A stretch of DNA of 64,000 nt, taken from a virus. Positions 1-64,000 of this stretch are shown piece after piece. Under the pieces are notes generated by a model. That model was not told the DNA's origin and did no database searches. It was given only the letters and a program-made list of their open reading frames with translations. How positions within the stretch are numbered: the first letter of the stretch is position 1; the number at the start of each line of letters is the position of its first letter. Both the position numbers and the translations under genes were made by a program. The stretch spans positions 1 to 64,000 of IMG/VR virus record IMGVR_UViG_3300042549_009011; one strand, given 5' to 3'.

Positions 1-1
1 A

Positions 2-274
2 GGCAAATTTCACAATCTTCAAAACGGTTCTGGCGGAAACGAATGCATCGTTCAGCAATTTACTGGCTTGAAAGATTCCGATGGCGAAGACATTTACGAA
101 GGCGATACTTTAATCTGGTATTCAGAAAACTTCAGAATTTATGAAGCTAAGGTTGTGTTCTCTCCAACTGTGGCGGCATTTGTTTTAGATGTGAGTGGTA
201 GACATTTAATTGATAATAAATATGGAGACTACCGACATCTTCACGAACGACACTCATACAAAATAAAGAAATGA
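2..274 (+). CDS. YopX-family phage protein, 5'-truncated by window edge
   Basis: Frame is open from the window start; contains the QFTGLKDSDGEDIYEGD motif typical of YopX. Confidence 0.75.
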   Translation, partial: GKFHNLQNGSGGNECIVQQFTGLKDSDGEDIYEGDTLIWYSENFRIYEAKVVFSPTVAAFVLDVSGRHLIDNKYGDYRHLHERHSYKIKK

Positions 275-3200
275 AAACACTAAAAAAAATAATTATATCA
301 ACCATTTTATCATTTATATATTACGTAGCATTCGCGAAAGACGTTGCGCTTTTTCAATTTCTTTCGTGGTTTTTAATATCTATGGCGTTCATTGGAACTT
401 TTATACCATCTTATAAACAAGAAATTTTAAAGATTAAGTGGCATGATTTTTTAATTGGCTTTCCATTCGTGATATTCAACTTATGGACATTATTCAAGAA
501 CGGCGGCGAGACTTTTGGATATACTTATCTATTGTTTACTCTTTCAGCCTATTGCTATTTCTTTATCATTAAAACAGAATCTAAAAATGAAAAACAATAA
601 AACAAAATCACAAGTAAGCGAAGAAGTGGTATTCAAAAACTACCACGACAATAATCTCATGCTCTTTGAGATCACTTTAGCAAAAGAAGATGGTAGGGTT
701 TTTGTATTGATTAACGGATTACCAGAACACGGCGAAATTAAAAGCTTGGAAACTCTGGAAAATATTATAGAATGTCTTGAAGCCGCAAAGAAAAAATGGA
801 AAAAAGCACTTTAAACATACTCTATTGCTTGACAATCACATTTGTTTTGCTTAAACTGACGGGGCAGATAAGTTGGTCGTGGCTCTGGGTCTTTAGCTCA
901 TTGTGGATACCAGCGTTGGTAGTTTTAGTGCTACTGATAGCGGTGTTAGTATTCTTATTTGTGATTAAATAAATCAATGAAAGTAAAACAATTAATCGAA
1001 GAACTTGAAAAACACGATCCTGAAATGATTGTTGTCAGGAGAGGTTATGAGGGAGGCTTAGAAGAAGTTTCCGCTACCAATAAAACTAAAATAAAACTTA
1101 ACGTATTCGACGAATGGTATTATGGAAGCCACGATAGTGTATCTATGGATTCCGATTCTTTTGATTGCGAGGCAGTTTTTATTGATTAAAAAATATGAAA
1201 GACAAACAACTCTTAATCGAAGAAGCCAAGAGCGCCATCAACGCTCTGTCCCAAAAACAAGAAGAACTTTACTGCGGTTTGTTAGAATCAATCGGTGAAA
1301 TTAATAACACGCAAGAAGCGTGGCTCAGCGATTACTGCTTTAACTGTCAAGATGATTCCGACTACACGCAATACGTAAGAGACAAGCTCTACGGAAGCGA
1401 AGCATAATGACCGATAAATCATACACTAAACGGCTTTAATGACCAATATATAAAACATTATGGAAAACAAAACTAAATATAAAATAGTTAAAAGCGAAGG
1501 ATGTCGTTCATTTGGCACTACTGTCAACGGTCAAAACATTTACGGAGAATATGAACCAATGAATGAAAGTCAGATTGAAGAATTTGTCGATTATCTTTGT
1601 GAAAAGTTCAAGCAAGAATTAAAAGACAACACTGTCAGTATTGATGATTTGATTGGCTGCTTTCAATATGATGAGTTCGAAACTGAAGACGATTCGTGCG
1701 AAACCTGTGGAGATTCAGTAAGCACAACAACATGGAACCTTTAAACATATGAATAAAACAACACCCCATACAGTGACTGTCACCGTTGCCGATTCATTAT
1801 CAGATGACGAGATCAAAATCACCGTCAACCGATATTCAGATATCAACGATTGGATCAAAGTATTTAAAACCATTTTAATTCACCAAACATTCTGCGAAGA
1901 TACTGTTAAAGAATTGTTTGAAGATCCAGATGAAAGCGTGGACTACAGCGCAACACTCGACTGGAAGAAGCCTTGGAATGAGCCTATCGGTACAGCCGTA
2001 GGCAAAGAAGCTTGGTAAAAATATGAAAAAGAAAACTTGGTATCTAATCAGAACCTCTTCAGACCGCATGGGTGGAAATGATTCTTACAGCAGCATGGAT
2101 GAAGTAGAATTACTTAGTCAAGTCAAATCATTTATTGAATGTCCATATTATAGCTTTTACAAGTTAATAGACAAAGATGATTTGATCGCATCGAAAAATG
2201 CTTTAAAAAACAATAAAAAGAAAAAAGAAGCATACACAATAGCCATAACTTGTAGCGGTGGAACTGCCATTGCTGGAAAATACAAAGCAAAGAGCAAAGA
2301 GGAGGCTATCAAAGCGGCGAAAGCGGAACACGGTGATCAATGGACATATTATGTTTGGGAGAATCTAGATAAATGAAAATTATGAAAATACACTACTACG
2401 AATACACTGACGACGGTGAAGATTGGCGCAAAGGAGCCGCCTCTTTCTATTCATTAGAAATCCTACAACTTGCAGAACAGCAACCGTACGAATACAGAAT
2501 CCACACTGTTGCGTTTGATCCTTCTCGTATCGCTAAACGATGGAACAAAGAAAAGATCACTCATAATTTAAAAGAAGCTACGAAGATGGAAGAAATAATG
2601 AAAGTTTTGAAATCTTTTGATTGAAAGTGGTTTTAGTTTTGAAATTAATAACAATAAAAAATAAACAAATGGGCAAAACATTAGAAACCATCAAAGCTCT
2701 CGAAGAGTTTGCAGATGAACAAATTGAACAAAAGAAAAAAGCTCAGCGTCAACTTGATGAAGTTAAAAGTGATTTGGAATTTCGGCGTGATCTTTTCGAG
2801 CTTCAAGAACAACAGTTAAATAAAGTTAGATCAGAGCTTATAGAAACAATAACGCAAAGAAATAATTTAGCAGAGGCTTTGGAAAACTGCCGAGAAGATT
2901 CGATTGAATTGCTTGGTGAACGCGATTGGTGGCAACTAGAAAATAGGTGTGACTATCAAAAAAGATATCAAGACACACGCGACAATGTAACCAGAGCAGA
3001 CGAAGTGCTAGAATCTTTAATCAAACTAAACAACCTATGAGCCAAGAACAACAAAGAATCGTTGAATATATTATTATCTTATGTTTTGTATTGAGTCCAC
3101 TGTGGCTAATTAGACCGTTCAGATTCGAAACCGCAGATCGTGAAGCTCATCGTCAGAGACGCGCTGGAATCTTTTCAGCGAGAGCGGTTCGCAAATGGTA

Positions 3201-3639
3201 TGGTTGGATCGTTATTAATGATTTAAAACAAAAATGAAAAAAGGACTAACAATTATTGAAACACTTATAGCTCTTGTATTTGGCTGTATTATATTTTCTT
3301 GGATATACTTTATGGTTAGTGGTGGAGGTTTCTCTACTACTGAAATGTTTATGCCGCAACAAAGCAAAGCAAAATACCAGAGAGAAATATTAGAAGAACT
3401 CCGCCGCGCAAATGATTTAAAAGAAAATGAATAACAAAGATATAAAACAACTAGGCGATGTAACAATTTCCAGAAATGAATATATCGAGCAGCTTGAAGA
3501 AACTCTTCGCCAAGAACGAGAAATAGCAGACGCTCTCGCTGTAGAACTTTCTTCTTGTCATAGTTCTATTTCTTGGATGTTTAATGAAGATATATCAAAA
3601 GCACTAAAAAGATGGAGAGAATCTAGAAAAACAACTTGA
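271..3639 (+). CDS. Cluster of about 13 short co-directional hypothetical phage ORFs (e.g. 271-600, 977-1189, 1195-1407, 1460-1744, 1749-2018, 2023-2376, 2373-2624, ~2649-3040, 3037-3237, 3427-3639)
   Basis: Tightly packed or overlapping start/stop codons on one strand; no recognisable domains. Confidence 0.7.
3234..3434 (+). CDS. Small prepilin-like (type IV pilin N-terminal cleavage/methylation motif) membrane protein
   Basis: MKKG|LTIIETLIALVFGCIIF: basic leader, Gly at -1, Glu at +5, then a hydrophobic helix. Confidence 0.6.
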   Translation: MKKGLTIIETLIALVFGCIIFSWIYFMVSGGGFSTTEMFMPQQSKAKYQREILEELRRANDLKENE

Positions 3640-3664
3640 CAAATCTTCAAAAATATATTACAAT
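3636..3664 (+). promoter_or_regulatory. sigma70 promoter driving the ncRNA/tRNA-Asn region
   Basis: TTGACA-N17-TACAAT. Confidence 0.85.
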
Positions 3665-3669
3665 CTTTT

Positions 3670-3792
3670 GAGGCGCGAGATCGCAAATCTAAATCAGCGA
3701 AAACGATAACAGTAGGGGTGTTGCAACTTTAAAACGAAGAGTCCCAACGGAAACAAATTTTTGCTATAGTATGGTGAAAACCACGCGCCTTA
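3670..3792 (+). ncRNA. Putative structured small RNA
   Basis: Begins at the expected TSS. Closing stem GAGGCGCG/CGCGCCTT; internal stems AGAT/ATCT, AGCGAAAA/TTTTTGCT and TGGT-GAAA-ACCA; no ORF. Confidence 0.5.
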
Positions 3793-3916
3793 ACTCTTTA
3801 AATAATTTGGTCGCTAGTGTGAGCTTGGTCCGTCTCACACTCACTCCCTGATAAAGCGTCCATGTGGATTCCAAATCTACAGAAAGTTAACGGACTGCCA
3901 TTTTATTTTTTACGAA

Positions 3917-3992
3917 TCCGAAGTAGCTCAGTGGAACGAGCGGGAAGCTGTTAACTTCTAGGTCGTAGGTTCGACCCCTACCTTCGGAGCCA
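3917..3992 (+). tRNA. tRNA-Asn(GTT)
   Basis: Cloverleaf with acceptor TCCGAAG/CTTCGGA, anticodon loop CTGTTAA, GTTCGA T-loop and encoded CCA. Confidence 0.95.
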
Positions 3993-4335
3993 TAAACAAA
4001 ATAATTACAAGAAACAGCTTGACAACCCCCGAAAAACAAATTACATTAATTCCGTAAGCGTAAAATCACAAAATGAATAAAAACACTCGACAAGCTAAAG
4101 CCGCTGGTTTCTGTAGCAAGAAAGACCAAAACAACAATGGTGCAAAAATTTTCGCAGGAAGCTCCTGTGATACTCGCTGGGATAATCCTAATAGCAAGAG
4201 AAACAGCCGCAAACAATATCGCATCAAAGGCGATTAATAGATTTTCGCTTCGGCAGTAGTACTGAAAAGGTTATACGTAAATCGTTCTGAAGCGGATTAA
4301 TTTTAAACAATAATAATAACAATAATAATAATAAT

Positions 4336-5014
4336 ATGATCAAATTCATTGAAGGTAAAAAAGAAGAAAGCGAAATCCTTACATTTGAAGATGTAGGCGA
4401 AGATCAATTTTTCGTCGATGCAGTAGGCAACCTTTGTCAAAAAATAGATGATTTTAACTATGTTACTATCGCCGATGTAGATGGTCATCCATTTTGTACC
4501 CACGAACTAGGCGAACCAGAGGATGAAATTAATCGAATCATTGAAAATGTCAGTAAGATTGAGTTTTAATCAATAAAAAATCATTATAATGAAAAACCGT
4601 CAAAAATGGCTCGCTGAAAAAATCAAAGGCGAATATATCGAAAATGAAGACTTAATTCGTATCGTTATGTTTGAGACCTTCTTGTATTACATTAAAGAAG
4701 AGCTGTCTGTAATGGCGATTTTTAGAGATAAAAAAGCAAAAAAAATAACTGTTGATGAATTCTTTGATTATGATTGGAAAAAGGATCTCGAAAATGGTTA
4801 CGCAACAAAAGAGCAAGTCAAAAGCTATATCAGCCGCCAAAAAGAATTAAAGAAAGCATATTATTATGTCACAGAAGAAAGAGAAATCTTAAACAAAGAA
4901 TTCTATAGAACGATGCAATTGGACGAAGCCGAATCACTTGAAAAAGAAATAGAACAAAAAGACCAAAGAACCCTTGGAATCATTCTAAAGCATCGTTTAA
5001 CTCTATGGACTTAA
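4336..5014 (+). CDS. Two hypothetical proteins (4336-4569 acidic; 4589-5014)
   Basis: ORF track; co-directional with neighbours. Confidence 0.65.
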
Positions 5015-5098
5015 AATAAAGTGTAAGCCATAATATGGCTAGTTTTTTAGGATTTATATTTGTTGTGTTTGTTTTTATGCTTTTGGGCGCGATAATGC

Positions 5099-5737
5099 TT
5101 GAACAATATGACGAAGATGATTAAAACATACAGAGCAATCAGACATGATATCGTTCGCACAAAACAAAAACAAAACTCTGACGAAGTTCATCACCCCGAT
5201 GAAAAGATAGATCAGATCAAAAGAGTTTTTGAGGCGGAAAACTATAGCGAGAATCAAGGATTAAAAATTCTTGAGTTATTTTCGGGGCAGGGCAATTTAA
5301 CCAAAGTCTATGAACAATATGGTTCTGTTGCTGCTTACGATAAAAAGCATTTAAAAACGGGCGATAGTTTTCTTGAGTATCATAGATTAATCGCAGACAA
5401 GAAAAAGTTCGATGTGATCGACCTTGATCCATACGGTTTTCCAAATAGATTCTTTCCAGATATTTTTCTTTTGATTGAAAAAGGGGTGATGTTTATCACA
5501 ATGCCAAAACCTTATGTCAACATTCTTAATGGAATAACACAAACACATTTGATTAGTTATTTCGACAAACACAATCCCAGCGAGGACGAGATAATCGAAA
5601 GAACTGTTTTGTTTGGGCTTTGCCATTGGAGAAAGTTGCAGTTGATTGATAAATTAGATTGCAAAAGTGTTTGGAGGTTTGCTTTTAGCGTGGAGAAGGT
5701 TAAGGCGACAGAGTATACGGGAGTCAAAAATAGATAA
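5099..5737 (+). CDS. Class I SAM-dependent methyltransferase-like protein
   Basis: ILELFSGQG motif I and FDVIDLDPYG (DPY/DPF-type) motif. Confidence 0.7.
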   Translation: MNNMTKMIKTYRAIRHDIVRTKQKQNSDEVHHPDEKIDQIKRVFEAENYSENQGLKILELFSGQGNLTKVYEQYGSVAAYDKKHLKTGDSFLEYHRLIADKKKFDVIDLDPYGFPNRFFPDIFLLIEKGVMFITMPKPYVNILNGITQTHLISYFDKHNPSEDEIIERTVLFGLCHWRKLQLIDKLDCKSVWRFAFSVEKVKATEYTGVKNR

Positions 5738-5779
5738 AATAGTTGTTGACATTATTAGAATAAAGTATAGAAAAAAGTC

Positions 5780-6837
5780 ATGAACGAATCAGACACGCCG
5801 AGAACCGACCTGCAATTCCCCGTCTTAATTCAGGACGGCGTTGAATATGTCGAATTGTCATTTGCAGAAGGTATCGAGAAAGAACTAACCGCCGCCCGTC
5901 AGGAGATTGATATTCTCAAAAGTAAATACGCAGACCATCATGCAGAAGCCGAAAGACTCACATCTGAAATTAGATCAATCACCGAGCAGCGGGACGAGTT
6001 ACTTCGATACAATGAGGCATTCCGCAAGGAGACGTTGATCTGTGCCGATTGTGACGCGATCAGAAAAGAGGAATACGACCAAGCTATTGAGCAGCGCGAC
6101 AGGCTGGCGGAAGCTGTTATTCGATTCAGCCAAGGTACATGCAGTATCCATTTCATTTTGGATTTAGCTGTAGCTGCCATAAAAGGCAACACCAATGATT
6201 AGATTATGTCCTATAGATCAAACTGTACTTGACCTACGCAACAAATTTTAAACAATAAAAAAATGATTGAAAACATCTCAGCAGAAGAAATCAAAACAAA
6301 ATACCGCCAAAATCATGGATTCGCATTTATTTCGGCGCAAAGAGTTTCTGATGAAGCTGCGTATCGACTAGCAGATACATTGATTAAAGCAAATATAACT
6401 TCCAAGCAGCCGCTGGTTATCACTAGATACGAACAATCTGTTATTTTCATCTATGATGATTTCGAGGGTCCAACATTTTTCGCTAAGGCTCAGTTCTTTG
6501 AGCAAACTTTTGGTATCGCAAGAGTAGTTCCCTTTATGCAATACGTAAATAGTTTTAGTAATCACAAAGGCTGATAATATTTGGAGATTTTTGTTGACAA
6601 ATTAGTTGATTTAGCTAGAGTTCGCGCATGGACAACTCAGAAGATGAAAACGAGCCGACACCATTTCGACAATGGGAACTATCTGCTGGCAATTTAGCTT
6701 TTCGCGGTTTTAATAATGGTTATTTGGGGGAGAATGGGGAATATAAATTACAATTCTTACATGAGGGAATTAGTTATTCGATAGAAATAAAGGCTAATCC
6801 TAGCAATATAATACAGTTTCCTAAAAAAACAAAATAA
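5780..6837 (+). CDS. Three hypothetical proteins (5780-6202 TPRTD/coiled-coil; 6263-6574; 6628-6837)
   Basis: ORF track; 5780 and 6628 each have an upstream TTGACA promoter. Confidence 0.65.
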
Positions 6838-6841
6838 AGCT

Positions 6842-7210
6842 ATGAATACACCAACCAACTCCAAGGCGTTGCCTCTCACGAATTGTTCGGCTTCTTGGTG
6901 CTGCCCCACCTGCGGGATAACGCAACCAATACCAACACGCCACCCACTAGGGACTCTCGTGAAACACACCAAGCACGGCAAAGGGGAAATCTTCTCCTAC
7001 GATCAATGCGACGACGTTTCATGTGGAGTGGACTTTGGGCGCAAGGGGCAATGGTGCATCGCCATGCGCGAGTTAATTATTCTGCCGAACGTCAAAGCGC
7101 ACTCACCCCAGCCCGACAACGAGACTGTAAGCGAAACAAGGGCTGCAAATCATCCCCAATCTTCGATTCCCAGCGGGGCTGGGGTTGATGTGGCGCAGCT
7201 TGTTCGTTGA
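6842..7210 (+). CDS. Cassette-associated hypothetical protein (CxxC plus SH3-like stretch) that reads through attC
   Basis: ORF starts in a residual attC half and ends at R' of attC1; GC is higher than in flanks. Confidence 0.55.
   Translation: MNTPTNSKALPLTNCSASWCCPTCGITQPIPTRHPLGTLVKHTKHGKGEIFSYDQCDDVSCGVDFGRKGQWCIAMRELIILPNVKAHSPQPDNETVSETRAANHPQSSIPSGAGVDVAQLVR
7084..7208 (+). repeat. attC-like site 1 (125 bp)
   Basis: GCCGAAC-GTCAA-AGCGCAC TCACCCCAGCCC ... GGGCTGGGGTTGA T GTGGCGCA-GCTT-GTTCGTT. Confidence 0.75.
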
Positions 7211-7213
7211 TCT

Positions 7214-7648
7214 TCATTTTGTTAGGAATTCGTATAACAATTCGCCCCACTTACCAACAAAAGACTCAAAGAATGCAGTCGCAATAAGAATAAAACACAC
7301 AATAAGTAATGTCTTCAATCTATCAATTCGATCTATCCAATACTCGGAAAGAAACCTATAATAAAACGGAATGTCTGCAAATTCTCGAAGTTCTTTTATA
7401 CCTGCGAGATCAAAAAGATACTTTTGGAAATCGACTTCTCCAATTCTTATCTTGTTGTCTCCGTCTTGTCGTAAAAAACCCTTCTTCTCAAAAGCTTGAA
7501 ATACCGATTCCGCCTCGCCAATGGATAGTCGGAATGATTGAGCTTCTGGGTGCTGTAGAAGGAGAGGACTTGTCCAATATGCTTCATAACTCCGATGCTT
7601 ATAGAAAAATTTGGCAATCAGTCTCAGGTCTTTCTCTTCTAACGCCAT
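7214..7648 (-). CDS. Cassette-borne hypothetical protein with C-terminal TM helix, inverted relative to neighbours
   Basis: 144 aa; fits exactly between the two attC sites. Confidence 0.65.
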   Translation of the reverse strand: MALEEKDLRLIAKFFYKHRSYEAYWTSPLLLQHPEAQSFRLSIGEAESVFQAFEKKGFLRQDGDNKIRIGEVDFQKYLFDLAGIKELREFADIPFYYRFLSEYWIDRIDRLKTLLIVCFILIATAFFESFVGKWGELLYEFLTK

Positions 7649-7691
7649 ATTCAGGTAAGGCTTGGTGTTGGTGGGATTTCTTTAGTTTTTT

Positions 7692-7745
7692 AACGAACAC
7701 CAAAGATCAGGAGCGCATAGCGTCTTCTGTATCTGACTGTTCTTA
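7692..7745 (+). repeat. attC-like site 2 (54 bp)
   Basis: AACGAAC-ACCAA-AGATCAG ... CTGTATCT-GACT-GTTCTTA. Confidence 0.7.
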
Positions 7746-7783
7746 AATCTAACCGACATAAATCTAACTAACCCGAACGAACA

Positions 7784-8970
7784 ATGAACACAGACGAACA
7801 AAGAGTCGCCATTGCGAAACTTCTTGGCTGGAAATCAATACGGCAAGATAACAACCAACCCGAACGAACTATGAACAAAGAACAACAAAGAATCGCCATC
7901 GCGGAAGCTTGTGGGTGGCTGATAGGTAAGGTTGGCAACAATGTCTCAAATCCCAAAGGAGATGAAAGACCATGGAAAGACATCCCCGACTACCTCAACG
8001 ACCTAAATGCGATGCACGAAGCAAAACTAAGCCTATCTCCAGAAGAACTTGGAACATATACGTGTGTCCTCATTCAAATGGGGGTAGACTACGGTTTTAA
8101 TTTTATGGTGTCAACAGCAGAACAACAAGCTGAAGCCTTTCTAGTAACACTTAAATTACTTAAACTTGGGCAGCAGCTCAAATCCAACCAACAAAACACG
8201 AACGAACCATGAAAACACCGACACCAAGAACAGACGCACAACGGGGACTCTATGATAACATCAGGGCAGCCGCTTAAAGTTGTTGCCGAGCGACTACAAA
8301 TTACAATGTCGTCGTTCAGCAACAAAAAATTAAAACACACACAAAATAATATGAGTTTGCCTACGCAAAAAAGTTTGTCACAAGAAATGGTGGACATTAG
8401 AGATATGTATTATGGTCTATTGGAAGATCACGAAAACCTTGTTAAGCAGCGCGACAGGCTGGCAGAGGCTTTGGAAATAGACCCATATCCAGACGAACCA
8501 ATCTCAGATGATTTACACGGCGGGAACGTATATTGCGAAATCTCTGTTGGCGAAATGAGAAAGATTCGCGAAGCCCTCCAATCCCTAACCCCTAAAGACA
8601 AATGAATTATTTTGAACCAAAACTCGCGGAAGCTTATGAACATATCGTAAAGGCTCAGAAGATTATGACTGAGCTTGGACATGCAAAGTATACTCTTTGT
8701 GGCATGGTAAGCATACAAATGCTGCACGATTCGGAGCAAGAAGTTTCTGTATTACTTGGAAAGCTTAATAAATCTATGAAACAGCGTGATATTTTATCTA
8801 ATATACTCAAAGAAATCTTACCGCTCGTTCCTACCGCATTTTGTGACATGTTCCATCACTCCAAAAAAGATAGACACGATTATGGAGATGAATGCAAACC
8901 CTTGACTAGATACAATGATGTAATCAAAAAAGCAGAAGAAGGGTTGATGATTGTAAAAGCAGAGAAATGA
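7784..8970 (+). CDS. Hypothetical phage proteins (7784/7871-8212; ~8351-8605; 8602-8970)
   Basis: ORF track. The first carries the common phage IAEACGW...PDYLNDLNAMHEA pattern. Confidence 0.6.
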
Positions 8971-9182
8971 GAGTTTTTTTCGGGGCAAATAGTAATTTCA
9001 AATAATTCTGTAACGAAATGCGTCAAAACAAATGCTTTGTGAATTATAAACAAGCGTTTGATTAATATATTTTTATTGTTTAAAGAACATTTCGGGACAG
9101 ACGTTTGGACAAGTGAGACAGTGTGTCACAGCAGATCAAAAATAAACTTTTTATACGACAAAAACCCAGACGAAATCAAGCC

Positions 9183-10778
9183 AAATTACGAACGATGCGG
9201 AGCGAAATACGCAGAGATCGACTAACAGAACGGAAACCCGTAACCCCTTGAGTATCAAGGGTTTCTATCTCCTACCACTTCACCTTTTTACACTCTACAT
9301 ACAGGTAACATACAGTATAAACATAGAGAGAGTATAGAGCAAAGAAAGAGGATGATGAAGATAATGGAAAATGGGAAGATTTGGAAAAGTGGATTCGCAT
9401 AATTATAACTCTTTTTAAATGATTTTTTAATATCTTACGCAATTTTTTTATACTTTAGCCAGTTTTATCTTGACAATCCTTTATATTATGTTACCTTTAC
9501 CCCCATGAAGAAAACGTTATCTTTCCTATTCGTAGCACTCCCGTTGGGACTGCTTCTCAGTCTTATCCTCGCAGTTATTCTTGGTACTGTGACATTTTGT
9601 CGCAGCTTTGCTGACTATTGGTCGTACATCATCGTACAATTCTTCCCTATGTATGGTATGCGAGATCGTGTAGAGGAGGAACAAGAGCCGCAAGAGCCAC
9701 AAGAGCAGTCGTCCATATGGGAAAAGCATCAGGCTAAGATGGATGCAAAAAAACGAGAAGAACCAAAAGACTAAATTACGAACGATTTTTGCCCAAATAA
9801 ACAAAAACAAATTACGAATTATTTTCGGCTAAATAAACAATTAAATTAAGAACGAAAATGAGCCAAATAAACGAAGGAACAAATTACGAACAAAAGATCG
9901 CCAAATATAAAGCATTTATTAAGGAGTTGTCTGAAGTGCAGGAACTCTACTACCAAAAACTCGTAGAGGAAATCAACATCAGTGCAAAAGACGAAGAGTA
10001 TTTGTTTGATTACATATACAACGCAGACTTTACAACTTTCGGAGATTACCTAGCGCAGTTTAATAAACAATAAAATTACGAACGATTTTGCCCCAAATAA
10101 ACAAATGAAACCTTACTATTATATAGACAGCGCAAATGCTAACGTACGCAGAAACAAACACCACACTTTAGAATCTGCGGTTAAAGGTGCAGAGTTTATG
10201 GCGGAAAGTTACCCTGGAATTAGTTTTGAAGTGTTACAAGTTGTAGCTATAAGCTCTACGCCGAAACCCAATGCCACAACCTTCTACTTGGATCGCGCGA
10301 CGGAATAAAAATTACGAACGATTTTTTTCTAAATAATAATAACTTAAATTACGAACGATTTTTGCCGAAATAAACAACGCGCAAGTATGGATGGATTATA
10401 CGAAATGTACACGACGGAGAATGAGTTTGCGCGAATTGAACAGTGCATCCGCGAGGCAATTTCCAAAGCTATTAAAGCTGGAGTGAATCCTACTGAGATT
10501 TGGCTGGGAGAAGTTGAGATGGCGACATTTCGGAAACATATAAAATTACAGTTTATTAATCATCGTAAAGCGAGCGAACAAATCTCGGAAGAAAATTTTA
10601 AATACGCTGACATGGAAGTAAGAGAATCCAAATCACAAGGAATCCGTGTTGGCGTGAGTTGGGTATCAAATACCAAAGCGTAATTACGAACGATTTTCTC
10701 CTAAATAAACAATATAAAAATATGACTGATACAAAACCAAATAACGAAATTACGAACGATTCTGCCCTAAATAATAAA
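9183..10778 (+). repeat. Ten copies of a ~32-bp direct repeat AAATTACGAACGATTTTNNCCNAAATAAACAA
   Basis: Copies start at 9183, 9773, 9809, 9843, 9881, 10073, 10309, 10346, 10681 and 10747. Confidence 0.9.
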
Positions 10779-10937
10779 GCGCCCGAAATGAACCTCGAAC
10801 AGATGATGTGGGAAGCTCGCCGCCAAAACCACAAAAAACTTTATACGATTCTGCGGCACAAGCTGGGGCTTGGTAAACACTGGTTGCAAAGAGTTGCTGT
10901 TCCTAAGTCTAAACGGTGGGGCGCTGGTATTAAATAA
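9505..10937 (+). CDS. Five short ORFs punctuated by the 32-bp repeats (9505-9774, 9858-10073, 10105-10308, 10387-10683, ~10722-10937)
   Basis: Stop codons abut or overlap repeat starts; the ATG at 10105 directly follows a repeat. Confidence 0.7.
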
Positions 10938-11050
10938 GCACCGCGAATTAAAATCATTTTTAAATGCGACCAGGCGCGAGTTTCTCTGGATATTTAAAAG
11001 TGAAAAAAATAGTTGACACATTCATCTAGGTATGTTACTTTCGCGGCGAC

Positions 11051-11296
11051 ATGAACTCAAACAATATTAAACAAGGCAGAGGTAGACCCACAGGTAGTAA
11101 CTCATTCATTCGCATTCGTGCTTGTGATCTAATCAAAATGGTTGGAGAGATGGCTGTGGTTCCAGTATCTAAGGTTTGGCTACGTGAGAACGGTCTCGAA
11201 TTGGTGGAAACCCAGATCAAGATTGCGACAGCAGCACCTGCCGTAGAAAACACAGAAGAAAAGATTCAATTCTCTATTACCAACTTCGAAGATTAA
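11051..11296 (+). CDS. Small protein with AT-hook-like GRGRP motif
   Basis: KQGRGRPTGS; own promoter TTGACA-N17-TACTTT. Confidence 0.55.
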   Translation: MNSNNIKQGRGRPTGSNSFIRIRACDLIKMVGEMAVVPVSKVWLRENGLELVETQIKIATAAPAVENTEEKIQFSITNFED

Positions 11297-11674
11297 TTAA
11301 AGAAACTTCTTGACAACCCCGAAACAATAAACAATAATACATCCAACAACTTAAAAAATATGCAAACACACGCAATGTCCAAAATTAACGCTAAGAAAAT
11401 TAAATCCGCGATTGATCGTATCGCGAATGTAAATTGTGAAATCTCACGCACTGGGAAGCTCTATAGGATCTCCGAAAACTCTGTAAATCGTTCAGTGTTT
11501 ATAGCTGTTTCTACTTTGGTAGAGTCTGGAGCTGGACTCCGAGAAATTATTACTACCGCAGCCGCTCTTCGTGGAATGCGAGCGTAAGAAGTAAAAACTT
11601 CTTGACACAGCCGCGAAAGTAAATCACAATCCCTTCGCACCCCCCATCAACACTAACTATTACTACACACTATT

Positions 11675-12580
11675 ATGTTTGACACACTTATTGGACAAGA
11701 CCACATCAAAAAATCCTTTGGATTCTATATCGAAGCTGCAAAAAACGGCGGCATCGTTCCCCCACTTCTCCTAACTGGTGCAAGAGGTTTAGGCAAGACA
11801 GAATATGCTCGCCAAATGGCAAAGAACCTAAAGAAACCTTTGTTGGAATTAAACTGTTCGACAATCAAGAACAATAGCCAGTTCTTCGAGCAGATCTTCA
11901 TGCCAGTCATTATGAACAACGATATCACAATCTTGTTCGATGAAAGCCACGCACTGCCTAGAGATTTGCAAAACGCATTTCTTACTGTCTTTAACGTAGA
12001 GAAAGGTTTCCGTAAACACTTCGAGTGGGATGGTTCTTCTATGGAGTTTGACTTTTCCCGCCAAAGTTATCTATTCGCTACAACCGAACCAGATAAAATC
12101 TTCGCTCCACTTAAAGATCGCTTTGAAGAGATCGACTTCCGCCCCTACTCCTCAGACGAGATGGCAGACATCCTCCAAGGTCGAACCGAGTGGGTAAAGT
12201 TTGAAGACAACGTTCTTGACAAGATTGTAGATACACTTCGCGGCAATGCTCGATCCGCAGTTAAACGTGCAAAACAAATCTGTCTTTACTGTGAGGGCAA
12301 GAATAGCCATAAGTTCGGGCAAGATGAGTGGAAAGATATGTGCGATACATTAGGCATTACTGCCGATGGTTTGTCAAACTCAGAGATACAAATTCTTTCT
12401 GTGCTTAAACAAAGAGGAGCTTGCACTTTGGCAATGTTAAGTGCCTCGACTGGTTTCTCTCGCACCGCACTTCAACGCGACATCGAAATGCACTTACTCC
12501 GCAAAGGCTTCATGCGTATCGACGGCAAACGCGAAATCACTGGTGCTGGCTGCAATGCCCTAGCAAAACTTTCTGTGTAG
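11675..12580 (+). CDS. ruvB: RuvB-like AAA+ ATPase (Holliday junction branch-migration helicase family)
   Basis: FDTLIGQ N-terminus, Walker A GARGLGKT, Walker B ILFDESH, ATT...PLKDRF, and a C-terminal IEMHLLRKGFM winged-helix region. Confidence 0.8.
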   Translation: MFDTLIGQDHIKKSFGFYIEAAKNGGIVPPLLLTGARGLGKTEYARQMAKNLKKPLLELNCSTIKNNSQFFEQIFMPVIMNNDITILFDESHALPRDLQNAFLTVFNVEKGFRKHFEWDGSSMEFDFSRQSYLFATTEPDKIFAPLKDRFEEIDFRPYSSDEMADILQGRTEWVKFEDNVLDKIVDTLRGNARSAVKRAKQICLYCEGKNSHKFGQDEWKDMCDTLGITADGLSNSEIQILSVLKQRGACTLAMLSASTGFSRTALQRDIEMHLLRKGFMRIDGKREITGAGCNALAKLSV

Positions 12581-12595
12581 TGAGTGTAGTAAACG

Positions 12596-12623
12596 AGGGG
12601 GTAGAGTTGTGTCTACCCCCTCA
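12596..12623 (+). terminator. Hairpin after ruvB-like gene
   Basis: GAGGGGGTAGA/TCTACCCCCTC inverted repeat; weak U-tract. Confidence 0.5.
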
Positions 12624-12896
12624 AACACCAAATTTCTTTTCGACAAATAAACAATATGGAAATACATATCCCGCAACATATCCGCGATGCGCTGAACAAA
12701 AGCCCCAACGCCAGCAAGAACAATACGATCATCGTCTGCCAAATAAACGAAACACTTTATAGTGCTAGATGGAACCTGCAACCCCATACAATGGAACTTG
12801 ACCAACTATGGGACACAAATTGTGAAAAGCAAGTCGCGAAATAACAAATTGCGAAATATAACTCGCGAAATAACAAATAATGCGCTTGTAGCTAAT

Positions 12897-12988
12897 AGGA
12901 GTGTGAGGTGAATGGTTAAACCAGCCAACTCATAATTGGTCAAACCCGTCTTGAACGGTTGCGGGTTCGAATCCCGCCGCTCCTACCA
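12897..12988 (+). tRNA. tRNA with CAT anticodon (Met or Ile2) and an atypical long variable arm
   Basis: Acceptor AGGAGTG/CGCTCCT, GCCAA-CTCATAA-TTGGT, V-arm CCGT/ACGG, GCGGG-TTCGAAT-CCCGC, ACCA; 92 nt. Confidence 0.85.
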
Positions 12989-13523
12989 AGTTTATGAATT
13001 TATCGGGGTTATGCTCCTCGCTGTGACAGTTGGCGCAAAGTAGATCGCATTTTGACCACTCAATCAAAATTGATTCCCAGTTTGTATTAGATAGTTTACG
13101 AGAGTCTAAAGCAAATAGTTTGTTGTTGGGATCTCTATGATGGAACTGTAACGCAGCAAAGTTTTTGTTATATCCGCATTTTGAACAGCCTCCGCCACTT
13201 TTAGTTATTAGTTCGAGCTTACGTGTTTTAGCTCGCTGTTGTTGATACTCGTTAGTGTTAGCCTGTTTAGTGCAAAAGTTTTTTTGTTTACATGCAGTGC
13301 TGCAAAATTTAGTCTTACATCCAGATAAAGCTTCTCCACAACAAATACAAAAAAATAAATTAGAACATTCTTTTACTGCCTTACGAATATTAGACGCTTT
13401 TGTGTTAAGTCCATACTTGCGCAACCAATAACGAATATTTGTTTGACTGCCATTCATTTGTTTTGCTATTTGATGAGTGGATAATCCAAGATCAATTAAT
13501 TTTTGCAGTTCTAGCTTATTCAT
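12930..13523 (-). CDS. HNH homing endonuclease with N-terminal HTH and zinc finger
   Basis: CSKCGY...LQFHHRDP...KCDLLCANCHSEEH; lies inside the tRNA cluster. Confidence 0.85.
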   Translation of the reverse strand: MNKLELQKLIDLGLSTHQIAKQMNGSQTNIRYWLRKYGLNTKASNIRKAVKECSNLFFCICCGEALSGCKTKFCSTACKQKNFCTKQANTNEYQQQRAKTRKLELITKSGGGCSKCGYNKNFAALQFHHRDPNNKLFALDSRKLSNTNWESILIEWSKCDLLCANCHSEEHNPDKFINLVGAAGFEPATVQDGFDQL

Positions 13524-13595
13524 ATATGTATTTATTCATAATTACACTTATAGCTTGACAGGGAGAAAAATCTTATTACATTCTTTTAGGGGAAA

Positions 13596-13672
13596 GGGTT
13601 GGTAGTCCAACTGGCAGAGACAGCAGACTTAAAATCTGCACAGTATGGGTTCGACTCCCATCCAACCTACCA
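13596..13672 (+). tRNA. tRNA-Leu(TAA), short variable arm
   Basis: GGGTTGG/CCAACCT, GCAGA-CTTAAAA-TCTGC, GTTCGA T-loop, CCA; 77 nt. Confidence 0.9.
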
Positions 13673-13680
13673 ATTTAAAA

Positions 13681-13757
13681 GCTTCTGTAGCTCAATTGGA
13701 TAGAGCAATAACCTTCTAAGTTATCGGTTACAAGTTCGAATCTTGTCAGAAGCACCA
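13681..13757 (+). tRNA. tRNA-Arg(TCT)
   Basis: GCTTCTG/CAGAAGC, ATAAC-CTTCTAA-GTTAT, GTTCGAA, CCA. Confidence 0.95.
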
Positions 13758-13815
13758 TTTTTTAATCAAAATAAATATTGACAAACCTGCCGCGAAAAGC
13801 TAATCTCTTCCCGAT

Positions 13816-15269
13816 ATGAATAACGAAATACAACAAATACACGACTGCGAAAGCTCATTAGATTGCTCCGCACATGAACTGCTCTGCCACCTAACTTCGG
13901 ATACCAAGGCGAAGTGGTATGAGTTCAGCGAAGCGATGCATGAAGACCTCCGAGCAAAATTCGGAGATGTGTTTGACAACTTCCCACAATGAAAACCAAA
14001 CAACCGACAATCAACGTGGGTGACAGAGTCGAACTCGCAAACCCAGAGGCAAGAGCTAGACTCTTCAATATGAACAACGGCATCGTTGTCAACTATCATG
14101 GCGAACACGATCCCAAGAACCCAAGAGTAAGATGGGCATCTGGCTGGGGCGTTACCTCAAAAGCGAAAGAGCTTCGCCTCATGACCGCAGAAGAAATCGC
14201 GGCGTTGCCAGTGCCACTTACCATGCCTATCGACAAATAAACAAATAACTATCTTATGATTACAGCAAAACAAATACTACAAAACCGCAGCATTGATGAT
14301 CAGACGACCGCGACACTCATTTTAGAAGTGCCGTGGGACGAAACAAACTACGGCTCAGTAGATCGTATTCTCGCTGAAGCACTCGAAGAAGAAGCTTGGG
14401 ATGGCATCGAGATAATGGACTACGAACCAGTATCGTATGATTGCGAAAAGAAAACCTTTCAAATAAGGTATACTCTTGGGGTGACTGAGCTTCTTGATCT
14501 TGTAGAGGAAGAAGATTAAACATGGCGAGAACAGCAACAGAGTGGTACAATTACTTATGTTCGTTTAGAGTAGGGGGCGAGGAACCGTTAACTACAGCGC
14601 TGAGACTTGGTATCAAAGCTAAGCAGGGTGATGGGAGAATGCATTGTAGGTTCCCATTTAAAGACAAAACAAAAGATGTTGTTTTTTTACCGCGCCCACG
14701 CCCTCTACTCAGAGAACTAAAGGATGCTGCGACTGGCGACATCGAAGCAATACACAGGATGGTTGTCCTGCACATGTGCGACGAGTTCCAATACAACCCT
14801 CACGGCAAAAAGGGAAGCGAATTAATACCATATCAACTTGCATCTCTTGAGTCTGGTAAGCAACTGAGTGAAGCATATCCACATCTTCCGCAAGGAGAAA
14901 CGCTAAAGGATGTGCCGAAGTGGTAAAAATATATTGACAAACTGCCGCGATTTGTTACATTTCTCCCGCCTTCAAAACACTTAACTAACTACTACTATGT
15001 TTATTGATTACAAAACTACCGTTTGGGAACGATTCGAAATCGAAGATCAAGATAAAGATCTACTGCTTGAGTTCTTGAAAGAGAACCCCAAAGCATCTGC
15101 GATGGATATTTACACTTGGTATTGTGATAATGGTGGAGATCCTCATTGCGAAACAATCGAAGGAACATCTGAAGAAATGTCTGTTGAGGATAACAAAGGA
15201 AGTTCTACTCTTGAAATTGTCTCTGAGACTTATGATGGCAACGAAATGATTTATCAAAATGGTAAATAA
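13816..15269 (+). CDS. Hypothetical ORFs (13816-13992, 13989-14240, 14256-14519, 14522-14926, 14997-15269)
   Basis: ORF track plus manual translation; several are strongly acidic. Confidence 0.65.
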
Positions 15270-15336
15270 TGTTGACAAACATCAGTAAATTCATTAACTT
15301 TCTCCCGCCTTCATAAACTACTAACTAATTACTACT

Positions 15337-15861
15337 ATGCCAAACTGGTGCTTTAATCAACTAACTGTTACTAACTCTACCCCGAAACTCGAATCATTCC
15401 TCAAGGAACATGGTTTGTCTTTCGAGGCTATCGTCAAACCAAATCGTCCAGAGAATGATGAGAATGGTTTCGGGACTGTCAACGCTCAACAGTCTGCTTG
15501 GGGAACTAAGTGGGATCTAGAAGAGAACGACGCAAAAGAAGTTGCTGATTCGCTCATTGAAGATAACGCTGCATCGTTCGACACAGCTTGGTCGCCACCA
15601 TCCGAAGCTATCCGTGTGCTTAGTGAAATCACTGATGCTTGCTTCGAGCTGGCATTCTACGAGCCAGGATGCTGGTTCTGGGGCAAAGAAAGTTTTCAAG
15701 ATGGACAAATCTTTACAGATACAAATTCTGAGTCTGGCTCAAAAGAAGAACTCTTTGAGTTCCTAGTAGAAGAGATGGGTTACGATGAAGAAGACGCACG
15801 ACAAGAAGTCTTCGGTGACGAAGAAGAAGCAGAGGAAGAAGAAGTAGAAGCAACAGAATAA
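15337..15861 (+). CDS. YubB/Api92-like ferredoxin-fold (DUF1281-related) protein
   Basis: MPNWCxN, WGTKWD, FDTAWSPP and YEPG motifs. Confidence 0.75.
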   Translation: MPNWCFNQLTVTNSTPKLESFLKEHGLSFEAIVKPNRPENDENGFGTVNAQQSAWGTKWDLEENDAKEVADSLIEDNAASFDTAWSPPSEAIRVLSEITDACFELAFYEPGCWFWGKESFQDGQIFTDTNSESGSKEELFEFLVEEMGYDEEDARQEVFGDEEEAEEEEVEATE

Positions 15862-16142
15862 AAACTTTTCGGTAACATGGTAAATAAGTCCTCTTCTCTG
15901 GTGTGGTGCTGGGGAAGAGGCGATTGCCAAAAGAATAAATGCCAAATAAATAAATTGTAAATAATAAAACTGCAAATAATCAATTGCTAAATAAATAAGC
16001 TCTAAATAAGCGAAGTGTGTATACATGGTAAATTTTTATGGTGGGGCGGGAGGTTCGCATAAAAAAGATTTTTTATTGCAGGGTGGGTCGCTCGCATAAA
16101 AAACTGTTAGAGTATTCTGTTAGAGTTTCTGTTAGAGAATAG

Positions 16143-16165
16143 ACCCCCCTCTTTCGAGGGGGGAT
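16143..16165. terminator. Hairpin at the convergence of + and - early transcription
   Basis: CCCCCCTC-TTTC-GAGGGGGG. Confidence 0.6.
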
Positions 16166-16261
16166 CACTTACGCCGTCACAAGAAAAGCATAGGCACGGT
16201 TTTCATCTCCACATTGCGGCAACCCCAAGGATAAACGCACAGACTAAGATTTCTGGTAAGC

Positions 16262-16960
16262 TCATACGGGTTCAAGAACAAAACCCGTTGCATCTTTTTT
16301 CGCTTTGCCTTTCTCGACAAGCCCGACGATGACGTTTTGAGGGTCGTTAAAGCGGAGGTCGCTTTCATCACCGCTCACAACACGCTTGCCTTTCCACGAT
16401 GCAGGAAGTTCGCCACGGAACACGACAGCGACGTTCCCACCGCTTGCAAGCACAGCGTCAACAAGTGCTTCATTGCTTTCGGAACGCGAGAACGTCAAGT
16501 GATAATTGGAAGGAAGCTCACCAGCAAGGAAAGCCGACATACGAGAAGCGTATTTCGTGTAGTCGTAGTATTGACATTGTGGGAAAAGTTCAAAAATGTT
16601 TTTTCCGTTAATGAGAACTTTTTCCCATGGAATGTCACTTGTGAGGTTTAAGCGAAAGCATGGAATCAAATTTTTTCTTTCCGCCGATTTGATTGCAGAA
16701 GTGATTTCTTTGACAAGCTGAGCCATGAACAAAGCCTTATCCTTAAAAAAGAATTTAGTTTTTTCGATTCGTGCATTTTGCACAGTCGAGAAGATACCAT
16801 GTCCAGCCGTGTTCAAGCAAGAATCGCCGCATCCAACGCTTGCGTGTTTGCAAGTGTTGAAGCCCGACAAGTTGGACGGAGCAAGATGAACGCCGAAGGT
16901 TTGGAAGCCGAGAGCCTCGCCTTTTTTAATTTTAGTGTTTGCAGTAGTTAGTAGTTTCAT
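16262..16960 (-). CDS. Gp88-like conserved phage protein
   Basis: RLNLTSDIPWE, YYDYTK, NYHLTFSRSE, GNVAVVF and GDESDLRFND motifs. Confidence 0.7.
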   Translation of the reverse strand: MKLLTTANTKIKKGEALGFQTFGVHLAPSNLSGFNTCKHASVGCGDSCLNTAGHGIFSTVQNARIEKTKFFFKDKALFMAQLVKEITSAIKSAERKNLIPCFRLNLTSDIPWEKVLINGKNIFELFPQCQYYDYTKYASRMSAFLAGELPSNYHLTFSRSESNEALVDAVLASGGNVAVVFRGELPASWKGKRVVSGDESDLRFNDPQNVIVGLVEKGKAKKDATGFVLEPV

Positions 16961-17001
16961 AACGGGGAAAAGTTAGCTGTTTCGAGTTGAGTTGTCAAGC
17001 A

Positions 17002-17352
17002 TTACCACCAAGAAGAATAGGCTACAATCAAACCATCAGCGATTGCAGCCTTGGCATCCTTGATGAATTTAAGGGTTTGCTCTTTTTGGTATTCGTCAAA
17101 GCGAGAATCTCCACCATAGAAGAAGCCTCCAGTTTCTGGAAGATTATCTCTGATAACGGCAGCCTCAAGATCATTGATATCATCGAGCGTCAAAACGACT
17201 TCAACGCAATTAAATTCACCCTCGCCGCCGTTATCGTGCCAGAGAGATTTCATCCAGCCTTGAAGTGCGTTGTGTTTCCGCCAATAGGCGAGTTCTTGAT
17301 GTTGTTCTTGTTGATTTGGTTTGCGTGTGTATGCGTACTGATCTAATCCCAT
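17002..17352 (-). CDS. Conserved phage hypothetical protein (MGLDQY...YWRKHN family)
   Basis: MGLDQYAY, ELAYWRKHNALQGWM, and a C-terminal YSSWW. Confidence 0.7.
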   Translation of the reverse strand: MGLDQYAYTRKPNQQEQHQELAYWRKHNALQGWMKSLWHDNGGEGEFNCVEVVLTLDDINDLEAAVIRDNLPETGGFFYGGDSRFDEYQKEQTLKFIKDAKAAIADGLIVAYSSWW

Positions 17353-17579
17353 AATTTTGTGTTGGTTGGTTACAGGGAAAAGATAACATTTCCTGCGAGA
17401 TTGTCAATTTTTTTCGATTAAAAAATAAATTAAAAAAAGACTTGACAACATCCCGCAAAAAAAACATTTGACAATTTTTATCTGGCGGCGGGGCGCTGGC
17501 ATAAAAAACTGTTAGAAAACTGTTAGAGAATTGTGCAAAAAAAACCGCCCCACTTTCGCGGGGCGGCTTGGGTTAGCGA

Positions 17580-18401
17580 TCAGTCGCGGAGATCAACTTC
17601 ACCCTCTGGGGCGTTGTCCTCGCAACCTTTCGTTACGATTTCTTGAAGCTCAAGTTGTGGCACGTGATGAGCGAGCTTGTCGAAGATGCTCTGCATCGTC
17701 ATCGTGCGGAATGGCAACTTGGAAAGATCACCGCCCTTGAGGTTTTCAGTTACGGCGTTGTAGAGATTCCACAACGTGTTACCCACGAAGTCAACGTGGC
17801 GGGGATTTTCTGAACCCTCCATGTGACGGCGGAACTCCACGACATTTGTGTAAAGGTCACGGGCTGGGATTGCTTTCGAGTCAACCAATCTCACAAGCAG
17901 ATTCTCAGCTTGAGCGGAGGAAATGAAAGTTTCCTTGTAGCGTTCAATACGCAAGCCCATGTCGTTCCAATGAGCGACAACGCGAGCCACAGCATCAGCG
18001 ATCACGCGAGGGAGATCAGCCAAGATGTTGAGAGTGTGACGGCGTGAGAGCTTCACATCAGACGAGAAGCAAAGATTTTCGCAAACCATCATGCGATTGC
18101 CGATGCAGATTGCGGCGGCGAAAGCCTTGTCATGGGAATTGCGAAGACCCAAAACGACTTGGCGATCCGTGCCGTCGATACCCTTGCCAGTGAGAGCGAA
18201 GCCGCCGAAGTAGCGAAGACCGCCACGGGCAAGCGAGTGTTCTTCCTCAACGATGGTCAGACCGACCGCCTCGATAGCTTCACGGGTAAGCTTGACGAGA
18301 GTATGGTGAGGAATTGGCATATGAGAATCGGTTGCTTCTGGAGTTTCAACACCCAAGAGTTGCTCGAATTGAACTTTGTTTTTTGCGATGATAAGTGACA
18401 T
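17580..18401 (-). CDS. DUF932-family protein
   Basis: LGLRNSHDK...GNRMMVCENLCFS...RRHT and TLWNLYNAVTE motifs. Confidence 0.75.
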   Translation of the reverse strand: MSLIIAKNKVQFEQLLGVETPEATDSHMPIPHHTLVKLTREAIEAVGLTIVEEEHSLARGGLRYFGGFALTGKGIDGTDRQVVLGLRNSHDKAFAAAICIGNRMMVCENLCFSSDVKLSRRHTLNILADLPRVIADAVARVVAHWNDMGLRIERYKETFISSAQAENLLVRLVDSKAIPARDLYTNVVEFRRHMEGSENPRHVDFVGNTLWNLYNAVTENLKGGDLSKLPFRTMTMQSIFDKLAHHVPQLELQEIVTKGCEDNAPEGEVDLRD

Positions 18402-18871
18402 ATTGTTATTTTCTGTTTTTAGTGGTTAAGAGTGCCTTTCGTGGCGACAAGAGAAAGATAGCATATCGTGCGAGTTTGTCCACACATTTTTATTTGTTTT
18501 TGCATTTTTATTTTTGCGGGAAAGTGAAAAAAACGCTTGACAACCCCTGGAAAAAACCATCTAACAGATTTTTATGCGGCGGGGGGACGCTAGGATAAAA
18601 AAATTATTTCTCTTCTTTTATCTCTCTTTTGCCGTCTCGCCTCACACGTTTATTTTGTGGGCGTTTCCAATCGCGCAAGTGCTTCCACCATTGGACAGTC
18701 TTCACAGATCCTTTGCCTTTACCTGCCGAAGCCATCGCGACATTCCTTTCTGCTTGCCTCTTTCTTCTTGTCCTTGAAGCGGATCACACAGGGAGGCATT
18801 GCGTGACGCACTAGGTTTCTCATGTCAAGGCTATTCTTTGAAAGTTCTTTGGGGGTTTTCTTTTTCATTTT

Positions 18872-19201
18872 TTAAATTGCGTAAGTTGTTCGATAAGCGA
18901 TTCCCATTTCTTTACACACTTGCTTAAAGACTTTGCCGTGAAAGTCATTTCTACCATTGACTTTGAATGTTCCGCCCATGCGTGAGAATTGGATGCAATG
19001 AGCAATCTCATGCAAGAGAACATATTTAAAAATGGAAAAGTTGTTTAAAACTATTTTGTTTAACTCAACCTTTTTTTCCCAAGGGTTAGCAAAACCAAGA
19101 GTTCTTTTAACGTGAGGATTCCAGTAGAGAGTGTAGTCATGTAAGCCGTATTGTTTAAAGGTTAGATGGGCGTATTGTTCGACTTCTTGTGTGGTGAGCA
19201 T
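18872..19201 (-). CDS. SprT-like zinc metalloprotease
   Basis: VLLHEIAH plus downstream HGKVFK. Confidence 0.75.
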   Translation of the reverse strand: MLTTQEVEQYAHLTFKQYGLHDYTLYWNPHVKRTLGFANPWEKKVELNKIVLNNFSIFKYVLLHEIAHCIQFSRMGGTFKVNGRNDFHGKVFKQVCKEMGIAYRTTYAI

Positions 19202-19250
19202 GGCAAAAGTTTAACTGTTTTAGGGATTGTGTCAATTATTTTTATTCTCC

Positions 19251-21817
19251 TTAACCGACTTCTTCTAGCATCTCTGGATTAAGCCATACAAATTCATTTT
19301 CTAAATGAGAAAGAATTGGGTAAACTCCATATTCTTTTTTGCCCGTATCTGTCCAGATTTCTCTTTTTAGAGTTTCTTCAAGTTTCTTTTTTAGTTTTTT
19401 TAACTTGGTTTCTGTCATTAGATACGAAGAATATTGACTTTGGTATTCTGTAGTATGCTCTATCTTTAATCGAAATTTTTTCATAGCTGCAAAAGTTTAA
19501 CTGTTTATTCTTCTGTGTCAATAGAAAGTTCAGAAGTAAAAAAGATTTCTCCGTATGATGTAACAAAACGATAAGATCCGTCTTGTAGTTCTGTGAAATC
19601 TTCCTGATTGTATAACAGGCTTTTTCCGATTTCGCTCATGATAACATCGACAGCTACTTCGTCGAGGTCGTCACGGGGAATGTCAATGGTTATTTTCATG
19701 GTGCTGTGGGATTTAGATTATTTGTTTTCCTCCAAGAAGTCAACAAAAGATTCTGCAAGATCAAAGATTAGTTCTTGCACATACCAATAAGGATCTTCAT
19801 TGCCAGCGGCTCTTTGAATCGCGTCCCAAATCAAAACTTTGTCTTGTTCGGGATGGTTTTCTTCGATAATAACAAGCGAAAGCTTTTCAGCGTCCCAGCT
19901 TTGATCCCAGCTAGAAAGGAAGTGGGAGGCAGCACGAAGAATTGCTTTTGCGTGAATCGGATTGCTTGTGTCGAGGTGATCAGTCATGCAAGGAACTTAT
20001 CATTTGAGAGTGCGAACGTCAACATTTTTTATTGATTATATTATTAATTAAAACACTTGACAAGATTGTGCCGAAAGCATCTAACAGATTTTTATCTCGC
20101 GGCGGGGCGCTCGCATAAAAAATTGAGGGGGCAGCGCATACCACCGCGCCACCCCTAATTCACCATGCCACAGAAATTATACGTGGAAACCTTCTTCTTC
20201 TAACACTTCAGCAACAGCTTCTTGTGCGATGTTGTAGAGTTCTGAGACGAGGGCAGTATCACCCTCCTCCTCGATGTATTCTTCCATAGCATCGAGTGCG
20301 TACATGACGCAAGGAAGATCTGGGAGGTCTGACATGGAAAGCCCACACAGATCGTAACAGGCTTGATTCATAATGGTAATGCAGCGTTTGCGGATGTTCA
20401 TAGTGGTAATTCTTTTAGAGTTTTGCGGGGACAAGGATTGTAATTTGCGTTTCTTCTCCTTCATTGTCAATCAAAAAAAGATTTGAACCGCTAACTCTCA
20501 CCATTTTGTTTTCTCCCTCTTGGAATTTCGCGCAGTATTCTAAGCCCTCAATATCCCAGCCGAGATAAAGAAATTCGTTTTCATCTGATCCGTTTAAATC
20601 ATCCAGACATGGAAATGTCAGGGTGTCGTCAATGATAATTGCAGATGCGTCTTGAATGATAGCAAAGGCTTCTTGTAAAGGTATGTATTTCATAGTGGCG
20701 ATAGTTTAATGTTTTTGGGGCGAGTTGTCAACTATTTTTAATCAAATGGCGGCAAATACTTTTTTACCATTTAAAATAACTTCTTCCGCGCGAAAAATAT
20801 CTTGATTTTTGCACTGGAACTGATTGACCTCATACGGATTATATCGCACGGATTGAAACCATTTATTAGATTGTAAGCTCGAAACCAACTCACCCAAGAT
20901 GTAGGCGTGAACGTTCTTTCTTTTTTCTTTGATTACTCTCTGGCGACCAGCCTGAGATACCTTAAAGCTTGCGTTGCGAAGATAAGCATCTTCTAGATGG
21001 CAAACGACTTTCCACCTTCCATTCACTTTCGCTTGAACGGAAAGTTTTTTCTTGTGGAGGTTGAAATAGATTCTGACTTGTTGATTGAGTGGTATCATGG
21101 CAAGAGAAAATTACACTGTGAACGCCAATTTGTCAAATACTTTTTTGCTAATAAGCTGTAAACGAGCTGCAAATAAATAAGCTGCAAATAAGAAATCGCC
21201 AAATAACGCTTGACAGGGGTAAATTTTTATGGTGGGGCGGGTAGTTGGTATAAAAATCTTTTTTATTCAAAGGTGGGGCGCTGGCATAAAAATCTGTTAG
21301 AGCGTCCGAGGTGTTCGTGTCAAGTATTTTTTTGGAAAAGGTTAGCGGGGAGAGCCACCACAACTCTCCCCGCTTTCACCATGCATCAGATCACCACATC
21401 TGAAAACGTAACGCTTGAAAACTTTTTGTGAATTGCTCCACACTTGAACTCAACCACCTTTTCAGGTTGGAAAGAGAACCAGCCTTTGCGGTTGCGGTCA
21501 ACGGCAGACTTGTAGCCAGCGGCTTTCAAGCCTTGAGTAGCTGGGTGATTTGAATTTCCTTTGACAAGATAATCGTAGCGGTTTTTCGCATTGATTGTGC
21601 GGAGAGTTCCGTCTTTCTTCTCGAAAGTGATAGAGAAGAATTTGCCTTTGGTTTGTTCGATGAGTTGGTCGATGTTTTGTTGCATAGTTTTTTTGTTTTG
21701 TTTTTCTTTACGAGAGTGAATGTAGAGTGAAATGCCACGGGTGGCAAGATAAAAAATAGAGAAAAGTGCTGGAATTGAGGCGACGACGAGGATGGAGTGA
21801 ATTAAGTTTTCTTTCAT
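19251..21817 (-). CDS. Monocistronic small early ORFs (19251-19484, 19505-19699, 19718-19987, 20177-20401, 20415-20693, 20742-21098, 21386-21817)
   Basis: Most are preceded by their own TTGACA-N16/17-TAANNT promoter; 20742-21098 (YFNLHK...RKNVHA) and 21386 (FFSITFEKKDGTLR) carry motifs common in phage hypotheticals. Confidence 0.7.
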
Positions 21818-22277
21818 GGTGGAGATAGTTTAATGTTTCAAGCGGGGTTTGTCAACTACTTTTTTGCGTATGCTTGAATGCAAGCGAGGCAGTAGCAGGT
21901 TGCCCCGAAAGTCAAGAAGCAAGCAACATCAAACAATTCATTTTTCCCGCCATAGACAGCGAAAGCACAAAGGCTAAAGGTTGGAGAGATGGTGATGATT
22001 GCGGAAGCGATGATGATAAGTGCGTGTTTCATAGTGGCGTTATTTTAGTATTTTTTGAAGATTAGTCAAGAAGTTTTTATTTCGATTGATCTCTTTCAAA
22101 TTTATAGCCATCTTCTTTTAAGGCTTTTATTTTATTATTAAAATCTTTTTCATCTTCAAAACGATATTCTTGTGCTGGGCGATCACCCAAGGCATAAGTC
22201 CAGATCATTAGGGTGTTGCTATTAGTAAAAAACCAGTGTGTTGTTTTCATAGTGTTGATTGTGGTTAATTTTAAAGA

Positions 22278-22535
22278 TTAGTCAAGAATAAAAACACCAT
22301 TGCCCATCATTCCTTCTCTGGATTTTTTGGTTGCGGTTGAAAGGATGTTTCTTTTTAATTCTTTTCCCTCGTTAGTAGATGGCACGAAAGAAAGAGTTTG
22401 TTTTATTTTATTAAGCGTTGCGTCGTCGCTACTAATGGAGAAGCCATCAATTTTCTTAATGAGCTTTGCGGCTTCAAGAAATTTTGGGATTTCAAGCGGG
22501 GCTTCTGATTGGAGTTTTTTTAGTTTGGCGTTCAT
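22278..22535 (-). CDS. Hypothetical protein, paralog of 23486-23746
   Basis: KLQSEAPLEIPKFLEAAKLIKKIDG vs KLQEQAPQEIPKFLEAAALIKKFDG. Confidence 0.75.
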   Translation of the reverse strand: MNAKLKKLQSEAPLEIPKFLEAAKLIKKIDGFSISSDDATLNKIKQTLSFVPSTNEGKELKRNILSTATKKSREGMMGNGVFILD

Positions 22536-22582
22536 GGGTGGATTGTGGTTTGTTTTGGGGTGGTTGTAAAGAAGAAAGTGAT

Positions 22583-22655
22583 CTTGTTGAGTGAGATTCG
22601 AACTCACCTTTTAGGGGGTTTAGCCCTTTGTCTTGTCCCCCTAGACGATCAACAA
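22583..22655 (-). tRNA. tRNA-like cloverleaf with AAA at the anticodon position and no encoded CCA
   Basis: TTGTTGA-TC-GTCT(AGGGGGACA)AGAC-A-AAGGG(CTAAACC)CCCTA-AAAG-GTGAG(TTCGAAT)CTCAC-TCAACAA-G. Confidence 0.7.
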
Positions 22656-22972
22656 GTTTTAGAAATTGATGGCATGTCTGAGGGATTTTACCCCGCCGTT
22701 ATTCTCGACTCTCTTAGCCAGTTTCGAGCGACTTTTTCTACTAGGGCGTTCCCTCCCTCGCATGAATACAAGTTACCATTTTTTCAGAAAAGCGCAAGGA
22801 TTATTTTAATTATTTTTTTCTAATATTTCTCTTGACATGGTAGGCGGGAAAGCATCTAACAGTTTTTTATCTGGCGGCGGGGCGCTCGCATAAAAATTCC
22901 ACAGCGTGTCAAGTGTTTTTATTGATTATTTTTGCGCGAATGTTTGGGGCGGCTTTCGCCGCCCCTTGTCCA

Positions 22973-23122
22973 TCAAACAAAGTCCAATGTCCCCAAAGGC
23001 ACTTCATCCTCTCGCCCATCTTCAAAACGAATCAAGGCACGATTTCCAGCGGGAGTGTGGACGACTTCGAGAAGTTCAACTTCACAGTCACAATATTTGC
23101 AGATTTCTTTTTCTTCGATCAT
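22973..23122 (-). CDS. 49-aa acidic beta-rich mini-protein (not in ORF track), paralog of 26689-26838 and 27720-27872
   Basis: MIEEKEICKYCDCEVELLEVVHTPAGNRALIRFEDGREDEVPLGTLDFV; own promoter and a downstream GGGGCGGC/GCCGCCCC hairpin. Confidence 0.7.
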   Translation of the reverse strand: MIEEKEICKYCDCEVELLEVVHTPAGNRALIRFEDGREDEVPLGTLDFV

Positions 23123-23485
23123 GGCAGGGAAAGGATAAGAGTTTTTCGCGGATCAGTCAAGAAAGAATTGCTTTTTCCAGACTGCATCTTGAACTTTTTT
23201 GTCAAGCCAAGACTGCTGTTCAAAGATTCTTGCGGTGAAGATGGATTGTTTTCTGGCGAATAGTTTTTTAAGTAGTTTCATAGCGGCGAAAGTGTAGGAT
23301 TTTCGGGGCGAGTTGTCAACTATTTTCTGTTTCTCACAGAATCAACTGTTCCATCAGCATATACTCTTACTGTATAAGCACTCGCTTTTGTTACATACAT
23401 ATGCCCAAAGGTAGTTTGTATTTTGTAGCAGCGGCTTAAATTAAACCATGCTTTGAGGTGAATCAAAATTATTTCTTTCATATTT

Positions 23486-26400
23486 TTAATCCATTAAAAA
23501 CATTCCATCAAACATTCCTTGGCGGGATTTTTCCTCTGCTTTGATTAAGATACCCTTCTTCAACTCTTTGCCCTCTTTGGTTGAGGGAACAAAAGAAAGA
23601 AGTCTTGTGATCTTGTTCAGATTCTCCACATCAGAAGAGATCGACATTCCATCAAACTTCTTTATCAATGCGGCGGCTTCTAAGAACTTGGGGATTTCTT
23701 GTGGTGCTTGCTCTTGTAGTTTTTTCAGCTTTTCTTGTTGGTTCATGGTGCGAAAAGGATAGCGTTTTTTTATTGTTCTGTCAATCTTTTTTCTTCAAGA
23801 TAACCTTCAAGAAAGGAAATTTCTTGTTCGATTCTTTCACAACCTTGCCAATCTGAAAAGTCTTCACACATTTCAAGTTGGCGGCGTAGTTTGTCAATGA
23901 CGATGATGATTGATGCGGTGGACATATGTTTTTTATTAGGTGGAAAGATTAAACTTTTTTTGGGGATATTGTCAACAGTTTTTTATTTTTTGCGCTGAAA
24001 TTAAATCCGCTGAAGTTAAATAAAAACTTGACAAATACATCTAACATTTTTCTAACAGTTTTTGTAAGTGATTGAGCGCCAACGACTTACGCGCGGCGCG
24101 GGGGGCGCGGCGCGTAACTCGCTGAGTATCAACGAGTTACGAGAATTCAATTCCACTCCTCGAAGATGAGCTTGCCATCGCGCTCAAGGCGATAGCAGTC
24201 CATGATCGGGCAACCCTCGACACCCGTGAGAGTGGTGACGGAAACGCCGCCGAAACCGCAAGCCTGTTTAGGGCTTTTGGAAAATCGGGTGACAGTGTAA
24301 GTGCCAGAGTCCCAGTTGCCCCCGCAGGAAGGGGGGTTCTGCATATAGGTGATGTGCGTGTGCTTATACATGACGATTAAGATGTGTTGATTTTAAATTG
24401 AAGTCAAAGAACTGGTTGATGCGGTTGTCGAGAATCCCAAAAACATTAAAAAAACTTTCAGGAATTGGGTCGGGCGTGGATGCGTGAATCTCGTCAGCGA
24501 TTTCGTCCATCACGCGGCAGTATTCTTCGTATTCTTCGGGGCAGCTTGGGTAGGTGTCGGTCATGGGCATATTATACCCACAAAGCAGAGATAAAACCAA
24601 GCTTTATTTTCATATTTTATTTTTTATTTTTTTACTTATTTTCTTGACAGAATCGGCTTTTATGGTATAGAGCGCGATCACATAAGTCGTTGAGTATCAA
24701 CGAGTTACGCGCGGCGGGGGGCGCGGGGCGCGTAAGTCATTGAGCGTCAACGACTTACGGCTTTTCCCAAACGAAAGACTTTTCTTCGGGATCGTTGGGC
24801 TTGAGATTCCAACGATAGAAAATCTTATTTTCTAAACGTGTTTCTATCAGATAATTGTTAGAAGTTCTGTTAGGTGAAGAAGCAACCCAAGCTGTTAGAG
24901 CCGCTTGCATTTCTCGCATTTCTGCGAAAGGTTTATATCGTGAATCGTTTTCCATTTTGTGGGTGATTATATAAGTTTTTGTTTTGTATAACTATTTTTG
25001 AATACCGCTGGCGTGTAAACTCTTTTGGATAGCAAACATTGAAGATCGTATCTTATGGAAATTTTGAAATCATTCACGCTCTCAACAGTAGCGACTCGCT
25101 TTGTATTATTATTAAACCATAAACTGCCGACTTTGATCTCTAATGGATTGCAGATCGGGGCTTGTTTGGAAATGGTTTTGCTAGGAAAAATTAGTTGTCT
25201 TTTCATGCTCTTATTATACTAGGTTTTTCTTATGCTGTAAAGTGAGAAAAGAAACTTTCTTTTGCTTCACTTGTGGCGGTTTCTTTCGCGTCAAATTCTT
25301 CTCTTGAAACTTCTTTGACTCCATCGAGAGAATGAAGAAAAGTTTTGTTTGCTTTGTTTGAGGTTCTCGCGAAGCAATGCATCTCTGGAAATGGATTGAT
25401 TCCTAAGCCAAGGTAAATGCCTTTGTTTGTAGTGGTGTTTGCTTTCATGTCTTTAAGATAGGGTTTTTTCAGAGAAACGCAAGTTTTTTTTCGATTTGTT
25501 TTTCTCTGCGGATTTTGCGGAGGGTTTCGAAAGCATCTTTTCTTTCTACGATGAAAGATTGTGCGGAATAATCAGTCACAAAGACTGAGAAAACTACTTG
25601 ACCTTGATTCTCTTTTTTACCCTTTGGAGTAGAAAGGGCGAAACGATTTGTGGTGTAGCGTGTGCGGGTGGTTTGACGTTCGATTTGCATGGGGAAAGTA
25701 TAGTTTAAAAAGGGTTTTGGTGCAAGGTTTATTTTGCTTTTTTATTTTTTATTTTTAGACTGGTTGAGCAAAGTTCATGAGGAAACCTAGGTCTTTGAAG
25801 CGATCAGAGTGACGAGCAGGGATGCAACCATTTTCATGTAACATTCTGCAAACATCACCTTGGATGCTTTGAACTTTCATGATTCTTCCGCTTACGCGAA
25901 CTTTCATGCCTTCAGTGATTGTGATTTGTTTTTCGTTTTTCATGCCCAAAGTATAATCAAAAACCCGCTTTTCCGCAAGAACTTTCTGCATAAAAAAGCA
26001 TTTATTTTTCACTTTTTATTTGAAGAAAACGCTTGACAGAATTCTCTAACAGCCATCTAACAGTTTCTTTTTGAGCTTCGTAAGTCACTGAGTATCAACG
26101 ACTTACGCGCGGCGGGGGGCGCGGGGCGCGTAACTCCTTGAGGCTCAACGAGTTACGGGGCTGAATTATTTTTATTTTTTTTTCTTTACATTCAACCCGC
26201 GATCTTGCGAAGCATCGCACTTCCGCGATACTCAAGAATTGTTAGACCATAGCAAGCGATGAAGAAAAGCGAGCCTGTCGCGACAAAGTAAAGATCTTGA
26301 TTGAGGCAACCATAGAAAGCAACGATTACACCAGTGAGGAAGTAAGCAATGACAGTGAGGGCGATGATCCAGTTTTTGATGATGTATTTATTGATTTTCA

Positions 26401-28319
26401 TATTTTTTTAGTGTGTGTGAGTTGGTGAAGAGAGTGTGGTATATTCGGGGCGAGTTGGCAAGATTTATTTACAGATAATTTTTGACATTATTTCTTGCTT
26501 CGTCCAGATGTTCCGAATCATCAATTTGATTTAAAACGGCTTCTTTTATTTCGGCAATCATTGCGTCAAAATCGTCTACGCAAAATTCTAAATGGCGTTT
26601 GCCTTGGCAATAGCCGCTGATAATGTTTTTTATTTCGTCTTTCATGGTGGTAATTGTAGAGATTTTTTAATGGTTGGCAAGGATTATTTTATGCACTTTC
26701 CAATTCTGACAGATGAACTTCTTTTTCCTCTCCATCGTTGAAAGAGATGAAGGCGGTATCGTCAAAGACTTCTTCGATGATAACGAGTTGGTTATGGTAG
26801 ATTGCGTATTGAATGTGCGATGTGGTGTTTGCTTTCATGTAATTAAGATACCCGATTTGATCGAAACCGCAAGAAAAAAAAAACGTTTTTTTATTTATTT
26901 TTTTCTGAAGAAAACGCTTGACAAGATGCGGCACAAACCATCTAACAGCATTCTAACAGTCTATGTAAGTCACTGATACTCAATGAGTTACGCGCGTGGG
27001 GGGGCGCGAGGCGCGTAAGTCGTTGAGGCTCAACGAGTTACGCTTACGCTTTAGACTGGAAAGCCTTCCTCTTCTAACAGTTCCACGACAGCATCTTGGG
27101 CTATGTTATAGAGTTCACTTGTTAGAGCGTTATCACCCTCCTCTTCAATGTATTCCTCCATCTCATCGAGAGCATACATGACACAGGGAAGGTCAGGCAA
27201 GTCAGAGAGAGAAAGCCCTGACATGTCAAGGCAAGCTTTATTCATGATGGCAAGGCATTTTTTGCGTGTGTTATCCATAGTGGTATTGTGTTAGATGTTT
27301 TCTGTTAGATCGCTTTTCTGATTGTAAGACCCCAACCTGTTAGAGTTTTGAATTCATAACTAGGCGGGATTATCGGAAGAGGCACGGCTTCGGCTTCGTA
27401 CCATTCCCCATTTATCACCCTGCCGCCATTAAAGCGGATCGTTTGACCATATTGCGGATAGCTTGAAGCATTGCTCGCAATGATACCCTTGGGCGGTTTG
27501 TCGCCATAGGCGTTCGCTGGCGCGTGTCTTGCGCGTTTTGCGCATTCTTTTTCCGTCCATATCTCTTGGGGATGAGTGTAAGTTTTCATTTCTGTTAGAG
27601 TGTGGAGACGATCCAAGCATTGGTAATGTAAAGCGTGAATGCGATCATCAAACCGAAGGCGAGGAACACAATGATGTTTTCGAATGTTTGCATAGTTTTT
27701 TCTGTTAGATGTTTTTCTGTTAGGCTACAAAGTCCAAGGTGATCAGAGGAACTTCTTCTTCTCTTCCGCAATCGTAAGAGATAAGAGCAAGTGTGCCGTA
27801 GTCTGTTGCATAAATTTCGAGAACGATCACAGGCATTCCACAGTAGTTAGCGAATTCAATTTTTTCTTTCATGGCTTTAGTGTATTGGATTTGAGGTGTG
27901 TGTAAAGATTTATTTATGCTTCAAAGCGAGAAAAGAAACTTTCTTTAGCTTCTGCTATGGCGTTTTCTTTGGCTGTAAACTCTTCCAAAGAAATTTCAAT
28001 GATTCCGTTGAGAGAGTCAAAGAAAGATTTGTTCGCTCCGTTTGAAGTCTTTGCGAAGGCGTGGAGAGTTGGGAATGGATTGATTCCTTTGCCAAGGTAG
28101 ATTCCGAAGTTAGTTGCGGTGTTTGCTTTCATGTCTTTAGAGTAGTAGATTTTTGCAGAAACGCAAGATTTATTTTGCGAAGATAGATTTATTTTTAAGG
28201 CTGTTGAGAAGAGCCATTGTCTTTTCATGCTCTTTCTTTTCTTGCTCACGCTTTGCTTTCGCGTCTGCAATGATCTTGTCGAGAGTAGGGAATTGGATAG
28301 TGGTGAATTGATCTTTCAT
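23486..28319 (-). CDS. Distal small early ORFs (23486-23746, 24147-24371, 24364-~24570, 24755-24955, 24967-25206, 25230-25448, 25469-25690, 25755-25943, 26192-26401, 26689-26838, 27051-27278, 27305-~27589, 27720-27872, 27914-28132, ~28170-28319)
   Basis: Co-directional; many have TTGC(A/G)N-N16/17-TANNNT promoters 6 nt before ATG; includes paralog pairs. Confidence 0.7.
24064..27041. repeat. Four 77-bp elements: 27-bp palindrome + 23-bp GC spacer + 27-bp palindrome
   Basis: 24064-24140, 24682-24758, 26080-26156, 26965-27041; half-site consensus GTAAGTCRYTGA-N3-TCAAYGASTTAC. Confidence 0.92.
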
Positions 28320-28554
28320 GTCTAAAGACTACGATATTTTCTGCAAACCGCAAGAAAAAAAACGCTTTTTTTGAACTTTTTTTTACTTCAGAAAAGGGGG
28401 TGGGTTTTTATAAAATCCTTGACAAACCCTTTTTTTCAAAAAGTAGGGCGGGGGGGTGATTTCTATATCCTCAACCCATTTCAAAAGCTTCAATCAAAAT
28501 ACCCCCTCAAAGTCTATCACAACAGACCCCCACCCCTTTTCTTAAAATCGCGCT

Positions 28555-29248
28555 TTAAGAATCAAAAACTTCTTTTCTTATCTTCTTCATTAATAAATCA
28601 GCAAACAAACAAACAGAGCTACCATAAAAACACCAAAACCAACTACCTCCCCAGAAGAAACCAAAGAAAACCCCACACCAAAAACCCAAACACAAACAAC
28701 AATCAAACAAAAGCTCAAAAAATTTGAACCTCATTAAAAAATTTCGAGGCAAATTAAGAATCGCCCCGTATTTAAGAATAAAACACAAACCAATTAAACA
28801 AAAAGTTTGAAAAACTAAATTAGTCATTTAATAAATCTTGTGCCGCTTTTGATACTAAGAGTATTTCTTCTTTAGAAAGAATAACCACGTTTTGATAGTC
28901 GTCTTTGATGGTGAATTTATCGTCTGCGCCCAATTCAACGATGGGGCATCCGTTATTATTGCAGCAAAGCTTTACAGAGTTGTCAGATAATTTTTTGATC
29001 ATATACATATTATAATATCAAACATCTAAAAAATCAATTTTGCAAAAGAATATTGGACCTCTTTTGCCAAAATCTTTATTAATGTTTTTCTCAAAAAAAG
29101 AAAGTGCATGTTTATGGTCGCATTTTAACTGCGCTTTTATTTTTAAAATAATCTTTTCTCTGTCGTAAACATAGACTGTGTTATCGTAAGCTTGTCCAAC
29201 TCCCATTAGGCAGTCTTCATAATTATTGAATTTTACTGGTAAATCCAT
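28555..29248 (-). CDS. Three small ORFs (28555-28827 membrane protein with CxxCxGFW; 28820-29008; 29018-29248)
   Basis: ORF track. Confidence 0.6.
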
Positions 29249-29309
29249 TTTAAAAAGTGTAATTAATTATAGGTTTTCAAATAATAACAATACTCAACAA
29301 GTATTTCAA

Positions 29310-30050
29310 ATGACAAACGTAAAAGCACCCAAAAATAGACAGAAGAAGTTAAAAAAACAAGACACTTCACTCCATGTCCACCAAAATCAAAAAATAAATT
29401 TTGACCTAAATGTAAGAGATCTACCTTGGACAGAAAGACAACAAGAAATTATTGATGCCACTTTAAAAAAGAAATCCAAATTAACAATAGTAGATGGAAT
29501 TTGGGGTTCAGGTAAATCTGTTCTGGCAGTTTATGCGTGTTTAAAACTTCTCCAAGAGAAAAAAATTTCAAACATTCTATACATAAGAAATATTGTACAA
29601 AGCGGAACAGGAACTCTTGGATGGCTTGGTGGCGATTTGGAAACTCGACTTAGCCCCTACATGTTGCCATTTCAACAAAAGCTTGACGAGTTGTTGCCTC
29701 AAGAACAAGTGGATAGACTCATCAGAGAAGGCATCGTAGAAAGTCAGCCTGTAGCATTACTTAGAGGAACTTCCTACAATTGCTACGGAATCATTATTGA
29801 CGAAGCTGGATGTATGACGAAAGAGGATATTCTTTTGACTTTATCTAGGGTTGGCAATTTCAGTTATGTTTTTCTTATTGGCGACTCTTGGCAGGTTGAT
29901 GTTCATAATTCTGGATTCAGAAAAATCTTTGAAATCTTTAACGACGAAGAATCTAAAGAAAATAAAGTATATGCTTTCGAACTTCAGGACAAAATGGATG
30001 TCATGCGTTCAGAATTGTTGAAATTTATAATGAAAAAAGTAAAAACTTAA
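29310..30050 (+). CDS. phoH: PhoH-family ATPase
   Basis: GIWGSGKS Walker A, LRGTSY, IIIDEAG and IGDSWQVD; ATG at 29310 preferred over the track start at 29226. Confidence 0.85.
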   Translation: MTNVKAPKNRQKKLKKQDTSLHVHQNQKINFDLNVRDLPWTERQQEIIDATLKKKSKLTIVDGIWGSGKSVLAVYACLKLLQEKKISNILYIRNIVQSGTGTLGWLGGDLETRLSPYMLPFQQKLDELLPQEQVDRLIREGIVESQPVALLRGTSYNCYGIIIDEAGCMTKEDILLTLSRVGNFSYVFLIGDSWQVDVHNSGFRKIFEIFNDEESKENKVYAFELQDKMDVMRSELLKFIMKKVKT

Positions 30051-30112
30051 ATAAAAATTAGAAATATATCTTTTCCTAACATAAAATTAGTGTATCAAGA
30101 AAAATTAATTTT

Positions 30113-30490
30113 ATGAATAAAGAATTTTGTATTAACTGTGGGCATAAAAACTTATTTGAGGTTAACAAACCTAAGTTTTGTGCTGGCTGTGGAACTGCAT
30201 TTAATGTGTTTTCCAGTAAAGCTTCTGCAAACGCTCAAACACAAGACGTTGAAGAACAAGAAGAAGATTATCAAATAAAATCATTCGATATAAATAAACT
30301 TAAAAAATCTATAGTTTTTGAATCAAAAGCCAAAGTAAGAACTTTAGACGAATTATGGCAAGATCCAGCACCAAGAGATTCAAATTCTTTTAGGGCGCAT
30401 TCGTCAGATCCATCTGGCAGAGAAATCATAAAAAAGACAATGGAAGAATGTTCCCCCGTTAAACAAGTTAAAGAAATTGGTGACGAATAA
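30113..30490 (+). CDS. Zinc-ribbon protein
   Basis: FCINCG...KPKFCAGCG. Confidence 0.65.
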   Translation: MNKEFCINCGHKNLFEVNKPKFCAGCGTAFNVFSSKASANAQTQDVEEQEEDYQIKSFDINKLKKSIVFESKAKVRTLDELWQDPAPRDSNSFRAHSSDPSGREIIKKTMEECSPVKQVKEIGDE

Positions 30491-30494
30491 TTAA

Positions 30495-31175
30495 ATGTCA
30501 AACTACACTTACGAAGACAAGTCAAGTGAGCTTGAAGAGATATTGTCAAAATATAGATCCAAGTGGCAGCTAGACGCTTTAGCTTGGCTTGATTACGATG
30601 ATGTCTGCCAAATCATAAGAACCCATATTTGGAAGAAGTGGCATCTTTGGGACCAAGATAGACCATTTAAACCTTGGGCTGCAATGGTCATATCTCATCA
30701 GATGATGAATCTCGTTAGAAATAATTATTCCAACTTCGCTAGACCGTGTTTAAAATGCCCATTCTTCATGGGTGCTGATGGTTGCAGTTTCACTAAAAGT
30801 AAAATACAAGACTCTGAATGTGAAATTTTTGCTAAATGGCAAAAGAAAAAAGAAAAAGCTTATAATTTAAAACTCGCTCTACCTATTGAAGATGGTAGCA
30901 ATCTTGGTGAATGTAGTATAGAAGATGAAATAGATTTTGATAAAGCCCAACACGCCTTACATAAAGCTGTTACATCTCAACTAAGCGGTAAGCATTTGGA
31001 AATATATAAACTTCTTTTCATAAAGAATATGGAAGACTCTGAAATAGCTGAAATATACGGCTTCAAAAAAGATTCTTCTAAAAGAAAAACAGTAAGATAT
31101 AAACAATTATGTAATCTTAAAAAGAGGTTTTATGAGATGGCGAAAAAAGCCTTACAAGAACAAGATATTTTATGA
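30495..31175 (+). CDS. Phage sigma70-family (probable late) sigma factor with Cys-rich insertion
   Basis: Region 2-like DYDDVCQIIRTHIWKK...FKPWAAMVISHQMMN and region 4-like HTH (LSGKHLEIY...EIAEIYG). Confidence 0.65.
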   Translation: MSNYTYEDKSSELEEILSKYRSKWQLDALAWLDYDDVCQIIRTHIWKKWHLWDQDRPFKPWAAMVISHQMMNLVRNNYSNFARPCLKCPFFMGADGCSFTKSKIQDSECEIFAKWQKKKEKAYNLKLALPIEDGSNLGECSIEDEIDFDKAQHALHKAVTSQLSGKHLEIYKLLFIKNMEDSEIAEIYGFKKDSSKRKTVRYKQLCNLKKRFYEMAKKALQEQDIL

Positions 31176-32242
31176 GTAAGGATGCTATAGTATTTAATCT
31201 AGAAGAAGATTTAAAAAAAGAAATTCTGGAAGAGTTTAAAACAACTCCAGATATTATGGCTATTACTCGAAAGGTTTTCCAAGATGAAACTCTAGATGGC
31301 AGAAGCCACCAAGGAAGAGCAGTTAAAAAATTCTTGGTAGAAAATGGTCTGAACTATAAGACCTGCGTAGATGTTCCAAAAACAAAACAAAAAGAACTCA
31401 CCAATGAACAAAAAGAGTTTTTGATGAGCGATAATTTGGAAAACGGTATATCAGGATTAGATGCCGCCAAGCTTTGTTTTAAAGATAAATCTATTCAGAG
31501 TCTCAGCACTGAACATAGAATTGTTTTAGATTTCTTGAAGGAATTTAGACCAGACATAACAGAAGAGCATCCAGTTGCTGAGAAATGGGTAGCGCCAAAA
31601 GCTCTTTCTAGAGCAATTAAAAAAGTAAACGATTGGGCAGGTACGACTTTTGAAGAAGTTACAATGCCAACAAAACAAAAAAGGTGTTGCGAGAAGCTGC
31701 TTCTTTATTTGCAAAGTGTTCGTTTCAGAGAAACGATTAATCAATTTTCTACCTACTCAGATAGAGAACTTTTTGAAAGCGAATTCGTTCGCGTTACTTG
31801 GGATAAGCCAGATCTTACTGTTGACGAGCAAAATCTTTATATCAACATGTGTTCCAACTATGTTCGCTTGAAACATATTCAAAAACGTCTAGATAAACTT
31901 AATGGTCTTTTAAACGAAGTGCAAGATCAGCAAGATATGACTATGCGTTTAACGGAACTGATCAAAGCCACAAGCGATGAGCTAAATCAATGCGAAAAAA
32001 GAATCGAAGCTCTTGCCAAAGATCTTAACGGATCAAGACAAAACAGACTTAAAGAAAAAGGCGAAGGTGGCGGAAGTATTTTAGCTCTAGTCGAAGCTTT
32101 CCAAGAAAAAGAAGAAAGAGGTAGGATGGTTTTAATGGCAGAATTGCAAAATAAACTAATCGAAGAAGAAGCCGACAGACTAGAATCTATGGAAGAATTA
32201 AAAGCAAGAATTTTAGGTATATCCAAACACGAATTACTATAA
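31172..32242 (+). CDS. Coiled-coil hypothetical protein (possible terminase small subunit or packaging factor)
   Basis: Position upstream of TerL; long C-terminal coiled coil; function is inference only. Confidence 0.35.
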   Translation: MSKDAIVFNLEEDLKKEILEEFKTTPDIMAITRKVFQDETLDGRSHQGRAVKKFLVENGLNYKTCVDVPKTKQKELTNEQKEFLMSDNLENGISGLDAAKLCFKDKSIQSLSTEHRIVLDFLKEFRPDITEEHPVAEKWVAPKALSRAIKKVNDWAGTTFEEVTMPTKQKRCCEKLLLYLQSVRFRETINQFSTYSDRELFESEFVRVTWDKPDLTVDEQNLYINMCSNYVRLKHIQKRLDKLNGLLNEVQDQQDMTMRLTELIKATSDELNQCEKRIEALAKDLNGSRQNRLKEKGEGGGSILALVEAFQEKEERGRMVLMAELQNKLIEEEADRLESMEELKARILGISKHELL

Positions 32243-32243
32243 T

Positions 32244-33188
32244 ATGGAAAACAAGTTTACATGTTTAGAGTGTGATAAAAATTTTGATAGCAAACGTTCT
32301 CTTCACGCTCATTTAAAAGCCCACTTCGATCACATGGGCGATTATTATACAAAATTTTATATAAAAAAAGATTTATTGACTGGAGAACAGATTCCTTTTT
32401 TAAATTATGAGCAATACATCAACCAAGATTTTATCTGTCACGAAAATTTCAAACAATGGTTGTCCAAAGAAGAAATCGGTAAAGTAAAAAAATATATTTT
32501 AGAAAGAGCATCCAAAAGGTTTGAAGAAAAAAATGTTAAAATATCTCCACCTAATCTTTTCTATACGCTTTCTCATATGGCTGACATAGAAGACTGCAAA
32601 AGAATCTTTGGTTCTTATTGCGATTTTTTAGAGCAGATGAAATTAGAAAAATGGTTTAATAAAAATTTACCAAAAGACTTTTGGGAAAACGAATGTTCTG
32701 ATCTTGAGATACTAATTGACACAAGAGAACAACAACCGCTGAATTTTCCAAAATATATAGACTGCAAATTAGATTTTGGAGACTATACTGCTGGTGGAGA
32801 AAAATATTCTAAGACTTTTGTTGACAGGAAGGCTGTTGGGGATTTCTGTTCAACTTTTTCTGGAGGTATAGAACGTTTTAAAAGAGAAATGGATAGATGT
32901 GTAGAATTTAATTCCTACATGTTTATTGTTGTTGAGTCTAGTGTTGATAAAATCAATTCAGACAATAAAAAATTTGTAAAGAACTTATCTTATGTTTGGC
33001 ATAACGTAAAACAGGTAATGCTAGAGTATCCAAACAACGTACAATTTGTTTTTGCTCACTCAAGAAAGGGCGCTCAAAAAATCATACCAAAAATTCTTTT
33101 CTATGGAGATTCTATTTGGAACACTGATGTTAACTTTTTTTTAGAAAGGAGAATAAATGGCTTGGTTAAAGGGCAAACAGAAAACTAG
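32244..33188 (+). CDS. C2H2 zinc finger + ERCC4/XPF-family nuclease
   Basis: CLEC...HLKAH; ILIDTREQ, LDFGDY and VDRK motifs. Confidence 0.75.
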   Translation: MENKFTCLECDKNFDSKRSLHAHLKAHFDHMGDYYTKFYIKKDLLTGEQIPFLNYEQYINQDFICHENFKQWLSKEEIGKVKKYILERASKRFEEKNVKISPPNLFYTLSHMADIEDCKRIFGSYCDFLEQMKLEKWFNKNLPKDFWENECSDLEILIDTREQQPLNFPKYIDCKLDFGDYTAGGEKYSKTFVDRKAVGDFCSTFSGGIERFKREMDRCVEFNSYMFIVVESSVDKINSDNKKFVKNLSYVWHNVKQVMLEYPNNVQFVFAHSRKGAQKIIPKILFYGDSIWNTDVNFFLERRINGLVKGQTEN

Positions 33189-35055
33189 GATGGAATTCGC
33201 ATCTAAAGAGTTAAATAAAAAACTCTTAGAGATGGACGAACAATTATCAGAAGAAGATGCGAGGTATTATTTATATTTGTTTTTAAGAAACAATATTTCT
33301 TTTGCCGCAGAATTGTTTTTAGGCATTAAGCTATTCCCATTCCAAGCTTTAGCTATTAAGGGAATGATGATTTCCGATTATTCTATGTTTGTATTTTCAA
33401 GGGGTATGTCTAAAACATACTCTACTGCTGTTTATATTCTGCTTGAGTGCATTCTTAGCCCCAAAGCTAATATTGGAGTTATTGCTGGATCTTTTAGACA
33501 GGCTAAAATGATTTTCCAAAAAATGGAAGATATTTTGGGTAAGCCAGAAGCTAAACTAGCTAAAGATTGTGGTATAAAAATTACAAAAGGCACAGATATG
33601 TGGACTCTTACTGTAGGCAAAGGTAGAGCTATCGCATTACCATTGGCAAATGGCGAGCGTCTTCGTGGTTTCAGATTTAATAGAATTGTTCTGGACGAGT
33701 TCATCACTATTCCAGAAAAGATTTTCACAGAAGTTATTCTTCCGTTCCTTGGCGTTATTGAAAACCCAGTAGAAAGAGAAGAGATGTATCAGCTTGAAGA
33801 TAAGCTGATAAAATCAGGCATGATGAGAGAAGAAGAAAGATACGTTTGGCCCAACAACAAACTAATTATTCTTTCTTCTCCTTCATTTAAGTTTGAATAC
33901 ATGTATAAGCTATTTAAAAAATATGAAGCACTTATTTTCAAAGAAGATGACTCTCAAATTGAAGAAGAAGATGATGAAGATCTAAGTGACAATGCTTATA
34001 GATTAATAATGCAATTAAGTTATGACTGTGCGCCAAAAAGATTATACGACCAAAACTTATTAAAACAAGCAAAGGCAACCATGTCTGAAATGCAGTTCAT
34101 GAGAGAGTTTGGCGCTCAGTTTGTTGACGAAAGCGATGGATATTTTAGGCTTTCTAAAATGGCTGCTTGCACTATTATGGATGGAGAGTTTCCAGCGGTT
34201 GAGATTGCAGGTAATTCATCAGACGAGTATATTATTTCTTTCGACCCCAACTGGGCTGGCAATTCTAGTGCTGACCATTTTGCAATGCATGTATTCAAGG
34301 TGGATAGAGAGTCAGAAAAGGGATGCTTAGTTCATTCTTATGCAATTGCTGGAGTTGATTTAAAAGAGCATATGTTTTATTTCCATTATTTATTAACTCA
34401 TTTCAATATAGTTGGTATTTGCGGAGACTATAACGGGGGCGTTCAATTTATACAATCTTGTAACGAAAGTAAATTATTTCAGGATTCTAAAATATTTATT
34501 AACGTTATGGAAGTCGATTTCGACAAACCAGAACTGTATTTAGATGACCTTAGAGAGTTTAAGAATCAATATAATAGAAAAGAAAAAAAATATTGTATTC
34601 TTAGAAAACCATCTTCAAACTGGATTAGGGAAGCAAACGAAATGTTACAGGCAGCAATCGACCACAAAAGAATTCTTTTTGGCGCTCGCGCTTTAGACTC
34701 TCATTTCGAAGAACAGAGAAAGAAAAACATACCAATAGATAATTTGAAATGGGATTTGGGCATCCAAAGATCTTCTCAAGGAGCTATGATGATTGATTTC
34801 ATAGATCATCAAAAAAGTATAATCGAACTTACAAAGTCGGAATGTGCCAATATCGAAGTTGCATCTAATCCGCAAGGAAGTCAGTCATTTCAACTTCCTC
34901 AAAACTTTCGAAGACAAAAAGGACCAAATAGAGCAAGAAAAGATTCTTATTCTGCTTTGGTTTTAGGCAATTGGTTTTTAAAAATATTTTTCGATGCACA
35001 AAATACCAAGGAAGTAAAAAAACAAACTAGCACTTTTACTCCTTTTATAATTTGA
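33157..35055 (+). CDS. terL: Terminase large subunit
   Basis: LFPFQ, SRGMSKT Walker A, LRGFRFNRIVLDE Walker B, nuclease IISFDP...D and KDSYSAL. Confidence 0.9.
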   Translation: MAWLKGKQKTRMEFASKELNKKLLEMDEQLSEEDARYYLYLFLRNNISFAAELFLGIKLFPFQALAIKGMMISDYSMFVFSRGMSKTYSTAVYILLECILSPKANIGVIAGSFRQAKMIFQKMEDILGKPEAKLAKDCGIKITKGTDMWTLTVGKGRAIALPLANGERLRGFRFNRIVLDEFITIPEKIFTEVILPFLGVIENPVEREEMYQLEDKLIKSGMMREEERYVWPNNKLIILSSPSFKFEYMYKLFKKYEALIFKEDDSQIEEEDDEDLSDNAYRLIMQLSYDCAPKRLYDQNLLKQAKATMSEMQFMREFGAQFVDESDGYFRLSKMAACTIMDGEFPAVEIAGNSSDEYIISFDPNWAGNSSADHFAMHVFKVDRESEKGCLVHSYAIAGVDLKEHMFYFHYLLTHFNIVGICGDYNGGVQFIQSCNESKLFQDSKIFINVMEVDFDKPELYLDDLREFKNQYNRKEKKYCILRKPSSNWIREANEMLQAAIDHKRILFGARALDSHFEEQRKKNIPIDNLKWDLGIQRSSQGAMMIDFIDHQKSIIELTKSECANIEVASNPQGSQSFQLPQNFRRQKGPNRARKDSYSALVLGNWFLKIFFDAQNTKEVKKQTSTFTPFII

Positions 35056-35083
35056 AAGTTTAAAAGTCAACTTTATAAAGTTA

Positions 35084-35089
35084 GTGTAA
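35084..35089 (+). promoter_or_regulatory. Putative late promoter motif GTGTAA (also at 5021, 29257, 37127, 43491, 44765, 47858; - strand 13542-13547; GTGTAT at 30090)
   Basis: Recurs immediately upstream of late genes, often 8-9 nt before ATG. Confidence 0.65.
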
Positions 35090-35098
35090 CATTTATAT

Positions 35099-37132
35099 AT
35101 GTCGGAAAAACGCAAATATCAAAAAAGATCAGATTATTGGAGTAAGTTTCAAAAGGCAGAAAGCTCTTCTTTAGAATTGTTTTCAAAACCGACAGATTTT
35201 TCTCCAGAGCTTATTGGCGAAAGTTATTACGAATCCAATGCAAGTTGTGGCACAAAAATAGGTACAGAGTATAGAAAAAATTCTGTTTCCAAAAACCCAA
35301 CCAAAGATAGGTTTAAAAATATCTATGATGGAGTTTTGCCTTACGATTATTCTGCTGACTTTGTGGATGTTCATGATGCAATCGAACTTTGTCAAAAAGC
35401 TTATTTCAATATTCCAGCATTCAGAAGCACTGTTGATCTTTTATCAGAATTTGCGGATTCAGATATTTACTTGGAAGGTGGAAATGGTAAATCGAGAGCA
35501 TTTATTGAAGCTTGGTTTAGAAGAATAAAAATTCATGACGTAAAAGCCCAATATTTTAGAGAATACTACAGATCTGGTAACGTTTTCTTTTATACGCTTG
35601 AGTCGAAAATAAAAAACTCAGCAGAAAGCTTGATAGAATCTTACGGCGCTGTAAATACACGTTCTGAAATTCCTATTAAATATGTTCTTCTTAACCCTGT
35701 AGATATTGGAGCGAAAGGAGCTATTTCTTTTGGAGATTTTGAATATGTAAAAATTTTAACACCATTTGAAGTTGCAAGATTAAAAAATCCAAACAATCAA
35801 TATGAAAAAGAATTGAGGACTTCTTTACCTAAAGATGTTCTTGAAGGAATTGACAGAGGTGCAAGAAATACCTCAGATAAGATTTACTTAAAAATAGATT
35901 CAAAATCTTTAAATCCTATTTTTGCAAAAAAACAAGATTACGAACCTCTTTCCATTCCAGCATTATTTGCTGTTTTGGACGACATGAATAAAAAGATTGA
36001 ACTTAAAAAAATAGATCAAGCTATAGCACGTTCTATTGAAAATGTTGTTCTACTTGTAACGATGGGTGCAGAGCCAGATAAAGGAGGAATAAATGATAAG
36101 AATATTAGGGCGATGCAAGAGATTTTTAAAAACCAAAGCGTTGGCAGAGTATTAGTTTCCGACTATACCACAAAAGCTGAATTCGTTATTCCTGATCTCA
36201 AAAAGGTTATGGGCAAGGAGAAATACGAAATTTTAAATAAAGATATCGAAGAAGGTTTGCAAAACATTTTAATTGGAGAAAGCAAATATGCAGACACAAA
36301 ATTAAAATTAAAGATTTTCATGAATCGTTTGGAAGAATCAAGAAACCTTTTCTTAAAAGAATTTCTTCAACCAGAAATTAAAAGAATTTGCAAAAGTCTT
36401 GGTATGCGTTCTTTTCCAACAGTTAAGTTTGTGAAAACTGATACTTTAGATGATTCTGATTTACAGAAACTTGTTACTCGTATGATGGAATTAGGTTTAC
36501 TTACTCCAGAGCAAGGTCTTAAAACTATCAGAACTGGTATCTTCCCAAATGAAACTGATCTTGTTCCAGCACAAAAAGATTATTTGGAAAATAGAAAAGA
36601 GGGCTACTATATGCCTTTGGTTAATAGCATTAATCTTCATAAAGAAGACGATGAAGCTAAACAACAAAATTTTGAAAACAAAATGGTTGTTGAACAAAAG
36701 AAAACTACAAGTGATTTAGCAAAAAATACAATTACTCCTTCTCCAGTAGGTACTCCAAAAACAGCTACGTCTTCGCCTTCTTCTGGAGGAAGACCACTAG
36801 GTAAATCTAATGCTACATTCTCAAAGAAAAGCATTCTTTCTACAACAAAAGAAATAAATGAATTTGAGCTTAAAACATTTGCAGCCTTTTCTGAAAAATA
36901 CGGAGTTGAGAAAATGGAAAAAGACAAAGAGTTAATCTCTAGAGTTTCAGAATCAATTATTGTTGCAAAGGAAAAAGAAGAATGGGATGAGACTTTATCT
37001 AAAATTGTTGAAGATTTTGATCACTTGTCTGAATTAAATATTTCTACAGAAGTGCTTGATGTTGGAGCAAAACATCAATTAGATGATCTTGCCGCAGCAA
37101 TTTTATATCACTCTACTAAAAATTCTGTGTAA
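35099..37132 (+). CDS. Portal protein
   Basis: Directly follows TerL; 677 aa; helical portal-like segments (FREYYRSGNVF). Confidence 0.75.
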   Translation: MSEKRKYQKRSDYWSKFQKAESSSLELFSKPTDFSPELIGESYYESNASCGTKIGTEYRKNSVSKNPTKDRFKNIYDGVLPYDYSADFVDVHDAIELCQKAYFNIPAFRSTVDLLSEFADSDIYLEGGNGKSRAFIEAWFRRIKIHDVKAQYFREYYRSGNVFFYTLESKIKNSAESLIESYGAVNTRSEIPIKYVLLNPVDIGAKGAISFGDFEYVKILTPFEVARLKNPNNQYEKELRTSLPKDVLEGIDRGARNTSDKIYLKIDSKSLNPIFAKKQDYEPLSIPALFAVLDDMNKKIELKKIDQAIARSIENVVLLVTMGAEPDKGGINDKNIRAMQEIFKNQSVGRVLVSDYTTKAEFVIPDLKKVMGKEKYEILNKDIEEGLQNILIGESKYADTKLKLKIFMNRLEESRNLFLKEFLQPEIKRICKSLGMRSFPTVKFVKTDTLDDSDLQKLVTRMMELGLLTPEQGLKTIRTGIFPNETDLVPAQKDYLENRKEGYYMPLVNSINLHKEDDEAKQQNFENKMVVEQKKTTSDLAKNTITPSPVGTPKTATSSPSSGGRPLGKSNATFSKKSILSTTKEINEFELKTFAAFSEKYGVEKMEKDKELISRVSESIIVAKEKEEWDETLSKIVEDFDHLSELNISTEVLDVGAKHQLDDLAAAILYHSTKNSV

Positions 37133-37141
37133 CAAGAGCAT

Positions 37142-38776
37142 ATGTCCAAAAAAGAAACCTTTGAAGATTTTTTAAAATCAGAATTTTCAGGCTCGATCAG
37201 AGTTATAACTGATACTGAATTTGATGATTTTGGTGTTTCCAAAGGATCTTTTGTTGCAAAAGCTAAATCTCTTCTTCCAGATGATTTTGATCCTTCTCAA
37301 AATATGGATATTCTTCCAGTTGTTTTCAATTTAGCCAAGGTTAATGAATTCAATAAAAATGGTGATGGAATATCTACAGCAGATGCTATTAACATGGTTA
37401 AAAGATTTGCTAACAAGCCAATAAATATTGAACATAAAAAAGCTAAAATTGTTGGACATATAATCAATGCTTCCTTTTCAGACAAAGAGCCAGATTTTAA
37501 AGAAAACGATATAGAGTCATTTAAAGATAGAACAGATCCTTTTTTTATTAATGCTGCTGGAGTTATTTATGGTCATATTTATCCGAAGTTATCTTCTTTG
37601 ATATCTGAGTCTTCTGACGAAGAGAATGAAACATATCAGTCAATATCGACAAGTTGGGAATTGGCTTTTAAAGATTGGGCGGTAGCCAAAGGTTCTTTGA
37701 AATTAGAAGATTGCGAAATCATTTCTGATAAAGAAGAAATGCTAAAATATAAAAAATATATTAAAAAGTTTGGTGGTAAGGGAGTTGACGAAAAAGGAAT
37801 TCCTATAAATAGACTTATTGTTGGAAACACAATTCCACTAGGTGGAGCATTAACTTATAATCCAGCAGCAGGAGTCAAAGGTGTTTATTTATTAGATGAA
37901 GAACTCACTAATGAACAAGACGACAACGAAGAAGAAAACGAAGACGAAAACGAAAGTAAGGAAATTCAAGAAGATCAATTTGAAGAAAATGAAGAAAATA
38001 ATTCATCTAATTTAAATTTAATTAATGAAAAAAATTCCCTAATTACAAAAAACATTGTAAAGATTAAAAAATTCAAGGATATATTAAATATGAACGATAA
38101 ACAATTCGAACAATTTCTTCAAAAGATGGAGCAAAGCATTGCTTCAGTAACTGGAGAAGAAAGTCAAGCAAAATCCATTGGTGTAATTTTTAAAGACGCT
38201 TTGCTTGAGCAAGGAGAGTCTTGGAAGTCACAAGTCCAAGCAGAAAAAGAAGCAAAAGAAAAGCTTAAAACCGAAATGGAAGAGCTTAAAGCCTCCTTCG
38301 AAGATTCGAAAAAAGAACTTGATGCAATCAAAGCAGAAATGGAAACAAAAGCTGCTGTTGAACTTTTCAATTCTCGCATGAATTTCCTTGAAGACAAATT
38401 TGAATTTTCCGAAAAAGAACTTGAATTTGTTGTTGCCGAAGTCAAAGGACTTGGCTCAGAAGAAGTAAATTTTGAAACCTATAAAGAAAAAGTATCTACT
38501 CTTTTCTCACATAAATTAAAAGAAGTAATCGCCTCTCAGAAAAAAGAGGTGGAAGCAAAAATCGAAGAAGAAGTTGCAAAACGCCTTTCTGAAAAAACAG
38601 AAACTTCTAATGCTTCCGTAGTAGACGAAGAAAAAGTAGAAGCTACAGATGAAGAAAAAGACTTGGAAACCGAAGAAGCAAAAGCTAACGTTATTAATAA
38701 TAACGCCCAGTCAAGCACAGAGGAGTCCTTGATTCAAAAACTAAAGCAGAGTTTTTCTGTCGAAGTGACCAACTAA
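37142..38776 (+). CDS. Prohead protease fused to acidic coiled-coil scaffold
   Basis: NKNGDGI, KPINIEH...IVGHI, STSWEL and ALTYNPA motifs; E/K-rich C-terminal half. Confidence 0.75.
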   Translation: MSKKETFEDFLKSEFSGSIRVITDTEFDDFGVSKGSFVAKAKSLLPDDFDPSQNMDILPVVFNLAKVNEFNKNGDGISTADAINMVKRFANKPINIEHKKAKIVGHIINASFSDKEPDFKENDIESFKDRTDPFFINAAGVIYGHIYPKLSSLISESSDEENETYQSISTSWELAFKDWAVAKGSLKLEDCEIISDKEEMLKYKKYIKKFGGKGVDEKGIPINRLIVGNTIPLGGALTYNPAAGVKGVYLLDEELTNEQDDNEEENEDENESKEIQEDQFEENEENNSSNLNLINEKNSLITKNIVKIKKFKDILNMNDKQFEQFLQKMEQSIASVTGEESQAKSIGVIFKDALLEQGESWKSQVQAEKEAKEKLKTEMEELKASFEDSKKELDAIKAEMETKAAVELFNSRMNFLEDKFEFSEKELEFVVAEVKGLGSEEVNFETYKEKVSTLFSHKLKEVIASQKKEVEAKIEEEVAKRLSEKTETSNASVVDEEKVEATDEEKDLETEEAKANVINNNAQSSTEESLIQKLKQSFSVEVTN

Positions 38777-38794
38777 TAAAAAAATATAAATATT

Positions 38795-39412
38795 ATGTCC
38801 AATACAATTACAAGAATGCTACCATTCCGTCAGATCAACGAGAACGATGTTATCAACATGTTTTCTCTTGATACTATCACAGGAGAGGCTGGATCACTTG
38901 TCAAGATTAGCTCTGCCAACCTTGATTTAGATCCTGTTAATCTTATCGAACGTGCCGATTCACTCGGTTTCCAAAACTATTTGGGTAATGCTTCGTCATT
39001 ATATCCAGAAGTTCCTTATAAAGTAACGAAAGTTGCGAACACTGGAGAGCGCCCAATTGGTATTCTCTTGAAAGATGTTCGTTCAGTTGATGAAAACGGT
39101 GAGAATCTTCAATATTATCCACGCAAGAAAGAAGAACTTCAATGCGTTCTCTCTGGAGAAGCTGTGCCTATCGCTACTCGCGGTATCTTTATGCTTAACT
39201 CAAGAGCGCTTGCTGGTGGACTCGCTCCTGCAATCAACTCTTATGCAATTCCTTCTGCAAACGGAACTTTGACAGGTGTTGCCGCAGCTTCCGCAACAGC
39301 AACTCAAAAAGAGTATGCAGTTGGTAAATTCATCGCAACTGGTTCTCGCGCATCTCAACAAGATACCGACGAATACGCTGGTGTGTATGCAGTCCTTAAA
39401 CTTGAACTCTAA
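38795..39412 (+). CDS. Capsid decoration/cement protein
   Basis: Lies between scaffold and MCP; highly expressed codon bias; GEAVPIATRG. Confidence 0.6.
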   Translation: MSNTITRMLPFRQINENDVINMFSLDTITGEAGSLVKISSANLDLDPVNLIERADSLGFQNYLGNASSLYPEVPYKVTKVANTGERPIGILLKDVRSVDENGENLQYYPRKKEELQCVLSGEAVPIATRGIFMLNSRALAGGLAPAINSYAIPSANGTLTGVAAASATATQKEYAVGKFIATGSRASQQDTDEYAGVYAVLKLEL

Positions 39413-39426
39413 TAAGAAACAGATAA

Positions 39427-40569
39427 ATGAAAATTACTATTAACAGAACAGAAGACCAACTTGCTTTGGTAAAGGCAATGGGAAGCAACAACCGCGAAGA
39501 GGCTTACGAGGCTCAAGCTGCGGTTGCTGAACTCATGAGTCCAGTCATCAACGAGGTAATCAATAACGCGCAATCTATTGGAAATCTTTTCTCCACCATG
39601 ACTTTTGGTGCAGATGATAATCCTTCGATTCCTCTCGACTTGTTTTATGATATCACTGATGAAGATTTCATCACTGTATATTCACAGCAAGTAGCTGGTG
39701 GACTTCCTTACAGCCAAGTATTCCCTGCACACAACGAACTCAAGTTCTCTACCTACACTCTTGACAGTGCTTTCGCATTCGACAAGAAGTATGTTCGTAA
39801 GAGCCGCTTGGATGTTGTCAGTAAAACATTTACTCGTATGGCACAAGAGATTCTCCTTAAACAAGAGAAAACAGCATTCAACGTTCTTGCCGCTGCACTT
39901 GTCCGTGGTAACACCAAAATTGGTGCTGGTTCTTCTGCTTTCGGCAACCACATCATTGGTTCAACTACTGAAAACCAATTCACATTGGACGACTTCAATC
40001 GTCTCATCACTCGTTGCAAACGCATCAGTGCTTCCTTCTCTGGAGGAACTCCTGTTGGTGGAGCAAAAGTTGGTGTTACCGATATGATGGTTTCTCCAGA
40101 AATGATCCAAGAACTTCGTGCAATGGCTTATCAGCCAATCAACACTCGTCAAGCACCTTCTGGTGTCTCTTCGATTGCAGGAACAGAAGAATTCCGTAAT
40201 CAGCTTTATTCTGCTGCTGGACTTCCTTCTTTCTATGGAATCAACATGATTGAGATTCTTGAGCTTGGCGTAGGTCAACGCTTCAACAAAATCTTTGATG
40301 CTGTTGTAACTGCAAACGGTGCTACCGTCATTGGTGGTGGTAACTCTGGTACGTTCGTACAAGCAGACGACGAAATCCTTATCGGTATCGACCGTTCACG
40401 TGAGTCATTGGTTCGCCCAGTGGTTCTTGATGAAGATTCTTCAGCAGAATTCTCCATCATGGTTGACGACCAGTTCACCGTTCGCCAAAACAAAGTTGGC
40501 TACTACGGTAAACTTGAAGAAGGTAGAGTTTGCCTTGACGACCGTGCTTTAGTAGGTATTGTTGTCTAA
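39427..40569 (+). CDS. Major capsid protein (HK97 fold)
   Basis: 380 aa; synteny; strong codon bias; followed by a terminator. Confidence 0.8.
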   Translation: MKITINRTEDQLALVKAMGSNNREEAYEAQAAVAELMSPVINEVINNAQSIGNLFSTMTFGADDNPSIPLDLFYDITDEDFITVYSQQVAGGLPYSQVFPAHNELKFSTYTLDSAFAFDKKYVRKSRLDVVSKTFTRMAQEILLKQEKTAFNVLAAALVRGNTKIGAGSSAFGNHIIGSTTENQFTLDDFNRLITRCKRISASFSGGTPVGGAKVGVTDMMVSPEMIQELRAMAYQPINTRQAPSGVSSIAGTEEFRNQLYSAAGLPSFYGINMIEILELGVGQRFNKIFDAVVTANGATVIGGGNSGTFVQADDEILIGIDRSRESLVRPVVLDEDSSAEFSIMVDDQFTVRQNKVGYYGKLEEGRVCLDDRALVGIVV

Positions 40570-40585
40570 TTCATGAAATAAAATT

Positions 40586-40619
40586 AGAGCCGCTCCGAAA
40601 GGGGTGGCTCTTTTTTTTT
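40586..40619 (+). terminator. Rho-independent terminator
   Basis: AGAGCCGCTCC-GAAA-GGGGTGGCTCT followed by a T-run. Confidence 0.9.
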
Positions 40620-40650
40620 GATTTTTTTAATTTAGAATATATCATTATAT

Positions 40651-43483
40651 ATGAACAATCAATTTGATCCAGCTAAATACGAAGAAGAAATCTTAAAACA
40701 CGAAAAAAAATCTCCATCTAAAAATTTAGATATTTCTACTTTTGAAGAATTCGAAGTAACTGATGGCAAAAATAGGGACGAAGAAGATATTCAAAAAATT
40801 AAAGATTTAGAAGAAGTTCTTGGTCTTAGACAATTTAACCCTTATGGTACTTTAAATAGAGATATTTTTGAAGAGAAAATTGGAGATATGACAATGACTG
40901 ATATGCAAAATTTAGCCATGCAAATCGGCTTTCCTCCAAGTAGAGATAGACATGCTTTAAAAAAAGGATTGAAGAAAAGTTTTGATACTTTTTTGAAACA
41001 ACATAGTGTTGGAGCAGTCTTTCAACCTCAACCACTTTTTGATCAGAATTCCCCAAATTACAAAGAGACTGTAAGATTATTTGAATGAATGATTTTGGTA
41101 ATTTAGCTTATAAGATTGTTAAATATGAATTCAAGGAAGATGTTTCTCGTTTTCCTATTTCGTATGTATCTGGATGGCTAGAAACAAATCTAGGAGAATT
41201 AAATGGTCTTATCCATGAAGAGTATTCTATTAATGAAAGTGGGAATATTTCTCCTTGTCCTCTTTCTAATATAGAAGAAAATATTTTCTCTTACTTGTAC
41301 CAAATTAATTATTATGATAAAGCAGCAAGAGAATCTTTGAGGGGTATTGTTTGGAGCAATAACAGCGGCGTTGTTGATGATTGGACTTCTATCAAAGAAG
41401 GAGACTCATCTATACAAAGACAAAGCAAAAATTCAATTTCTAGAACTTATATGGAAATCTCTAAGGAGACAAGGAAAAGACTTAATGATTTAATATATCA
41501 ATATAACTCAACAAAATCTTATCCGTTACAAGTTGCTGGCGATGATGGTTATTATTATGAAATTTACAACAATCACTATGACAGATAATGGCATCATTAA
41601 TTTCCAACGCGCAAAAATCATCAATTGATTCTGCTTTAAGTCTTTTGCACGATACCTTTAGTATCGAAATTTATGCTTATATAGAAAAATCAGAAAGCGT
41701 AGTATCTGATTTAAATTATAATGCGGTTTATGGATCTTCAAAGAATCAGAGCATCGCTTCTTTCAATAAAACTTTAATCAAAGAGGCTATACAAGCCAGA
41801 GTTAAATTTTTCACCAATCAAGAAGAAAATACTTTACCAGCAAATTTATCAGAATCAAAAGGTTTAGTTCGCATAAAGATTTCTAAAGAGGATTACGAAA
41901 AAATTAAAATTTGCACAAAAATTCAAATTAGAGAAGCTTTTTACACTGTTGATGGTGATGCTGATATTGAGGGAATATTTTCTGATAATTATTATACCAT
42001 TTATTTGAGGCGTGAAAACTAATTTCTTAAAAGCATCTCAGTTAAAAGTCACATTAAATAAAAAACAATTTCAAAAAGAAGTTTTTGTTGGTGGCGCAAG
42101 CGTTATTACCAGCAAGCTTAGACCAATAATTCAAGAAAGAATTAACGAAGCTCAAAAAGAAATGGTTGAAGAGTTTGAGACTCACCCAGTATCTGTTGAG
42201 ATTTCAGGAGGCAACAACTCAAGCAATACAAGCGGTCTTTTAGGTGGTTATGGAAATCTCTTTTCTTTTATTGGTTTTGAAGACGGACAAACTCCAATTT
42301 CAGAGCTTTCAAATATATTGAAAAAAAATATACCTTTCAAAATAAGAAGAGTAAATGCAAATGGTGGTTATTCAGTGCTTGTTCAAGCCCCTTCAAAAAA
42401 AGAATTAGAAAGCATAGCCCAAGTTTCTTGGATGGGGGGTAGAAGTTGGTTAGATGGAATTGAAAGAAGTATAGCTGGTTTAAACAGATATTTATATGAT
42501 CCACAATATTCTTTAAAGAATTCCAGATCTGGAACTGGTTCTCAGACACAAAACGACATTAGAAGTGTAAGACAAGTAAGAAGCCCATATCTTTCTAAAA
42601 TACTTTCTAATTTTAAAAATAGACTCAATAGACTTTGAAAGCGCAATTTGATCAACAATTAATATCTAGTTTCTACCTTTGGTTTGAAAATCAACTATTG
42701 GCTGATTCTGTTCTTGCTTATCAGACTGGCGTGGCAAACAGCTACCAATATATTGATGCATTTGACGTTCCAGATAACTTTGTGGCATATCAGGGCAAAT
42801 ACAGGCAATTAGTGGCAGACTACGATGTTTCTGTACCTAATTCTGGATTCTTTATAAACAACACATTTATTTCTGGTGGGCAGTCTGGCTTTTATACCGA
42901 TTACAATAATGGAAGAATTATTCTTCCTGCTGCATCTGGACAAAGCTTAAATATTACTTCTACTTCTACAGTAAAAGAAATCAATACTTATTTATCTAAT
43001 GATAGTCCAGAACAAATTCTTATTGAAAGCGATTTCATGGTTAATGGAGAGACTATTCCAAATTTATATAGCCAAAAGAAAAAACTTGATGAAAATATTT
43101 ATATGTTGCCAGCTTGTTTTGTTTTTCCTATAGAATCAGAAAATAAAGAGTTTTCCTTTGGTGGAGAAGAAGAAACTAAAAGTAGAATTAGGGTAATGGT
43201 TTTGGCAGAAGATAATTATACCTTAGATGGAATACTTTCAGTATTTAGAGACTCAGCTAGAAAATGCATTCCAATTATTGATTATGAAGATTTTCCTTAT
43301 GGAGCTTTCTTTTCGATTAAATCATTTCCTTATAGATATTCTCAACTTTCTCAAACATCAATAAAAAAATCTTTTATTGAAAAAACTATGGCTTCTAGAA
43401 TTGCTGCTGGTATACCAGATACTAAAACATTTAGGATTGGATTTTTAGATTTTGATATATCAACTTATCGTTTCCCAAGATAG
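40651..43483 (+). CDS. Head-tail joining/neck/tail-completion genes (40651-41088, 41085-41588, 41588-42022, 42012-42638, 42635-43483)
   Basis: Synteny between MCP and tail tube; typical sizes. Confidence 0.55.
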
Positions 43484-43516
43484 AACGCTTGTGTAATTAA
43501 AAAAAACTAAAAAAAT

Positions 43517-44716
43517 ATGGCTCGCACACGAATTATTTCCCAAAGTAAAGCTCTTTTTGTATCTCCAACAGGGCTTCTTGCAACAAATTATGGCTATGCA
43601 TCTAATACTGGTGCTTTAGCTCCTCAACAACTTCATAGAATTGATACATTTTCATTTGATGTTGACTTGGCTGGAGGAAGACAAGATATCCGTGAATTCG
43701 GTCAGCTTGCTCGTATCGGAACAATTAGAGTTGGAGAAATTACTCCAACTATTTCGTTAGGTTATTATCTTGGTGATGGAGCAAACGAACACAACCTTGG
43801 ATTCAATATTGCAGGTATCAACGGTGCTGGTACAGTTTCGCAATTAATCTCTGGTATTCTTACCCAAGACCCAATTAAAAAAGAAAAAAACTTGTACCTT
43901 TTAACAACTCAAGAAGGAACAGATGCTTTCGCTGCATCTTCTTATACTCCTGCTGCTCGTTCTGGACATGATGTTATTGGATTTGGTAACGCTACTCTTT
44001 CTAATTATTCTTTGAGCCTCGCTGTTGGAGAAATCCCACGTGTGGATGTAGAACTTGAGTGCGGTAATATTCGTTTCTACACTGGAACAAGTTCTGGTAA
44101 TTCTTGTGTAAATCCTGCTCTTATTAGAGAAACTGCTGCTCAACTTGATACTGGTAGATTTGTTATCACTGGCGCAAATACTGGTTTAACTTCAATTGAC
44201 GTTCTACGTCCATCAGACGTAACCGTTTCATTTACCAATAATGCTGCTGGTATCGGCGGTGTTGCTCTTAGCGGTGTCCAAATTCAAAGCGCAACTATTG
44301 AAGTTCCACTTAGTCGTGAAACTCTTGAAAAACTTGGAAGTGAGCTTCCTTATTCAAAACCTCTTGAGTTCCCAATCAATGTTACTTGCAGTATTAATGG
44401 TCTTATCACAGACTTCACAGAAGGTGCGCTTCAAACAATCCTTACTGGATGTGCTGGAGAGTCTAACAATGACATCACGATTAGTGTTGCAAACCGTTGC
44501 GACAGTAGCGATGAAGTTATTCGCTATGTATTCAAGAATGCAGTTCTTGATAGCCAAAACTTCTCTATCGGTCTTGATGACAATGAAACAGTTGATTTGA
44601 CATTCTCTGCTCAAATCGCAGGAGCTACTACCACAAATGCGGGTGTATTCCTTAGCGGTTCCTTCGATGGAGTTGGAATTACTGGAAGAGATAACGAATA
44701 TCCTCGTTTCTTCTAA
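43517..44716 (+). CDS. Major tail tube protein (two-domain)
   Basis: Beta-rich, G/S/T-rich; internally repeated SFxV..RxxIxxxG pattern; terminator follows. Confidence 0.7.
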   Translation: MARTRIISQSKALFVSPTGLLATNYGYASNTGALAPQQLHRIDTFSFDVDLAGGRQDIREFGQLARIGTIRVGEITPTISLGYYLGDGANEHNLGFNIAGINGAGTVSQLISGILTQDPIKKEKNLYLLTTQEGTDAFAASSYTPAARSGHDVIGFGNATLSNYSLSLAVGEIPRVDVELECGNIRFYTGTSSGNSCVNPALIRETAAQLDTGRFVITGANTGLTSIDVLRPSDVTVSFTNNAAGIGGVALSGVQIQSATIEVPLSRETLEKLGSELPYSKPLEFPINVTCSINGLITDFTEGALQTILTGCAGESNNDITISVANRCDSSDEVIRYVFKNAVLDSQNFSIGLDDNETVDLTFSAQIAGATTTNAGVFLSGSFDGVGITGRDNEYPRFF

Positions 44717-44731
44717 TTAGCTTAAAAGTTC

Positions 44732-44764
44732 AAGGGTGGCTGGGAAACCAGTCACCCTTTTTTT
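44732..44764 (+). terminator. Rho-independent terminator
   Basis: AAGGGTGGCTGG-GAAA-CCAGTCACCCTT followed by a T-run. Confidence 0.9.
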
Positions 44765-44778
44765 GTGTAAGATATTGC

Positions 44779-46092
44779 ATGAGCGTTGAAAGAGTAACTT
44801 ATGCAGATTCAAGAGTCTACGTAAATAATATTTTGCTTACTGGCATATCTAGTTGCGAGATTAACGCAACTAGAGAATTCGAATCTTTAAGTTCTCTACT
44901 TTCTTTAAATACAGTAGATAAAATATTAAAATCAGATCAAAAACCACAAGTAACTCTTTCTTGGATTGTTGGAGAAGAATCAAGCGATCCATTCTTTGAT
45001 TTTGAAACTAATGGAATTTTATCTGTTGACAGCTTCACTATTAAAAAAAGAGATATTTTAGGCACTTTAGAAGCAACGGGATGTTTTCTCACTTCTTATT
45101 CTGTAGATGCCTCTGTTGGTTCTTTAATTACTGCAAATGCATCATACGAAGCACTTGGTTACGAATTCACCGATGATGGGAAATTAAATATAGCCGACCA
45201 AACATCAGATTATTATAGAGCTTTTGTGCCTTCTTCAATACAGTTAAGTTCAAACTTTTCAGAAGGAGATATATTCTCATTCCCTATACAAAGTTTTCAA
45301 ATATCAGTTCCGATACAAAGAAAAACAATTAAAAAAGTTGGCGATTTAAATGCTCAGTATAGATATCCAGTATTCCCAGCAGAAGCATCCATATCTTTTT
45401 CTGCAATCAAAAATGAAATTACTGGATTGGATTTCTCTAAAATAGTTTTAGAAAAAGGAAATTTTCAAATAGAAATGTTGGGTTGTGACAATCCATCAAA
45501 AACTTACGTATTAGATAATTGTTCTTTAAATAGTGTTTCTGAATCCATAAGCACTGACGAAAAGGCATTAATTAATTTTGAGTATTCTTCGACTATAATT
45601 GGCAATTCTTTTTTATATTATTAATACATGAAAATCATTTCTCCAATAGAAGAATATTATAGCCTAAAGTTCAATGCGAATATTTTAGTTGATGTTCCAG
45701 ATTCTGGTTTTTCTTTTTATTTTGGCAAAACTGGAGTTTCTGGTTCTTTTTCTACTGGTTTTGGTTTTTATGGTAGTGGGGGAATGATTTTCGATAATTC
45801 TGGAAATTTCTTTGGCGGTTATCATAGCGGTAGGCAAAATCAGATAGAGGGAAATTTATTTGGAAGAAGACTATCTTATTTTTACAATGGATCTTTAATT
45901 AATAACAATTTACCTTCTCAAAAATTTTTCAATGCAGTAGAGTTTGATAAACACAGAAATAGTCAACTAATCTTAGATATTAATTACTTCCAAAAAGAAG
46001 ATACTTATATAAACGTTTATGCAAGTGGGCAAATGGTTCTTTTAGAAAACAATATTCCGATACAAATTCCAGAACAATACGCAAACGATTAA
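44779..46092 (+). CDS. Tube-like minor tail protein (44779-45624) and small tail protein (45628-46092)
   Basis: IQSFQISVPIQRKTIKKVG matches the tube segment IQSATIEVPLSRETLEKLG. Confidence 0.55.
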
Positions 46093-46138
46093 TTGAATTT
46101 TTTAAAAAATTATTTATAATCTACATATAATATAAAGT

Positions 46139-47858
46139 ATGAAAGAAATCTATAGTTTTAATGTCGAAAGAGAAATAGAGTCCTCAAAGCCAGTCATCAA
46201 AAAAACAAAAAATGGCACAATTGAGTCTTTTGAAAAAACAATCAAAAAAGTTAATCATAGAGTGGTATTTTTGAAGCCATCAATGTCTAAAATTGAAGAG
46301 GCAGAATTCTTTTATGGTCAAAAGTTTAACGAGTATATCAATTCTGGCTTTCTTACAAAAGCGATGCTTAACAAGAAGATGGGCGATATTGGAGGTCTTT
46401 CTTCTAAAGTTACGGTAGAGTCTTTACAAAAAGCAATCGTAGACAACATTGAAGCCTCAAGAGTAATTGAATTTTATGGTTCTTCTAAAGATTTAACAGA
46501 AGAACAGCAGAATAAATTAGATGAAGCAAAATTAACTTTTTCCTCAACAAAGAGCCAAGTTACAGATTACGAGCAAGCAATTCGTTCTCAATTTTCACAA
46601 ACAGCAGATGTTAAGTCTGAACAAAAACTTATTGAGTGGCTTATCTTCCACCTTGCTTTTTACGAGGAAGATGTTGATGGCAAAAAAGAATTATTTCCAA
46701 TTTTCGAAGGAGACTCCTTTGAGGATAAAAGATATATGTATTTGGAACTTTGCGAAAAAATTGAGGATATAGAAAATCATAACTTATATAAAGTAAAAGC
46801 TATTTTCGATAAGTCTTTTGAAACTCTTGCTCGCGTTGCCAGTATTTGGTATAATAAAATTGCAGAAAATCAAGAAGATATTGACAAGGCTCTTAAAGAA
46901 ATGTTCTCAAACCAAAGTTCAGATGTTGAAAAACAAAACGAAGATTTAAGTTCTGATAAAGAAGAATCCGTAACAGATGGACAAGAAGGAACAGATAAAG
47001 AAGGCTGAAATAGTTCTTCTTGATATTCTTCGTGGTTACAGCATACTGCAAGCTGAAGAAAAGTGTTTATATTTTAAACACTTTTCTTTGTTGGACTCTT
47101 TAGTATTTGAAGAGGAGTATCACTTATCTTTGGCTTCAGCCAAAAAGTCTGGAATTAAAGATGAGAAGCAAATTATTGATGATGCTGTAAAAAGCAAAAA
47201 ATGGTCTATTCAAAAAGAAGAGCAAATCAAATCTTTAATTTGGACTATAAATAAATTATCCGCTGCTACAAAAAAAATCTCTGATCCTTACCAAAAAAGA
47301 AGTGCCGAAAATAGCGTTAAAGAAAGACAAGAAGAATTACATAAGCTAGAAAAAAATAGATCAGAAATATGCTCTTTTAGTGCAGAATCTTTTGCTCAAA
47401 ATAAGAAGATCAAAAAGATAATAAGCTCTTGTTTATATGAAGATTTAGAGTTTAAAGACAAGATAGATTCAGACTCGATAACATATTATTATAATTCTAT
47501 TTTCTTTGATAAAATATCAGAATTAAATAATCAAAATATTATTTTAACCGCAGCATATAATACTTCTTTTTTTGAAGTATTTTGTTTGAATTATAGAACT
47601 CCACATATTATTTTAAAGAACTCTGGTATGGATATGACTGTCTTTCAGAAAAATTTATTAGTTTATGCAAATGCCTTATTAAATAAGCTAAAAAATACAA
47701 ATATTCCAGAAGCAATAATAGAAGATCCTATCAAAGTTCTTAATTATAAAGAGCAAGAAAACGATAATGGTAAAAAGACAAGCATAGGAACAGAAGACTT
47801 AAAAGAAAAAATGGCTAAAAATGGCGGCAAATTAAATCCAGAAGATTTAATTACTTAG
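46139..47858 (+). CDS. Probable tail assembly chaperones (46139-47008, 46977-47858)
   Basis: Helical charged proteins directly upstream of the tape measure. Confidence 0.5.
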
Positions 47859-47872
47859 TGTAAATAAAGTAA

Positions 47873-50800
47873 ATGGCTAAAAGCGCAATAGATGTAAGTT
47901 TAAACATGACTCTGAATGCTCAGAGTTTAAACGCTGCTACAAAAGAGGTAAGACAATCTCTTGGTAGAATAACTGGCAATGCATCTGAATTCCAAAAATC
48001 TCTTGATGCTTCTACTGCGCGTGTTTTCGCTTTCGGAGCTTCTACTTTTGTTATTGAAGGAGTAAAACAAGCATTTAGTGCTTTAGTATCAACTACTATT
48101 GAAGTTGAAAAAAGGCTTATTGAAATTAAATCTATTTTTGGTGGAACTGCTAATGAGTTTAATCAATTTAGAGAGTCTATTTTCCAAGTTGCGAAAAATA
48201 CTGGTCAATCTTTTTCTGTTGTAGCTGATGCGGCAGCAGAATTTGCTCGTCAAGGTCTTGATGCGGCAGAGACAGCAAAAAGACTAGAGGCTGCTCTTAT
48301 TTTAACAAGAGTGTCTGGTCTTGATTCAGTTAAGGCTGTTAGCGCTTTAACGGCTGCAATTAACGGATTTAGTTCTGCTGGATTAAGTGCTGCACAGATT
48401 ACGAATAAATTGATTGCAGTTGATACAAAGTTTGCCGTTTCTGCGAAAGACTTGGCAGAAGGATTTAGTCGTGCTGGTTCTACAGCAGAAGATGCTGGCG
48501 TTAGCTTTGACGAGCTTCTAGGCATCATTACAGCGGTTCAGCAAACGACTTCCCGTGGTGGCGCTGTTATTGGTAACGCCTTAAAATCAATTTTCACAAG
48601 ATTAAGCAGAAGCTCTACAATTGAAGACCTTCAAGGTCTTGGTGTTGCTATTGATTCTTCTCAAACTGGTATCCAAAAACTACAAGCACTTTCTAATGCT
48701 TTGGATCAAATTAGCGATCCATCAAAAGCTTCTCAAATCAAAGAGCTTGCTGGTGGTGTTTATCAAATCAACATTGTTAGTGCGGCTCTTAAAGATTTAT
48801 CAAAAGAAACCTCTATCTTCTCACGTGCTACCGCTATTTCTGCTGGAGCGACAAATGAGGCTTTGCAAAAAAATAATGATTTAAATAAATCGTTAGCTGC
48901 TCAATTAAATTCTTTAGTTATAGGTTTTACTAATTTAGCAGAAAAAATTGGACAAATTACATTTGCACCATTGCTTGGTACTCTTGCTGGATTAGCAACT
49001 AAAGTATCAGATTTCTTTAACGAAGCTTTAGACCCAGAAAAAGGAAATGCATTTGTTCAAGGTTTATTAAAAAGTATTGGATCATTTTTAAGTGGCCCTG
49101 GGCTTGTCCTTATTACTACAGCTTTTTTAAAGATTATAACTCTTGTAGCTAGATATGCAAAAGAAGGATTTGCTTCTATTTTATCTATTGGCACACAAAC
49201 AGAAAAATTAAAAAGCATTCAAGAAGGTCTTGTTAATAGTTTAATTAATGATAAGAAATTTAGAGAAGACATTCTAAGCTCCACTTTAACTTTAGAGCAA
49301 AAACAAAAAGCAGTTGGAGATGCTATTGCTAGAGAAAATGCTTTGTTAAGAGAACAACAAGCAATTCTAACTACTTTATCTAAACAAGCGTTAAATCTTG
49401 GAGTATCTGGATTTAGTAAGGAAAAAGGATTTACAGGAAAATCTGGTAAGCCTATTGCAGCAAGAGGTTATATTCCAAATTACGCGGCTTCCGCTCAAGA
49501 GACAATGATGGAAACATCTGCGGCTAGAGAGCATGGATATAAAGCAGGAAAGGTTTATAATACAAGATTATATGATGGAACTGGAGGTTCTTTTAAATCT
49601 ACCGTAAATAGCGCGGAGACAATCAAAACAGTAAGAGGTCCAAATGGTAAATTAGGCACTTATGTTATTCCTCCTAATGGTTTTGCTGGTAAAGGATTTG
49701 TTCCTAATTATGTAGGACCAGCAGCCGCGATTAGAGCGGCTGGTATTAAATCGCTTAATGATTTAGAAAAATATAGGGTAGCTGGAAAGAACTCGTTTCA
49801 GATAGGTGGAACAATAATTCCTCTTTCTCAAGCTAAAAATGTTTTAGGTAGAACTTCAACTCAAGAAACAAACGCAAGAGGTCAAGAAAGACTTATTATG
49901 GATGGCGGTCAATTTGGCATGCTTATACCAAACATTAAAGCTCTAGGATCTGTCAATCAGTTTCTAGGAACATTAGACACTTCAAAAGGAAAAGTCCCAT
50001 ATAATTTAAGTAACTTAGCTATTAGAGGTCCACAAGTACCCAATGCAGTTGATCAAGCGGCAAATCCAGATGATGAAAAATTAAAAGAGAGTATTTATAA
50101 AACTGTTTCTAATAAAGCTGCTAGTTTCGCTAATCTTTTAAGAGGTCAAAAAGTTTCTTCTTCTGATATAAGATCTTCTTTAGAGCAAAATAGTGGAGCT
50201 ATTGGAGCTTTAAATTCAGCAGTAGGAGCAGCTTTTGAATCTGCCGTTTTATCTGCATATCCATCTCAATTTTTTGATAAACAGGCAAATAAAATTGGTG
50301 GAGACTTTGATTTAAGAAATCCATCAGAAGACGTAAGAACTTTATTTGCTTTAGACGCAGCAAGAACAAAGTTAGATTTCAAAGCATCTGATTCAAAGTT
50401 CTCTAAAGATAGTATGGCTAAAAAGATTTATAATGAAAATTATAAAAACAAAGTGCCTTCTACTTTAGGAAAAAGAGGTGCTGCTAGTGGTTTTATTCCT
50501 AATTTTGCTGTTGATCTTAACAAGTCTCAAGATTATGTTAAAAATCAAAGAAAGAGAAACTTTAAAGCTTCAACATATAGAAAAGCTACTGGAACAATAG
50601 GTTCTTTGTTTAAATCATTACCAGAGAAATTTTTTGCTGACGGTGTTCTAGGGGATGGAGCGCAGGGACTAGAGACAAATGGTATATTTAATTTAATTAA
50701 ACAAAATGCATTATACGGTGCATCGTTTGCTGGTCCAAAAGCAATAAAATTTGTAACTGAGGCTGAAAAATATGGATTAAAAGTAGAAAAATCTTTAAAA

Positions 50801-53800
50801 GACAAACTCGCAAAATTAGTTGTTAAGGGAGCTTCAAAAATGAAGGGATTTGCTGGAGGCTTCCTCCCCAACTTCGCCAATCCACTACAAGATGCCTTGG
50901 GTCGCGAAATGGCTGCTGGTGTTCCTGCTTCACAAATTTATGTTGATTCTTCTGCAAGACTTCGTAATTCTAACAATCCTATGGGATTGATGGTGGCAAA
51001 CTCTATTGACGAGCCAAAAGGCGGTTATCAAGGAATCAATAGAGCCGTTAAAGAAGGAAAAAATCCTAGAAAATATGGTGCTGCTGGTGGATTTGTTCCA
51101 AATTATGCGAAGGGAGGTTCGGGATTATCTGGTGGTATTGGTAATTTACAGATTGCATTTTTTGCATTATCTACCGTTTCAAATACTCTTTTGGCTTCGA
51201 ATAACGAATTAAATGATACTATACAAAAAGTTATTACAGGACTTTCTACATTACTTATTTTACAATCTTTAGCTTCGCCATTAAAAGGTGTGGTTGGTAC
51301 ATTTACAAAGTTTCCAAAATTATTTTCTTCATTAGGGAAAAATATTTCGAAATTTGGATTACTAAAAGCTCCAATTGCAGCGCTTTCAGCACCGCTATTA
51401 GGTTTGGTAGCAGTCGCAGGTACACTTTTAGCTATTGGAATTACTTTCAAAACTCTTCAAAGTAAAATTAATAAAAGCTTAGAAGAATCTCTAAACATCA
51501 ATAAACGAGTTGCCTCAGAAAGAAAAAAAAGAATATCAGAAGGAGAAATTGCTTTGCGAGGAACTGGTGCATCAGATACATCTGGAATTGTAGAAAGATC
51601 AAATCAAGAAGTAGATAGAGTAAAAAAATTAAATGATTTGCAAGTTGAGCTTGATAAAACTGGAAGCGGTTTTATTGATAGCTTTTTAGAATCAGGCATC
51701 CTTTTTACTGATATTAAATTCGATGCAACCGCTTCTACTCAAGCAAAACGAAAAGAAATTCAAAAGAAAATAGAAGAATTAGAAAAACAAGGAGAAGAAA
51801 CTTGGGGACAATATTCTAATGATATTGATGCAATTAAAAAAGCACAAATAAAATTACAAAAAAATAACGAACAAGTTCAACAAATAGCATTACAGAAAAC
51901 ATCTTCTGGAAGATATGCTTCCAGTATTTTGGGTGTTGCTAGTCAGTTAAAAACAGACAAATCTTCTTTAGAGGCTAAAAGATCTGGCTTGACAGAAGAA
52001 TTACAAACTTCAAAGAAATCTGCTACAAAAGACGAAACTGTTGAAGAGAAAAACAAACGATTAAAAAATGAATCTAGAATAAAAGAAGAAATTTCTTCTT
52101 TAGACAAGGATATTAAAGCTACTTCAAGCGCTTTGGCAGATAGCTTTAATCAATTTAATCAAGTTATAGAATACTCTTCGGAAAATTATGACAAAGCATT
52201 TGAAGATGCTATATCTTCTTTTAAAAAATCTGCTTCTTTGTTATCTTCTACTTTAGAAGAAACTGCAAAATTTCTAATGCAAAGAGGTCAATCTTTAGAT
52301 ATCGCTTCTTCATTAACACCAGCTTCTGGAAAGTCTTCAGAAATTTTAGCCAAACAACTTCAAATAGCTTCTGGAAAAAATCAAGCACAAACATCTAGAA
52401 ATGAATTCAAACAATCTATACTTGATTTTGGAAAAAATTTAAATAATTTAGATGTATTAAAAGTATCAAATGCCCCTCAAGAAGAAAGGGAAAGACAAAT
52501 AGCAGAATTTAAGAGTTTAAACGCAAGAATAAAACCAGATTCAACAGTTGGAGAAGACGGATTGACTGTAAAGCAAAGATCTGAAGTAGAGAGAAGTTTC
52601 GCTAGTAATAAAGCTAGTGCTGAAGGTTTTTCTTTGCTGCAAGGATCAGAGGATATTAAAAAATTAGAAAAAGATTTAACAACTGGAAAATTTGACCAAA
52701 ATATTTTTAATGACTTTTTCTCAGGAGGAGAAAAGGCTTTAAAAGATACTCTACAAAAATCATTTTCTTCTGTAGATTTCGAAAAAGATCAAGGAAAAGA
52801 ATTGTTTAATAAAGCCAAAGAAAGCGCCATCGCTTATAGAGACAACTTAATAAAAGGATATACTGAAGCAAGAAATATACAAACTCAAATTAATAATGAT
52901 ATCAAGGCTAATGGTTTAGAATTAGTTGCGGCACAAAAACAAGCTCTTTCAGAATTGCCTAATGTATTAAAACAAATAAGGGAAGGTGAAAAAGTAGATC
53001 CAACTGCTTTATTCAATAAGTTTCAGGAAGCAGCTAAATTATTAAAAACAGGAGATCCTAAAGATGCTAGAAAAGCTAATGAAATTTTAGCATCAACAAG
53101 TGGAGAATCAGAAAGATTTAAAGCTCTTTTTGGGCAACAAGCTTTAGAGGGAATTCAACAAAGATCTGGATTAACACCAGATATTATATCAAAATCTGTT
53201 AGCACAGCAAGTTTAGATAAAATAGATTATAGCAGTATTGAAGATATTATTAGGACAAAATTTTCAGTTGGATCAGATGAAGCTTTAAGAAGCTTGAATA
53301 AAGTTAAAGTAGATCCAACAAAATTACAAGATTTCCTTAATACTATTAATAGAATTACTTCTGGTGGAAGTGCAAAATTAAAAGAAGCTGGAGCAGATAT
53401 AACTGGAAGTTTAGGGGGACTTTCTAAAGGGAAAATTGGTGCGCCAAGTGTTAGAGAAGTAAATCAATCATTAAGAAGCGAATTATCTTCTGCTTCAAAA
53501 GAACAACTGGTTGGGCTTGATAGCACTTTAAAAGCTTTTGTTAAAGATAGCAGTAATGTAGAAATATTTAAAAAGCTAGAAGAACAACTTAAACAAACAT
53601 TAGGTGCAGAAAAAGGATCTAAATTTGCTTCTGCATACAAAGATGCAACTAAACAAGGAGAATTTACTGGCGAAGATGCAGAAGTCAGCAAATTAACCGA
53701 AAAAAGAAACCAGTTAGCGGTTGAAATAGATGCAGTAAATAAACAAGTCCAAGATTTTAAAACAGCATTCGATAAAACAAAAATCACAGCTTCAATAGAT

Positions 53801-53929
53801 CAATTGGCTGAAGTTGTTAATTCAGCGTCTGCAAATATAATAAGCTTTTCAGAATTGACTAGAAAAATAGATCAGATAGGAACTATTCTTAATAACAATC
53901 CACTGTTTGGAACAGCAGTAAGTCAATAA
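47873..53929 (+). CDS. Tail tape measure protein (TP901-like core) with inserted modules
   Basis: 2018 aa; AAAEFARQG, LAEGFSRAGSTA and GAVIGNALKSIFTRL core motifs; hydrophobic and coiled-coil segments. Confidence 0.9.
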   Translation: MAKSAIDVSLNMTLNAQSLNAATKEVRQSLGRITGNASEFQKSLDASTARVFAFGASTFVIEGVKQAFSALVSTTIEVEKRLIEIKSIFGGTANEFNQFRESIFQVAKNTGQSFSVVADAAAEFARQGLDAAETAKRLEAALILTRVSGLDSVKAVSALTAAINGFSSAGLSAAQITNKLIAVDTKFAVSAKDLAEGFSRAGSTAEDAGVSFDELLGIITAVQQTTSRGGAVIGNALKSIFTRLSRSSTIEDLQGLGVAIDSSQTGIQKLQALSNALDQISDPSKASQIKELAGGVYQINIVSAALKDLSKETSIFSRATAISAGATNEALQKNNDLNKSLAAQLNSLVIGFTNLAEKIGQITFAPLLGTLAGLATKVSDFFNEALDPEKGNAFVQGLLKSIGSFLSGPGLVLITTAFLKIITLVARYAKEGFASILSIGTQTEKLKSIQEGLVNSLINDKKFREDILSSTLTLEQKQKAVGDAIARENALLREQQAILTTLSKQALNLGVSGFSKEKGFTGKSGKPIAARGYIPNYAASAQETMMETSAAREHGYKAGKVYNTRLYDGTGGSFKSTVNSAETIKTVRGPNGKLGTYVIPPNGFAGKGFVPNYVGPAAAIRAAGIKSLNDLEKYRVAGKNSFQIGGTIIPLSQAKNVLGRTSTQETNARGQERLIMDGGQFGMLIPNIKALGSVNQFLGTLDTSKGKVPYNLSNLAIRGPQVPNAVDQAANPDDEKLKESIYKTVSNKAASFANLLRGQKVSSSDIRSSLEQNSGAIGALNSAVGAAFESAVLSAYPSQFFDKQANKIGGDFDLRNPSEDVRTLFALDAARTKLDFKASDSKFSKDSMAKKIYNENYKNKVPSTLGKRGAASGFIPNFAVDLNKSQDYVKNQRKRNFKASTYRKATGTIGSLFKSLPEKFFADGVLGDGAQGLETNGIFNLIKQNALYGASFAGPKAIKFVTEAEKYGLKVEKSLKDKLAKLVVKGASKMKGFAGGFLPNFANPLQDALGREMAAGVPASQIYVDSSARLRNSNNPMGLMVANSIDEPKGGYQGINRAVKEGKNPRKYGAAGGFVPNYAKGGSGLSGGIGNLQIAFFALSTVSNTLLASNNELNDTIQKVITGLSTLLILQSLASPLKGVVGTFTKFPKLFSSLGKNISKFGLLKAPIAALSAPLLGLVAVAGTLLAIGITFKTLQSKINKSLEESLNINKRVASERKKRISEGEIALRGTGASDTSGIVERSNQEVDRVKKLNDLQVELDKTGSGFIDSFLESGILFTDIKFDATASTQAKRKEIQKKIEELEKQGEETWGQYSNDIDAIKKAQIKLQKNNEQVQQIALQKTSSGRYASSILGVASQLKTDKSSLEAKRSGLTEELQTSKKSATKDETVEEKNKRLKNESRIKEEISSLDKDIKATSSALADSFNQFNQVIEYSSENYDKAFEDAISSFKKSASLLSSTLEETAKFLMQRGQSLDIASSLTPASGKSSEILAKQLQIASGKNQAQTSRNEFKQSILDFGKNLNNLDVLKVSNAPQEERERQIAEFKSLNARIKPDSTVGEDGLTVKQRSEVERSFASNKASAEGFSLLQGSEDIKKLEKDLTTGKFDQNIFNDFFSGGEKALKDTLQKSFSSVDFEKDQGKELFNKAKESAIAYRDNLIKGYTEARNIQTQINNDIKANGLELVAAQKQALSELPNVLKQIREGEKVDPTALFNKFQEAAKLLKTGDPKDARKANEILASTSGESERFKALFGQQALEGIQQRSGLTPDIISKSVSTASLDKIDYSSIEDIIRTKFSVGSDEALRSLNKVKVDPTKLQDFLNTINRITSGGSAKLKEAGADITGSLGGLSKGKIGAPSVREVNQSLRSELSSASKEQLVGLDSTLKAFVKDSSNVEIFKKLEEQLKQTLGAEKGSKFASAYKDATKQGEFTGEDAEVSKLTEKRNQLAVEIDAVNKQVQDFKTAFDKTKITASIDQLAEVVNSASANIISFSELTRKIDQIGTILNNNPLFGTAVSQ

Positions 53930-53940
53930 AATATTTTTAA

Positions 53941-56900
53941 ATGAGCTTAATAATAAACAAAGTATCATCATGCTCCACTCAGATAAATTATTCTTATCTT
54001 GATTCTGATTTTATATTTGGTTATGAAGTTGTCGGTAACTATACAGTAGAATTTGCCGATATAACATTGACTGATAATGACGGCGTTCTTTACTCAGGTA
54101 TAGATGCTTTAAGAATTGCATATCAACAACCTAATCTTACTGCTAGAATAGGATCAGATGAATTTTTAAATGGAAGATTAACAAGTCAATCTTTTGAACA
54201 ATCAACTTTAGCAGGTTCTTCAAGTTGTTCTATAACAATAGAAGAATCCAAAAGATTAGATAATTATGCTGGTAATGAATTTGCTGAAAATATTCCAAGC
54301 CCACATTTAATATCTTCTTTTCAAGAAAATTTTTCTTTTTCTAGATCTGGAGATAGTTATTCTTCAACAAGAAATGCGTCTATAACTTATAGGCAAGATA
54401 TTGGAAATCAATTTTTAAATAACGCTAAACTTTTTTTAAGCAATGTTTATAGATATCTTAGACCAAATTTTGGCTACCATACAGATGGGATATCTGAAAA
54501 TGGAAGATTCGATGAAAACTTCAGACCACTTATATCTGAAACAATTGATTTATTAAATTTAACTGTTTCTATTCAAGAAACAGTTCAAACTTCTTTTATA
54601 GAAGATTTTTTTTCTAAAAAAGTTACTTATACAGAAGAAATTGGAGAAGACGGATTTACTTCAAAAAATTATTCAGTTGAAATAAAAGCTTTAAGAGAAC
54701 CTCTGGAGGGAAAAGCGTTAGATGCATCTAAAATTGTTTTGGATGATATATTAAATGAAAATTTTGCTGATTTTAAAAATCCAATAGAAATTGGGAAAGG
54801 AATAAATAGAGACGGCGCAATAATAACTTTAACTATTCTATTTTCTAATGATCCTAAATTAAATTCAGATAATACAAATTCTTATAATGTTACAAAGTCA
54901 AAAAATGGAAATTTCTATGAATATTCCATAACAATTGAAGCCCAGTCAACTGGAAAAAGCAAAGAGTCTAAATTAGCAAATTTAAAAAGTTTTTGGCAAG
55001 GTCTAGCTGGGACATATATAACAAAAATAGAAAGCTTATTTACTTCTGTTGGCGCTATATATTTAAAAAGTAGAGATTATTCTTTTTCTTCAAAAGAGCC
55101 AAAAATAACAGAAACAGTAATTTATACACAAGACGATTCTTACGATTCAAGCGGAGATATTTTAAAAGACGAATCTTCTGTAAGTACAAAAAACGCATTA
55201 GATAGACATAGAATTTTTGTGAGTCCAGAAACAAAAGGAGAAGTTATCGAAGTAGCTTCAAGTTTAAAAGCAGCAGGAAGCGAAACTTTTTCAAGGAATG
55301 TTATCACAAAAATGTATGTTGGTATTGATGGATTAATAGCAATTTTAAATACAGAAGAAAATCAAGACAAAATATCAAGTGATGTAATTACTGCGAATAT
55401 TGAATGTGTAGGAAGTCGTGTAATTACATATAGCACAACTCAATAATGAGCATATCATATGATACATATTTTTTTCCAGCACCACTTCCATCTGTAGTAA
55501 TTTCAGATGAACCAATTTATATTGCTGGTAAATTAGACCATACAAAACAAAAAATACAATTAATTGGTACGATAACTGGGTCTAATTTAAATAGCTTGTC
55601 TGAAGCGAAAAAAGAAATGGAAATAGGTTTATTGAATCCGTTTGAGTCATTAGACTTAAATGGAGAAAGTTTTGATATTTGTAGACCTCTTAGTATAAAT
55701 TTTTCTGATAGCGATTTAACTACCTTACTGCCTTATTCGGTAGAATTTGAAGCTTTTGATGAAAAAGGTTTTACAGAATTTTATGGCATTTCAGATCCTA
55801 CAGATTCTTGGTCTTATTCCGAACAAGATGGCAGAATAATTTCTGCAACTCATACAGTTTCGGCAAGAGGCGTTAAAGTAGATGGAAATGATTCTTTACA
55901 AAATGCAAGAACTTTTGTAAATTCAAGACTTAATGGTTTTGAAAACTATAGTATAATAAATCCAGATATTTCAGAATCTTATATAAGAGAAAAAACTGAA
56001 GAAATAAATAGATTCCAAAATATTTACTCTGTAACAGAAGTTTATACGCTTTCGTCAAGTAGATCTTCGCAGCCAGAAAACAGTTTAGTAACCGTTACAA
56101 CACAAATAAATTATTCAAAAAATTCAGAATCTTCCGTAACTGTAAGTGGTAATATAATAGGTTCTGTTGGAGGAACTTTAGTAAATAAATCTATGTTTAC
56201 CGCTTCACAAGCTAAAAATCAAGCCATAAAAAGTATTGAAGAATCAAGATCTTTAAGAGAAGCGGATTTGTATGAAATTTTACAAAAAGGACCAAGCTCC
56301 TCTTCTTTCGAAATAAATGAAGTAGACAATTCTTTGACTTTTTCTTATACCTTTTCTGATGCATTTTTCAACGAAGACGATGAAGCAGAACATATTTATA
56401 CTGTAAATATTTCTGCATCTAAAGATTCTGCATTAATAAACGTATCAATAAATGGAGAAATTAGATATAAGGGAATAGAAAATATTTATAGTGGAGAAGA
56501 CATAGAAGATTCTCCAAGATATTTGGCAATTTTAGCAAAATTTGAATCAATTAATCCATATGATTTTGCGGTGCAAGAATATGTTAATTTTTATTCTGTA
56601 GTTCAGGATTTTGATGGTAATAGTTATTTAGACCCAGAACCTTTATCAGAAAGTATTACAAAAAACCCATTTGAACCAAGTATATCATATTCTTATAGTT
56701 ATTCAAATAAAGCAAATTTTAATTTAAAAAATTTAACTCTGGAATATACGGATGAAAAACCTATAATTAGAATAGATTTAGTCGAAACATTGGGTGGTTT
56801 CCAAGAAAATAGAACAAGTATTTTAGGCAAAAAAACTGTTACTGCATCAGCAAATGAACCAGATTCTTCTCTAAACGGTTTAAAATCTCGTATTGAAAGT

Positions 56901-59900
56901 TATTTGCCACCATATTGTTTTATTTTTGAAGAATCTTCTTCAGAATCTCCTACATCAATATCAGCAGCAAAAAGTGTTTACTATGTATAATATATGTTAA
57001 AAGAATCCATAACATACAAACTAAATGAATTAGCTATTGATAAAAATAGGCTATTGGTTTGTTATGATTTTAATAAAGATAATACTTTTTCTGCTACAAG
57101 CGGATCTAATAATCAATCTTATATAAAGAACTTATCAATCACTGGAGATAGTGGATTTTATCACGCTGCTGTAATTGGAGCTACAGGATCAACAAGCGCT
57201 TTAGCATTAAGTAGTGTCACTGGTTCTAGCGGATTTTTACAAGGTAATAAAGCAGACTTTACAAAAAAAGTAGCAAAAATTTCTGGTTCTTCAAATATAG
57301 ATTTGAGAAATTGCTCATATTTGATGACTATTGATTCTGAGTTATCAGATGATGGAGTTATTATCGGATGCTATTCCAAAGAAGCACAAACAATAAATGG
57401 CATAGAATATACTTATTCAAGTGGATTTAACTATGGACAAAATTATCGTGGACAAGATTTTATAAAATCTAAAAATCAAAATGGAGAATATTGTTTTACA
57501 AAAAGTGAAGATGATCCAACTAAAAGAAGAGTAGTTGGAATAACTTTTAATAATAGCCAAGCAACTTTACATAGATTTGACTATCTTAACGACAATGTTA
57601 AGTCCCAATCTTTTTCTTGCTCTCCTACAGATATTGCAAATACAAGTAATTTTTATTTAGGTTCAGCAATAGATTATTTTAGAGGGCAAGAAGGAGATAA
57701 ATTATTTAGTGGCAAACTTGAAAACTTCTTAATTTTATCTGGATATTTTTTCGAAAATACTCTTTATGAAATTAGTAAGTCCCTTATTTCTGACTATCAG
57801 TTTAATAGTGGAACAGTTACAACAACTGGTATATTTTCTGGATACCAAACTGAAGTCGTTTATAAAACAGGAATAACTGGTTCTTATTTACAAATTACTG
57901 GATATAATTATGTACAAAGTGGAATACCAATATTCACACAATTGCCAGTTTTTACTGGATTAATTTCTGCAAAAGAAGGGCAAAGAATATGGTTGAATTA
58001 TGAAGATTATATTGAAAGCGTAGGATATTTAGATTCTGGTAATTCAAATTATTACTTGCCTACTGGAGAAGATGCACAATCTACTCTTGGTTTAAGAAAT
58101 TCTTCTGGACTTTTTTCTGGTTTTACTGTTTCTGGATCTTTTAATTATAATACAGTTGCCGTGCCATTATATCAGACAATATATTTGACTGGCGTAACAA
58201 ACGAGGTTTCTGGAGTAATAAATTATGAAATTTATAAAACTGGATACATAACAGGAGCCGCTTCTTCTGGAATTTCTTTTTCAGATGATTTTAGCGGTTT
58301 TCAAAAAAACTTAATTTACTACTTAGGACATAGATAATGTTTGAATTCTCTTTTAAAACTGGTTCAGGAATTTCTGGTTTATATTCTCCATTTGTTGAGG
58401 AGAATATAAAAACTCAGTTTGATGGCGGTTTGTTTTTAAATTCTGATTTGATAACTGGCAAAAACGTATCTGTTTTAAGCGTAAATGGGCAAACTTTAGC
58501 GGAGCAGTTAGCTACGGAAATAAATTTAGGATCATTAAATTTATACTTAAATAGTGGAGACTATTATACAAAAGGCAGTAATAATTATAAAACAGTAAGT
58601 TTTTCTGATAATATTGATTTTAATTTATTTAGGAAAACAAATTTTTTCTTTAGAATAAAAAGTGATCCAAGAGAAATAGCTTTAGGATCTGGAATTTCTT
58701 CAATTCAAATGCAGAATAATTTATCTGGTTCTTTAGTTTCGAAATTTCCAGAAAGAGCTAATTCATATACAGGATTATCTTCTTTTGATTACTATTTAAA
58801 CGGTCAAAAGATATATTCTGGAATAAGCGGCTCTTATACAATAAGCGGTTCTAGTTTCATATATAATGATTCTATGACTGGCAAGATATTTGCAATACCA
58901 AAAAATCAAAATACAAAAACTTATACTGGACAAAATCCAGATGTTTATGATCAAAATTTTGTAGAAACAACTGTTTATGGCTATGCAAATGGACTCTCTT
59001 TAGATAAATCTAATTGGCTAGAGCTATATACTGGTGTAAAATACATTACCACTGGTATTGCTGCAATAATTTTTGAAGAACCAAAAGAAAATCAAACAAT
59101 TAATATTTAATGATTAAGTCTCTAGATATAAACTATGGTTTCAATGGAGAAGTTTCTACAGCATCTCTAATTCGTAGCGATTCTACGATAGCTTGCTCTG
59201 CAACAGCAGAAGGATCTGTAGAATTTAATATACAACAATTATTAAAAGATTATGCTTTGTATAAAACAACAAAAACAAATAGCGCTGGATTTAAAGAAAT
59301 ATCAGAGGAATGGGTTGATAAACAAGCTCAAAGATTAGAAGCTATTCCAGTGCTTGTAAGAGGTATAACCGCATCTCCATTTGCTGAACCATTTTCTTAT
59401 CAGGGAAGGCTATATAATTTTGCAGAAGTTGATAAAAAAATAGTTGATATTGGTGAGCAGTCAAAAACTGAACCAGAATTAAGAGATGATTCAATATTGA
59501 TTCTTGGAAAAACTATTTCTGTATTATCAACAAGTTATAAAAATGATAATTATTTTGATTTTTATAGCAAAGGTAATCTCATAGGTTCAACACCATTAAG
59601 AAGCAAATGGCCCCAAGAAGCAAAAGATGCAATGTCAAATTTAGAAATTGATGCTTCTTTAAAATTTGGTTATACTTTAGAAGATTTAAAAAAAGGAATA
59701 GAGATTTGTGGATACACAGTAGAAGATTATCCAGATTCTAGTTTAGGAGGAGATTTTAGTTTAATTGAAACAGGAGGATCTTTAAAAGATTGTATTTCTG
59801 CTGTGGCTTCTATGTATGGTGTTTATTGGAGTTGTAGAGGTAATAAAATATCTTTTTATACAAGATCAGAGATAGAAACAATTAATAATAATATTGAGGA

Positions 59901-61443
59901 TCTTACAGATTCATCAGATGAAACAATTATATCATCTAGTTATTCTACAGATATTTATAATAAATCTAAAATTTCAGTAATAAATGGATCTGCATCTGAA
60001 ACGTTTTCTGGTGGCGGATCAAATTTTCAAATTGGCGCTGTAAATAGAAGCTTAACTTTTAAATATATTGATATTAGATTTTATTTAAAAAATAAAGAGC
60101 TAATTCCAATAGGTCCATTTTATAGTTCTATAATATTTTCACAAAATGAAAATCTTTTTGATTATATATTTTTAATGTTTATATTTAATAAAAAAGAAGA
60201 AGCAAGAAAATATAAAGCAATAGATAAATATATAGATGATAATGATATAGAATTACAAAAGCAACCTTTTGCATGGAAAAATAACGCATCTCCTATTAAA
60301 AAAATATTATCTGAGATAGCTCCATTAGATCAAACTTTTTATGACATGAGAAAAAAGGGGAAAGATGAAGTTATAGATCTTCCATCACATTCTAAAATTT
60401 ATAGTGCGACAAAATCAGTTTGCGATTTTCTTGGTAATACATATATCTCAAGACCCGTTTCTAAAAGACAATCTCAATATTATGAAATAACACCAAAAGA
60501 ATCTCTTTCTGTTAGTAGAGCATATCCATCTTCAACGAAAGTTACAGAAGTGGATGAGCTTAATAGTTTTATTGTAGCTTTGAAATCTCTTATTGAAGAA
60601 GATATATCAGATGAATTAAGTAATTATTCATTATATGATTTAGCTGCCAAAATTCATTTAGAAAAAGATCAAACTTTTACTATAAGTAAAAATAATTCTT
60701 TTATTTATATTGCAAAAAAACAATTTATAGAAACATCCAATTCGCCTGAAAAAAATGAAGATGCGCCACCTGAAGCAAACGTACTTCAAGCTGCTAAAGA
60801 TGCTATAGATAATTTGGTTAAAGAACAAAAAGGAGTCCCAAATTTTCCACTTGAGGCTGACTCTATTAAATTATTGCCTTGTTCTGACGCAAGAAATGGG
60901 TTTGTAAGCAATATAGCAGCAACATCTACCGCTTTAGTAGAAAAAATATTAAAAATAGCTGATTCTCCAATAGTAATGAAATGCATCAAAGTAAGAGAAC
61001 CAGAAACATCTGAATCTGATGATGGTGACGAAGAAAAAAGAATAAAAGAACTTTTAGGCTCAAATGAAATAAAATCTTTTACTGTTGTTCCAAATTTAGG
61101 AGGAGAATTATCTCCAGTAGAAATTGCTACATTTGACTGCAACTTAGATGAAGAAAATTTTACAAGATTAAATTTACCTTCATTAAATCCAGCTTCTTAT
61201 GTTCAAAGATCTTCTACAGTTACTTATTTCGGTTTTAAAGAACCAGATGAAGAAGATCCATCGCTGTCTAATTACACTTTGAATTTTTCAGACTCTTCTA
61301 CAACAACTTCTATAACAAGATCTACAAAAGAAATACTTGGAATTGACAAGGGCATAGTTATGGGATCTTATATGTCTTCTAATAATAAAAACTCAACAAA
61401 ATTTTTAAGAGCAAGACAGAAAAATGCTTTGAGAATAAATTAA
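53941..61443 (+). CDS. Tail tip/baseplate-region structural proteins (53941-55446, 55446-56990, 56994-58337, 58337-59110, 59110-61443)
   Basis: Coupled start/stops after the TMP; beta-rich S/T/Y composition. Confidence 0.6.
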
Positions 61444-62204
61444 ACCTTAGACAAAAGGGCAATTAATTTTCTGCATTCTTTTGGATTTATATCTGAATAT
61501 TGACTCCAATTTTTTGCTTCTTCATTTTTATAAGCACCAGATTTCCATTGTTCTCTAAGCCAAGAGACAAAATTTTCAAAAGAATTAATTGCTTTTTCTT
61601 TTGCTATCTTTTCAAGAGTTCCTTGCGGCGTTAAGACAGTTAAATCTTTTTCGTTTTCAGAAGAATCTATAGATAGAGATTTTTCTGATTTGTCAATTTC
61701 ATCGTCTCCAACAACATTGATATTTAAAAAGTTTCTTACGCAACGCACAAAAGATCTATTGCAGGCAATGGTTTCTAGAAATTTTTGACAAAATTTATCA
61801 GTATTTTCTAATGTAGCATTCGCATAATCTTCAAAAAAGATTTCCTGCATATTGCTCTCATAATTTCCGATCCAATTAATTCTGCAACTAGCTACTACAT
61901 GATCTTTGTCGCCAGAAATTTGATAAGTAACCGAACTGTATCCTCTAAGCCTAGCTACATCTTTAACTCCACCCAAAAGAATTAAAAGCTGCTTATCTGT
62001 TAAGCCTTCGATAGATTTTGGAACATCTTTCTTCCTTGAGAAGAACCAATCTTTATTTGGGTAAAGAAATTCTTGTTTTACCATTGAACGCCAGTTTACA
62101 GTTCCATCTTCATTAAAGATGTAATTCACTCCTGATAAAAGCCCTAATTCATCTCTACGGCATTTTACGGAACTCTCTGCTCTGGAATCTGTTTCAATAT
62201 TCAT
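61440..62204 (-). CDS. Conserved hypothetical protein, possibly Rad52/ERF-like ssDNA annealing
   Basis: ETIACNRSFVRCVRNFLNI...DEID resembles the SSAP helix motif; weak. Confidence 0.35.
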   Translation of the reverse strand: MNIETDSRAESSVKCRRDELGLLSGVNYIFNEDGTVNWRSMVKQEFLYPNKDWFFSRKKDVPKSIEGLTDKQLLILLGGVKDVARLRGYSSVTYQISGDKDHVVASCRINWIGNYESNMQEIFFEDYANATLENTDKFCQKFLETIACNRSFVRCVRNFLNINVVGDDEIDKSEKSLSIDSSENEKDLTVLTPQGTLEKIAKEKAINSFENFVSWLREQWKSGAYKNEEAKNWSQYSDINPKECRKLIALLSKV

Positions 62205-63316
62205 TATGACGTAGTATACAGGTAAACCCAATCTAAGTCAAGTAAAAAAAGATTATTCGAATTTATCGCTTCAAGATAAGAGCTAAATTGTTTGCTGCCA
62301 ATAAAAATTGTTTTATTAGATTTTAATTTAACATCTTTCTCATTAATGTTTGATATTTTTTTTGAGTTCTCTTTTATTAAAGAATTCATATCATGAAAAA
62401 TAATATCGTAATCAAAAAATATTCTTCTTTGTTGGGCGAGCTTGTCTTTAGAAACACACAAAAGATTTAAATGAATTCCCAATGATTTTACTTTCTTTAC
62501 GAAAATTTCATCAAATTCATTTGCTAAATAATTTATAGCACGAATACGTCGAGACAATAAAATTTCTTCAGAAATCGGATTTGACAAAGTTAATTCTACT
62601 GTATTATTTTTTATAATTTCATATAGAACTTCTTCATTGTGATGAATATCCATTCTTACATTTATTTTGTCATGAATAACAGAACAATGTTCATTAGGAA
62701 TTATTTCAACGCATTCGGTCTTATATCTATCTCCAATGAATAAAGTTTTGAATCTTTTTTTGTTTTTCAAACCCAATAGATTAAGAATTTTTTCAGCAAT
62801 TTTTTCTGGAAATATTTTATTTATTGTTTTAGGATTTTCATTTGCATCATAAGAAAATTTTTGATTACCAGAAATAGAAATAATAAATTCTGTTTTCTTT
62901 TTATCGAATTTCCAAGGACCAGAGTTTTTAGGATTAGTGTGCGAATAAATACCCAAAAGAGGTGTGTTTAAATCACCAGCCAAAGAACAATAAATAGAAT
63001 CAGTACCGATATGACATAAGGAATTTTTTATTATGAAAGCGGCTTGTTTTTTAGAGCAATACGCATGAAAATCACAATGATTTATTTTTTGCTTTTCATC
63101 TTGTAAAATTTGAACAATCTTTATATTTTTTTTATTTAATTGAGGTCTTAATAACTCTATTACTTCTTCCCAATAATCATAGGTAGTGGCATTTAAGCAA
63201 GCATGATTAATCGTTATATATTTTTCAAAAGGAATTGAAAAAAAAATATGATTGATAATTGGTTTACCAATTTTAACTCCACAAGATTTTGCGTATTCTT
63301 CTATAAGATGACTCAT
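62204..63316 (-). CDS. GT9 (heptosyltransferase)-like glycosyltransferase
   Basis: HIGTDSIYCSLAGDLNTPLLGIYS...GPW and YWEEVIELL. Confidence 0.7.
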   Translation of the reverse strand: MSHLIEEYAKSCGVKIGKPIINHIFFSIPFEKYITINHACLNATTYDYWEEVIELLRPQLNKKNIKIVQILQDEKQKINHCDFHAYCSKKQAAFIIKNSLCHIGTDSIYCSLAGDLNTPLLGIYSHTNPKNSGPWKFDKKKTEFIISISGNQKFSYDANENPKTINKIFPEKIAEKILNLLGLKNKKRFKTLFIGDRYKTECVEIIPNEHCSVIHDKINVRMDIHHNEEVLYEIIKNNTVELTLSNPISEEILLSRRIRAINYLANEFDEIFVKKVKSLGIHLNLLCVSKDKLAQQRRIFFDYDIIFHDMNSLIKENSKKISNINEKDVKLKSNKTIFIGSKQFSSYLEAINSNNLFLLDLDWVYLYTTS

Positions 63317-63318
63317 TA

Positions 63319-64000
63319 TTATTCTAGTTCAAATTGGATTACATCTTCACCATTATGTAGATATGATAAAAATTTCTGAGTTGTAGCGTGGGGTAAAAAA
63401 GCGATTTTAAAATAACCATTATGATCTGCTCTTCCCTCCAATAAAAAGGAGCTATCTACTCCATTTTGATAAGGTATCAATTTATGGATATACGGATTAT
63501 CTTCGATTAGTTCGAAATATTCTGTTTTTGTTATGAAATAAATATTGTCTGTAGGATATGCTTTTTTAATATTTTCAATTAATCCGTTTATTAAATAAAT
63601 ATCTTTTTCTGATTCTGGTAAAACAACCGCAATTCTTTTACCAGCATCTTCTTTGTCAAGAAAATCTTCAAAGCTTAAAATTTGTTGCTCTGGTTGTTCG
63701 ATTTCTTCTTTTTGAATGAAATTATTTTTAGCTTCTAATATAACTTCTTTTAATCTTTTTACAATTTTTTCTACACAAAATTTTTCTTTGATATATTTTT
63801 GACCATTTTCTAAAAGAATATTTTTTTCATCATCTTTCATTTTGAAAACTTTTTCTAAGTTTTTTGCTATACTATCTGGACAAGTTGTTGCTTTGATGAA
63901 TTGAGTATTAGGTTCTCTATATTCTTTCCATTCTAAAGGAATTCCTCCTTGATATTCGTAGCATGAATCTGTGCCACATGAGTAATCTGTTACTAAAGTA
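63319..64000 (-). CDS. Glycosyltransferase (GT-B) C-terminal part, 5'-truncated by window edge
   Basis: Frame is open to the edge (TLVTDYSCG...); ENGQKYIKEKF GT4-like tail, then a GT9-like ITKTEYFELIEDNPYIHKLI segment. Confidence 0.55.
   Translation of the reverse strand, partial: TLVTDYSCGTDSCYEYQGGIPLEWKEYREPNTQFIKATTCPDSIAKNLEKVFKMKDDEKNILLENGQKYIKEKFCVEKIVKRLKEVILEAKNNFIQKEEIEQPEQQILSFEDFLDKEDAGKRIAVVLPESEKDIYLINGLIENIKKAYPTDNIYFITKTEYFELIEDNPYIHKLIPYQNGVDSSFLLEGRADHNGYFKIAFLPHATTQKFLSYLHNGEDVIQFELE

Follow-up and report, generated by a model that had tools for sequence, protein, structure and literature searches.

Two complete attC sites and one truncated site occur within 915 bp of each other, together with two small genes (ORF1 and ORF2), in the window, which is the stretch of DNA analyzed here and comprises the first 64 kb of a 147,748-bp IMG/VR virus record rated complete by CheckV. 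The source is an uncultured 148-kb lake phage with a genome GC content of ~35%, and a GC island at positions 6900–7199 (0.55–0.57, vs. ~0.35 around it) falls within the block. Phage genes directly flank the 0.9-kb block on both sides, with neither intI nor attI adjoining the array as they would in a complete integron. A search of the whole CheckV-complete 147,748-bp genome with PF00589 and TIGR02249 gave no match, so the phage encodes no tyrosine recombinase or integrase, in agreement with an initial annotation of the window that described gene cassettes in a phage lacking an integrase. The outer junctions of the block, and attC1, are bridged with zero differences by contigs from other lake-water runs, and the arrangement is thus not an assembly chimera. 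A blastn search of positions 5000–10000 against the phage collection returned no match. The components of the block are given in Table 1.

Table 1. Components of the cassette block (window coordinates; strand of attC sites and cassettes refers to the attC top strand)
Feature	Position	Strand	Description
attC0 remnant	6831..6891	-	R'' GCCGAAC (6891->6885), AATTC spacer, L'' arm, and partial loop; no L' or R'
ORF1	6842..7210	+	122 aa, on attC bottom strand; ATG (6842) in attC0 loop
Cassette B	6831..7089	-	starts with TT (7089, 7088) after the G of attC1 R'; ORF1 reversed; ends in truncated attC0
attC1	7084..7208	-	125 nt, complete; R'' AACGAAC (7208->7202), R' GTTCGGC (7090->7084), crossover 7090|7089
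Cassette A	7090..7697	-	608 nt: TTCGTT, 5' leader, ORF2, attC1 ending in G at 7090; canonical layout
ORF2	7214..7648	-	144 aa; in sense within cassette A
attC2	7692..7745	-	54 nt, complete, short; R'' TAAGAAC (7745->7739), R' GTTCGTT (7698->7692), crossover 7698|7697

Architecture and orientation of the block

The two hairpins and the half-site ending at 6891 reported in the initial annotation are present at the coordinates given there. Read on the minus strand, attC1 consists of an AAGCT spacer, an L'' arm with three extra bases, a long loop, an L' arm, and a TTTGAC spacer. The corresponding elements of attC2 are an AGTCA spacer, the arm GAT-[A]-CAGAAG-[A]-CGC, a TAT loop, an L' arm, and a TTTGGT spacer. 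Phage DNA begins directly beyond the outer edge of attC2, with a backbone gene 38 nt further on. The attC0 remnant matches the right (+ strand) part of a complete site at another locus (L081:7965–8050), and the homology begins in the loop of that site, at ~6831–6836 of the window. Since attC0 is cut off in its loop, cassette B can no longer be excised alone. Cassette A is flanked by two complete attC sites and could in principle be excised, although only by an IntI supplied in trans.

The top strand of these attC sites is the minus strand of the window, and the + strand is the bottom strand. In the validated attC sites of aadA7, TJE1, PH101, and P12002L, the top strand reads RYYYAAC-AAnnn... 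and the bottom strand ends ...TTGTTRRRY (Qi et al. 2023, PMC9892861 Table S3); the + strand of the window ends ...GAATTGTTCGGC and ...CTTGTTCGTT at its sites. In all 16 family sites, the 3' arm of the + strand carries the extra bases, matching their bottom-strand location in a canonical attC, and the canonical geometry emerges only when the + strand is read as the bottom strand. In addition, the units shared with other loci break at GCCGAAC (7084–7090) and AACGAAC (7692–7698), which places the crossovers in the boxes that had first been labeled R''. The opposite assignment, with the + strand as attC top strand, was considered and is ruled out by the unit boundaries, the position of the extra bases, and the strand of the R1 matches. 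The R'' and R' labels of the initial annotation thus referred to the wrong strand, and its cassette limits (6886–7202 and 7203–7739) are replaced by 7697–7090 for the cassette comprising ORF2 and attC1 and by 7089–~6831 for ORF1 with the truncated attC. Accordingly, ORF2 is a canonical cassette gene and ORF1 is an unusual one, antisense to its attC and starting inside it.

Evidence that the hairpins are attC sites

As DNA, 7084–7208 forms an imperfect 125-nt hairpin (-24.3/-25.3 kcal/mol; z = -1.8/-2.2) and 7692–7745 forms a 54-nt hairpin (-9.8 kcal/mol; z = -3.3/-2.8). Positions 6842–6891 do not fold alone (z = -0.3), as expected of a half-site. Fold energy is by itself weak evidence for an attC site. 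The outer inverted boxes of attC sites have the consensus RYYYAAC (R'') and GTTRRRY (R'), and extrahelical bases at fixed spacing, together with an unpaired central spacer in the folded bottom strand, set the choice of strand. Such outer inverted boxes are present here, with AAC and GTT invariant across all sites compared. The degenerate positions of the boxes depart from the consensus (GTTCGGC, not GTTRRRY); the fourth base is mostly C, and this is also true of the bacterial members of the family. When each 5' arm was aligned to the reverse complement of its own 3' arm, a shared geometry was obtained, consisting of the R box, a spacer of 5–6 nt, 3 bp, an extra base, 6 bp, a second extra base (on the bottom strand almost invariably T), and a GC-rich stem. 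This geometry is common to attC1, attC2, 14 family sites, and the attC sites of aadA7, TJE1, PH101, and Vibrio anguillarum, with attC1 carrying one additional extra base. A strict scan of the 64 kb for canonical geometry identified 7692–7745 (minus strand) as the sole match; the scan is not significant alone, given an average of 1.5 matches per shuffled window.

The covariance model R1 (129 positions) was trained only on six bacterial attC sites, taken from Akkermansiaceae-like MAGs that bear integrons and from relatives of these MAGs; two of the six lie inside a complete integron. R1 matched 7084–7208 over the full model length on the minus strand (47.1 bits, E = 2.4e-9). The model recognized 11 more sites with E ≤ 0.0034, in L081 (six), L083, L085, and L137, and four weaker ones, on the predicted strand. 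It does not match attC2, a 54-nt site too short for a model of this length; at the position equivalent to attC2, L083 has a different attC that scores 63 bits with R1. Sites from Vibrio, TJE1, and MW202573 are not found by R1, which gauges membership in one attC family and not attC character in general. Across the rest of the phage genome there was a single weak match (16.8 bits, E = 0.096), at genome positions 116,439–116,551.

In an integron array, R'' complements the R' that precedes its cassette and not the R' of its own site, a result of crossover at G|TT and a circular intermediate. Both junctions in the window conform exactly, as the initial annotation had recognized. GTTCGGC (6885–6891) complements GCCGAAC (7084–7090), each occurring once in the whole 147,748-bp genome, and GTTCGTT (7202–7208) complements AACGAAC (7692–7698), a motif also found at 7776, 7863, and 8201, in translation-start regions. 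Counted over seven loci (the window, L081, L083, L085, L151, L250, and L153), the rule is exact at 21 of 24 junctions, and the other three have one mismatch each. These junctions involve 15 different variable 4-mers, while the two boxes of any one site differ from each other at a mean of 2.35 positions. Chaining of this type is the signature of cassettes that have passed through a circular form.

The units bounded by these boxes also occur in other contexts. The region 7081–7705 is 99.7% identical to L083/L084, and 7066–7481 is 97.9% identical to L085/L086; in both cases the neighboring sequences differ on both sides. Together with ORF2, attC1 travels behind three different left-hand genes, and its copies are 98–100% identical. 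The body of ORF1 travels instead with the left half-site: window positions 6833–7091 are 88.8% identical to L081:7991–8250, and the attC (right-hand hairpin) that follows differs between the two contexts. A 16-mer from the end of attC1 hit 24 loci in viral contigs, nearly all of them chance matches in GC-rich genes, and an 18-mer from the attC1 stem hit 32 loci in metagenomes, approximately the chance expectation, with only L137 representing a related site. In L141/L147, from a GC-rich bacterium, the same 18-mer is part of a hairpin resembling attC. In contigs from four lake runs, which drop rare variants, no joint removing cassette A was found.

If the hairpins were simply inverted repeats with a regulatory or terminator function and the 7-mers complementary by coincidence, then modest fold z-scores, a geometry scan that is not significant alone, and recurrence of AACGAAC nearby would all be unsurprising, as would the lack of an Rfam match (a scan of 6000–9000 gave only two chance-level hits). 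This explanation is contradicted by unit copies, 98–99.7% identical, that end at the boxes and are found in unrelated surroundings, by an R1 match (E = 2e-9) obtained from an independent training set, and by chaining at 21 of 24 junctions through 15 different 4-mers. Furthermore, no T-run follows either hairpin. We assign it a negligible probability; the R1 match, the near-identical units in other contexts, and the chaining rule collectively establish the attC sites as real beyond chance.

The cassette genes and arrays of opposite orientation

ORF1 is a mosaic. Its first 82 residues match small phage proteins (P0001–P0004), and its last 40 residues recur in P0005 and P0006, two unrelated proteins that share only this tail, almost letter for letter. 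Residues 83–122 are a read-through of attC1, and the stop codon (7208–7210) falls just after that site; with its ATG in the attC0 loop, ORF1 begins and ends in attC sequence, as first annotated. An AlphaFold2 model indicates a conserved, Cys-containing small β-barrel as the core (residues ~25–82; pLDDT >90), with a weak resemblance to the C-terminal Tudor domain of UvrD/PcrA (TM 0.72–0.80 on the target, E ~1e-2). The tail encoded by attC1 is predicted to be disordered (pLDDT <50), and P0001 lacks it. ORF2 is modeled (pLDDT 78.5) as a winged-helix domain and, C-terminal to it, a long hydrophobic helix, and its fold matches are weak (MarR/PadR-like, E ~1e-3); 15 homologues were identified, with identities of 66–90%. 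Pfam and PHROGs searches with ORF1, ORF2, and their neighbors returned no match for either cassette gene. Of the 28 nucleotide differences between ORF1 and its L081 copy, 20 are at codon position 3, and ORF2 differs from its L151 copy at 45, 29, and 15 sites in codon positions 3, 1, and 2, respectively. From these substitution patterns, both genes are assigned as being under coding constraint in their stated frames.

The L081 locus contains a row of 10–11 cassettes situated between head genes and tail genes. The gene caller placed every cassette gene of L081 on the strand used by ORF1, i.e., the attC bottom strand, and several of these genes start in attC loops. The substitution pattern verifies only the ORF1-type gene in L081, and Pfam gave nothing decisive for the others. 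We tentatively propose, at odds somewhat short of even, that a pool of "backwards" integron cassettes persists among phages of the lake community. In such a cassette, the gene would lie on the attC bottom strand, begin in its own attC loop, and continue across the R box, always in the same frame (giving ..TCS.. at one box and ..LPN.. at the next), and the arrays would run with phage transcription. The IntI of a verrucomicrobial host would then shuffle early phage genes among phages and between phage and chromosome. Candidate members of the pool are ORF1, the L081 array, the relic at 116,439–116,551, and MW202573. A literature search found no description of phage arrays built in the opposite way to bacterial ones.

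Bacterial relatives of the sites and probable origin of the block

A homologue of ORF2 (P0008; 74% identical) is found on contigs of two bacterial MAGs, where it lies in the sense orientation and is followed by its attC. The array containing P0008 (L151) includes five sites of the same family and a BrnT/CopG toxin-antitoxin cassette, and chromosomal genes adjoin it. The SdhA protein encoded on the P0008 contig is 83–85% identical to those of Akkermansiaceae/Luteolibacter MAGs. IntI proteins scoring above the TIGR02249 cut-off were detected in three of the five closest species representatives (330–378 bits vs. 265). In one of the contigs (G002:C39), the order is intI, an attI-like region that ends with GTTCGGT, and sense-oriented cassettes, whose attC sites end ...TTTGAC GTTCGGC and ...TTTGAC GTTAGGT, like attC1. 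The integrase gene is co-oriented with the array in this contig and, judging by the strand of R1 matches, in G001:C34. A scan of genome contigs with an ORF2 alignment found no relative among the species representatives. By sequence, the window sites are assigned to an attC family of chromosomal integrons in freshwater Verrucomicrobia (Akkermansiaceae/Luteolibacter-like) that encode a true IntI. The difference in GC content between the phage (35%) and the Akkermansiaceae contigs (48–60%) was counted against an encounter between the phage and an IntI.

These bacterial loci bear on whether the hairpins could instead be the sites of a cassette system that does not use IntI (e.g., one with a Xer-like recombinase) and merely resemble attC. 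That suggestion would accommodate the missing phage integrase and the fact that most phage-array genes (those of L081, and ORF1) are opposite in orientation to bacterial cassette genes and start in a hairpin loop. However, the site family recognized by R1 adjoins a TIGR02249-class IntI in Akkermansiaceae and is also found in a chromosomal array with sense-oriented cassettes, the spacing of the extra bases matches that of IntI substrates, and no recombinase is annotated in the loci for which called genes and Pfam matches are available. We therefore consider a non-IntI system very unlikely.

A further copy of the P0008 cassette lies in L153, a phage-like contig (39% GC) with small genes all on one strand, one of which is shared with the window phage. 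The cassette is identical to the chromosomal copy at 568 of 575 positions, and its boundaries are exactly ...GATGAG|TTAGCC... and ...TAGACG|TTTGTT.... The L153 and L151 cassettes homologous to cassette A begin with the same first bases as cassette A. Upstream of the L153 insertion is a bare G|TT, and downstream is a complete attC that takes its last six bases from the target. Insertion of cassettes by IntI at noncanonical genomic GTT sites (SALINs/attG) has been documented experimentally (Loot et al., bioRxiv 10.1101/2022.09.11.507474), and the L153 boundaries carry the signature predicted for such an event. The predicted empty site of L153 was not found in viral contigs. The SALINs/attG of Loot et al. 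resemble the ends of the L153 cassette and not those of the window block; their target was the bacterial chromosome, whereas in L153 the insertion is into a phage-like genome.

The best explanation for the block (probability ~85%) is that it genuinely derives from an integron cassette array of bacterial type, has attC sites of the verrucomicrobial family, and was captured ready-made as an array fragment. In this explanation, the individual units would move as circles that IntI generates from the folded bottom strand (here the + strand), with crossover at G|TT. The block itself would have reached the phage already assembled, from another phage-borne array or from a bacterial one, and its capture would have involved recombination that is not site-specific at either end. 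Capture of an array fragment is favored because neither outer end of the block is a G|TT; the left (~6831) lies in an attC loop and the right (7745/7746) is at the outer edge of an R''. The initial annotation had offered capture of an array piece alongside acquisition of genes through a host IntI, and the former fits best, whereas the ends argue against direct IntI insertion of the block at this position.

Direct insertion by a host IntI (attC × secondary GTT site), followed by deletion or rearrangement of the ends, is nonetheless suggested by the homologous cassette with exact G|TT ends in L153, by the documented use of genomic GTT sites for insertion (Loot et al., bioRxiv 10.1101/2022.09.11.507474), and by the status of the region as a plasticity zone among relatives. 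In phage relatives without the block, the counterpart of the gene at 6263 is followed directly by a 7784-type gene (L251 and L252) or by a different small gene (L253). The comparison with related phages envisaged in the initial annotation thus confirmed that the cassettes are absent from relatives; it gave no exact boundary, the relatives being too diverged to define the exact empty site of the window. Insertion by IntI should produce a bare G|TT on the upstream side and a complete attC on the downstream side, and the opposite is observed; the left end is inside the attC0 loop, and at the right end the block stops at the outer border of a complete attC that lacks its own cassette. TAAGAAC at 9847 was considered as an upstream partner, which would make it the beginning of a 2.1-kb cassette with attC2 at its end, and was rejected since it has no hairpin and lies within backbone shared with L253. 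Direct insertion at this site is therefore regarded as unlikely, and the ready-made fragment remains the preferred reading.

What this analysis most usefully adds is the connection with Akkermansiaceae integrons and the insertion seen in L153. Cassettes of chromosomal integrons outside the Proteobacteria, in freshwater Verrucomicrobia, circulate in near-identical form among bacterial chromosomes, phage-like genomes, and a large lake phage, and phages are therefore part of the natural integron cassette pool. Qi et al. (2023, PMC9892861) had already proposed this role on the basis of a small number of cultured phages. The attC1 and attC2 sites and the G002:C39 integrase provide concrete material for a recombination test.

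The closest bacterial counterparts are the Akkermansiaceae-like arrays L151 and G002:C39, which are sedentary chromosomal integrons, as in Vibrio, and have the same attC family and the same chaining of boxes as the window. They contain a toxin-antitoxin cassette and a TIGR02249-class IntI beside attI; the window lacks both IntI and attI and contains only 2.5 sites. Most of their genes are sense-oriented, with minus-strand ORFs in one L151 cassette, whereas ORF1 is antisense. Among phages, attC clusters without an integrase have been described in virulent phages, and five of those sites recombine with IntI1 (Qi et al. 2023, PMC9892861). Like the window, these clusters have at least two attC sites with cassettes, no intI, canonical R and L boxes, and extra bases. 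One case, the freshwater phage MW202573, appears to be of the same style, with the + strand as bottom strand and one site ending CGACTTGTTAGGT. The window differs from these phages in its source (an uncultured 148-kb lake phage), its verrucomicrobial attC family, and its truncated array; in addition, one of its two genes is antisense to attC and starts in an attC loop, and its recombination is predicted from sequence. The window is accordingly a further, small, and partly decayed example of a reported phenomenon and not a new kind of system.

Repeats within the phage genome

A 5.7-kb segment is present in two copies (96.5% identity) in the 147,748-bp phage genome, at window positions 17577-23281 and genome positions 141906-147652, and the first 30 kb and the 112-147 kb region are also connected by several shorter paralogous segments. 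On a smaller scale, a 68-nt direct repeat gives gene 7784-8212 two successive start regions, encoding similar N-terminal peptides (MNTDEQRVAIAKLLGW and MNKEQQRIAIAEACGW). AACGAAC occurs again in this part of the window because of the repeat; these copies are not attC boxes.

Coordinates of the attC-like sites and related features
Feature	Location	Remarks
Second attC-like site, degenerate, same family as window sites	genome 116,439-116,551 (L256:15440-15552)	outside the window; model R1
attC-like hairpin	L141:2985-3095; L147:1935-2025	GC-rich bacterial contigs
Direct repeat, 68 nt, 76% identical	window 7745-7812 and 7832-7899	includes AACCCGAACGAACnATGAAC
Chained attC sites, 10-11	L081:5250-9250	between head and tail genes
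SAM methyltransferase start region	L150 (MW202573):2620-2800	phage CALIN, published

attC-like hairpins and integrases in bacterial contigs

The hairpin found in two metagenome loci, L141 and L147 (..CTTAAC TAAGAGGCGTTTGC...GCAAACGCCTCTTA GTTTAC), has an exact 18-mer and its complement in common with the stem of attC1, a complete site in the window; this sharing may reflect either chance or common descent. Next to the L147 hairpin lie part of a tyrosine-recombinase gene and a gene of IS91-like type. In two contigs of Akkermansiaceae-like genomes (G001:C34 and G002:C39), intI shares its strand with the attC top strand of its own array, an arrangement called "inverted integrase". In G001, three IntI genes exceed the family cut-off (TIGR02249).

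Predicted gene starts within phage-borne attC sites

L081 is a metagenomic phage contig with a portal, a ClpP-type protease and a tape measure. Every called gene in its array is carried on the attC bottom strand, the attC loops hold the starts of several, and in most genes running into the next site the R-box AAC forms an Asn codon of the reading frame (..LPNA/V..). The SAM methyltransferase of the freshwater phage MW202573 (Qi et al. 2023) probably also starts within an attC, at TTG 2686, which is preceded by AAGGAG and followed by the motif ILDACCGG. Since this codon lies upstream of the annotated ATG (2794), the deposited protein looks N-terminally truncated.

The second site in the present genome (CCCGAAC AAGTC GAGGTAGAAC A ACCGCC...) scored 16.8 bits (E 0.096) with R1, a covariance model built from six attC sites of Akkermansiaceae-like bacteria and their relatives. 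It contains the start of a minus-strand ORF (read-through ...CGACTTGTTCGGG), which resembles the "loop-start" genes of L081.

Follow-up and report, generated by a model that had tools for sequence, protein, structure and literature searches.

Promoter-shaped units without a usable −10 hexamer, directed at hairpin elements in the early region of a lake-water phage

Architecture of the early region

We analysed a 64,000-nt stretch of phage DNA (the window) belonging to a 147,748-bp phage record; this stretch is present in 24 runs, all of them lake-water DNA metagenomes. The early region carries small variable genes, a repeated unit with the shape of a promoter, an 8-bp box that occupies the −10 slot of this unit, and elements of 33 and 77 bp toward which the units point. 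A phage sigma gene lies further along the + strand.

16104–16136, − strand: three boxes with 12- and 13-bp period and no −35, lying beyond a terminator hairpin and directed at two 33-bp elements (16034–16101)
17509–17527, − strand: two boxes with 11-bp period and no −35, located after a terminator (17542–17569) and facing a 33-bp element (17476–17506)
18537–18567, + strand: unit 1 (cTTGACA, 17-bp spacer, box TCTAACAG)
18569–18601: 33-bp element (TTTTTAT, G-rich 19-bp core, ATAAAAA), 1 nt past unit 1
19994–20022, − strand: back-to-back early promoter TTGACG-N17-TAAGTT, 6 nt from the ATG at 19987 (leaderless layout)
20057–20087, + strand: unit 2
20089–20121: 33-bp element past unit 2
21294–21323, − strand: unit with a 16-bp spacer, facing tandem 33-bp elements (21261–21291 and 21225–21255)
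22832–22862, + strand: unit 3
22864–22896: 33-bp element past unit 3
24028–24058, + strand: unit 4, with a second box, TCTAACAT, within the spacer (24040–24047; 11-bp period)
24064–24140: 77-bp element, starting 5 nt past the box of unit 4
24644–24671, + strand: ancestral-type unit TTGACA-N16-TATAGA, 10 nt before the next element
24682–24758: 77-bp element served by the ancestral-type unit (TATAGA rather than the box)
26033–26063, + strand: unit 5, with two boxes (26045–26052 and 26056–26063)
26080–26156: 77-bp element past unit 5
26918–26959, + strand: unit 6 together with a second box 11 bp downstream (26952–26959)
26965–27041: 77-bp element past unit 6
27289–27723, − strand: six sense-strand boxes among small genes
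30495–31175, + strand: phage sigma-70-family gene

According to the preliminary description, six TTGACA-N17-TCTAAC sites on the + strand lie back-to-back with − strand early promoters and directly before a 33-bp or 77-bp element, and additional CTAACAG boxes form clusters. This picture is borne out. All six sites are present (units 1–6), against 0.02 expected on the + strand of the window (shuffle mean; shuffle maximum 1), and the gap between unit and element is 1 nt for the 33-bp and 4–16 nt for the 77-bp type. Early promoters on the − strand stand back-to-back with the units, as exemplified by 19994–20022, which is separated from unit 2 by 34 bp, −35 to −35. CTAACAG occurs 26 times in the window (5.96 expected) and clusters where it had been placed; the site at 9222 is CTAACAG only.

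The full record contains 10 units with the 17-bp spacer, exclusively on the + strand, and the one extra unit with a 16-bp spacer on the − strand. Two of the 10 are contained in a 99.6%-identical duplicate of 18608–23281, and two more adjoin a diverged (89%) copy of 17577–18543. An AT-rich tract lies upstream of the −35 of each unit. As a yardstick, we used the sigma-70/sigma-A housekeeping promoter consensus. By this standard, the −35 hexamer is a perfect TTGACA in 10/10 + strand units as well as in the − strand unit, and the spacer falls within 17 ± 1 bp (17 bp in 10 units, 16 bp in one). TCTAAC has a C at both −11 and −7 and thus lacks the TAnnnT pattern of a −10 hexamer.

A comparison of four lake DNA runs gave joints that mostly correspond to the paralogous copy at 141.9–147.7 kb and to element-associated repeats. 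Among the 40 variants listed, none falls inside the six units; a further 92 rows lie beyond this listing, and we draw no evidence from it.

The 77-bp element is widespread among uncultured phages and consists of a GC hairpin flanked by two 27-nt hairpin palindromes. As RNA, the 33-bp element folds no better than shuffles, and an Rfam scan of 15–29 kb matched neither element, returning one tRNA and two sub-threshold chance hits. In the phages that carry the box (the box clade), the 77-bp and 33-bp hairpin elements have no U-tract in either direction. Relatives carry a T-tract at the far end of the element, and box presence anticorrelates with U-tracts adjoining the 77-bp element. Hairpin mismatches, used as a test for the RNA strand, amount to 28 G-U versus 17 A-C, with contigs disagreeing. 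A scan of bacterial genomes for the hairpin pattern was rejected as evidence on the host, since palindrome matches are expected by chance; the matches were mostly ordinary A-run/hairpin/T-run terminators beside tRNA genes (Bacteroidota, Fibrobacter and others).

Conservation and orientation of the units

In the relatives that we compared, the terminase is ~78% and a common early protein ~61% identical. Spacer sequences drift in these relatives, with −35, box and 17-bp spacing retained; the loss of spacing that had been named beforehand as evidence against a functional site is not observed. No cultured relative was found by DNA, by the sigma or by a 380-aa ORF of the late region, and the terminase is only 24% identical to those of Bacillus and Clostridium phages.

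An unbiased survey of the flanks of the 77-bp element in >100 phage contigs reveals a TTGAC[AT] peak exactly 32 nt ahead of the element (55 flanks); in the box clade, the peak is located 30 nt before it. Units of the 32-nt class, which belong to box-less lineages, are composed of cTTGACA, N16 and a hexamer starting with TA (TAWRRR), and their AT-rich upstream tract is T-rich distally and A-rich proximally. T(−12)A(−11) is retained across this wider family, and a TG lies upstream in many of its units. T(−7) is found in 0/63 units of the 32-nt class versus 174/195 gene-driving promoters in the same contigs, which indicates that the melting-poor −10 was selected and has not simply decayed. The crippled −10 is thus a selected trait across the family, and TCTAACAG is the version of the box clade. 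Reread as TAACAG, the box matches the TAWRRR class, but with a poor spacer of 19 bp.

These comparisons also bear on the possibility that the units are mere recombination cassettes, copied around like the PeSLs of T4-type phages and carrying a functionless odd −10. The units are repeated promoter-plus-hairpin modules among small variable genes, and metagenome contigs break and join at the elements, as one might expect of cassettes. Nevertheless, the spacers are wholly different between copies, yet −35, box and the distance between them are exact; the constraint is common to phages whose shared proteins are 61–78% identical, and the bias against T(−7) is systematic. We therefore regard this explanation as most improbable.

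Relative to the early genes, 24 units are antisense and 8 are sense (32 units with a clear local gene strand). L050, a syntenic relative, likewise has the units antisense and running in the direction of the sigma/terminase cluster. The earlier interpretation, in which such sites are either RNAP-holding decoys or roadblocks or else promoters switched on by a phage factor to give antisense RNA, is supported in part: the units are promoter-shaped and have no usable sigma-70-type −10, their shape is selected and their antisense orientation kept. The part that finds no support is the sigma at 30495 as the reader of the box.

The box and its candidate readers

TCTAACAG occurs 29 times in the record, nearly always within 16–27.7 kb and 140–147.7 kb, and is restricted to the early regions. 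The box is directional and always points toward the following feature at a short fixed distance. A 77-bp element has its first purine 4–5 nt away and a 33-bp element follows after 1 nt; for the ATGs at 27693 and 27278, and for one ATG in contig L269, the distance is 8–9 nt. One box lies just 2 nt ahead of an ATG (27592) and is thus too near for a start site ahead of that ATG. Two TAA stop codons fall inside boxes of the 27289–27723 group. Among ~50 element-proximal boxes of the box clade, TTGAC is located at exactly N17 in 22, at N16 in 1 and at N18 in 0, and the −35 is missing for about half. Boxes without a −35 form arrays with a period of 11–13 bp as well as palindromes (GTTAGA-n-TCTAAC); this layout is more suggestive of sites for a transcription factor that binds duplex DNA than of a −10 element. 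A leaderless ORF starting from an ATG within TTTTTATG was considered and rejected, as the ATG is present in only some copies. We found nothing relevant in the literature on this 8-mer or on freshwater actinophage promoters.

The preliminary description had put forward the phage sigma at 30495–31175 as a candidate reader of CTAACAG. The encoded protein belongs to the sigma-70 family, with a Pfam match to region 2 and a C-terminal helix-turn-helix-like tail, and a two-domain sigma might account for a bipartite site. However, region 2 is nearly invariant between the box-clade phages G000 and L050 and the box-less phage G001, which has a sigma of 55% identity, no box enrichment and different sequences ahead of its 77-bp elements. 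Motif and sigma specificity thus do not co-vary across the relatives, and the restriction of the box to early regions likewise speaks against this sigma. We therefore judge that it is not the box reader and consider it very unlikely that it reads the units. A better candidate for its motif is GTGTAA-N8-9-ATG, which precedes late genes of this phage (portal, protease, tube and tape-measure) and is found in G001 too. As for other readers, a search for clade-specific early genes yielded only small acidic proteins with no DNA-binding domain (24364–24600, 20177–20470 and 27051–27278) and hence no candidate.

The box might also be the duplex site of a DNA-binding protein that serves as an orientation-dependent operator or terminator factor, like the stoperators of mycobacteriophage L5. 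Bound beside a hairpin, such a protein would stop polymerase arriving through the hairpin, and at the units it would silence a weak antisense promoter. The invariant 8-mer, the phased arrays and the palindromes are consistent with this idea, and the box aims inward at hairpins from one or both sides, ordinary terminator hairpins included. The anticorrelation with U-tracts beside the 77-bp element points in the same direction, and the variant boxes TCTATCAG and CCTAGTAC of other lineages fit a co-evolving protein and site. Early genes match the Pfam families L5 gp82 and GP88, and the conserved cTTGACA of the units equals the TGTCAAG half of the L5 stoperator. On the other hand, a site that lacks a −10 offers a repressor no evident promoter to act on, the reading does not account for the exact 17-bp distance to the −35, and the number of boxes overlapping gene-driving early promoters is 0. 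A search of the phage for a repressor-like or winged-helix gene found none: the early ORFs tested contain no repressor-like domain, and WhiB and OmpR/PhoB-type winged-helix domains are absent. We consider this reading unlikely, though still a serious rival. A Pho-box-like reading of the 8+3-bp repeats finds no support.

Proposed function and comparison with known systems

We propose, with a probability of roughly 40%, that the units are factor-dependent antisense promoters that are read with the help of a putative additional protein. From their architecture, conservation, orientation and family-wide loss of T(−7), we infer polymerase binding, a helper, a start site and a transcript as follows. 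The unit would be a docking skeleton for RNA polymerase in which the −10 slot is occupied by the clade-specific 8-bp TCTAACAG. The host primary-sigma holoenzyme would dock there while the DNA stays closed, so that firing would be conditional on a helper able to read the box. This putative helper may be a phage sigma-like or sigma-remodelling protein other than the sigma at 30495. The RNA would begin at the following hairpin element or a few bases ahead of it, carry a 5′ hairpin, be antisense to the preceding early operon and run toward the sigma/terminase cluster. A long antisense RNA is possible in the box clade, where no T-tract follows the element; the T-tracts of relatives would leave RNAs of only ~90 nt.

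Alternatively, the units could be sites at which RNA polymerase parks without firing (a decoy, roadblock or insulator), docked via the −35 and the AT tract with no opening. Sitting head-on past the hairpin of the upstream operon, the enzyme would block read-through, or would feed or boost the back-to-back early promoter. The exchange of both melting bases in the box clade and the family-wide absence of T(−7) agree with such a role. So does the location of the units, which immediately follow the upstream operon and stand back-to-back with the promoter after it: 36/106 units have a divergent leaderless promoter within 160 nt, with the −35s mostly 30–59 bp apart. Furthermore, the box-clade hairpins, having no U-tract, could need help with termination. 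Yet the retention of T(−12)A(−11) across the family and of an upstream TG in many units suggests that opening is wanted, and the far-side T-tract of relatives looks as if it terminated RNA made by the unit. Parking also leaves the −35-less boxes unexplained, and a strict N17 to an invariant 8-mer exceeds the needs of a trap. We regard it as a less likely but still serious alternative to factor-dependent antisense promoters.

As a tentative generalization, a large group of uncultured aquatic phages may carry dedicated melting-defective promoter skeletons, with a full upstream and −35 docking signal and no T(−7), back-to-back with an early promoter and aimed at a conserved triple-hairpin element, the −10 slot being an 8-bp box in one clade. 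Phage takeover of host transcription is known from few cultured models; here, a conserved and selected promoter class, predicted to be bound yet unopened by the host polymerase, is found in >100 uncultured phage contigs. A box reader that supplies or replaces −10 recognition, with region 4 of the host sigma still bound to the −35, would amount to an inverted form of sigma appropriation, a type of promoter reprogramming that is not known to have been described. Were the sites never to fire, they would represent the first elements dedicated to parking polymerase as insulators. Either a new reprogramming of RNA polymerase at −10 recognition or a novel type of insulator of transcription would thus emerge, and the units provide a compact test system, with a 31-bp site, two point changes predicted to restore melting and an 8-bp box as bait. 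For annotation, promoter scans that score the −35 and spacing alone will miscall such sites.

T4 middle promoters (MotA/AsiA) keep the −10, have the −35 replaced by a phage box and fire once the phage factor is present. They and the units are both hybrids that combine one host-sigma element with a phage-specific box in place of the other, but T4 replaces the −35 and the units replace the −10. In addition, no MotA- or AsiA-like gene was identified in this phage, and its boxes also form arrays without a −35. We know of no system that swaps only the −10 while retaining the host −35. T4 late promoters have the 8-bp TATAAATA at −10, which is read by gp55 and works without a −35. The box resembles it in its length of 8 bp, its place at −10, its occurrence with or without a −35 and, as proposed here, its reading by a phage factor; T4 late promoters, however, serve late genes genome-wide, whereas the box is found only in early regions, in most cases with no gene to drive.

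The PeSLs of T4-type phages comprise an AT-rich tract, a sigma-70-like promoter and a stem-loop, and are repeated between genes; their promoters have a canonical −10 and are directed at the downstream gene, with a Shine-Dalgarno sequence present (PMC2839356, PMC4122927). Our units are likewise intergenic modules of a promoter joined to a stem-loop, repeated among the small variable genes of the early region. They do not have the form of a functional promoter aimed at a downstream ORF with a Shine-Dalgarno sequence: they have no usable −10, and they point toward the hairpin and not toward the gene next to them. The early genes beside them have their own promoters 6–9 nt from the ATG in a leaderless layout.

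The stoperator sequence resembles a −35. In cluster A mycobacteriophages (L5 gp71), stoperators are asymmetric sites that recur many times in short gaps between genes, orientation-dependent and tied to the direction of transcription; they are single 13-bp sites for the monomeric repressor of a temperate phage (PMC9283540). The units, too, are asymmetric, repeated and intergenic, and they show a correlation between orientation and transcription (24 antisense versus 8 sense; 10/10 N17 units on one strand), the comparison extending to the existence of such a correlation. Unlike stoperators, they consist of two parts spread over 31 bp, lie for the most part antisense to the genes and are in every case accompanied by a hairpin element.

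Units and boxes in the early region

All six TTGACA-N17-TCTAAC sites of the preliminary description are in place on the + strand of the window (shuffled sequence gives a mean of 0.02), and the clustering of CTAACAG that it noted is borne out, with 26 copies against about 6 expected, grouped where it had named them. Each site, here called a unit, combines a consensus -35 with the 8-mer TCTAACAG (the box) in the -10 slot. The phage record, whose opening 64 kb form the window, measures 147,748 bp and is present in lake-water metagenomes; a search for a close cultured relative found none. Across the record as a whole there are ten units, every one of them on the + strand. The full 8-mer is present 29 times, with hardly any copies outside 16-27.7 kb and 140-147.7 kb. 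Since the spacer sequence is wholly different from unit to unit, the repeats are evidently not recent copies. Two related sites are also found in the window:

21294-21323, - strand: extra unit with a 16-bp spacer
24644: TTGACA-N16-TATAGA in place of the box, before a fourth 77-bp element

Two of the ten units lie inside a 99.6%-identical duplicate (4675 bp) of 18608-23281 near the record end, and two further units adjoin a diverged copy (89% over 968 bp) of 17577-18543. As a whole, this segmental duplication pairs window 17577-23281 with record 141906-147652. The record is classed as linear, without end repeats; the duplicated segment may represent a second early region that has diverged, or else terminal redundancy left unresolved.

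The - strand carries the genes at 16-28.3 kb. Early promoters there (window 16000-28300) have the form TTGACA-N16/17-TAnnnT, stand only 6-9 nt from the ATG and lack a Shine-Dalgarno sequence, a leaderless layout seen in 195 further cases in related phage contigs. The units are placed back to back with these promoters, as previously described: every + strand unit occupies a gap between two - strand transcription units and backs onto the promoter that follows (34 bp separate the two -35 hexamers at 20057). The described pairing with 33-bp and 77-bp elements likewise holds, each unit aiming into one hairpin element. The 33-bp element consists of TTTTTAT, a G-rich 19-bp core and ATAAAAA, and starts 1 nt past the box; the 77-bp element (E77) is a GC hairpin between two 27-nt palindromes, usually 4-5 nt past the box. 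E77 is predicted to fold far better than shuffled sequence, whichever strand is taken (z -4.8 to -7.1); no such excess is seen for the 33-bp element, and Rfam has a match for neither.

Several other features mark this region. A 15-bp periodic repeat (15932-16024) codes for the N-terminus, hydrophobic and built of five-residue repeats, of an ORF whose start is at 16026, and a decayed copy without an ATG follows a double 33-bp element (21225-21291) at 21159-21221. The lone tRNA gene of the early region (22582-22656, - strand; tRNA-Phe, anticodon AAA; ARAGORN, and Rfam tRNA at 42.9 bits) is oriented opposite to the remaining four. Early genes 20742-21098 and 16262-16960 (- strand) match Pfam Phage_L5_gp82 (E 4e-31) and GP88 (E 1e-48), and these matches alone hint at a connection with actinobacteriophages.

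Box-bearing relatives and the wider E77 family

We collected box-bearing relatives by an exact-pattern scan of IMG/VR for contigs with several units. Contig L050 is syntenic with the window phage (terminase 78% and sigma 64% identical), and L039 has one early protein in common with it (61% identity). Both contigs, along with L021, L047, L058 and L061, retain the -35, the box and the 17 bp between them despite altered spacers; the preliminary description had counted a loss of this spacing in relatives against its interpretation, and no such loss is seen here. The L050 units run antisense to small early genes and in the same direction as the sigma/terminase cluster. Among about 50 element-adjoining boxes in phages whose units carry the box (the box clade), TTGAC stands at exactly N17 in 22, at N16 in one and is absent in 25. 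Several of the relatives' boxes without a -35 follow a terminator hairpin or form palindromes (GTTAGA-n-TCTAAC).

When the hairpin arm of E77 alone was used as the query and the promoter was ignored, at least 117 stretches matched. TTGAC(A/T) peaks sharply 32 nt 5' of E77 (at least 55 flanks) and, in the box clade, at 30 nt. The 32-nt class, to which the window site at 24644 belongs, has the order T-rich tract, A-rich tract, cTTGACA, N16, TA(T/A)(G/A)G(G/A), A-rich stretch, C.TC and E77. As a control, we took gene-driving promoters of the same contigs (TTGAC(A/T), N16-18, a TA-starting hexamer, and 5-10 nt on an ATG that opens an ORF of 50 codons or more). Of these 195 promoters, 174 have T as the sixth base of the hexamer, versus none of 63 E77-facing units, a contrast that marks the -10 without T(-7) as, on sequence grounds, a selected property of the E77-facing class. 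TCTAAC, which lacks A(-11) as well, is the box clade's form of this -10.

For units whose surrounding genes have a clear strand, the count is 24 antisense to 8 sense. Of 106 units, 36 have a divergent leaderless promoter no more than 160 nt away, the gap between the two -35 hexamers being mostly 30-59 bp. E77 of the 32-nt class is preceded by an A-tract and often followed by a T-tract, like a bidirectional terminator, and RNA made from the unit would then be about 90 nt long. Both tracts are absent from box-clade E77.

E77 occurs widely among uncultured phages 100-170 kb in size (L103, L123, L126, L150, L175 and more than 100 other IMG/VR stretches). Many copies have an inward-pointing unit on either side, often TTGACA-N16-TAWRRR, so that convergent promoters enclose a bidirectional terminator. 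The genes to either side share one orientation and have promoters of their own.

Possible action of the units

In opening the -10, sigma flips out A(-11) and T(-7); region 4, together with the alpha subunits, binds a consensus -35 with a spacer of 17 bp and AT-rich DNA upstream. Since the units carry the full docking signals and lack the melting bases, host holoenzyme would be expected to dock at them yet fail to open the DNA. A helper reading the box would let the unit fire as a conditional promoter, and the RNA launched would be capped by a hairpin and run antisense to the early operon before it. The box has a direction and keeps a fixed short distance to whatever follows, whether an ATG, the 33-bp element or the first purine of E77. 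Together with the strict 17-bp link to the -35, this appears promoter-element-like, not operator-like, and our preferred reading, a tentative one with a probability of about 40%, is therefore a conditional promoter that depends on a helper to read the box and yields such antisense RNA.

Boxes lacking a -35 also occur in the window:

16104-16136: three boxes, 12-13-bp period, after an ordinary terminator hairpin, facing 33-bp elements
17509-17527: two boxes, 11-bp period, after an ordinary terminator hairpin, facing a 33-bp element
27289-27723, - strand: six sense-strand boxes, the last box 8-9 nt 5' of two ATGs

At 27289-27723, two of the TCTAACAG boxes contain TAA stop codons and one is translated as Thr-Leu-Thr-Gly; coding sequence is therefore interleaved with boxes among three small ORFs. 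In another lineage, L269 (2740-2870) has seven variant boxes (ATCTATCAG, TCTAACC, TCTAACG) with a 9-13-bp period, after a 77-bp-like element and with the last box 8 nt before an ATG.

Arrays, palindromes and boxes without a -35 would be better matched by a duplex-binding protein, and they keep two rivals to the conditional promoter alive. The units may be polymerase parking sites that never fire and serve as roadblocks or insulators, which we consider unlikely. Slightly less probable again is a stoperator-like, orientation-dependent terminator or operator factor binding the box; it would also explain the loss of U-tracts beside E77 in the box clade, and stoperators do act orientation-dependently (PMC9283540). 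Pure PeSL-type recombination cassettes (PMC2839356) were rejected, as they leave the constraint pattern of the units unexplained.

Candidate readers and known systems

For the helper of a conditional promoter, the preliminary description had proposed the phage sigma-70-family protein encoded at 30495, which has a region 2 Pfam match and a helix-turn-helix-like tail. The interpretation given there is partly supported; the assignment to this sigma is not. G001, a 108.9-kb relative, encodes a sigma 55% identical to it; box enrichment was looked for in G001 and not found, and other sequences precede its E77 elements. Because region 2 is almost invariant among the three phages compared, G001 included, this sigma does not explain a -10 element found in one clade only. 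The better candidate for its target is GTGTAA-N8-9-ATG, which precedes the portal, protease, tube and tape-measure genes and is present in G001 too; in the late region, these sites have AT-rich DNA upstream and no -35. GTGTAA lies 8-9 nt before an ATG at:

Window 35084, 37127, 44765, 47858
Record 95108, 95374, 99288, 105407, 107898, 110446, 121234, 138301

WhiB and OmpR-type domains were sought in the phage and are absent. The early genes confined to the box clade encode small acidic proteins, in which no DNA-binding domain was found:

20177-20470, 27051-27278 and 24364-24600, - strand: small acidic early proteins, two of them paralogs

Most box-clade contigs contain homologs of these three, against none or one (38% identity) in the box-less contigs sampled. 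No Pfam domain was found in them, and they could be sigma-binding or DNA-mimic proteins.

The papers searched contain no description of the unit arrangement. The closest systems include PeSL cassettes and L5 stoperators, and the units lack defining features of both. T4 sigma appropriation is also close, but defining features of it are likewise missing, the roles of the -35 and -10 being exchanged in the units.

Follow-up and report, generated by a model that had tools for sequence, protein, structure and literature searches.

Early-region elements and their anatomy

The window, a 64,000-nucleotide stretch of an uncultured phage genome (148 kb, estimated to be 100% complete), contains four 77-bp elements on the + strand. 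Every element consists of a 27-bp palindrome (P1), a 23-bp spacer, and a second 27-bp palindrome (P2), with the starts of P1 and P2 50 bp apart in all copies. Element 1 (24064-24140) is made up of P1 (24064-24090), a G-rich spacer (24091-24113), and P2 (24114-24140), and abuts the stop codon of a minus-strand gene (24147-24371). Element 2 (24682-24758; P1 24682-24708, spacer 24709-24731, P2 24732-24758) overlaps the end of a minus-strand gene at 24755-24955. Element 3 (26080-26156; P1 26080-26106, spacer 26107-26129, P2 26130-26156) follows the stop of the gene at 26192-26401 by 36 nt, while element 4 (26965-27041; P1 26965-26991, spacer 26992-27014, P2 27015-27041) lies 10 nt beyond that of the gene at 27051-27278. 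Using a degenerate pattern that tolerated up to three mismatches, we matched eight 27-bp palindromes in the window, compared to 0.01 expected from 100 shuffles. These were exactly the palindromes of the four elements, and the 77-bp geometry described for them in the initial annotation was exact.

Scanning the full 147,748-bp genome, a check suggested with that annotation, revealed three further 77-bp copies outside the window (genome positions 140300, 141790, and 142892), for a total of seven elements and 14 palindromes, all in the same orientation. The spacers contain only, or nearly only, G and C, are G-rich on the + strand, and are all 23 bp long; the constancy noticed in four copies thus holds in all seven. 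Small minus-strand genes flank every element, in agreement with the earlier description of copies between small early units. At 9240-9266 (+), where a lone half-site had been reported, there is indeed a site, preceded by a CTAACAG box at 9222, but it is a whole palindrome in degenerate form, perfect over the inner 17 bp, diverged in the right outer arm, and with six mismatches to the pattern.

The genome also carries a 33-bp short form, which brings the number of long and short copies to 19. The short element at 18569-18601 (+) consists of TTTTTAT, a 19-bp G-rich core, and ATAAAAA, and lies behind a TTGACA-N17-TCTAACAG box. A second, at 17475-17507 (+), has CTGTTAGA boxes on its right side that point inwards. 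Others occur at 16033, 16070, 20089, 21224, 21260, and 22864 (zone 16033-22896), and the core is G-rich on the + strand in all. In a paralogous copy of this segment, the slot of the 18569 element is occupied by the 77-bp element at genome position 142892 and that of the 17475 element by the 77-bp element at 141790, so the two forms are interchangeable in the same slot. Since a short element can occupy an equivalent slot and yet contain no 27-bp palindrome, the palindromes are not indispensable for whatever job the slot performs.

Recurrence, sequence, and pairing

The same design recurred in more than 114 IMG/VR stretches, which yielded 388 unique paired elements. The spacer was exactly 23 bp in 238 of these (61%) and 21-26 bp in 315 (81%), with a mean GC content of 83%. 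Spacing is therefore conserved in relatives, a point on which the initial proposal had been open to refutation. Besides the DUF932 and GP88 genes, the elements are the main early-region DNA that can be aligned between these phages, at 78-87% over about 80 nt. TerL is less than 28% identical to that of any cultured phage, DNA comparison found no cultured relatives, and a search of metagenome contigs found no close ones. No Rfam family matched the elements, and a literature search for the 12-mers gave no relevant match.

We examined variation in the 27-bp arms across 526 unique palindromes and compared arm pairing in 136 aligned elements with that in shuffles. The half-site is GTAA-S-TC-R-Y-TGA, in which GTAA is paired with TTAC, both nearly invariant. 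At positions 5/23, CG (170), GC (118), GG (117), and CC (103) all occurred, and mutual information was below 0.04 bits at every pair of positions. In the aligned elements, ~45% of cells were unpaired at 5/23 and 8/20. Overall, arm pairing was 84.4% compared to 83.0% in shuffles, a small excess, while pairing of P1 with P2 (77.4%) was lower than in all 500 shuffles; P1 instead resembles P2 as a direct repeat. Arms that vary almost independently, and the lack of pairing between P1 and P2, give the palindromes the look of sites that a dimeric protein would bind as duplex DNA rather than of hairpins. Judged from these alignments, it is primary sequence rather than pairing that is conserved in the arms, and across very distant phages. 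The suggestion of paired dimer-binding sites fits these near-independent half-sites.

The element had also been proposed to fold as two hairpins or one long stem. Such folds are thermodynamically possible, as all predicted structures were stable (-26 to -44 kcal/mol), but neither is evolutionarily conserved. Arm hairpins barely exceed shuffles, and the low P1-P2 pairing contradicts a long stem or cruciform signal. Compensatory change was confined to the spacer, where positions 7-14 are G-rich and positions 15-23 C-rich, and pairing of the central dyad was 63.5% compared to 54.2% in shuffles. The minimum free energy (MFE) of the spacer was no better than that of shuffled sequence.

Two other candidates were rejected. 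A CRISPR-like mini-array does not fit repeats that are palindromic with independent half-sites and spacers that are all alike. Type II topoisomerases cut with a 4-bp stagger, for which the odd-centred dyad is unfit.

Solo copies of the palindrome occur in some bacterial genomes (Fibrobacter, Akkermansia, Zixibacteria, Bacteroidota, and others), yet the elements did not correspond to a known host REP or MITE family. Copy number was low, from one to nine in five genomes, and some of these palindromes have extended stems and T-runs. The nine Akkermansia copies share a flanking motif and lie beside unrelated housekeeping genes, and the neighbors of the Fibrobacter sites had no Pfam match; we therefore rejected a transcription-factor regulon as an explanation for the bacterial sites.

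Gene ends and promoter-like boxes

Elements lie after ORFs, between co-directional or convergent neighbors. A stop codon occurred within 20 nt upstream for 41% of elements, the median distance to the next start was 102 nt, and the ratio of convergent to divergent junctions holding elements was 45:24. In eight relatives, tRNA genes lie 13-50 nt upstream of an element.

Promoter-like boxes (TTGACA-N16/17) aim into the elements from one side or, often, both. Their logo reads A-tract, gCTTGACA, N16, TAwrGr, A5, nCnTC, followed by GTAA. The distance from TTGACA to the element had a mode of 32 nt in 59 unique cases, and the start point predicted for facing boxes lies ~3 nt ahead of P1. In the window, the box into element 1 (24028-24058, +) has TTGACA at 24028-24033 and then TCTAACA at 24040 and 24051. 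The box into element 2 (24644-24671, +) is of the form typical of relatives, TTGACA, N16, TATAGA, with the element starting 10 nt later. For element 3, the box (26033-26063, +) has TTGACA at 26033-26038 and TCTAACAG at 26045 and 26056, an 11-bp period; for element 4 (26918-26959, +), TTGACA at 26918-26923 is followed by TCTAACAG at 26941 and 26952. The inward boxes may not be promoters, since the -7 T of sigma-70 is missing from them and, in this genome, most are without the -11 A as well. Separate gene-proximal promoters occur in the region.

Ordinary terminators are scarce, with two terminator-like sites between 23.5 and 27.5 kb compared to 4.6 expected by chance. When the elements were tested as intrinsic terminators, a hairpin was present, but most copies lacked a T-run within 2 nt of any stem. 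Element 141790 has a canonical hairpin followed by a T-run on the + strand, and U-rich tails follow three other elements.

We clustered 2,108 ORFs from 128 loci to seek a protein that binds the sites. Pfam and PHROGs searches covered conserved neighbors and ~30 early proteins, none of the early proteins had a recognized DNA-binding domain, and the check for a candidate binder that came with the initial annotation yielded none in this set. HTH_3 was negative in the whole genome, HU/IHF genes were absent from it, and a PDB sequence search produced no candidate. Conserved 125-aa and 356-aa proteins, sought in the bacterial genomes that carry solo sites, likewise yielded no binder candidate.

Interpretation and comparison with known systems

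Our tentative interpretation, which may well be correct, is that the element is an intergenic boundary or operator cassette of the early region that marks where transcription units end and docks a putative DNA-binding protein, and is not a recombinase site. A dimeric protein with sequence specificity would dock on each 27-bp palindrome as duplex DNA, and we propose two dimers per element. The G/C-rich 23-bp center would form a separate module, constrained as a small hairpin or dyad. The loaded element would sit just past a stop codon or after a tRNA gene, where the protein on it would act as an insulator or as a roadblock of the stoperator type, stopping RNA polymerase that comes in from the gene upstream. 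From an operator at about +3 to +29, the protein would also close the promoters that face inwards. Roadblock and promoter shut-off together would thus leave each early cassette transcriptionally isolated.

The number of palindromes, the conserved arm sequence, the geometry of the boxes, the position at 3′ ends, and the few terminators all argue for a protein-bound boundary, and there is precedent in stoperators (PMC9283540) and in the promoter and stem-loop cassettes of T4-type phages (PMC2839356). From these we infer protein binding and a block to transcription, by a binder that may be encoded by phage or host. Against this stand the early-protein, HTH_3, and HU/IHF searches, all without a binder; the slots whose 33-bp form lacks palindromes; the small excess of arm pairing; and the boxes without a -7 T. 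Moreover, the covariation of the central dyad points to a single-stranded role, as RNA or extruded DNA, that the protein model does not explain. In a more elaborate version, which we consider doubtful, the element would be a factor-dependent, sequence-specific bidirectional insulator. A conserved dimer, possibly an IHF-like host architectural protein, would clamp two 27-bp sites around the G/C hairpin and crippled inward promoters would park RNA polymerase against this protein, and several bacterial phyla would use the same palindrome singly, behind tRNA genes.

Covariation in the spacer also speaks for an element that acts as RNA, either as the 5′ structured part of short inward transcripts (small or antisense RNAs) or as a REP-like 3′ hairpin cluster that ends or stabilizes the upstream mRNA or tRNA transcript. 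The predicted start just ahead of P1, the location at gene and tRNA 3′ ends, the T-run after 141790 and U-rich tails after three others, the stems and T-runs of some bacterial solo palindromes, and the uniformly stable folds are all consistent with this idea. We nonetheless regard it as unlikely, as ~45% of sequences break a pair at the variable arm positions, arms pair barely more than shuffles, most copies have no U-tract directly after any hairpin, spacer MFE does not improve on the shuffled level, and there is no Rfam match; a stabilizing hairpin, moreover, does not require both arms to be strongly conserved in primary sequence. Another conceivable use of transcription is one in which synthesis into a G-rich segment forms a stable R-loop that primes replication and the palindromes bind an initiator. 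In 7/7 long elements a box precedes the G-skewed GC core, such that the RNA-like strand is G-rich, AT-rich tracts adjoin the cassette, and the palindromes resemble initiator-type sites. However, 19 long and short copies per genome far exceed any known set of phage origins, boxes from the C-rich side are nearly as frequent in relatives (43 vs 75) and occur at three short elements here, and cumulative GC skew does not switch at the sites. Replication starts are thus very improbable.

The initial annotation named, among other readings, recombination sites that could shuffle early-gene modules; its suggestion of a control over staged DNA entry gained no support here. The elements could be shuffling joints, as passive homology patches for the general recombination of the phage, like those of PeSLs (promoter-early stem-loops), which are known to act so (PMC2839356, PMC4122927), or as active sites of an unrecognized recombinase or structure-specific nuclease. 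Within a 5.7-kb duplication, identity rises from 82-95% to 100% exactly at one slot where the 33-bp form is replaced by the 77-bp form, and a 116-aa gene is present or absent beside the other slot. At junctions with an element in just one of two compared loci, the downstream gene differs in 99% of cases; a conserved ERCC4-type nuclease is encoded in the neighboring core block; and the breakpoints of homology between relatives show ~1.4-fold enrichment within 100 nt of an element. Yet the median distance from breakpoint to element equals random (365 vs 371 nt), synteny was kept at 12% of element junctions compared to 19% of element-free junctions in the same zone, a scant difference, and no target-site duplications were found. 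One replacement, within the duplication, was clear, and enrichment in the synteny and breakpoint tests was weak. Furthermore, the 100%-identical repeat (4.5 kb; 18.6-23.1 kb and 143.0-147.5 kb) reaches the contig end and may be an assembly artefact, and the 3-bp center of the palindrome is unlike recombinase cores. The window had been said to encode no recombinase, which extends to the complete genome: tyrosine (PF00589) and serine (PF00239) recombinases were absent, with positive controls, as was Y1 transposase/RAYT. Shuffling joints are accordingly quite unlikely, and recombination is at most a side effect. The bacterial copies, together with the homogenization of P1 and P2 as direct repeats, raise the alternative of a selfish or semi-selfish REP/MITE-like repeat that spreads in phages and bacteria and has no role in the phage. 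The geometry relative to boxes and gene ends, which is fixed across very distant phages, the lack of RAYT, transposase, and target duplications, the low bacterial copy number, and the missing unpaired GTAG or CGTC tag of REPs make this hardly probable.

If a protein docks at the elements, as in the boundary or operator reading that we favor, they would constitute a widespread and very rigid regulatory device, present in hundreds of copies in a large phage clade without a cultured member. Such a device, if real, would explain how dozens of tiny, individually promoted early genes are insulated without ordinary terminators. The bidirectional insulator would be an undescribed way to end transcription units, common to this clade and some bacteria. 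The presence of solo copies behind bacterial tRNA genes is a hint that cellular genomes are reached by this pairing of protein and site, or by tRNA modules of phage origin. The 27-bp site is a ready bait for the regulator.

Unlike att, dif, and attC sites, the elements have no cognate tyrosine or serine recombinase in this genome. They resemble bacterial REP/BIME sequences (PMC3733652), some of which bind IHF, as palindromic units of 20-40 bp that are often paired with a linker and lie after genes, between co-directional or convergent ORFs. In addition, each palindrome half fits the IHF core (WATCAANNNNTTR, as quoted in PMC10380432) in register (TCAA, N4, TTA). Positions 14-26 match this literature consensus with W 80%, A 49%, T 88%, C 85%, A 100%, A 75%, N4, T 99%, T 100%, and R 100%, and the left arm mirrors the match; the resemblance may serve as a lead only. 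In contrast to REPs, the elements carry no GTAG or CGTC tag left unpaired (GTAA pairs with TTAC), their arms do not act as hairpins, RAYT is missing, and the repeat is phage-borne, with just one to nine solo copies in the bacterial genomes checked.

Among known systems, PeSL cassettes and stoperators come closest. Stoperators are dispersed repressor sites of cluster A mycobacteriophages (L5, TipsytheTRex) that stop elongation; each is an asymmetric 13-mer that a monomer binds and that works in one orientation (PMC9283540). Here, too, many copies (14 palindromes, hundreds in relatives) are spread over promoter regions of the early arm in short intergenic gaps, a block of both initiation and elongation is proposed, and homologs of L5 gp82 and gp88 lie in the same region of the phage. 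In this case, however, the sites are 27 bp, dyad-symmetric, and paired around a G/C hairpin rather than asymmetric 13-bp sites, and there is no recognizable repressor or integrase gene (HTH_3 was negative, and early proteins had no DNA-binding Pfam match). PeSLs are boundary cassettes of T4-type phages that combine a promoter with a G...C stem-loop (Arbiol et al., 2010, PMC2839356; Comeau et al., 2014, PMC4122927). They differ in that here two 27-bp palindromes, both strongly conserved, stand on either side of the stem-loop and most copies have no U-tract, in that the boxes face into the element rather than away, with no strong sigma-70-like promoter directed downstream, and in that these phages are not T4-type. 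Like PeSLs, the elements are short cassettes that recur in the gaps between small ORFan early genes, placed just past the upstream gene, with a sigma-70-like -35 behind an AT-rich tract and a stem-loop of a G-run and then a C-run, whose central dyad covaries. Transcriptional isolation of cassettes has been proposed for both, and both give some indication that cassettes are replaced at the element, although shuffling is weakly supported here. If our interpretation holds, the device merges traits of PeSL cassettes, stoperators, and REP/BIME elements.

Paired palindromes with a conserved spacing

The source is a single virus contig of 147,748 bp (G+C 34.7%; completeness estimate 100%), of which the window covers the first 64 kb. 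The initial annotation had described four elements, starting at 24064, 24682, 26080 and 26965, and these were confirmed: each consists of a 27-bp palindrome (P1), a 23-bp G/C spacer (G-rich on the + strand) and another 27-bp palindrome (P2). A degenerate palindrome pattern, allowing up to three mismatches, matched eight sites in the window, all within these four 77-bp elements, compared with 0.01 in dinucleotide shuffles. Scanning the whole genome revealed three further elements, at 140300, 141790 and 142892, with the same 27+23+27 geometry and polarity. What had been taken for a lone half-site at 9240-9266 is actually a decayed whole palindrome, with a CTAACAG box ahead of it.

No DNA match was found among cultured phages, and TerL was less than 28% identical to that of any of them. 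In IMG/VR, the palindrome pattern was located in more than 114 stretches; among the matches listed, there were at least 876 palindromes, at least 421 pairs and at least 388 unique paired elements. Since the starts of P1 and P2 lay 50 bp apart in 265 of the pairs among the matches listed, and 48-53 bp apart in most others, the spacing, whose loss in relatives would have counted against the initial annotation, is conserved. Mean spacer G+C in these listed IMG/VR pairs was 83%. Like this genome, one 127-kb contig has elements near either end. Between these phages the elements still align at 78-87%; apart from them, alignment of the early region is largely limited to the DUF932 and GP88 genes. The composite element is real and strongly conserved.

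Constraint on the palindromes and the spacer

Comparison of 526 unique palindromes revealed near-invariant positions (T2, A3, A4, T10, A18, T24 and T25) and variable positions that differ independently between the two arms. At positions 5/23, CG (170), GC (118), GG (117) and CC (103) all occurred, no excess of Watson-Crick pairs was found at 8/20 or 9/19, and mutual information between the arms was below 0.04 bits. In an alignment of 136 elements, the arms paired in 84.4% of cells, compared with 83.0% after shuffling, and about 45% of cells were unpaired at 5/23 and 8/20. The spacer showed a Watson-Crick excess of +184 on its exact central dyad (neighbouring diagonals, -38 to +38), with numerous GC-to-CG swaps; dyad pairing reached 63.5% (shuffles, 54.2%), with a covariation score of 0.334 (shuffles, 0.210). 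From these alignments, hairpin constraint appears confined to the spacer centre, and it would be the sequence of the palindromes that is recognised, most simply by a protein dimer bound to duplex DNA. The proposal of paired dimer-binding sites thus fits the near-independent variation of the half-sites. Reading through the minor groove would suit the S (G/C) degeneracy at position 5.

The same annotation had allowed a fold of P1 and P2 into one long stem. We rejected this fold, as P1:P2 pairing was worse than in every one of 500 shuffles; P1 and P2 resemble each other as direct repeats.

Each palindrome half matches, in register, the IHF core WATCAANNNNTTR (consensus from PMC10380432 and other papers). 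The phage genome contains no gene of the HU/IHF family, and searches of Pfam, PHROGs, PDB and co-occurrence returned no candidate binder. An IHF-like protein is a candidate suggested by this motif match, a lead and not a finding.

Promoter-like boxes and gene setting

The genes at ~16-29.2 kb and ~140.4-147 kb are small and on the minus strand, each with a promoter-like TTGACA/TTGCGG-N17-TAnnnT of its own just 5-9 nt ahead of the ATG. Each 77-bp element lies downstream of a minus-sense gene, -3 to 36 nt past its stop codon; that at 140300 is flanked by convergent genes and lacks a box. Terminator-like sites in 23.5-27.5 kb were below the chance number. The upstream stop codon lay within 20 nt of 41% of elements, the next start lay within 20 nt of just 7% (median 102 nt), and convergent and divergent junctions stood at 45:24. 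In eight relatives, a paired-palindrome element is preceded at a distance of 13-50 nt by a lone tRNA gene, a tRNA-Met gene in six of them (loci L208:6414, L170:13762, L139:4053, L204:13990, L046:11698 and L112:3971).

On the + strand of this genome, CTTGACA precedes six of the seven elements. TCTAAC(AG) follows CTTGACA by 17 nt in five of the six boxed elements, in most cases as a pair of boxes at an 11-bp interval; the element at 24682 has TATAGA, not TCTAAC, 16 nt after it. A gap of 4-15 nt separates the box from the element. In relatives, the modal distance from the end of TTGACA to the element is 32 nt, and boxes are frequently found on both flanks, converging on the element. The logo from 59 unique cases (T-rich, A4, gCTTGACA, N16, TAwrGr, A5, nCnTC, then GTAA) contains a good -35 element with an A-tract upstream of it and, in many cases, a TGn extension, without the -7 T; most boxes in this genome also lack the -11 A (TCTAAC). 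Were transcription to start ~3 nt before P1, the palindrome would occupy about +3 to +29, the position of an operator. At co-directional junctions (n=206), the box was antisense to the flanking genes in 61 cases, compared with 22 in the sense direction; for the G-rich strand, antisense orientation was seen in 94 of 140.

The early zone also encodes a DUF932 protein, and downstream of it is a conserved block encoding PhoH, a 125-aa protein, a sigma factor (region 2), a 356-aa protein, an ERCC4-type nuclease and TerL. At 30113-31175, the 125-aa protein lies immediately upstream of the sigma factor, which is matched in region 2 only, and the pair is kept in ~50 relatives; this order may recall T4 gp33/gp55. 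Homologues of mycobacteriophage L5 gp88 and gp82 (Pfam GP88 and Phage_L5_gp82) are encoded at 16262-16960 and 20742-21098. Together with the near-leaderless genes, they hint that the host may be actinobacterial, despite the 35% G+C. A tRNA-Phe gene lies at 22582-22656 (-) within the minus-strand early region, with a duplicate at 146953-147027 of the genome. In the + strand early region, a separate family of ~9 direct repeats (AAATTACGAACGATTTT...CAAATAA) at 9761-10779 looks like another regulatory box.

Possible cassette exchange, bacterial copies and known systems

A direct duplication of 5.7 kb (17577-23281 and 141906-147652, the latter L280:3907-9653) ends ~100 nt before the contig end. Identity between the copies is 100% over ~4.5 kb (18.62-23.1 kb and 142.99-147.47 kb) and 82-95% in their DUF932 genes; either a genuine segmental duplication or an artefact of assembly may account for this. 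The switch in identity falls exactly at an intergenic slot holding a 33-bp element (TTTTTAT-N19-ATAAAAA) at 18569 and a 77-bp element at 142892, both with an identical TTGACA/TCTAACAG box ahead. The next slot shows this same substitution (33-bp at 17475, 77-bp at 141790), and here a 116-aa gene is also present in one copy and absent from the other. Since the twelve short elements have a common G-rich core and one polarity, this slot-for-slot substitution makes the two forms positional equivalents, which limits how essential the palindromes are. No other single observation hints as strongly at cassette exchange as this swap, although the perfect contig-end repeat may be artefactual.

We tentatively favour the view that the 77-bp element is a protein-docking boundary or operator cassette around a G/C hairpin. 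Action as RNA, to which the spacer dyad would lend itself, is rather unlikely. That the elements are joints for cassette shuffling is more doubtful still. The 33-bp/77-bp swap speaks for it, and breakpoints between relatives of at least 85% identity fell within 100 nt of an element in 26% of 467 cases, compared with a rate of 19% for random points; by median distance to an element, these breakpoints did not differ from random. Early-zone family-level synteny was poor throughout, the downstream neighbour being kept in 12% of the pairs that have an element and in 19% of those that lack one. Searches for tyrosine recombinases, serine recombinases and Y1 transposases found none in the genome, with positive controls. 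Given the lack of recombinase genes and the slight breakpoint enrichment, the suggested site-specific recombination sites were not borne out: recombination is possible as a side effect like that of PeSLs (the promoter-early stem-loop cassettes of T4-type phages), and is not supported as the purpose of the elements. A role as replication origins is very improbable.

Equally improbable is that the palindrome is a selfish repeat. The 27-bp site is not confined to phages: in 185,579 species genomes, the pattern occurred in 59 stretches, some of them mis-binned phage contigs with many pairs. The ~45 solo palindromes were in Fibrobacter (~30), Akkermansia, Zixibacteria, Bacteroidota, Acidobacteriota, Brucellaceae and others, at 1-9 copies per genome in the five genomes checked and with no overall covariation between arms. 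In one Akkermansia genome (L281-L289), nine copies sit beside unrelated housekeeping genes with a common flanking motif, GCATT..GAATGCTGTA. Beside the Fibrobacter sites (L222, L225, L249 and ~27 other loci) lie giant repetitive proteins and a 136-aa protein that is conserved but has no Pfam match. Four or five solo sites lie 2-12 nt past a tRNA 3′ end (L238:5090, L237:2853, L266:7316, L278:1306 and L269:2587), that in L269 being preceded by a tRNA fragment and followed by an integrase gene. Such sites may represent the ends of integrated elements or tRNA modules of phage origin. Despite the solo bacterial copies, no match to a known host REP/MITE family emerged. A known REP family was ruled out by the missing GTAG/CGTC tag, the missing RAYT and the low copy number (PMC3733652).

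PeSLs combine sigma-70-like promoters, AT-rich upstream tracts and terminating G...C stem-loops between ORFans, and mediate shuffling and mini-circles (PMC2839356, PMC4122927). In contrast, the elements here have two additional palindromes, boxes facing the opposite way and no U-tract. As dispersed protein sites that block elongation, the stoperators of cluster A mycobacteriophages are the nearest functional analogue, although a stoperator is an asymmetric 13-mer to which a monomer binds (PMC9283540) and the sites here are 27-bp palindromes. The 77-bp element thus extends the known kinds of phage intergenic cassettes as a new variant of these.

Follow-up and report, generated by a model that had tools for sequence, protein, structure and literature searches.

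An array of apparently exchangeable modules inside the tape measure protein of an uncultured lake phage

In polymorphic toxins, a short peptide marks the swap boundary of the variable domains, VENN in CdiA and PxxxxDPxGL in Rhs/YD proteins, and the Rhs boundary peptide doubles as a self-cleavage site. Viral polyproteins contain repeated protease recognition sites in exposed linkers. Enzymatic domains are embedded in the tape measure proteins (TMPs) of mycobacteriophage TM4 and of T5 (pb2). These known TMP-embedded domains are single and peptidoglycan-targeting, and do not form shuffled arrays. Polyvalent proteins are giant polypeptides with 2-15 unrelated effector-type domains each (Iyer, Burroughs, Anand, de Souza, Aravind 2017, PMC5512222). 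Their domains, which include GNAT, restriction-endonuclease-fold nucleases, zincin-like metallopeptidase and lysozyme, are strongly mosaic; the proteins are presumed to accompany the DNA into the host, and proteolytic release of the domains has been proposed (PMC5512222). The Sle1-type effectors of actinobacterial contractile injection systems have a TMP-derived carrier inside a tail-like tube, and swapping their functional domain alters the effect on cells (Nagakubo et al. 2026, PMC13277306). TMPs are over-represented among sequence-mosaic phage proteins, with no genuine recent TMP mosaicism confirmed (Smug et al. 2023, PMC10684548).

The TMP analyzed here belongs to an uncultured lake phage with a genome of 147,748 bp, and is encoded in a stretch of 64,000 nucleotides (the window; positions 1 to 64,000 of IMG/VR record IMGVR_UViG_3300042549_009011). 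Like the polyvalent proteins, the family of this TMP carries multiple unrelated, mosaic effector-type domains. Unlike in them, the array here lies within a TP901-family TMP, with one decapeptide at all boundaries; the searched terms 'tape measure' and 'linker' are absent from PMC5512222, and therefore the TMP is apparently not the carrier there, nor is a universal junction peptide described. As in CdiA and Rhs, a short conserved peptide marks the domain swap boundary. However, those toxins have one C-terminal toxin domain on a bacterial delivery protein, whereas the TMPs are phage structural proteins with up to 13 internal modules, and their motif differs in sequence and repeats at every boundary. 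The recurring short peptide between modules, with n+1 sites for n modules, resembles the arrangement in viral polyproteins, but varies far less between distant relatives than is usual for polyprotein sites. The Sle1-type effectors share the TMP-type carrier with exchangeable functional domain(s), which would be packed in the tube here too; they have a single C-terminal domain in a bacterial nanomachine, without a multi-module array or junction motif. In contrast to the survey of Smug et al. 2023, the TMP breakpoints described below are defined and recent, with 83% against 32% identity in one pair. The nearest cultured relatives, SPbeta YomI and Lactococcus phage 949 ORF130, are also giant TP901-type TMPs, and distal cell-wall hydrolase domains are common to them and to relatives of the window TMP. 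However, both are without the motif, without the constant last module (family 0, below) and without any array module tested.

The tape measure gene and its modules

The stop-free frame 47873..53929 (plus strand, as are all features below; P0001, 2018 aa) encodes a TP901-family TMP. Pfam matched PF10145 PhageMin_Tail at aa 105-294 (48185..48754) with 83.5 bits against a cut-off of 33.2, and PHROG tape-measure families matched at E down to 3.7e-49. This TP901-type core domain sits within a conserved N-terminal region (aa 1-528), which is 39-71% identical to fetched relatives and 26-29% identical to YomI and the phage 949 TMP. The gene lies where a TMP is expected in a tail gene block, after tube-/chaperone-like genes and before distal tail genes. 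The order is TerL (33157), a capsid-like gene (39427), a tail-tube-like gene (44779-45624), two overlapping ORFs (46139-47858) and the TMP, with large ORFs beginning 3' of it at 53941. The neighboring genes gave weak matches (E 2.5e-4 to 7e-4) or none. A Shine-Dalgarno-like sequence precedes just 2 of 26 structural genes, a scarcity that hints at a Bacteroidota-like diderm host.

The original prediction placed five motifs in this protein, and all were found at exactly those positions in the translated ORF: AARGYIPNYA (49457..49486), AGKGFVPNYV (49685..49714), AASGFIPNFA (50480..50509), FAGGFLPNFA (50849..50878) and AAGGFVPNYA (51080..51109), with G[FY]xPN[FY] at aa 532, 608, 873, 996 and 1073. 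A protein of this composition is expected to contain 8e-4 copies by chance (P = 3e-18 for at least five). In a six-frame scan of the entire 147,748-bp genome, no full motif occurred outside the TMP ORF, and the single looser match, which had no leading G, sat in a 33-codon ORF. The four segments, predicted as roughly 65, 255, 115 and 65 aa, measured 66, 255, 113 and 67 aa.

Module 1 (49487..49684, 66 aa) is of family 2, the usual first module of arrays. This family has 33 members, and recurs as the first 74 aa of families 8 and 16. The AlphaFold model of module 1 showed short strands at low confidence, and the Pfam search gave no match to a known domain. Module 2 (49715..50479, 255 aa) belongs to family 1, with 43 members, which is related to families 4 and 5 (hhalign probabilities 94-96%). 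Module 3 (50510..50848, family 7, 113 aa) is a predicted helical bundle. Module 4 (50879..51079, 67 aa) is of family 0, which closes nearly all arrays as their constant module, with 119 copies in 115 of 121 TMPs. It is the best-conserved part of the tail region: its identity was 60-73% in most fetched loci (54% in the most distant one), compared with about 40-45% for the TMP core and 20-36% for the tube and chaperone-like genes. A family 0 search of 1.84 billion proteins matched 967 cluster representatives; no known domain matched module 4.

Two hydrophobic, membrane-span-like segments flank the array, at aa 404-429 (49082..49159, Kyte-Doolittle 1.85) and aa 1161-1196 (51353..51460, 2.15). Scored with a 19-residue Kyte-Doolittle window at one common threshold, such a segment preceded the first motif in 102 of the 108 complete homologues, followed the array in 62 and lay inside it in 5; the arrays themselves are hydrophilic. 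The C-terminal region (aa 1211-2018, 51503..53926) is K/E-rich in composition and is presumed to be the length-setting helical part. It had no Pfam domain match in the window TMP, while relatives have SLT, GH19 or NlpC/P60 cell-wall hydrolase domains in this region, 500-900 aa past the last motif.

The C-terminal part of module 2 carries a nuclease-like signature, GAAFESAV...GGDFDL...LDFKAS (50225-50389, aa 785-839). Alignment of the module family placed it in a conserved core (50174..50428), with conserved columns at GxxFE (E789, 50237-50239), hDh (D813, 50309-50311) and DFK (D835-K837, 50375-50383). The elements follow the order GxxF[ED], 22 aa (median), hDh, 20 aa (median), [DE]xK. Of 100 modules in families 1, 4 and 5, 91 had this E..D..(D/E)xK arrangement, with D and E interchanging and K invariant; all modules of families 16 (9/9) and 20 (5/5) had it as well. 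It was absent from most other large families, occurring in 2 of 18 modules of family 8, and 0.45% of shuffled sequences matched the pattern. The module 2 family thus has the ordered catalytic signature of PD-(D/E)xK enzymes. The AlphaFold2 model of aa 529-879, built from an alignment of just 13 sequences, had a mean pLDDT of 43, with the core below 50. Pfam gave no family for module 2 at E <= 10, Mrr_cat was not found in the phage genome at E <= 10, a profile search of PDB sequences gave chance matches alone (E >= 0.19), and the ESM Atlas gave no usable match. These search results are compatible with a nuclease fold, because families of the PD-(D/E)xK fold are hard to detect by sequence. The nuclease proposed in the original prediction is therefore kept as a candidate, with a well-conserved signature and an unconfirmed fold, supported at the sequence level only.

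Module exchange and enzyme modules among relatives

The window array has four modules, and those of relatives have one to thirteen. We distinguished about 60 module families in 121 proteins, and 111 families among 823 modules in 228 proteins; the homologue set was gathered by similarity to the array of the window, so that these family frequencies are biased. The repertoire is not saturated; 54 of the 111 families were seen solely in an independent motif-based sample. P0092 is a candidate naturally split gene.

The architectures were combinatorial, with order swaps (9-1-0 against 1-9-0) and duplicated modules. As the original prediction of polymorphic modules implied, the content between motifs differed among relatives, and alignment of the homologous TMPs showed homology blocks ending at the motifs: 72% of block ends lay within 10 aa of a motif, compared with 10% by chance. 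P0009 and the window TMP were 32% identical in the core and 83% identical at aa 871-1079, from motif 3 to motif 5. At motif 3, the blocks shared with P0002, P0003 and P0012 stop and the P0009 block begins. Metagenome contigs parted from the window at the same places, at 50480, 50487 and 50510 (motif 3) and at 51078 and 51108 (motif 5), which makes 5 of the 21 contig divergence points listed (P = 3e-3). These sequence comparisons support the view that the motifs bound autonomous, polymorphic modules exchanged between phages.

Several modules of relatives have recognizable enzyme domains. GNAT (PF00583) was found within modules of families 6 and 36. In P0029, it covered aa 1359-1414, between the motifs at 1339 and 1523, and scored 26 bits (cut-off 20.7); PF00583 was also above the cut-off between motifs in L020, L022 and L023, and slightly under it in L021. 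Families 9, 15 and 28 had a Walker A motif, and a P-loop match came from the PDB (E 5e-4); HExxH was present in 10 of 10 modules of family 14. Relatives such as L020 and L022 had GNAT, P-loop, HExxH and nuclease-like modules in one chain. Like polyvalent proteins, relatives therefore combine at least two unrelated effector-type domains with a mosaic architecture. Most modules matched no Pfam or PHROG family. The recognizable enzyme modules all belonged to relatives and none to the window array, in which the nuclease-like signature was the sole effector-type one recognized, and Pfam, AlphaFold, PDB and ESM Atlas confirmed no fold or enzyme domain for its four modules. The polymorphic cargo system of the original prediction thus stands in so far as modules are swapped and some are enzymes in relatives. 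The nuclease-like module itself is nearly universal in arrays, and therefore is not a variable payload.

The junction peptide and its possible roles

The connector has the ten-residue consensus A-[AS]-[SG]-G-[FY]-[VIL]-P-N-[FY]-A. We counted 663 copies among 121 homologous giant TMPs, 1-11 in each, and up to 14 in further family members. In leave-one-out counts, G and P were each conserved in 581 of 582 copies, N in 581 of 591, and the two aromatics in 581 of 600 and 581 of 585, which gives a range of 97-99.8% for these five positions. Ser replaced the Asn in nine otherwise perfect motifs and Asp in one. Every module boundary in the 121 TMPs bears the motif, whatever the module type, and a sister group without the constant family 0 module still has it. 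Judged from these sequences, the connector hardly varies within a family that comprises about 1000 sequence clusters. We found no paper describing it.

At the DNA level, the five copies in the window use differing codons, share exact words of 7-11 nt and have 15-27 of 36 bases in common; the codons of motif 4 are wholly different and G+C-rich. Selection therefore acts on the peptide. All motif positions were coil with pLDDT <50 in both AlphaFold models, monomers from shallow alignments; the motif sits in stretches predicted to be unstructured.

Most probably, the connector serves as a short linear motif that a single partner, itself slow to evolve, recognizes. Our tentative first choice for its role is a processing site that would release the modules. 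Viral protease sites normally drift along with their protease, and it speaks against this role that the connector stays invariant between lineages that share just 20-40% identity in their other tail proteins. No protease gene was identified among the genes neighboring the TMP, and just about one array in ten contains the HExxH module.

A less probable but serious alternative is that the connector is a self-contained structural joint, not a cleavage site, and that the array stays one chain, tethered at the membrane. Such a joint might be a tight Pro-Asn turn between the aromatics, stapling three TMP chains in register wherever modules meet, or packing on the tube lumen. A joint depending only on itself would remain invariant while all other tail proteins diverge, and would account for a motif at every boundary regardless of module type and in the sister group that has no family 0 module. 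The nine Ser and one Asp at the Asn position also fit a turn better than a chemical role. The predicted coil argues against a joint, although weakly for models of this kind.

It is rather unlikely that the connector instead docks a chaperone that would maintain the modules in an unfolded, threadable state, either the phage tail assembly chaperone during tube assembly or, once ejection has taken place, a conserved chaperone of the prolyl-isomerase type from the host. If the partner were such a host protein, the invariance would be accounted for, and the Shine-Dalgarno scarcity noted above hints at a diderm host. HK97 TMP function needs periplasmic FkpA, according to Cumby 2015 as cited in PMC13190303. 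WEYIPNV, a phage-display binder of the SurA P1 domain with a Kd of 1-14 uM (PMC11401910), has Y-I-P-N in common with the connector. However, the client motif of that domain is Ar-X-Ar-X-Pro (PMC11401910), and the connector has [SG]-G where the first aromatic belongs. The GNAT modules speak for delivery to the cytoplasm and not to the periplasm, and the phage chaperone-like genes are just 22-32% identical in most fetched relatives.

We consider it very improbable that the chain cuts itself at the Asn through a succinimide, in the manner of intein C-terminal cleavage or of certain autotransporters. The near-invariant Asn adjoining Pro would suit such chemistry, but Ser or Asp occupies this position in ten otherwise perfect motifs, a folded catalytic environment would be needed where the motif is in predicted coil, and we know of no precedent for a Pro-Asn-Phe self-cleavage site. 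Least probable of all is the recombination point offered by the original prediction, with the motif DNA acting as a shufflon, cassette switch or homology patch and the peptide functionless: exchange breakpoints do coincide with the motifs, but this reading is largely refuted by the codon differences between copies and by amino acid conservation despite synonymous variation, all copies lie in direct orientation within a single frame, and the genes next to the TMP showed no recombinase.

A possible injected module array

Taken together, we lean slightly towards a TMP with a built-in array of exchangeable modules, a plug-in cargo that would enter with the phage DNA. The conserved N-terminal TMP core precedes the array and the C-terminal part, hydrophobic and helical, follows it; each module has the connector decapeptide on both flanks. 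As part of the TMP, it would be stored in the tail tube and exit the virion ahead of the DNA; this loading and injection, also suggested in the original prediction, is inferred from known TMP behavior. An argument against this is that folded modules of 250 aa, in three copies, are too big for the lumen of a tail tube. The modules would need to be stored unfolded.

When ManZ, an inner-membrane protein, carries a fused proximity tag, the lambda TMP becomes labeled during injection (PMC13190303). The array lies N-terminal, and so DNA-proximal, of the hydrophobic segment, and in relatives it includes acetyl-CoA-dependent enzymes; therefore, it probably reaches the cytoplasmic side. In contrast, the cell-wall hydrolase domains are at the C-terminal part. 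GNAT, nuclease and metallopeptidase domains are likewise contained in phage-injected multi-domain polyvalent proteins (PMC5512222). The array would act as an injected multi-enzyme package. Its universal connector would allow any module to be inserted in frame.

Modular arrays bounded by a repeated decapeptide

Analysis of the tail tape measure protein (TMP) of this phage and of its relatives established that the protein carries a modular array with a universal junction peptide, that modules are exchanged at the junctions, and that the arrays of relatives include enzyme modules. The TMP gene lies at 47873-53929 (+) and has 2018 open codons. Its assignment was based on the open frame, on a match to PF10145 over aa 105-294 (83.5 bits; cut-off, 33.2), and on the PHROG tape-measure families, the best of which matched at E 3.7e-49. 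Terminase-like, capsid-like and tube-like genes are located upstream. The closest cultured TMPs, SPbeta YomI and ORF130 of Lactococcus phage 949, shared 26-29% identity in the core, and both lacked the junction motif and the array modules. A tblastn search with the array gave no match among 50,697 cultured phage records.

The pattern G[FY]xPN[FY] occurred in the TMP at aa 532, 608, 873, 996 and 1073, and the corresponding ten-residue motifs start at 49457, 49685, 50480, 50849 and 51080. All five copies of the original prediction were thus recovered at the same starts, against a chance expectation of 8e-4 copies in a protein of this composition (P(>=5) = 3e-18). When the entire 147,748-bp genome was scanned in six frames, no full motif turned up outside the TMP ORF. 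Used as a query, aa 500-1100 of the TMP matched 351 proteins, of which the best 120 were analyzed together with the window protein. Nearly all of these 120 were giant TMPs of 1.3-3.5 kaa, many on contigs of 100-190 kb. The 121 proteins contained 663 motif copies, 1-11 each. The consensus spanned ten residues, A-[AS]-[SG]-G-[FY]-[VI]-P-N-[FY]-A, and was preceded by a Lys-rich stretch. Leave-one-out conservation was nearly complete for Gly and Pro (581/582 each) and high for Asn (581/591) and the two aromatic positions (581/600 and 581/585). The exceptions at Asn were Ser, nine times, and Asp, once.

A profile built from the last module and its two flanking motifs matched 967 cluster representatives (50% identity) among 1.84 billion proteins, and the best 150 of these reached lengths of 5354 aa and up to 14 motif copies. 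An independent sample was obtained by matching a degenerate DNA version of the motif against IMG/VR, which gave at least 118 loci. Among the 118 listed, 107 were in very long ORFs, mostly with multiple copies, and 11 were chance matches in tiny ORFs; the majority of the long ORFs belonged to the same TMP family. A search for shorter or split forms of the array returned mostly contig-end fragments. In the literature searched, the motif strings had a single match, an unrelated human serum peptide, and none in a TMP context.

Directly 5' of the TMP gene are two ORFs of about 290 aa each (46139-47008 and 46977-47858), which lie in different frames and have 32 nt in common. They occupy the usual place of the tail assembly chaperone genes with a programmed frameshift, are double the usual chaperone size, and share 22-32% identity with most relatives. 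Neither had a Pfam or PHROG match. Ten neighboring structural proteins (window 29226-59110) matched no PHROG family at E <= 0.001. In the same region, a Shine-Dalgarno-like sequence preceded 2 of 26 structural-gene starts. This scarcity hints at a Bacteroidota-like host. The lineage is very divergent, and its host possibly does not use Shine-Dalgarno sequences. At 22582-22656 (-), ARAGORN predicted a tRNA-Phe whose anticodon, AAA, is unusual; the Rfam tRNA model was silent there at gathering score, and the prediction is probably false.

Module exchange at the motifs

Module families were defined by cutting the 121 proteins at the motifs and grouping the segments by BLAST single linkage. This homologue set, which is biased toward the window's own modules, gave 542 segments in 62 families. 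The architecture of the window array was 2-1-7-0 in family numbers. Architectures were combinatorial, with order swaps (9-1-0 vs 1-9-0) and module duplications. Family 2 (66-75 aa) was the usual first module, and family 0 (67 aa) closed nearly all arrays and was occasionally internal as well. Kinship between families 0 and 2 was considered and dropped (hhalign probability 0.3%). When the motif-derived sample was added, 823 modules fell into 111 families. Of these, 55 were singletons and 54 were confined to the new sample, indicating that the repertoire is far from saturated.

Homology blocks between TMPs ended at the motifs. One homologue (P0009) and the window TMP shared 32% identity in the N-terminal core and 83% over aa 871-1079, exactly from motif 3 to motif 5. 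Three others (P0002, P0003 and P0012) were 60-66% identical up to aa 879-887, at motif 3, where similarity broke off and resumed near motif 4. Over all protein pairs, 72% of the block ends inside arrays were within 10 aa of a motif centre, compared with 10% of random positions, and the median distance was 5 aa compared with 47 aa. Alignment of homologous TMPs for domain swapping, the check proposed with the original prediction, thus came out in its favor.

Metagenomic contigs from four lake runs that matched the window turned unrelated at 50480, 50487, 50510, 51078 and 51108, the edges of motifs 3 and 5. These divergence points were 5 of the 21 listed contig ends (P = 3e-3). Read joints from motif 3 to motif 4 or 5, with sides of 28-35 nt at 85% likeness, were not counted as deletions because other phages could align through the repeated motif. 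Near-identical array DNA was present in 21 sequencing runs from lake water, estuary and marine sources, and none of the runs listed was an RNA run. In one lake run (X17), the summed contig depth over 50424-51107, covering modules 3 and 4, was 6-25, compared with about 3-5 for the flanking DNA. This excess suggests that more abundant phages in the sample share only this block. In a dedicated survey, TMPs were flagged as mosaic by sequence, and genuine recent cases could not be confirmed (PMC10684548). Judged from sequence, the exchanges in the present family are genuine recent mosaicism, and they supply the recent TMP domain exchange missing from that survey.

The five window copies of the motif used differing codons. 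Only 15-27 of 36 bases agreed, and the exact shared words were 7-11 nt long, which argues that selection acts on the peptide. The motif had been predicted to mark recombination points; modules are indeed exchanged there, but a recombination site in the DNA itself, whether shufflon-like or a homology patch, was rejected on the codon differences and short words, and received the least weight of all readings of the junction. The G+C content of the genome is about 33%. Motif 4 (50849-50878) consists entirely of G+C-rich codons (GGC TTC CTC CCC AAC TTC GCC), and the codons of motifs 1, 2, 3 and 5 are A+T-rich. Motif 4, which opens the module 4 block, 83% identical to otherwise distant TMPs, may be a trace of recent import. 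In both AlphaFold2 models each motif was placed in coil with pLDDT below 50, flanked by better-predicted elements, so the motif resembles a linker-borne short linear motif in its behavior.

Predicted functions of the modules

Module 2 of the window (family 1) had been compared to a PD-(D/E)xK nuclease, and its E, D and DxK residues proved to be conserved columns of the family. Families 1, 4 and 5 were joined by hhalign via a C-terminal core with probabilities of 94-96%, and the pattern GxxF[ED], ~22 aa, hDh, ~20 aa, [DE]xK was present in 91 of their 100 modules. It was found in all members of families 16 and 20, was absent from most other large families (2 of 18 modules in family 8), and appeared in 0.45% of shuffled sequences. 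Asp and Glu interchanged at the acidic positions and the Lys was fixed, which gives the pattern, as far as sequence can tell, a classical PD-(D/E)xK look. The signature was thus upheld, but the fold was not confirmed. The AlphaFold2 model of aa 529-879 (13-row alignment) had a pLDDT of 43, too weak for fold assignment, and the core profile gave only chance-level matches to PDB sequences. Module 2 had no usable match in the ESM Atlas, Mrr_cat was not found in the genome, and Pfam at E <= 10 returned nothing useful for any window module. On balance, we lean slightly toward a nuclease fold for modules of the family 1 type. One or two nuclease-like modules were present in nearly every array, which marks them as a constant part of the array and not as variable payload. 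Binding to the end of the phage DNA is as plausible a role for them as cleavage of host DNA.

Pfam recognized a single module type, the GNAT acetyltransferase, in relatives' modules of families 6 and 36, and a PHROG search with eight arrays of relatives returned no family. Walker A motifs were present in families 9, 15 and 28, and one family 15 module matched a PDB P-loop protein at E 5e-4. Families 15 and 9 (150-170 aa, with GPSGxGKTT or GxGKST; L021:5786-6286, L023:5696-6196 and L009:6542-6997 in relatives' loci) resemble small P-loop modules, either kinase-like or NTPases. Family 14 (~190 aa; L020:6035-6613 and L022:6047-6613) has HExxH in 10 of 10 members, no Pfam match, and only chance-level matches in the PDB search. 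It may be a zincin-like metallopeptidase, and it could process arrays in the phages that carry it. The consensus sequences of families 8, 13 and 18 showed E..D..EVK-type patterns, and a family 13 module gave chance-level PDB matches only. The AlphaFold2 model of aa 870-1090 (22-row alignment) had a pLDDT of 51, again too weak for fold assignment.

The terminal family 0 module was 60-73% identical in most fetched loci and 54% in the most distant one; in the same loci, identity was about 40-45% in the TMP core and 20-36% in the tube-like and chaperone-like genes. It contains no known domain, and the ESM Atlas leads for module 4, which were TMP-like, all stayed below threshold (0.77). Its profile had no match in 185,579 prokaryotic genomes, and hence provided neither a prophage nor a host clue. 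A sister group of giant ORFs (L031:1-6120, L138:7362-12995 (-) and L049:3-4094) also carries the motif, and its terminal module is a different one, about 61 aa long and beginning with YKQEVMGLE. Family 0 was therefore dropped as the universal partner of the motif, which must be older or wider spread than family 0.

The junction peptide and delivery of the array

By analogy with TMP biology, the array would be packed in the tail and exit the virion before the DNA does. Its topology favors the cytoplasm as the probable destination. The array is hydrophilic and is bracketed by hydrophobic segments (aa 404-429 and 1161-1196), and the GNAT domains depend on acetyl-CoA. The peptidoglycan hydrolases of some relatives (SLT, GH19 and NlpC/P60) lie outside the array, 500-900 aa downstream in the C-terminal part, which would exit first. 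The lambda TMP was labelled during injection by a proximity tag on the inner-membrane protein ManZ, and a host defence nuclease contacts TMPs at the injection site (PMC13190303). TMP cargo at this site is thus relevant to phage-defence conflicts.

The junction stays strictly invariant, in linkers, across lineages that share only 20-40% identity in their other tail proteins, suggesting either one slowly evolving reader or a self-contained role. A processing site that releases the modules ranked first among the readings, as a tentative choice. A structural staple came second and is rather doubtful. Docking of a chaperone, ranked third, seems unlikely: Y-I-P-N is common to the motif and the peptide WEYIPNV, which binds SurA, but of the consensus Ar-X-Ar-X-Pro the initial aromatic is missing from the motif (PMC11401910). 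Self-cleavage at Asn is highly improbable, weakened by the Ser and Asp variants at this position. Beyond the favored processing site, and with somewhat more reserve, we propose that the decapeptide might be a universal release or hand-over signal, through which one conserved factor would liberate or activate the individual modules inside the cell before the DNA arrives. Candidates for this factor would be a host enzyme, a host chaperone or an unrecognized phage protease.

TMPs are usually viewed as rulers and channel formers, at times with one cell-wall hydrolase. TMPs with a single embedded hydrolase are known, and the cultured relatives of the window TMP are of this kind, whereas the window family carries a module array. 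Polymorphic toxins contain the demarcating peptides VENN and PxxxxDPxGL, the nearest analogue of the connector. The closest concept is that of the polyvalent proteins of phages and plasmids, which are multi-domain, mosaic and injected and include GNAT, nuclease-fold and metallopeptidase domains; the terms 'tape measure' and 'linker' do not occur in their description (PMC5512222). An actinobacterial injection system has a TMP-derived carrier with one swappable domain (PMC13277306). The novelty here is a putative polyvalent cargo array inside a TMP, with a universal connector.

Taken as a whole, a large and widespread freshwater and estuarine lineage (967 clusters at 50% identity) has a TMP that carries an open-ended set of exchangeable modules, a concrete and testable case of putative protein delivery via the tail TMP. 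The module families number over 100, almost none of them matching Pfam or PHROG, and are candidates for roles in early host takeover or in countering host defence. Provided that the connector acts as proposed, it may offer a general handle for bringing foreign proteins into phage tails. Should the release-signal reading hold, the modules would be plug-and-play injection cassettes, any domain between two connectors being packed and delivered, and the families would form a catalogue of mostly unknown effectors of host takeover and anti-defence in the first minute of infection.
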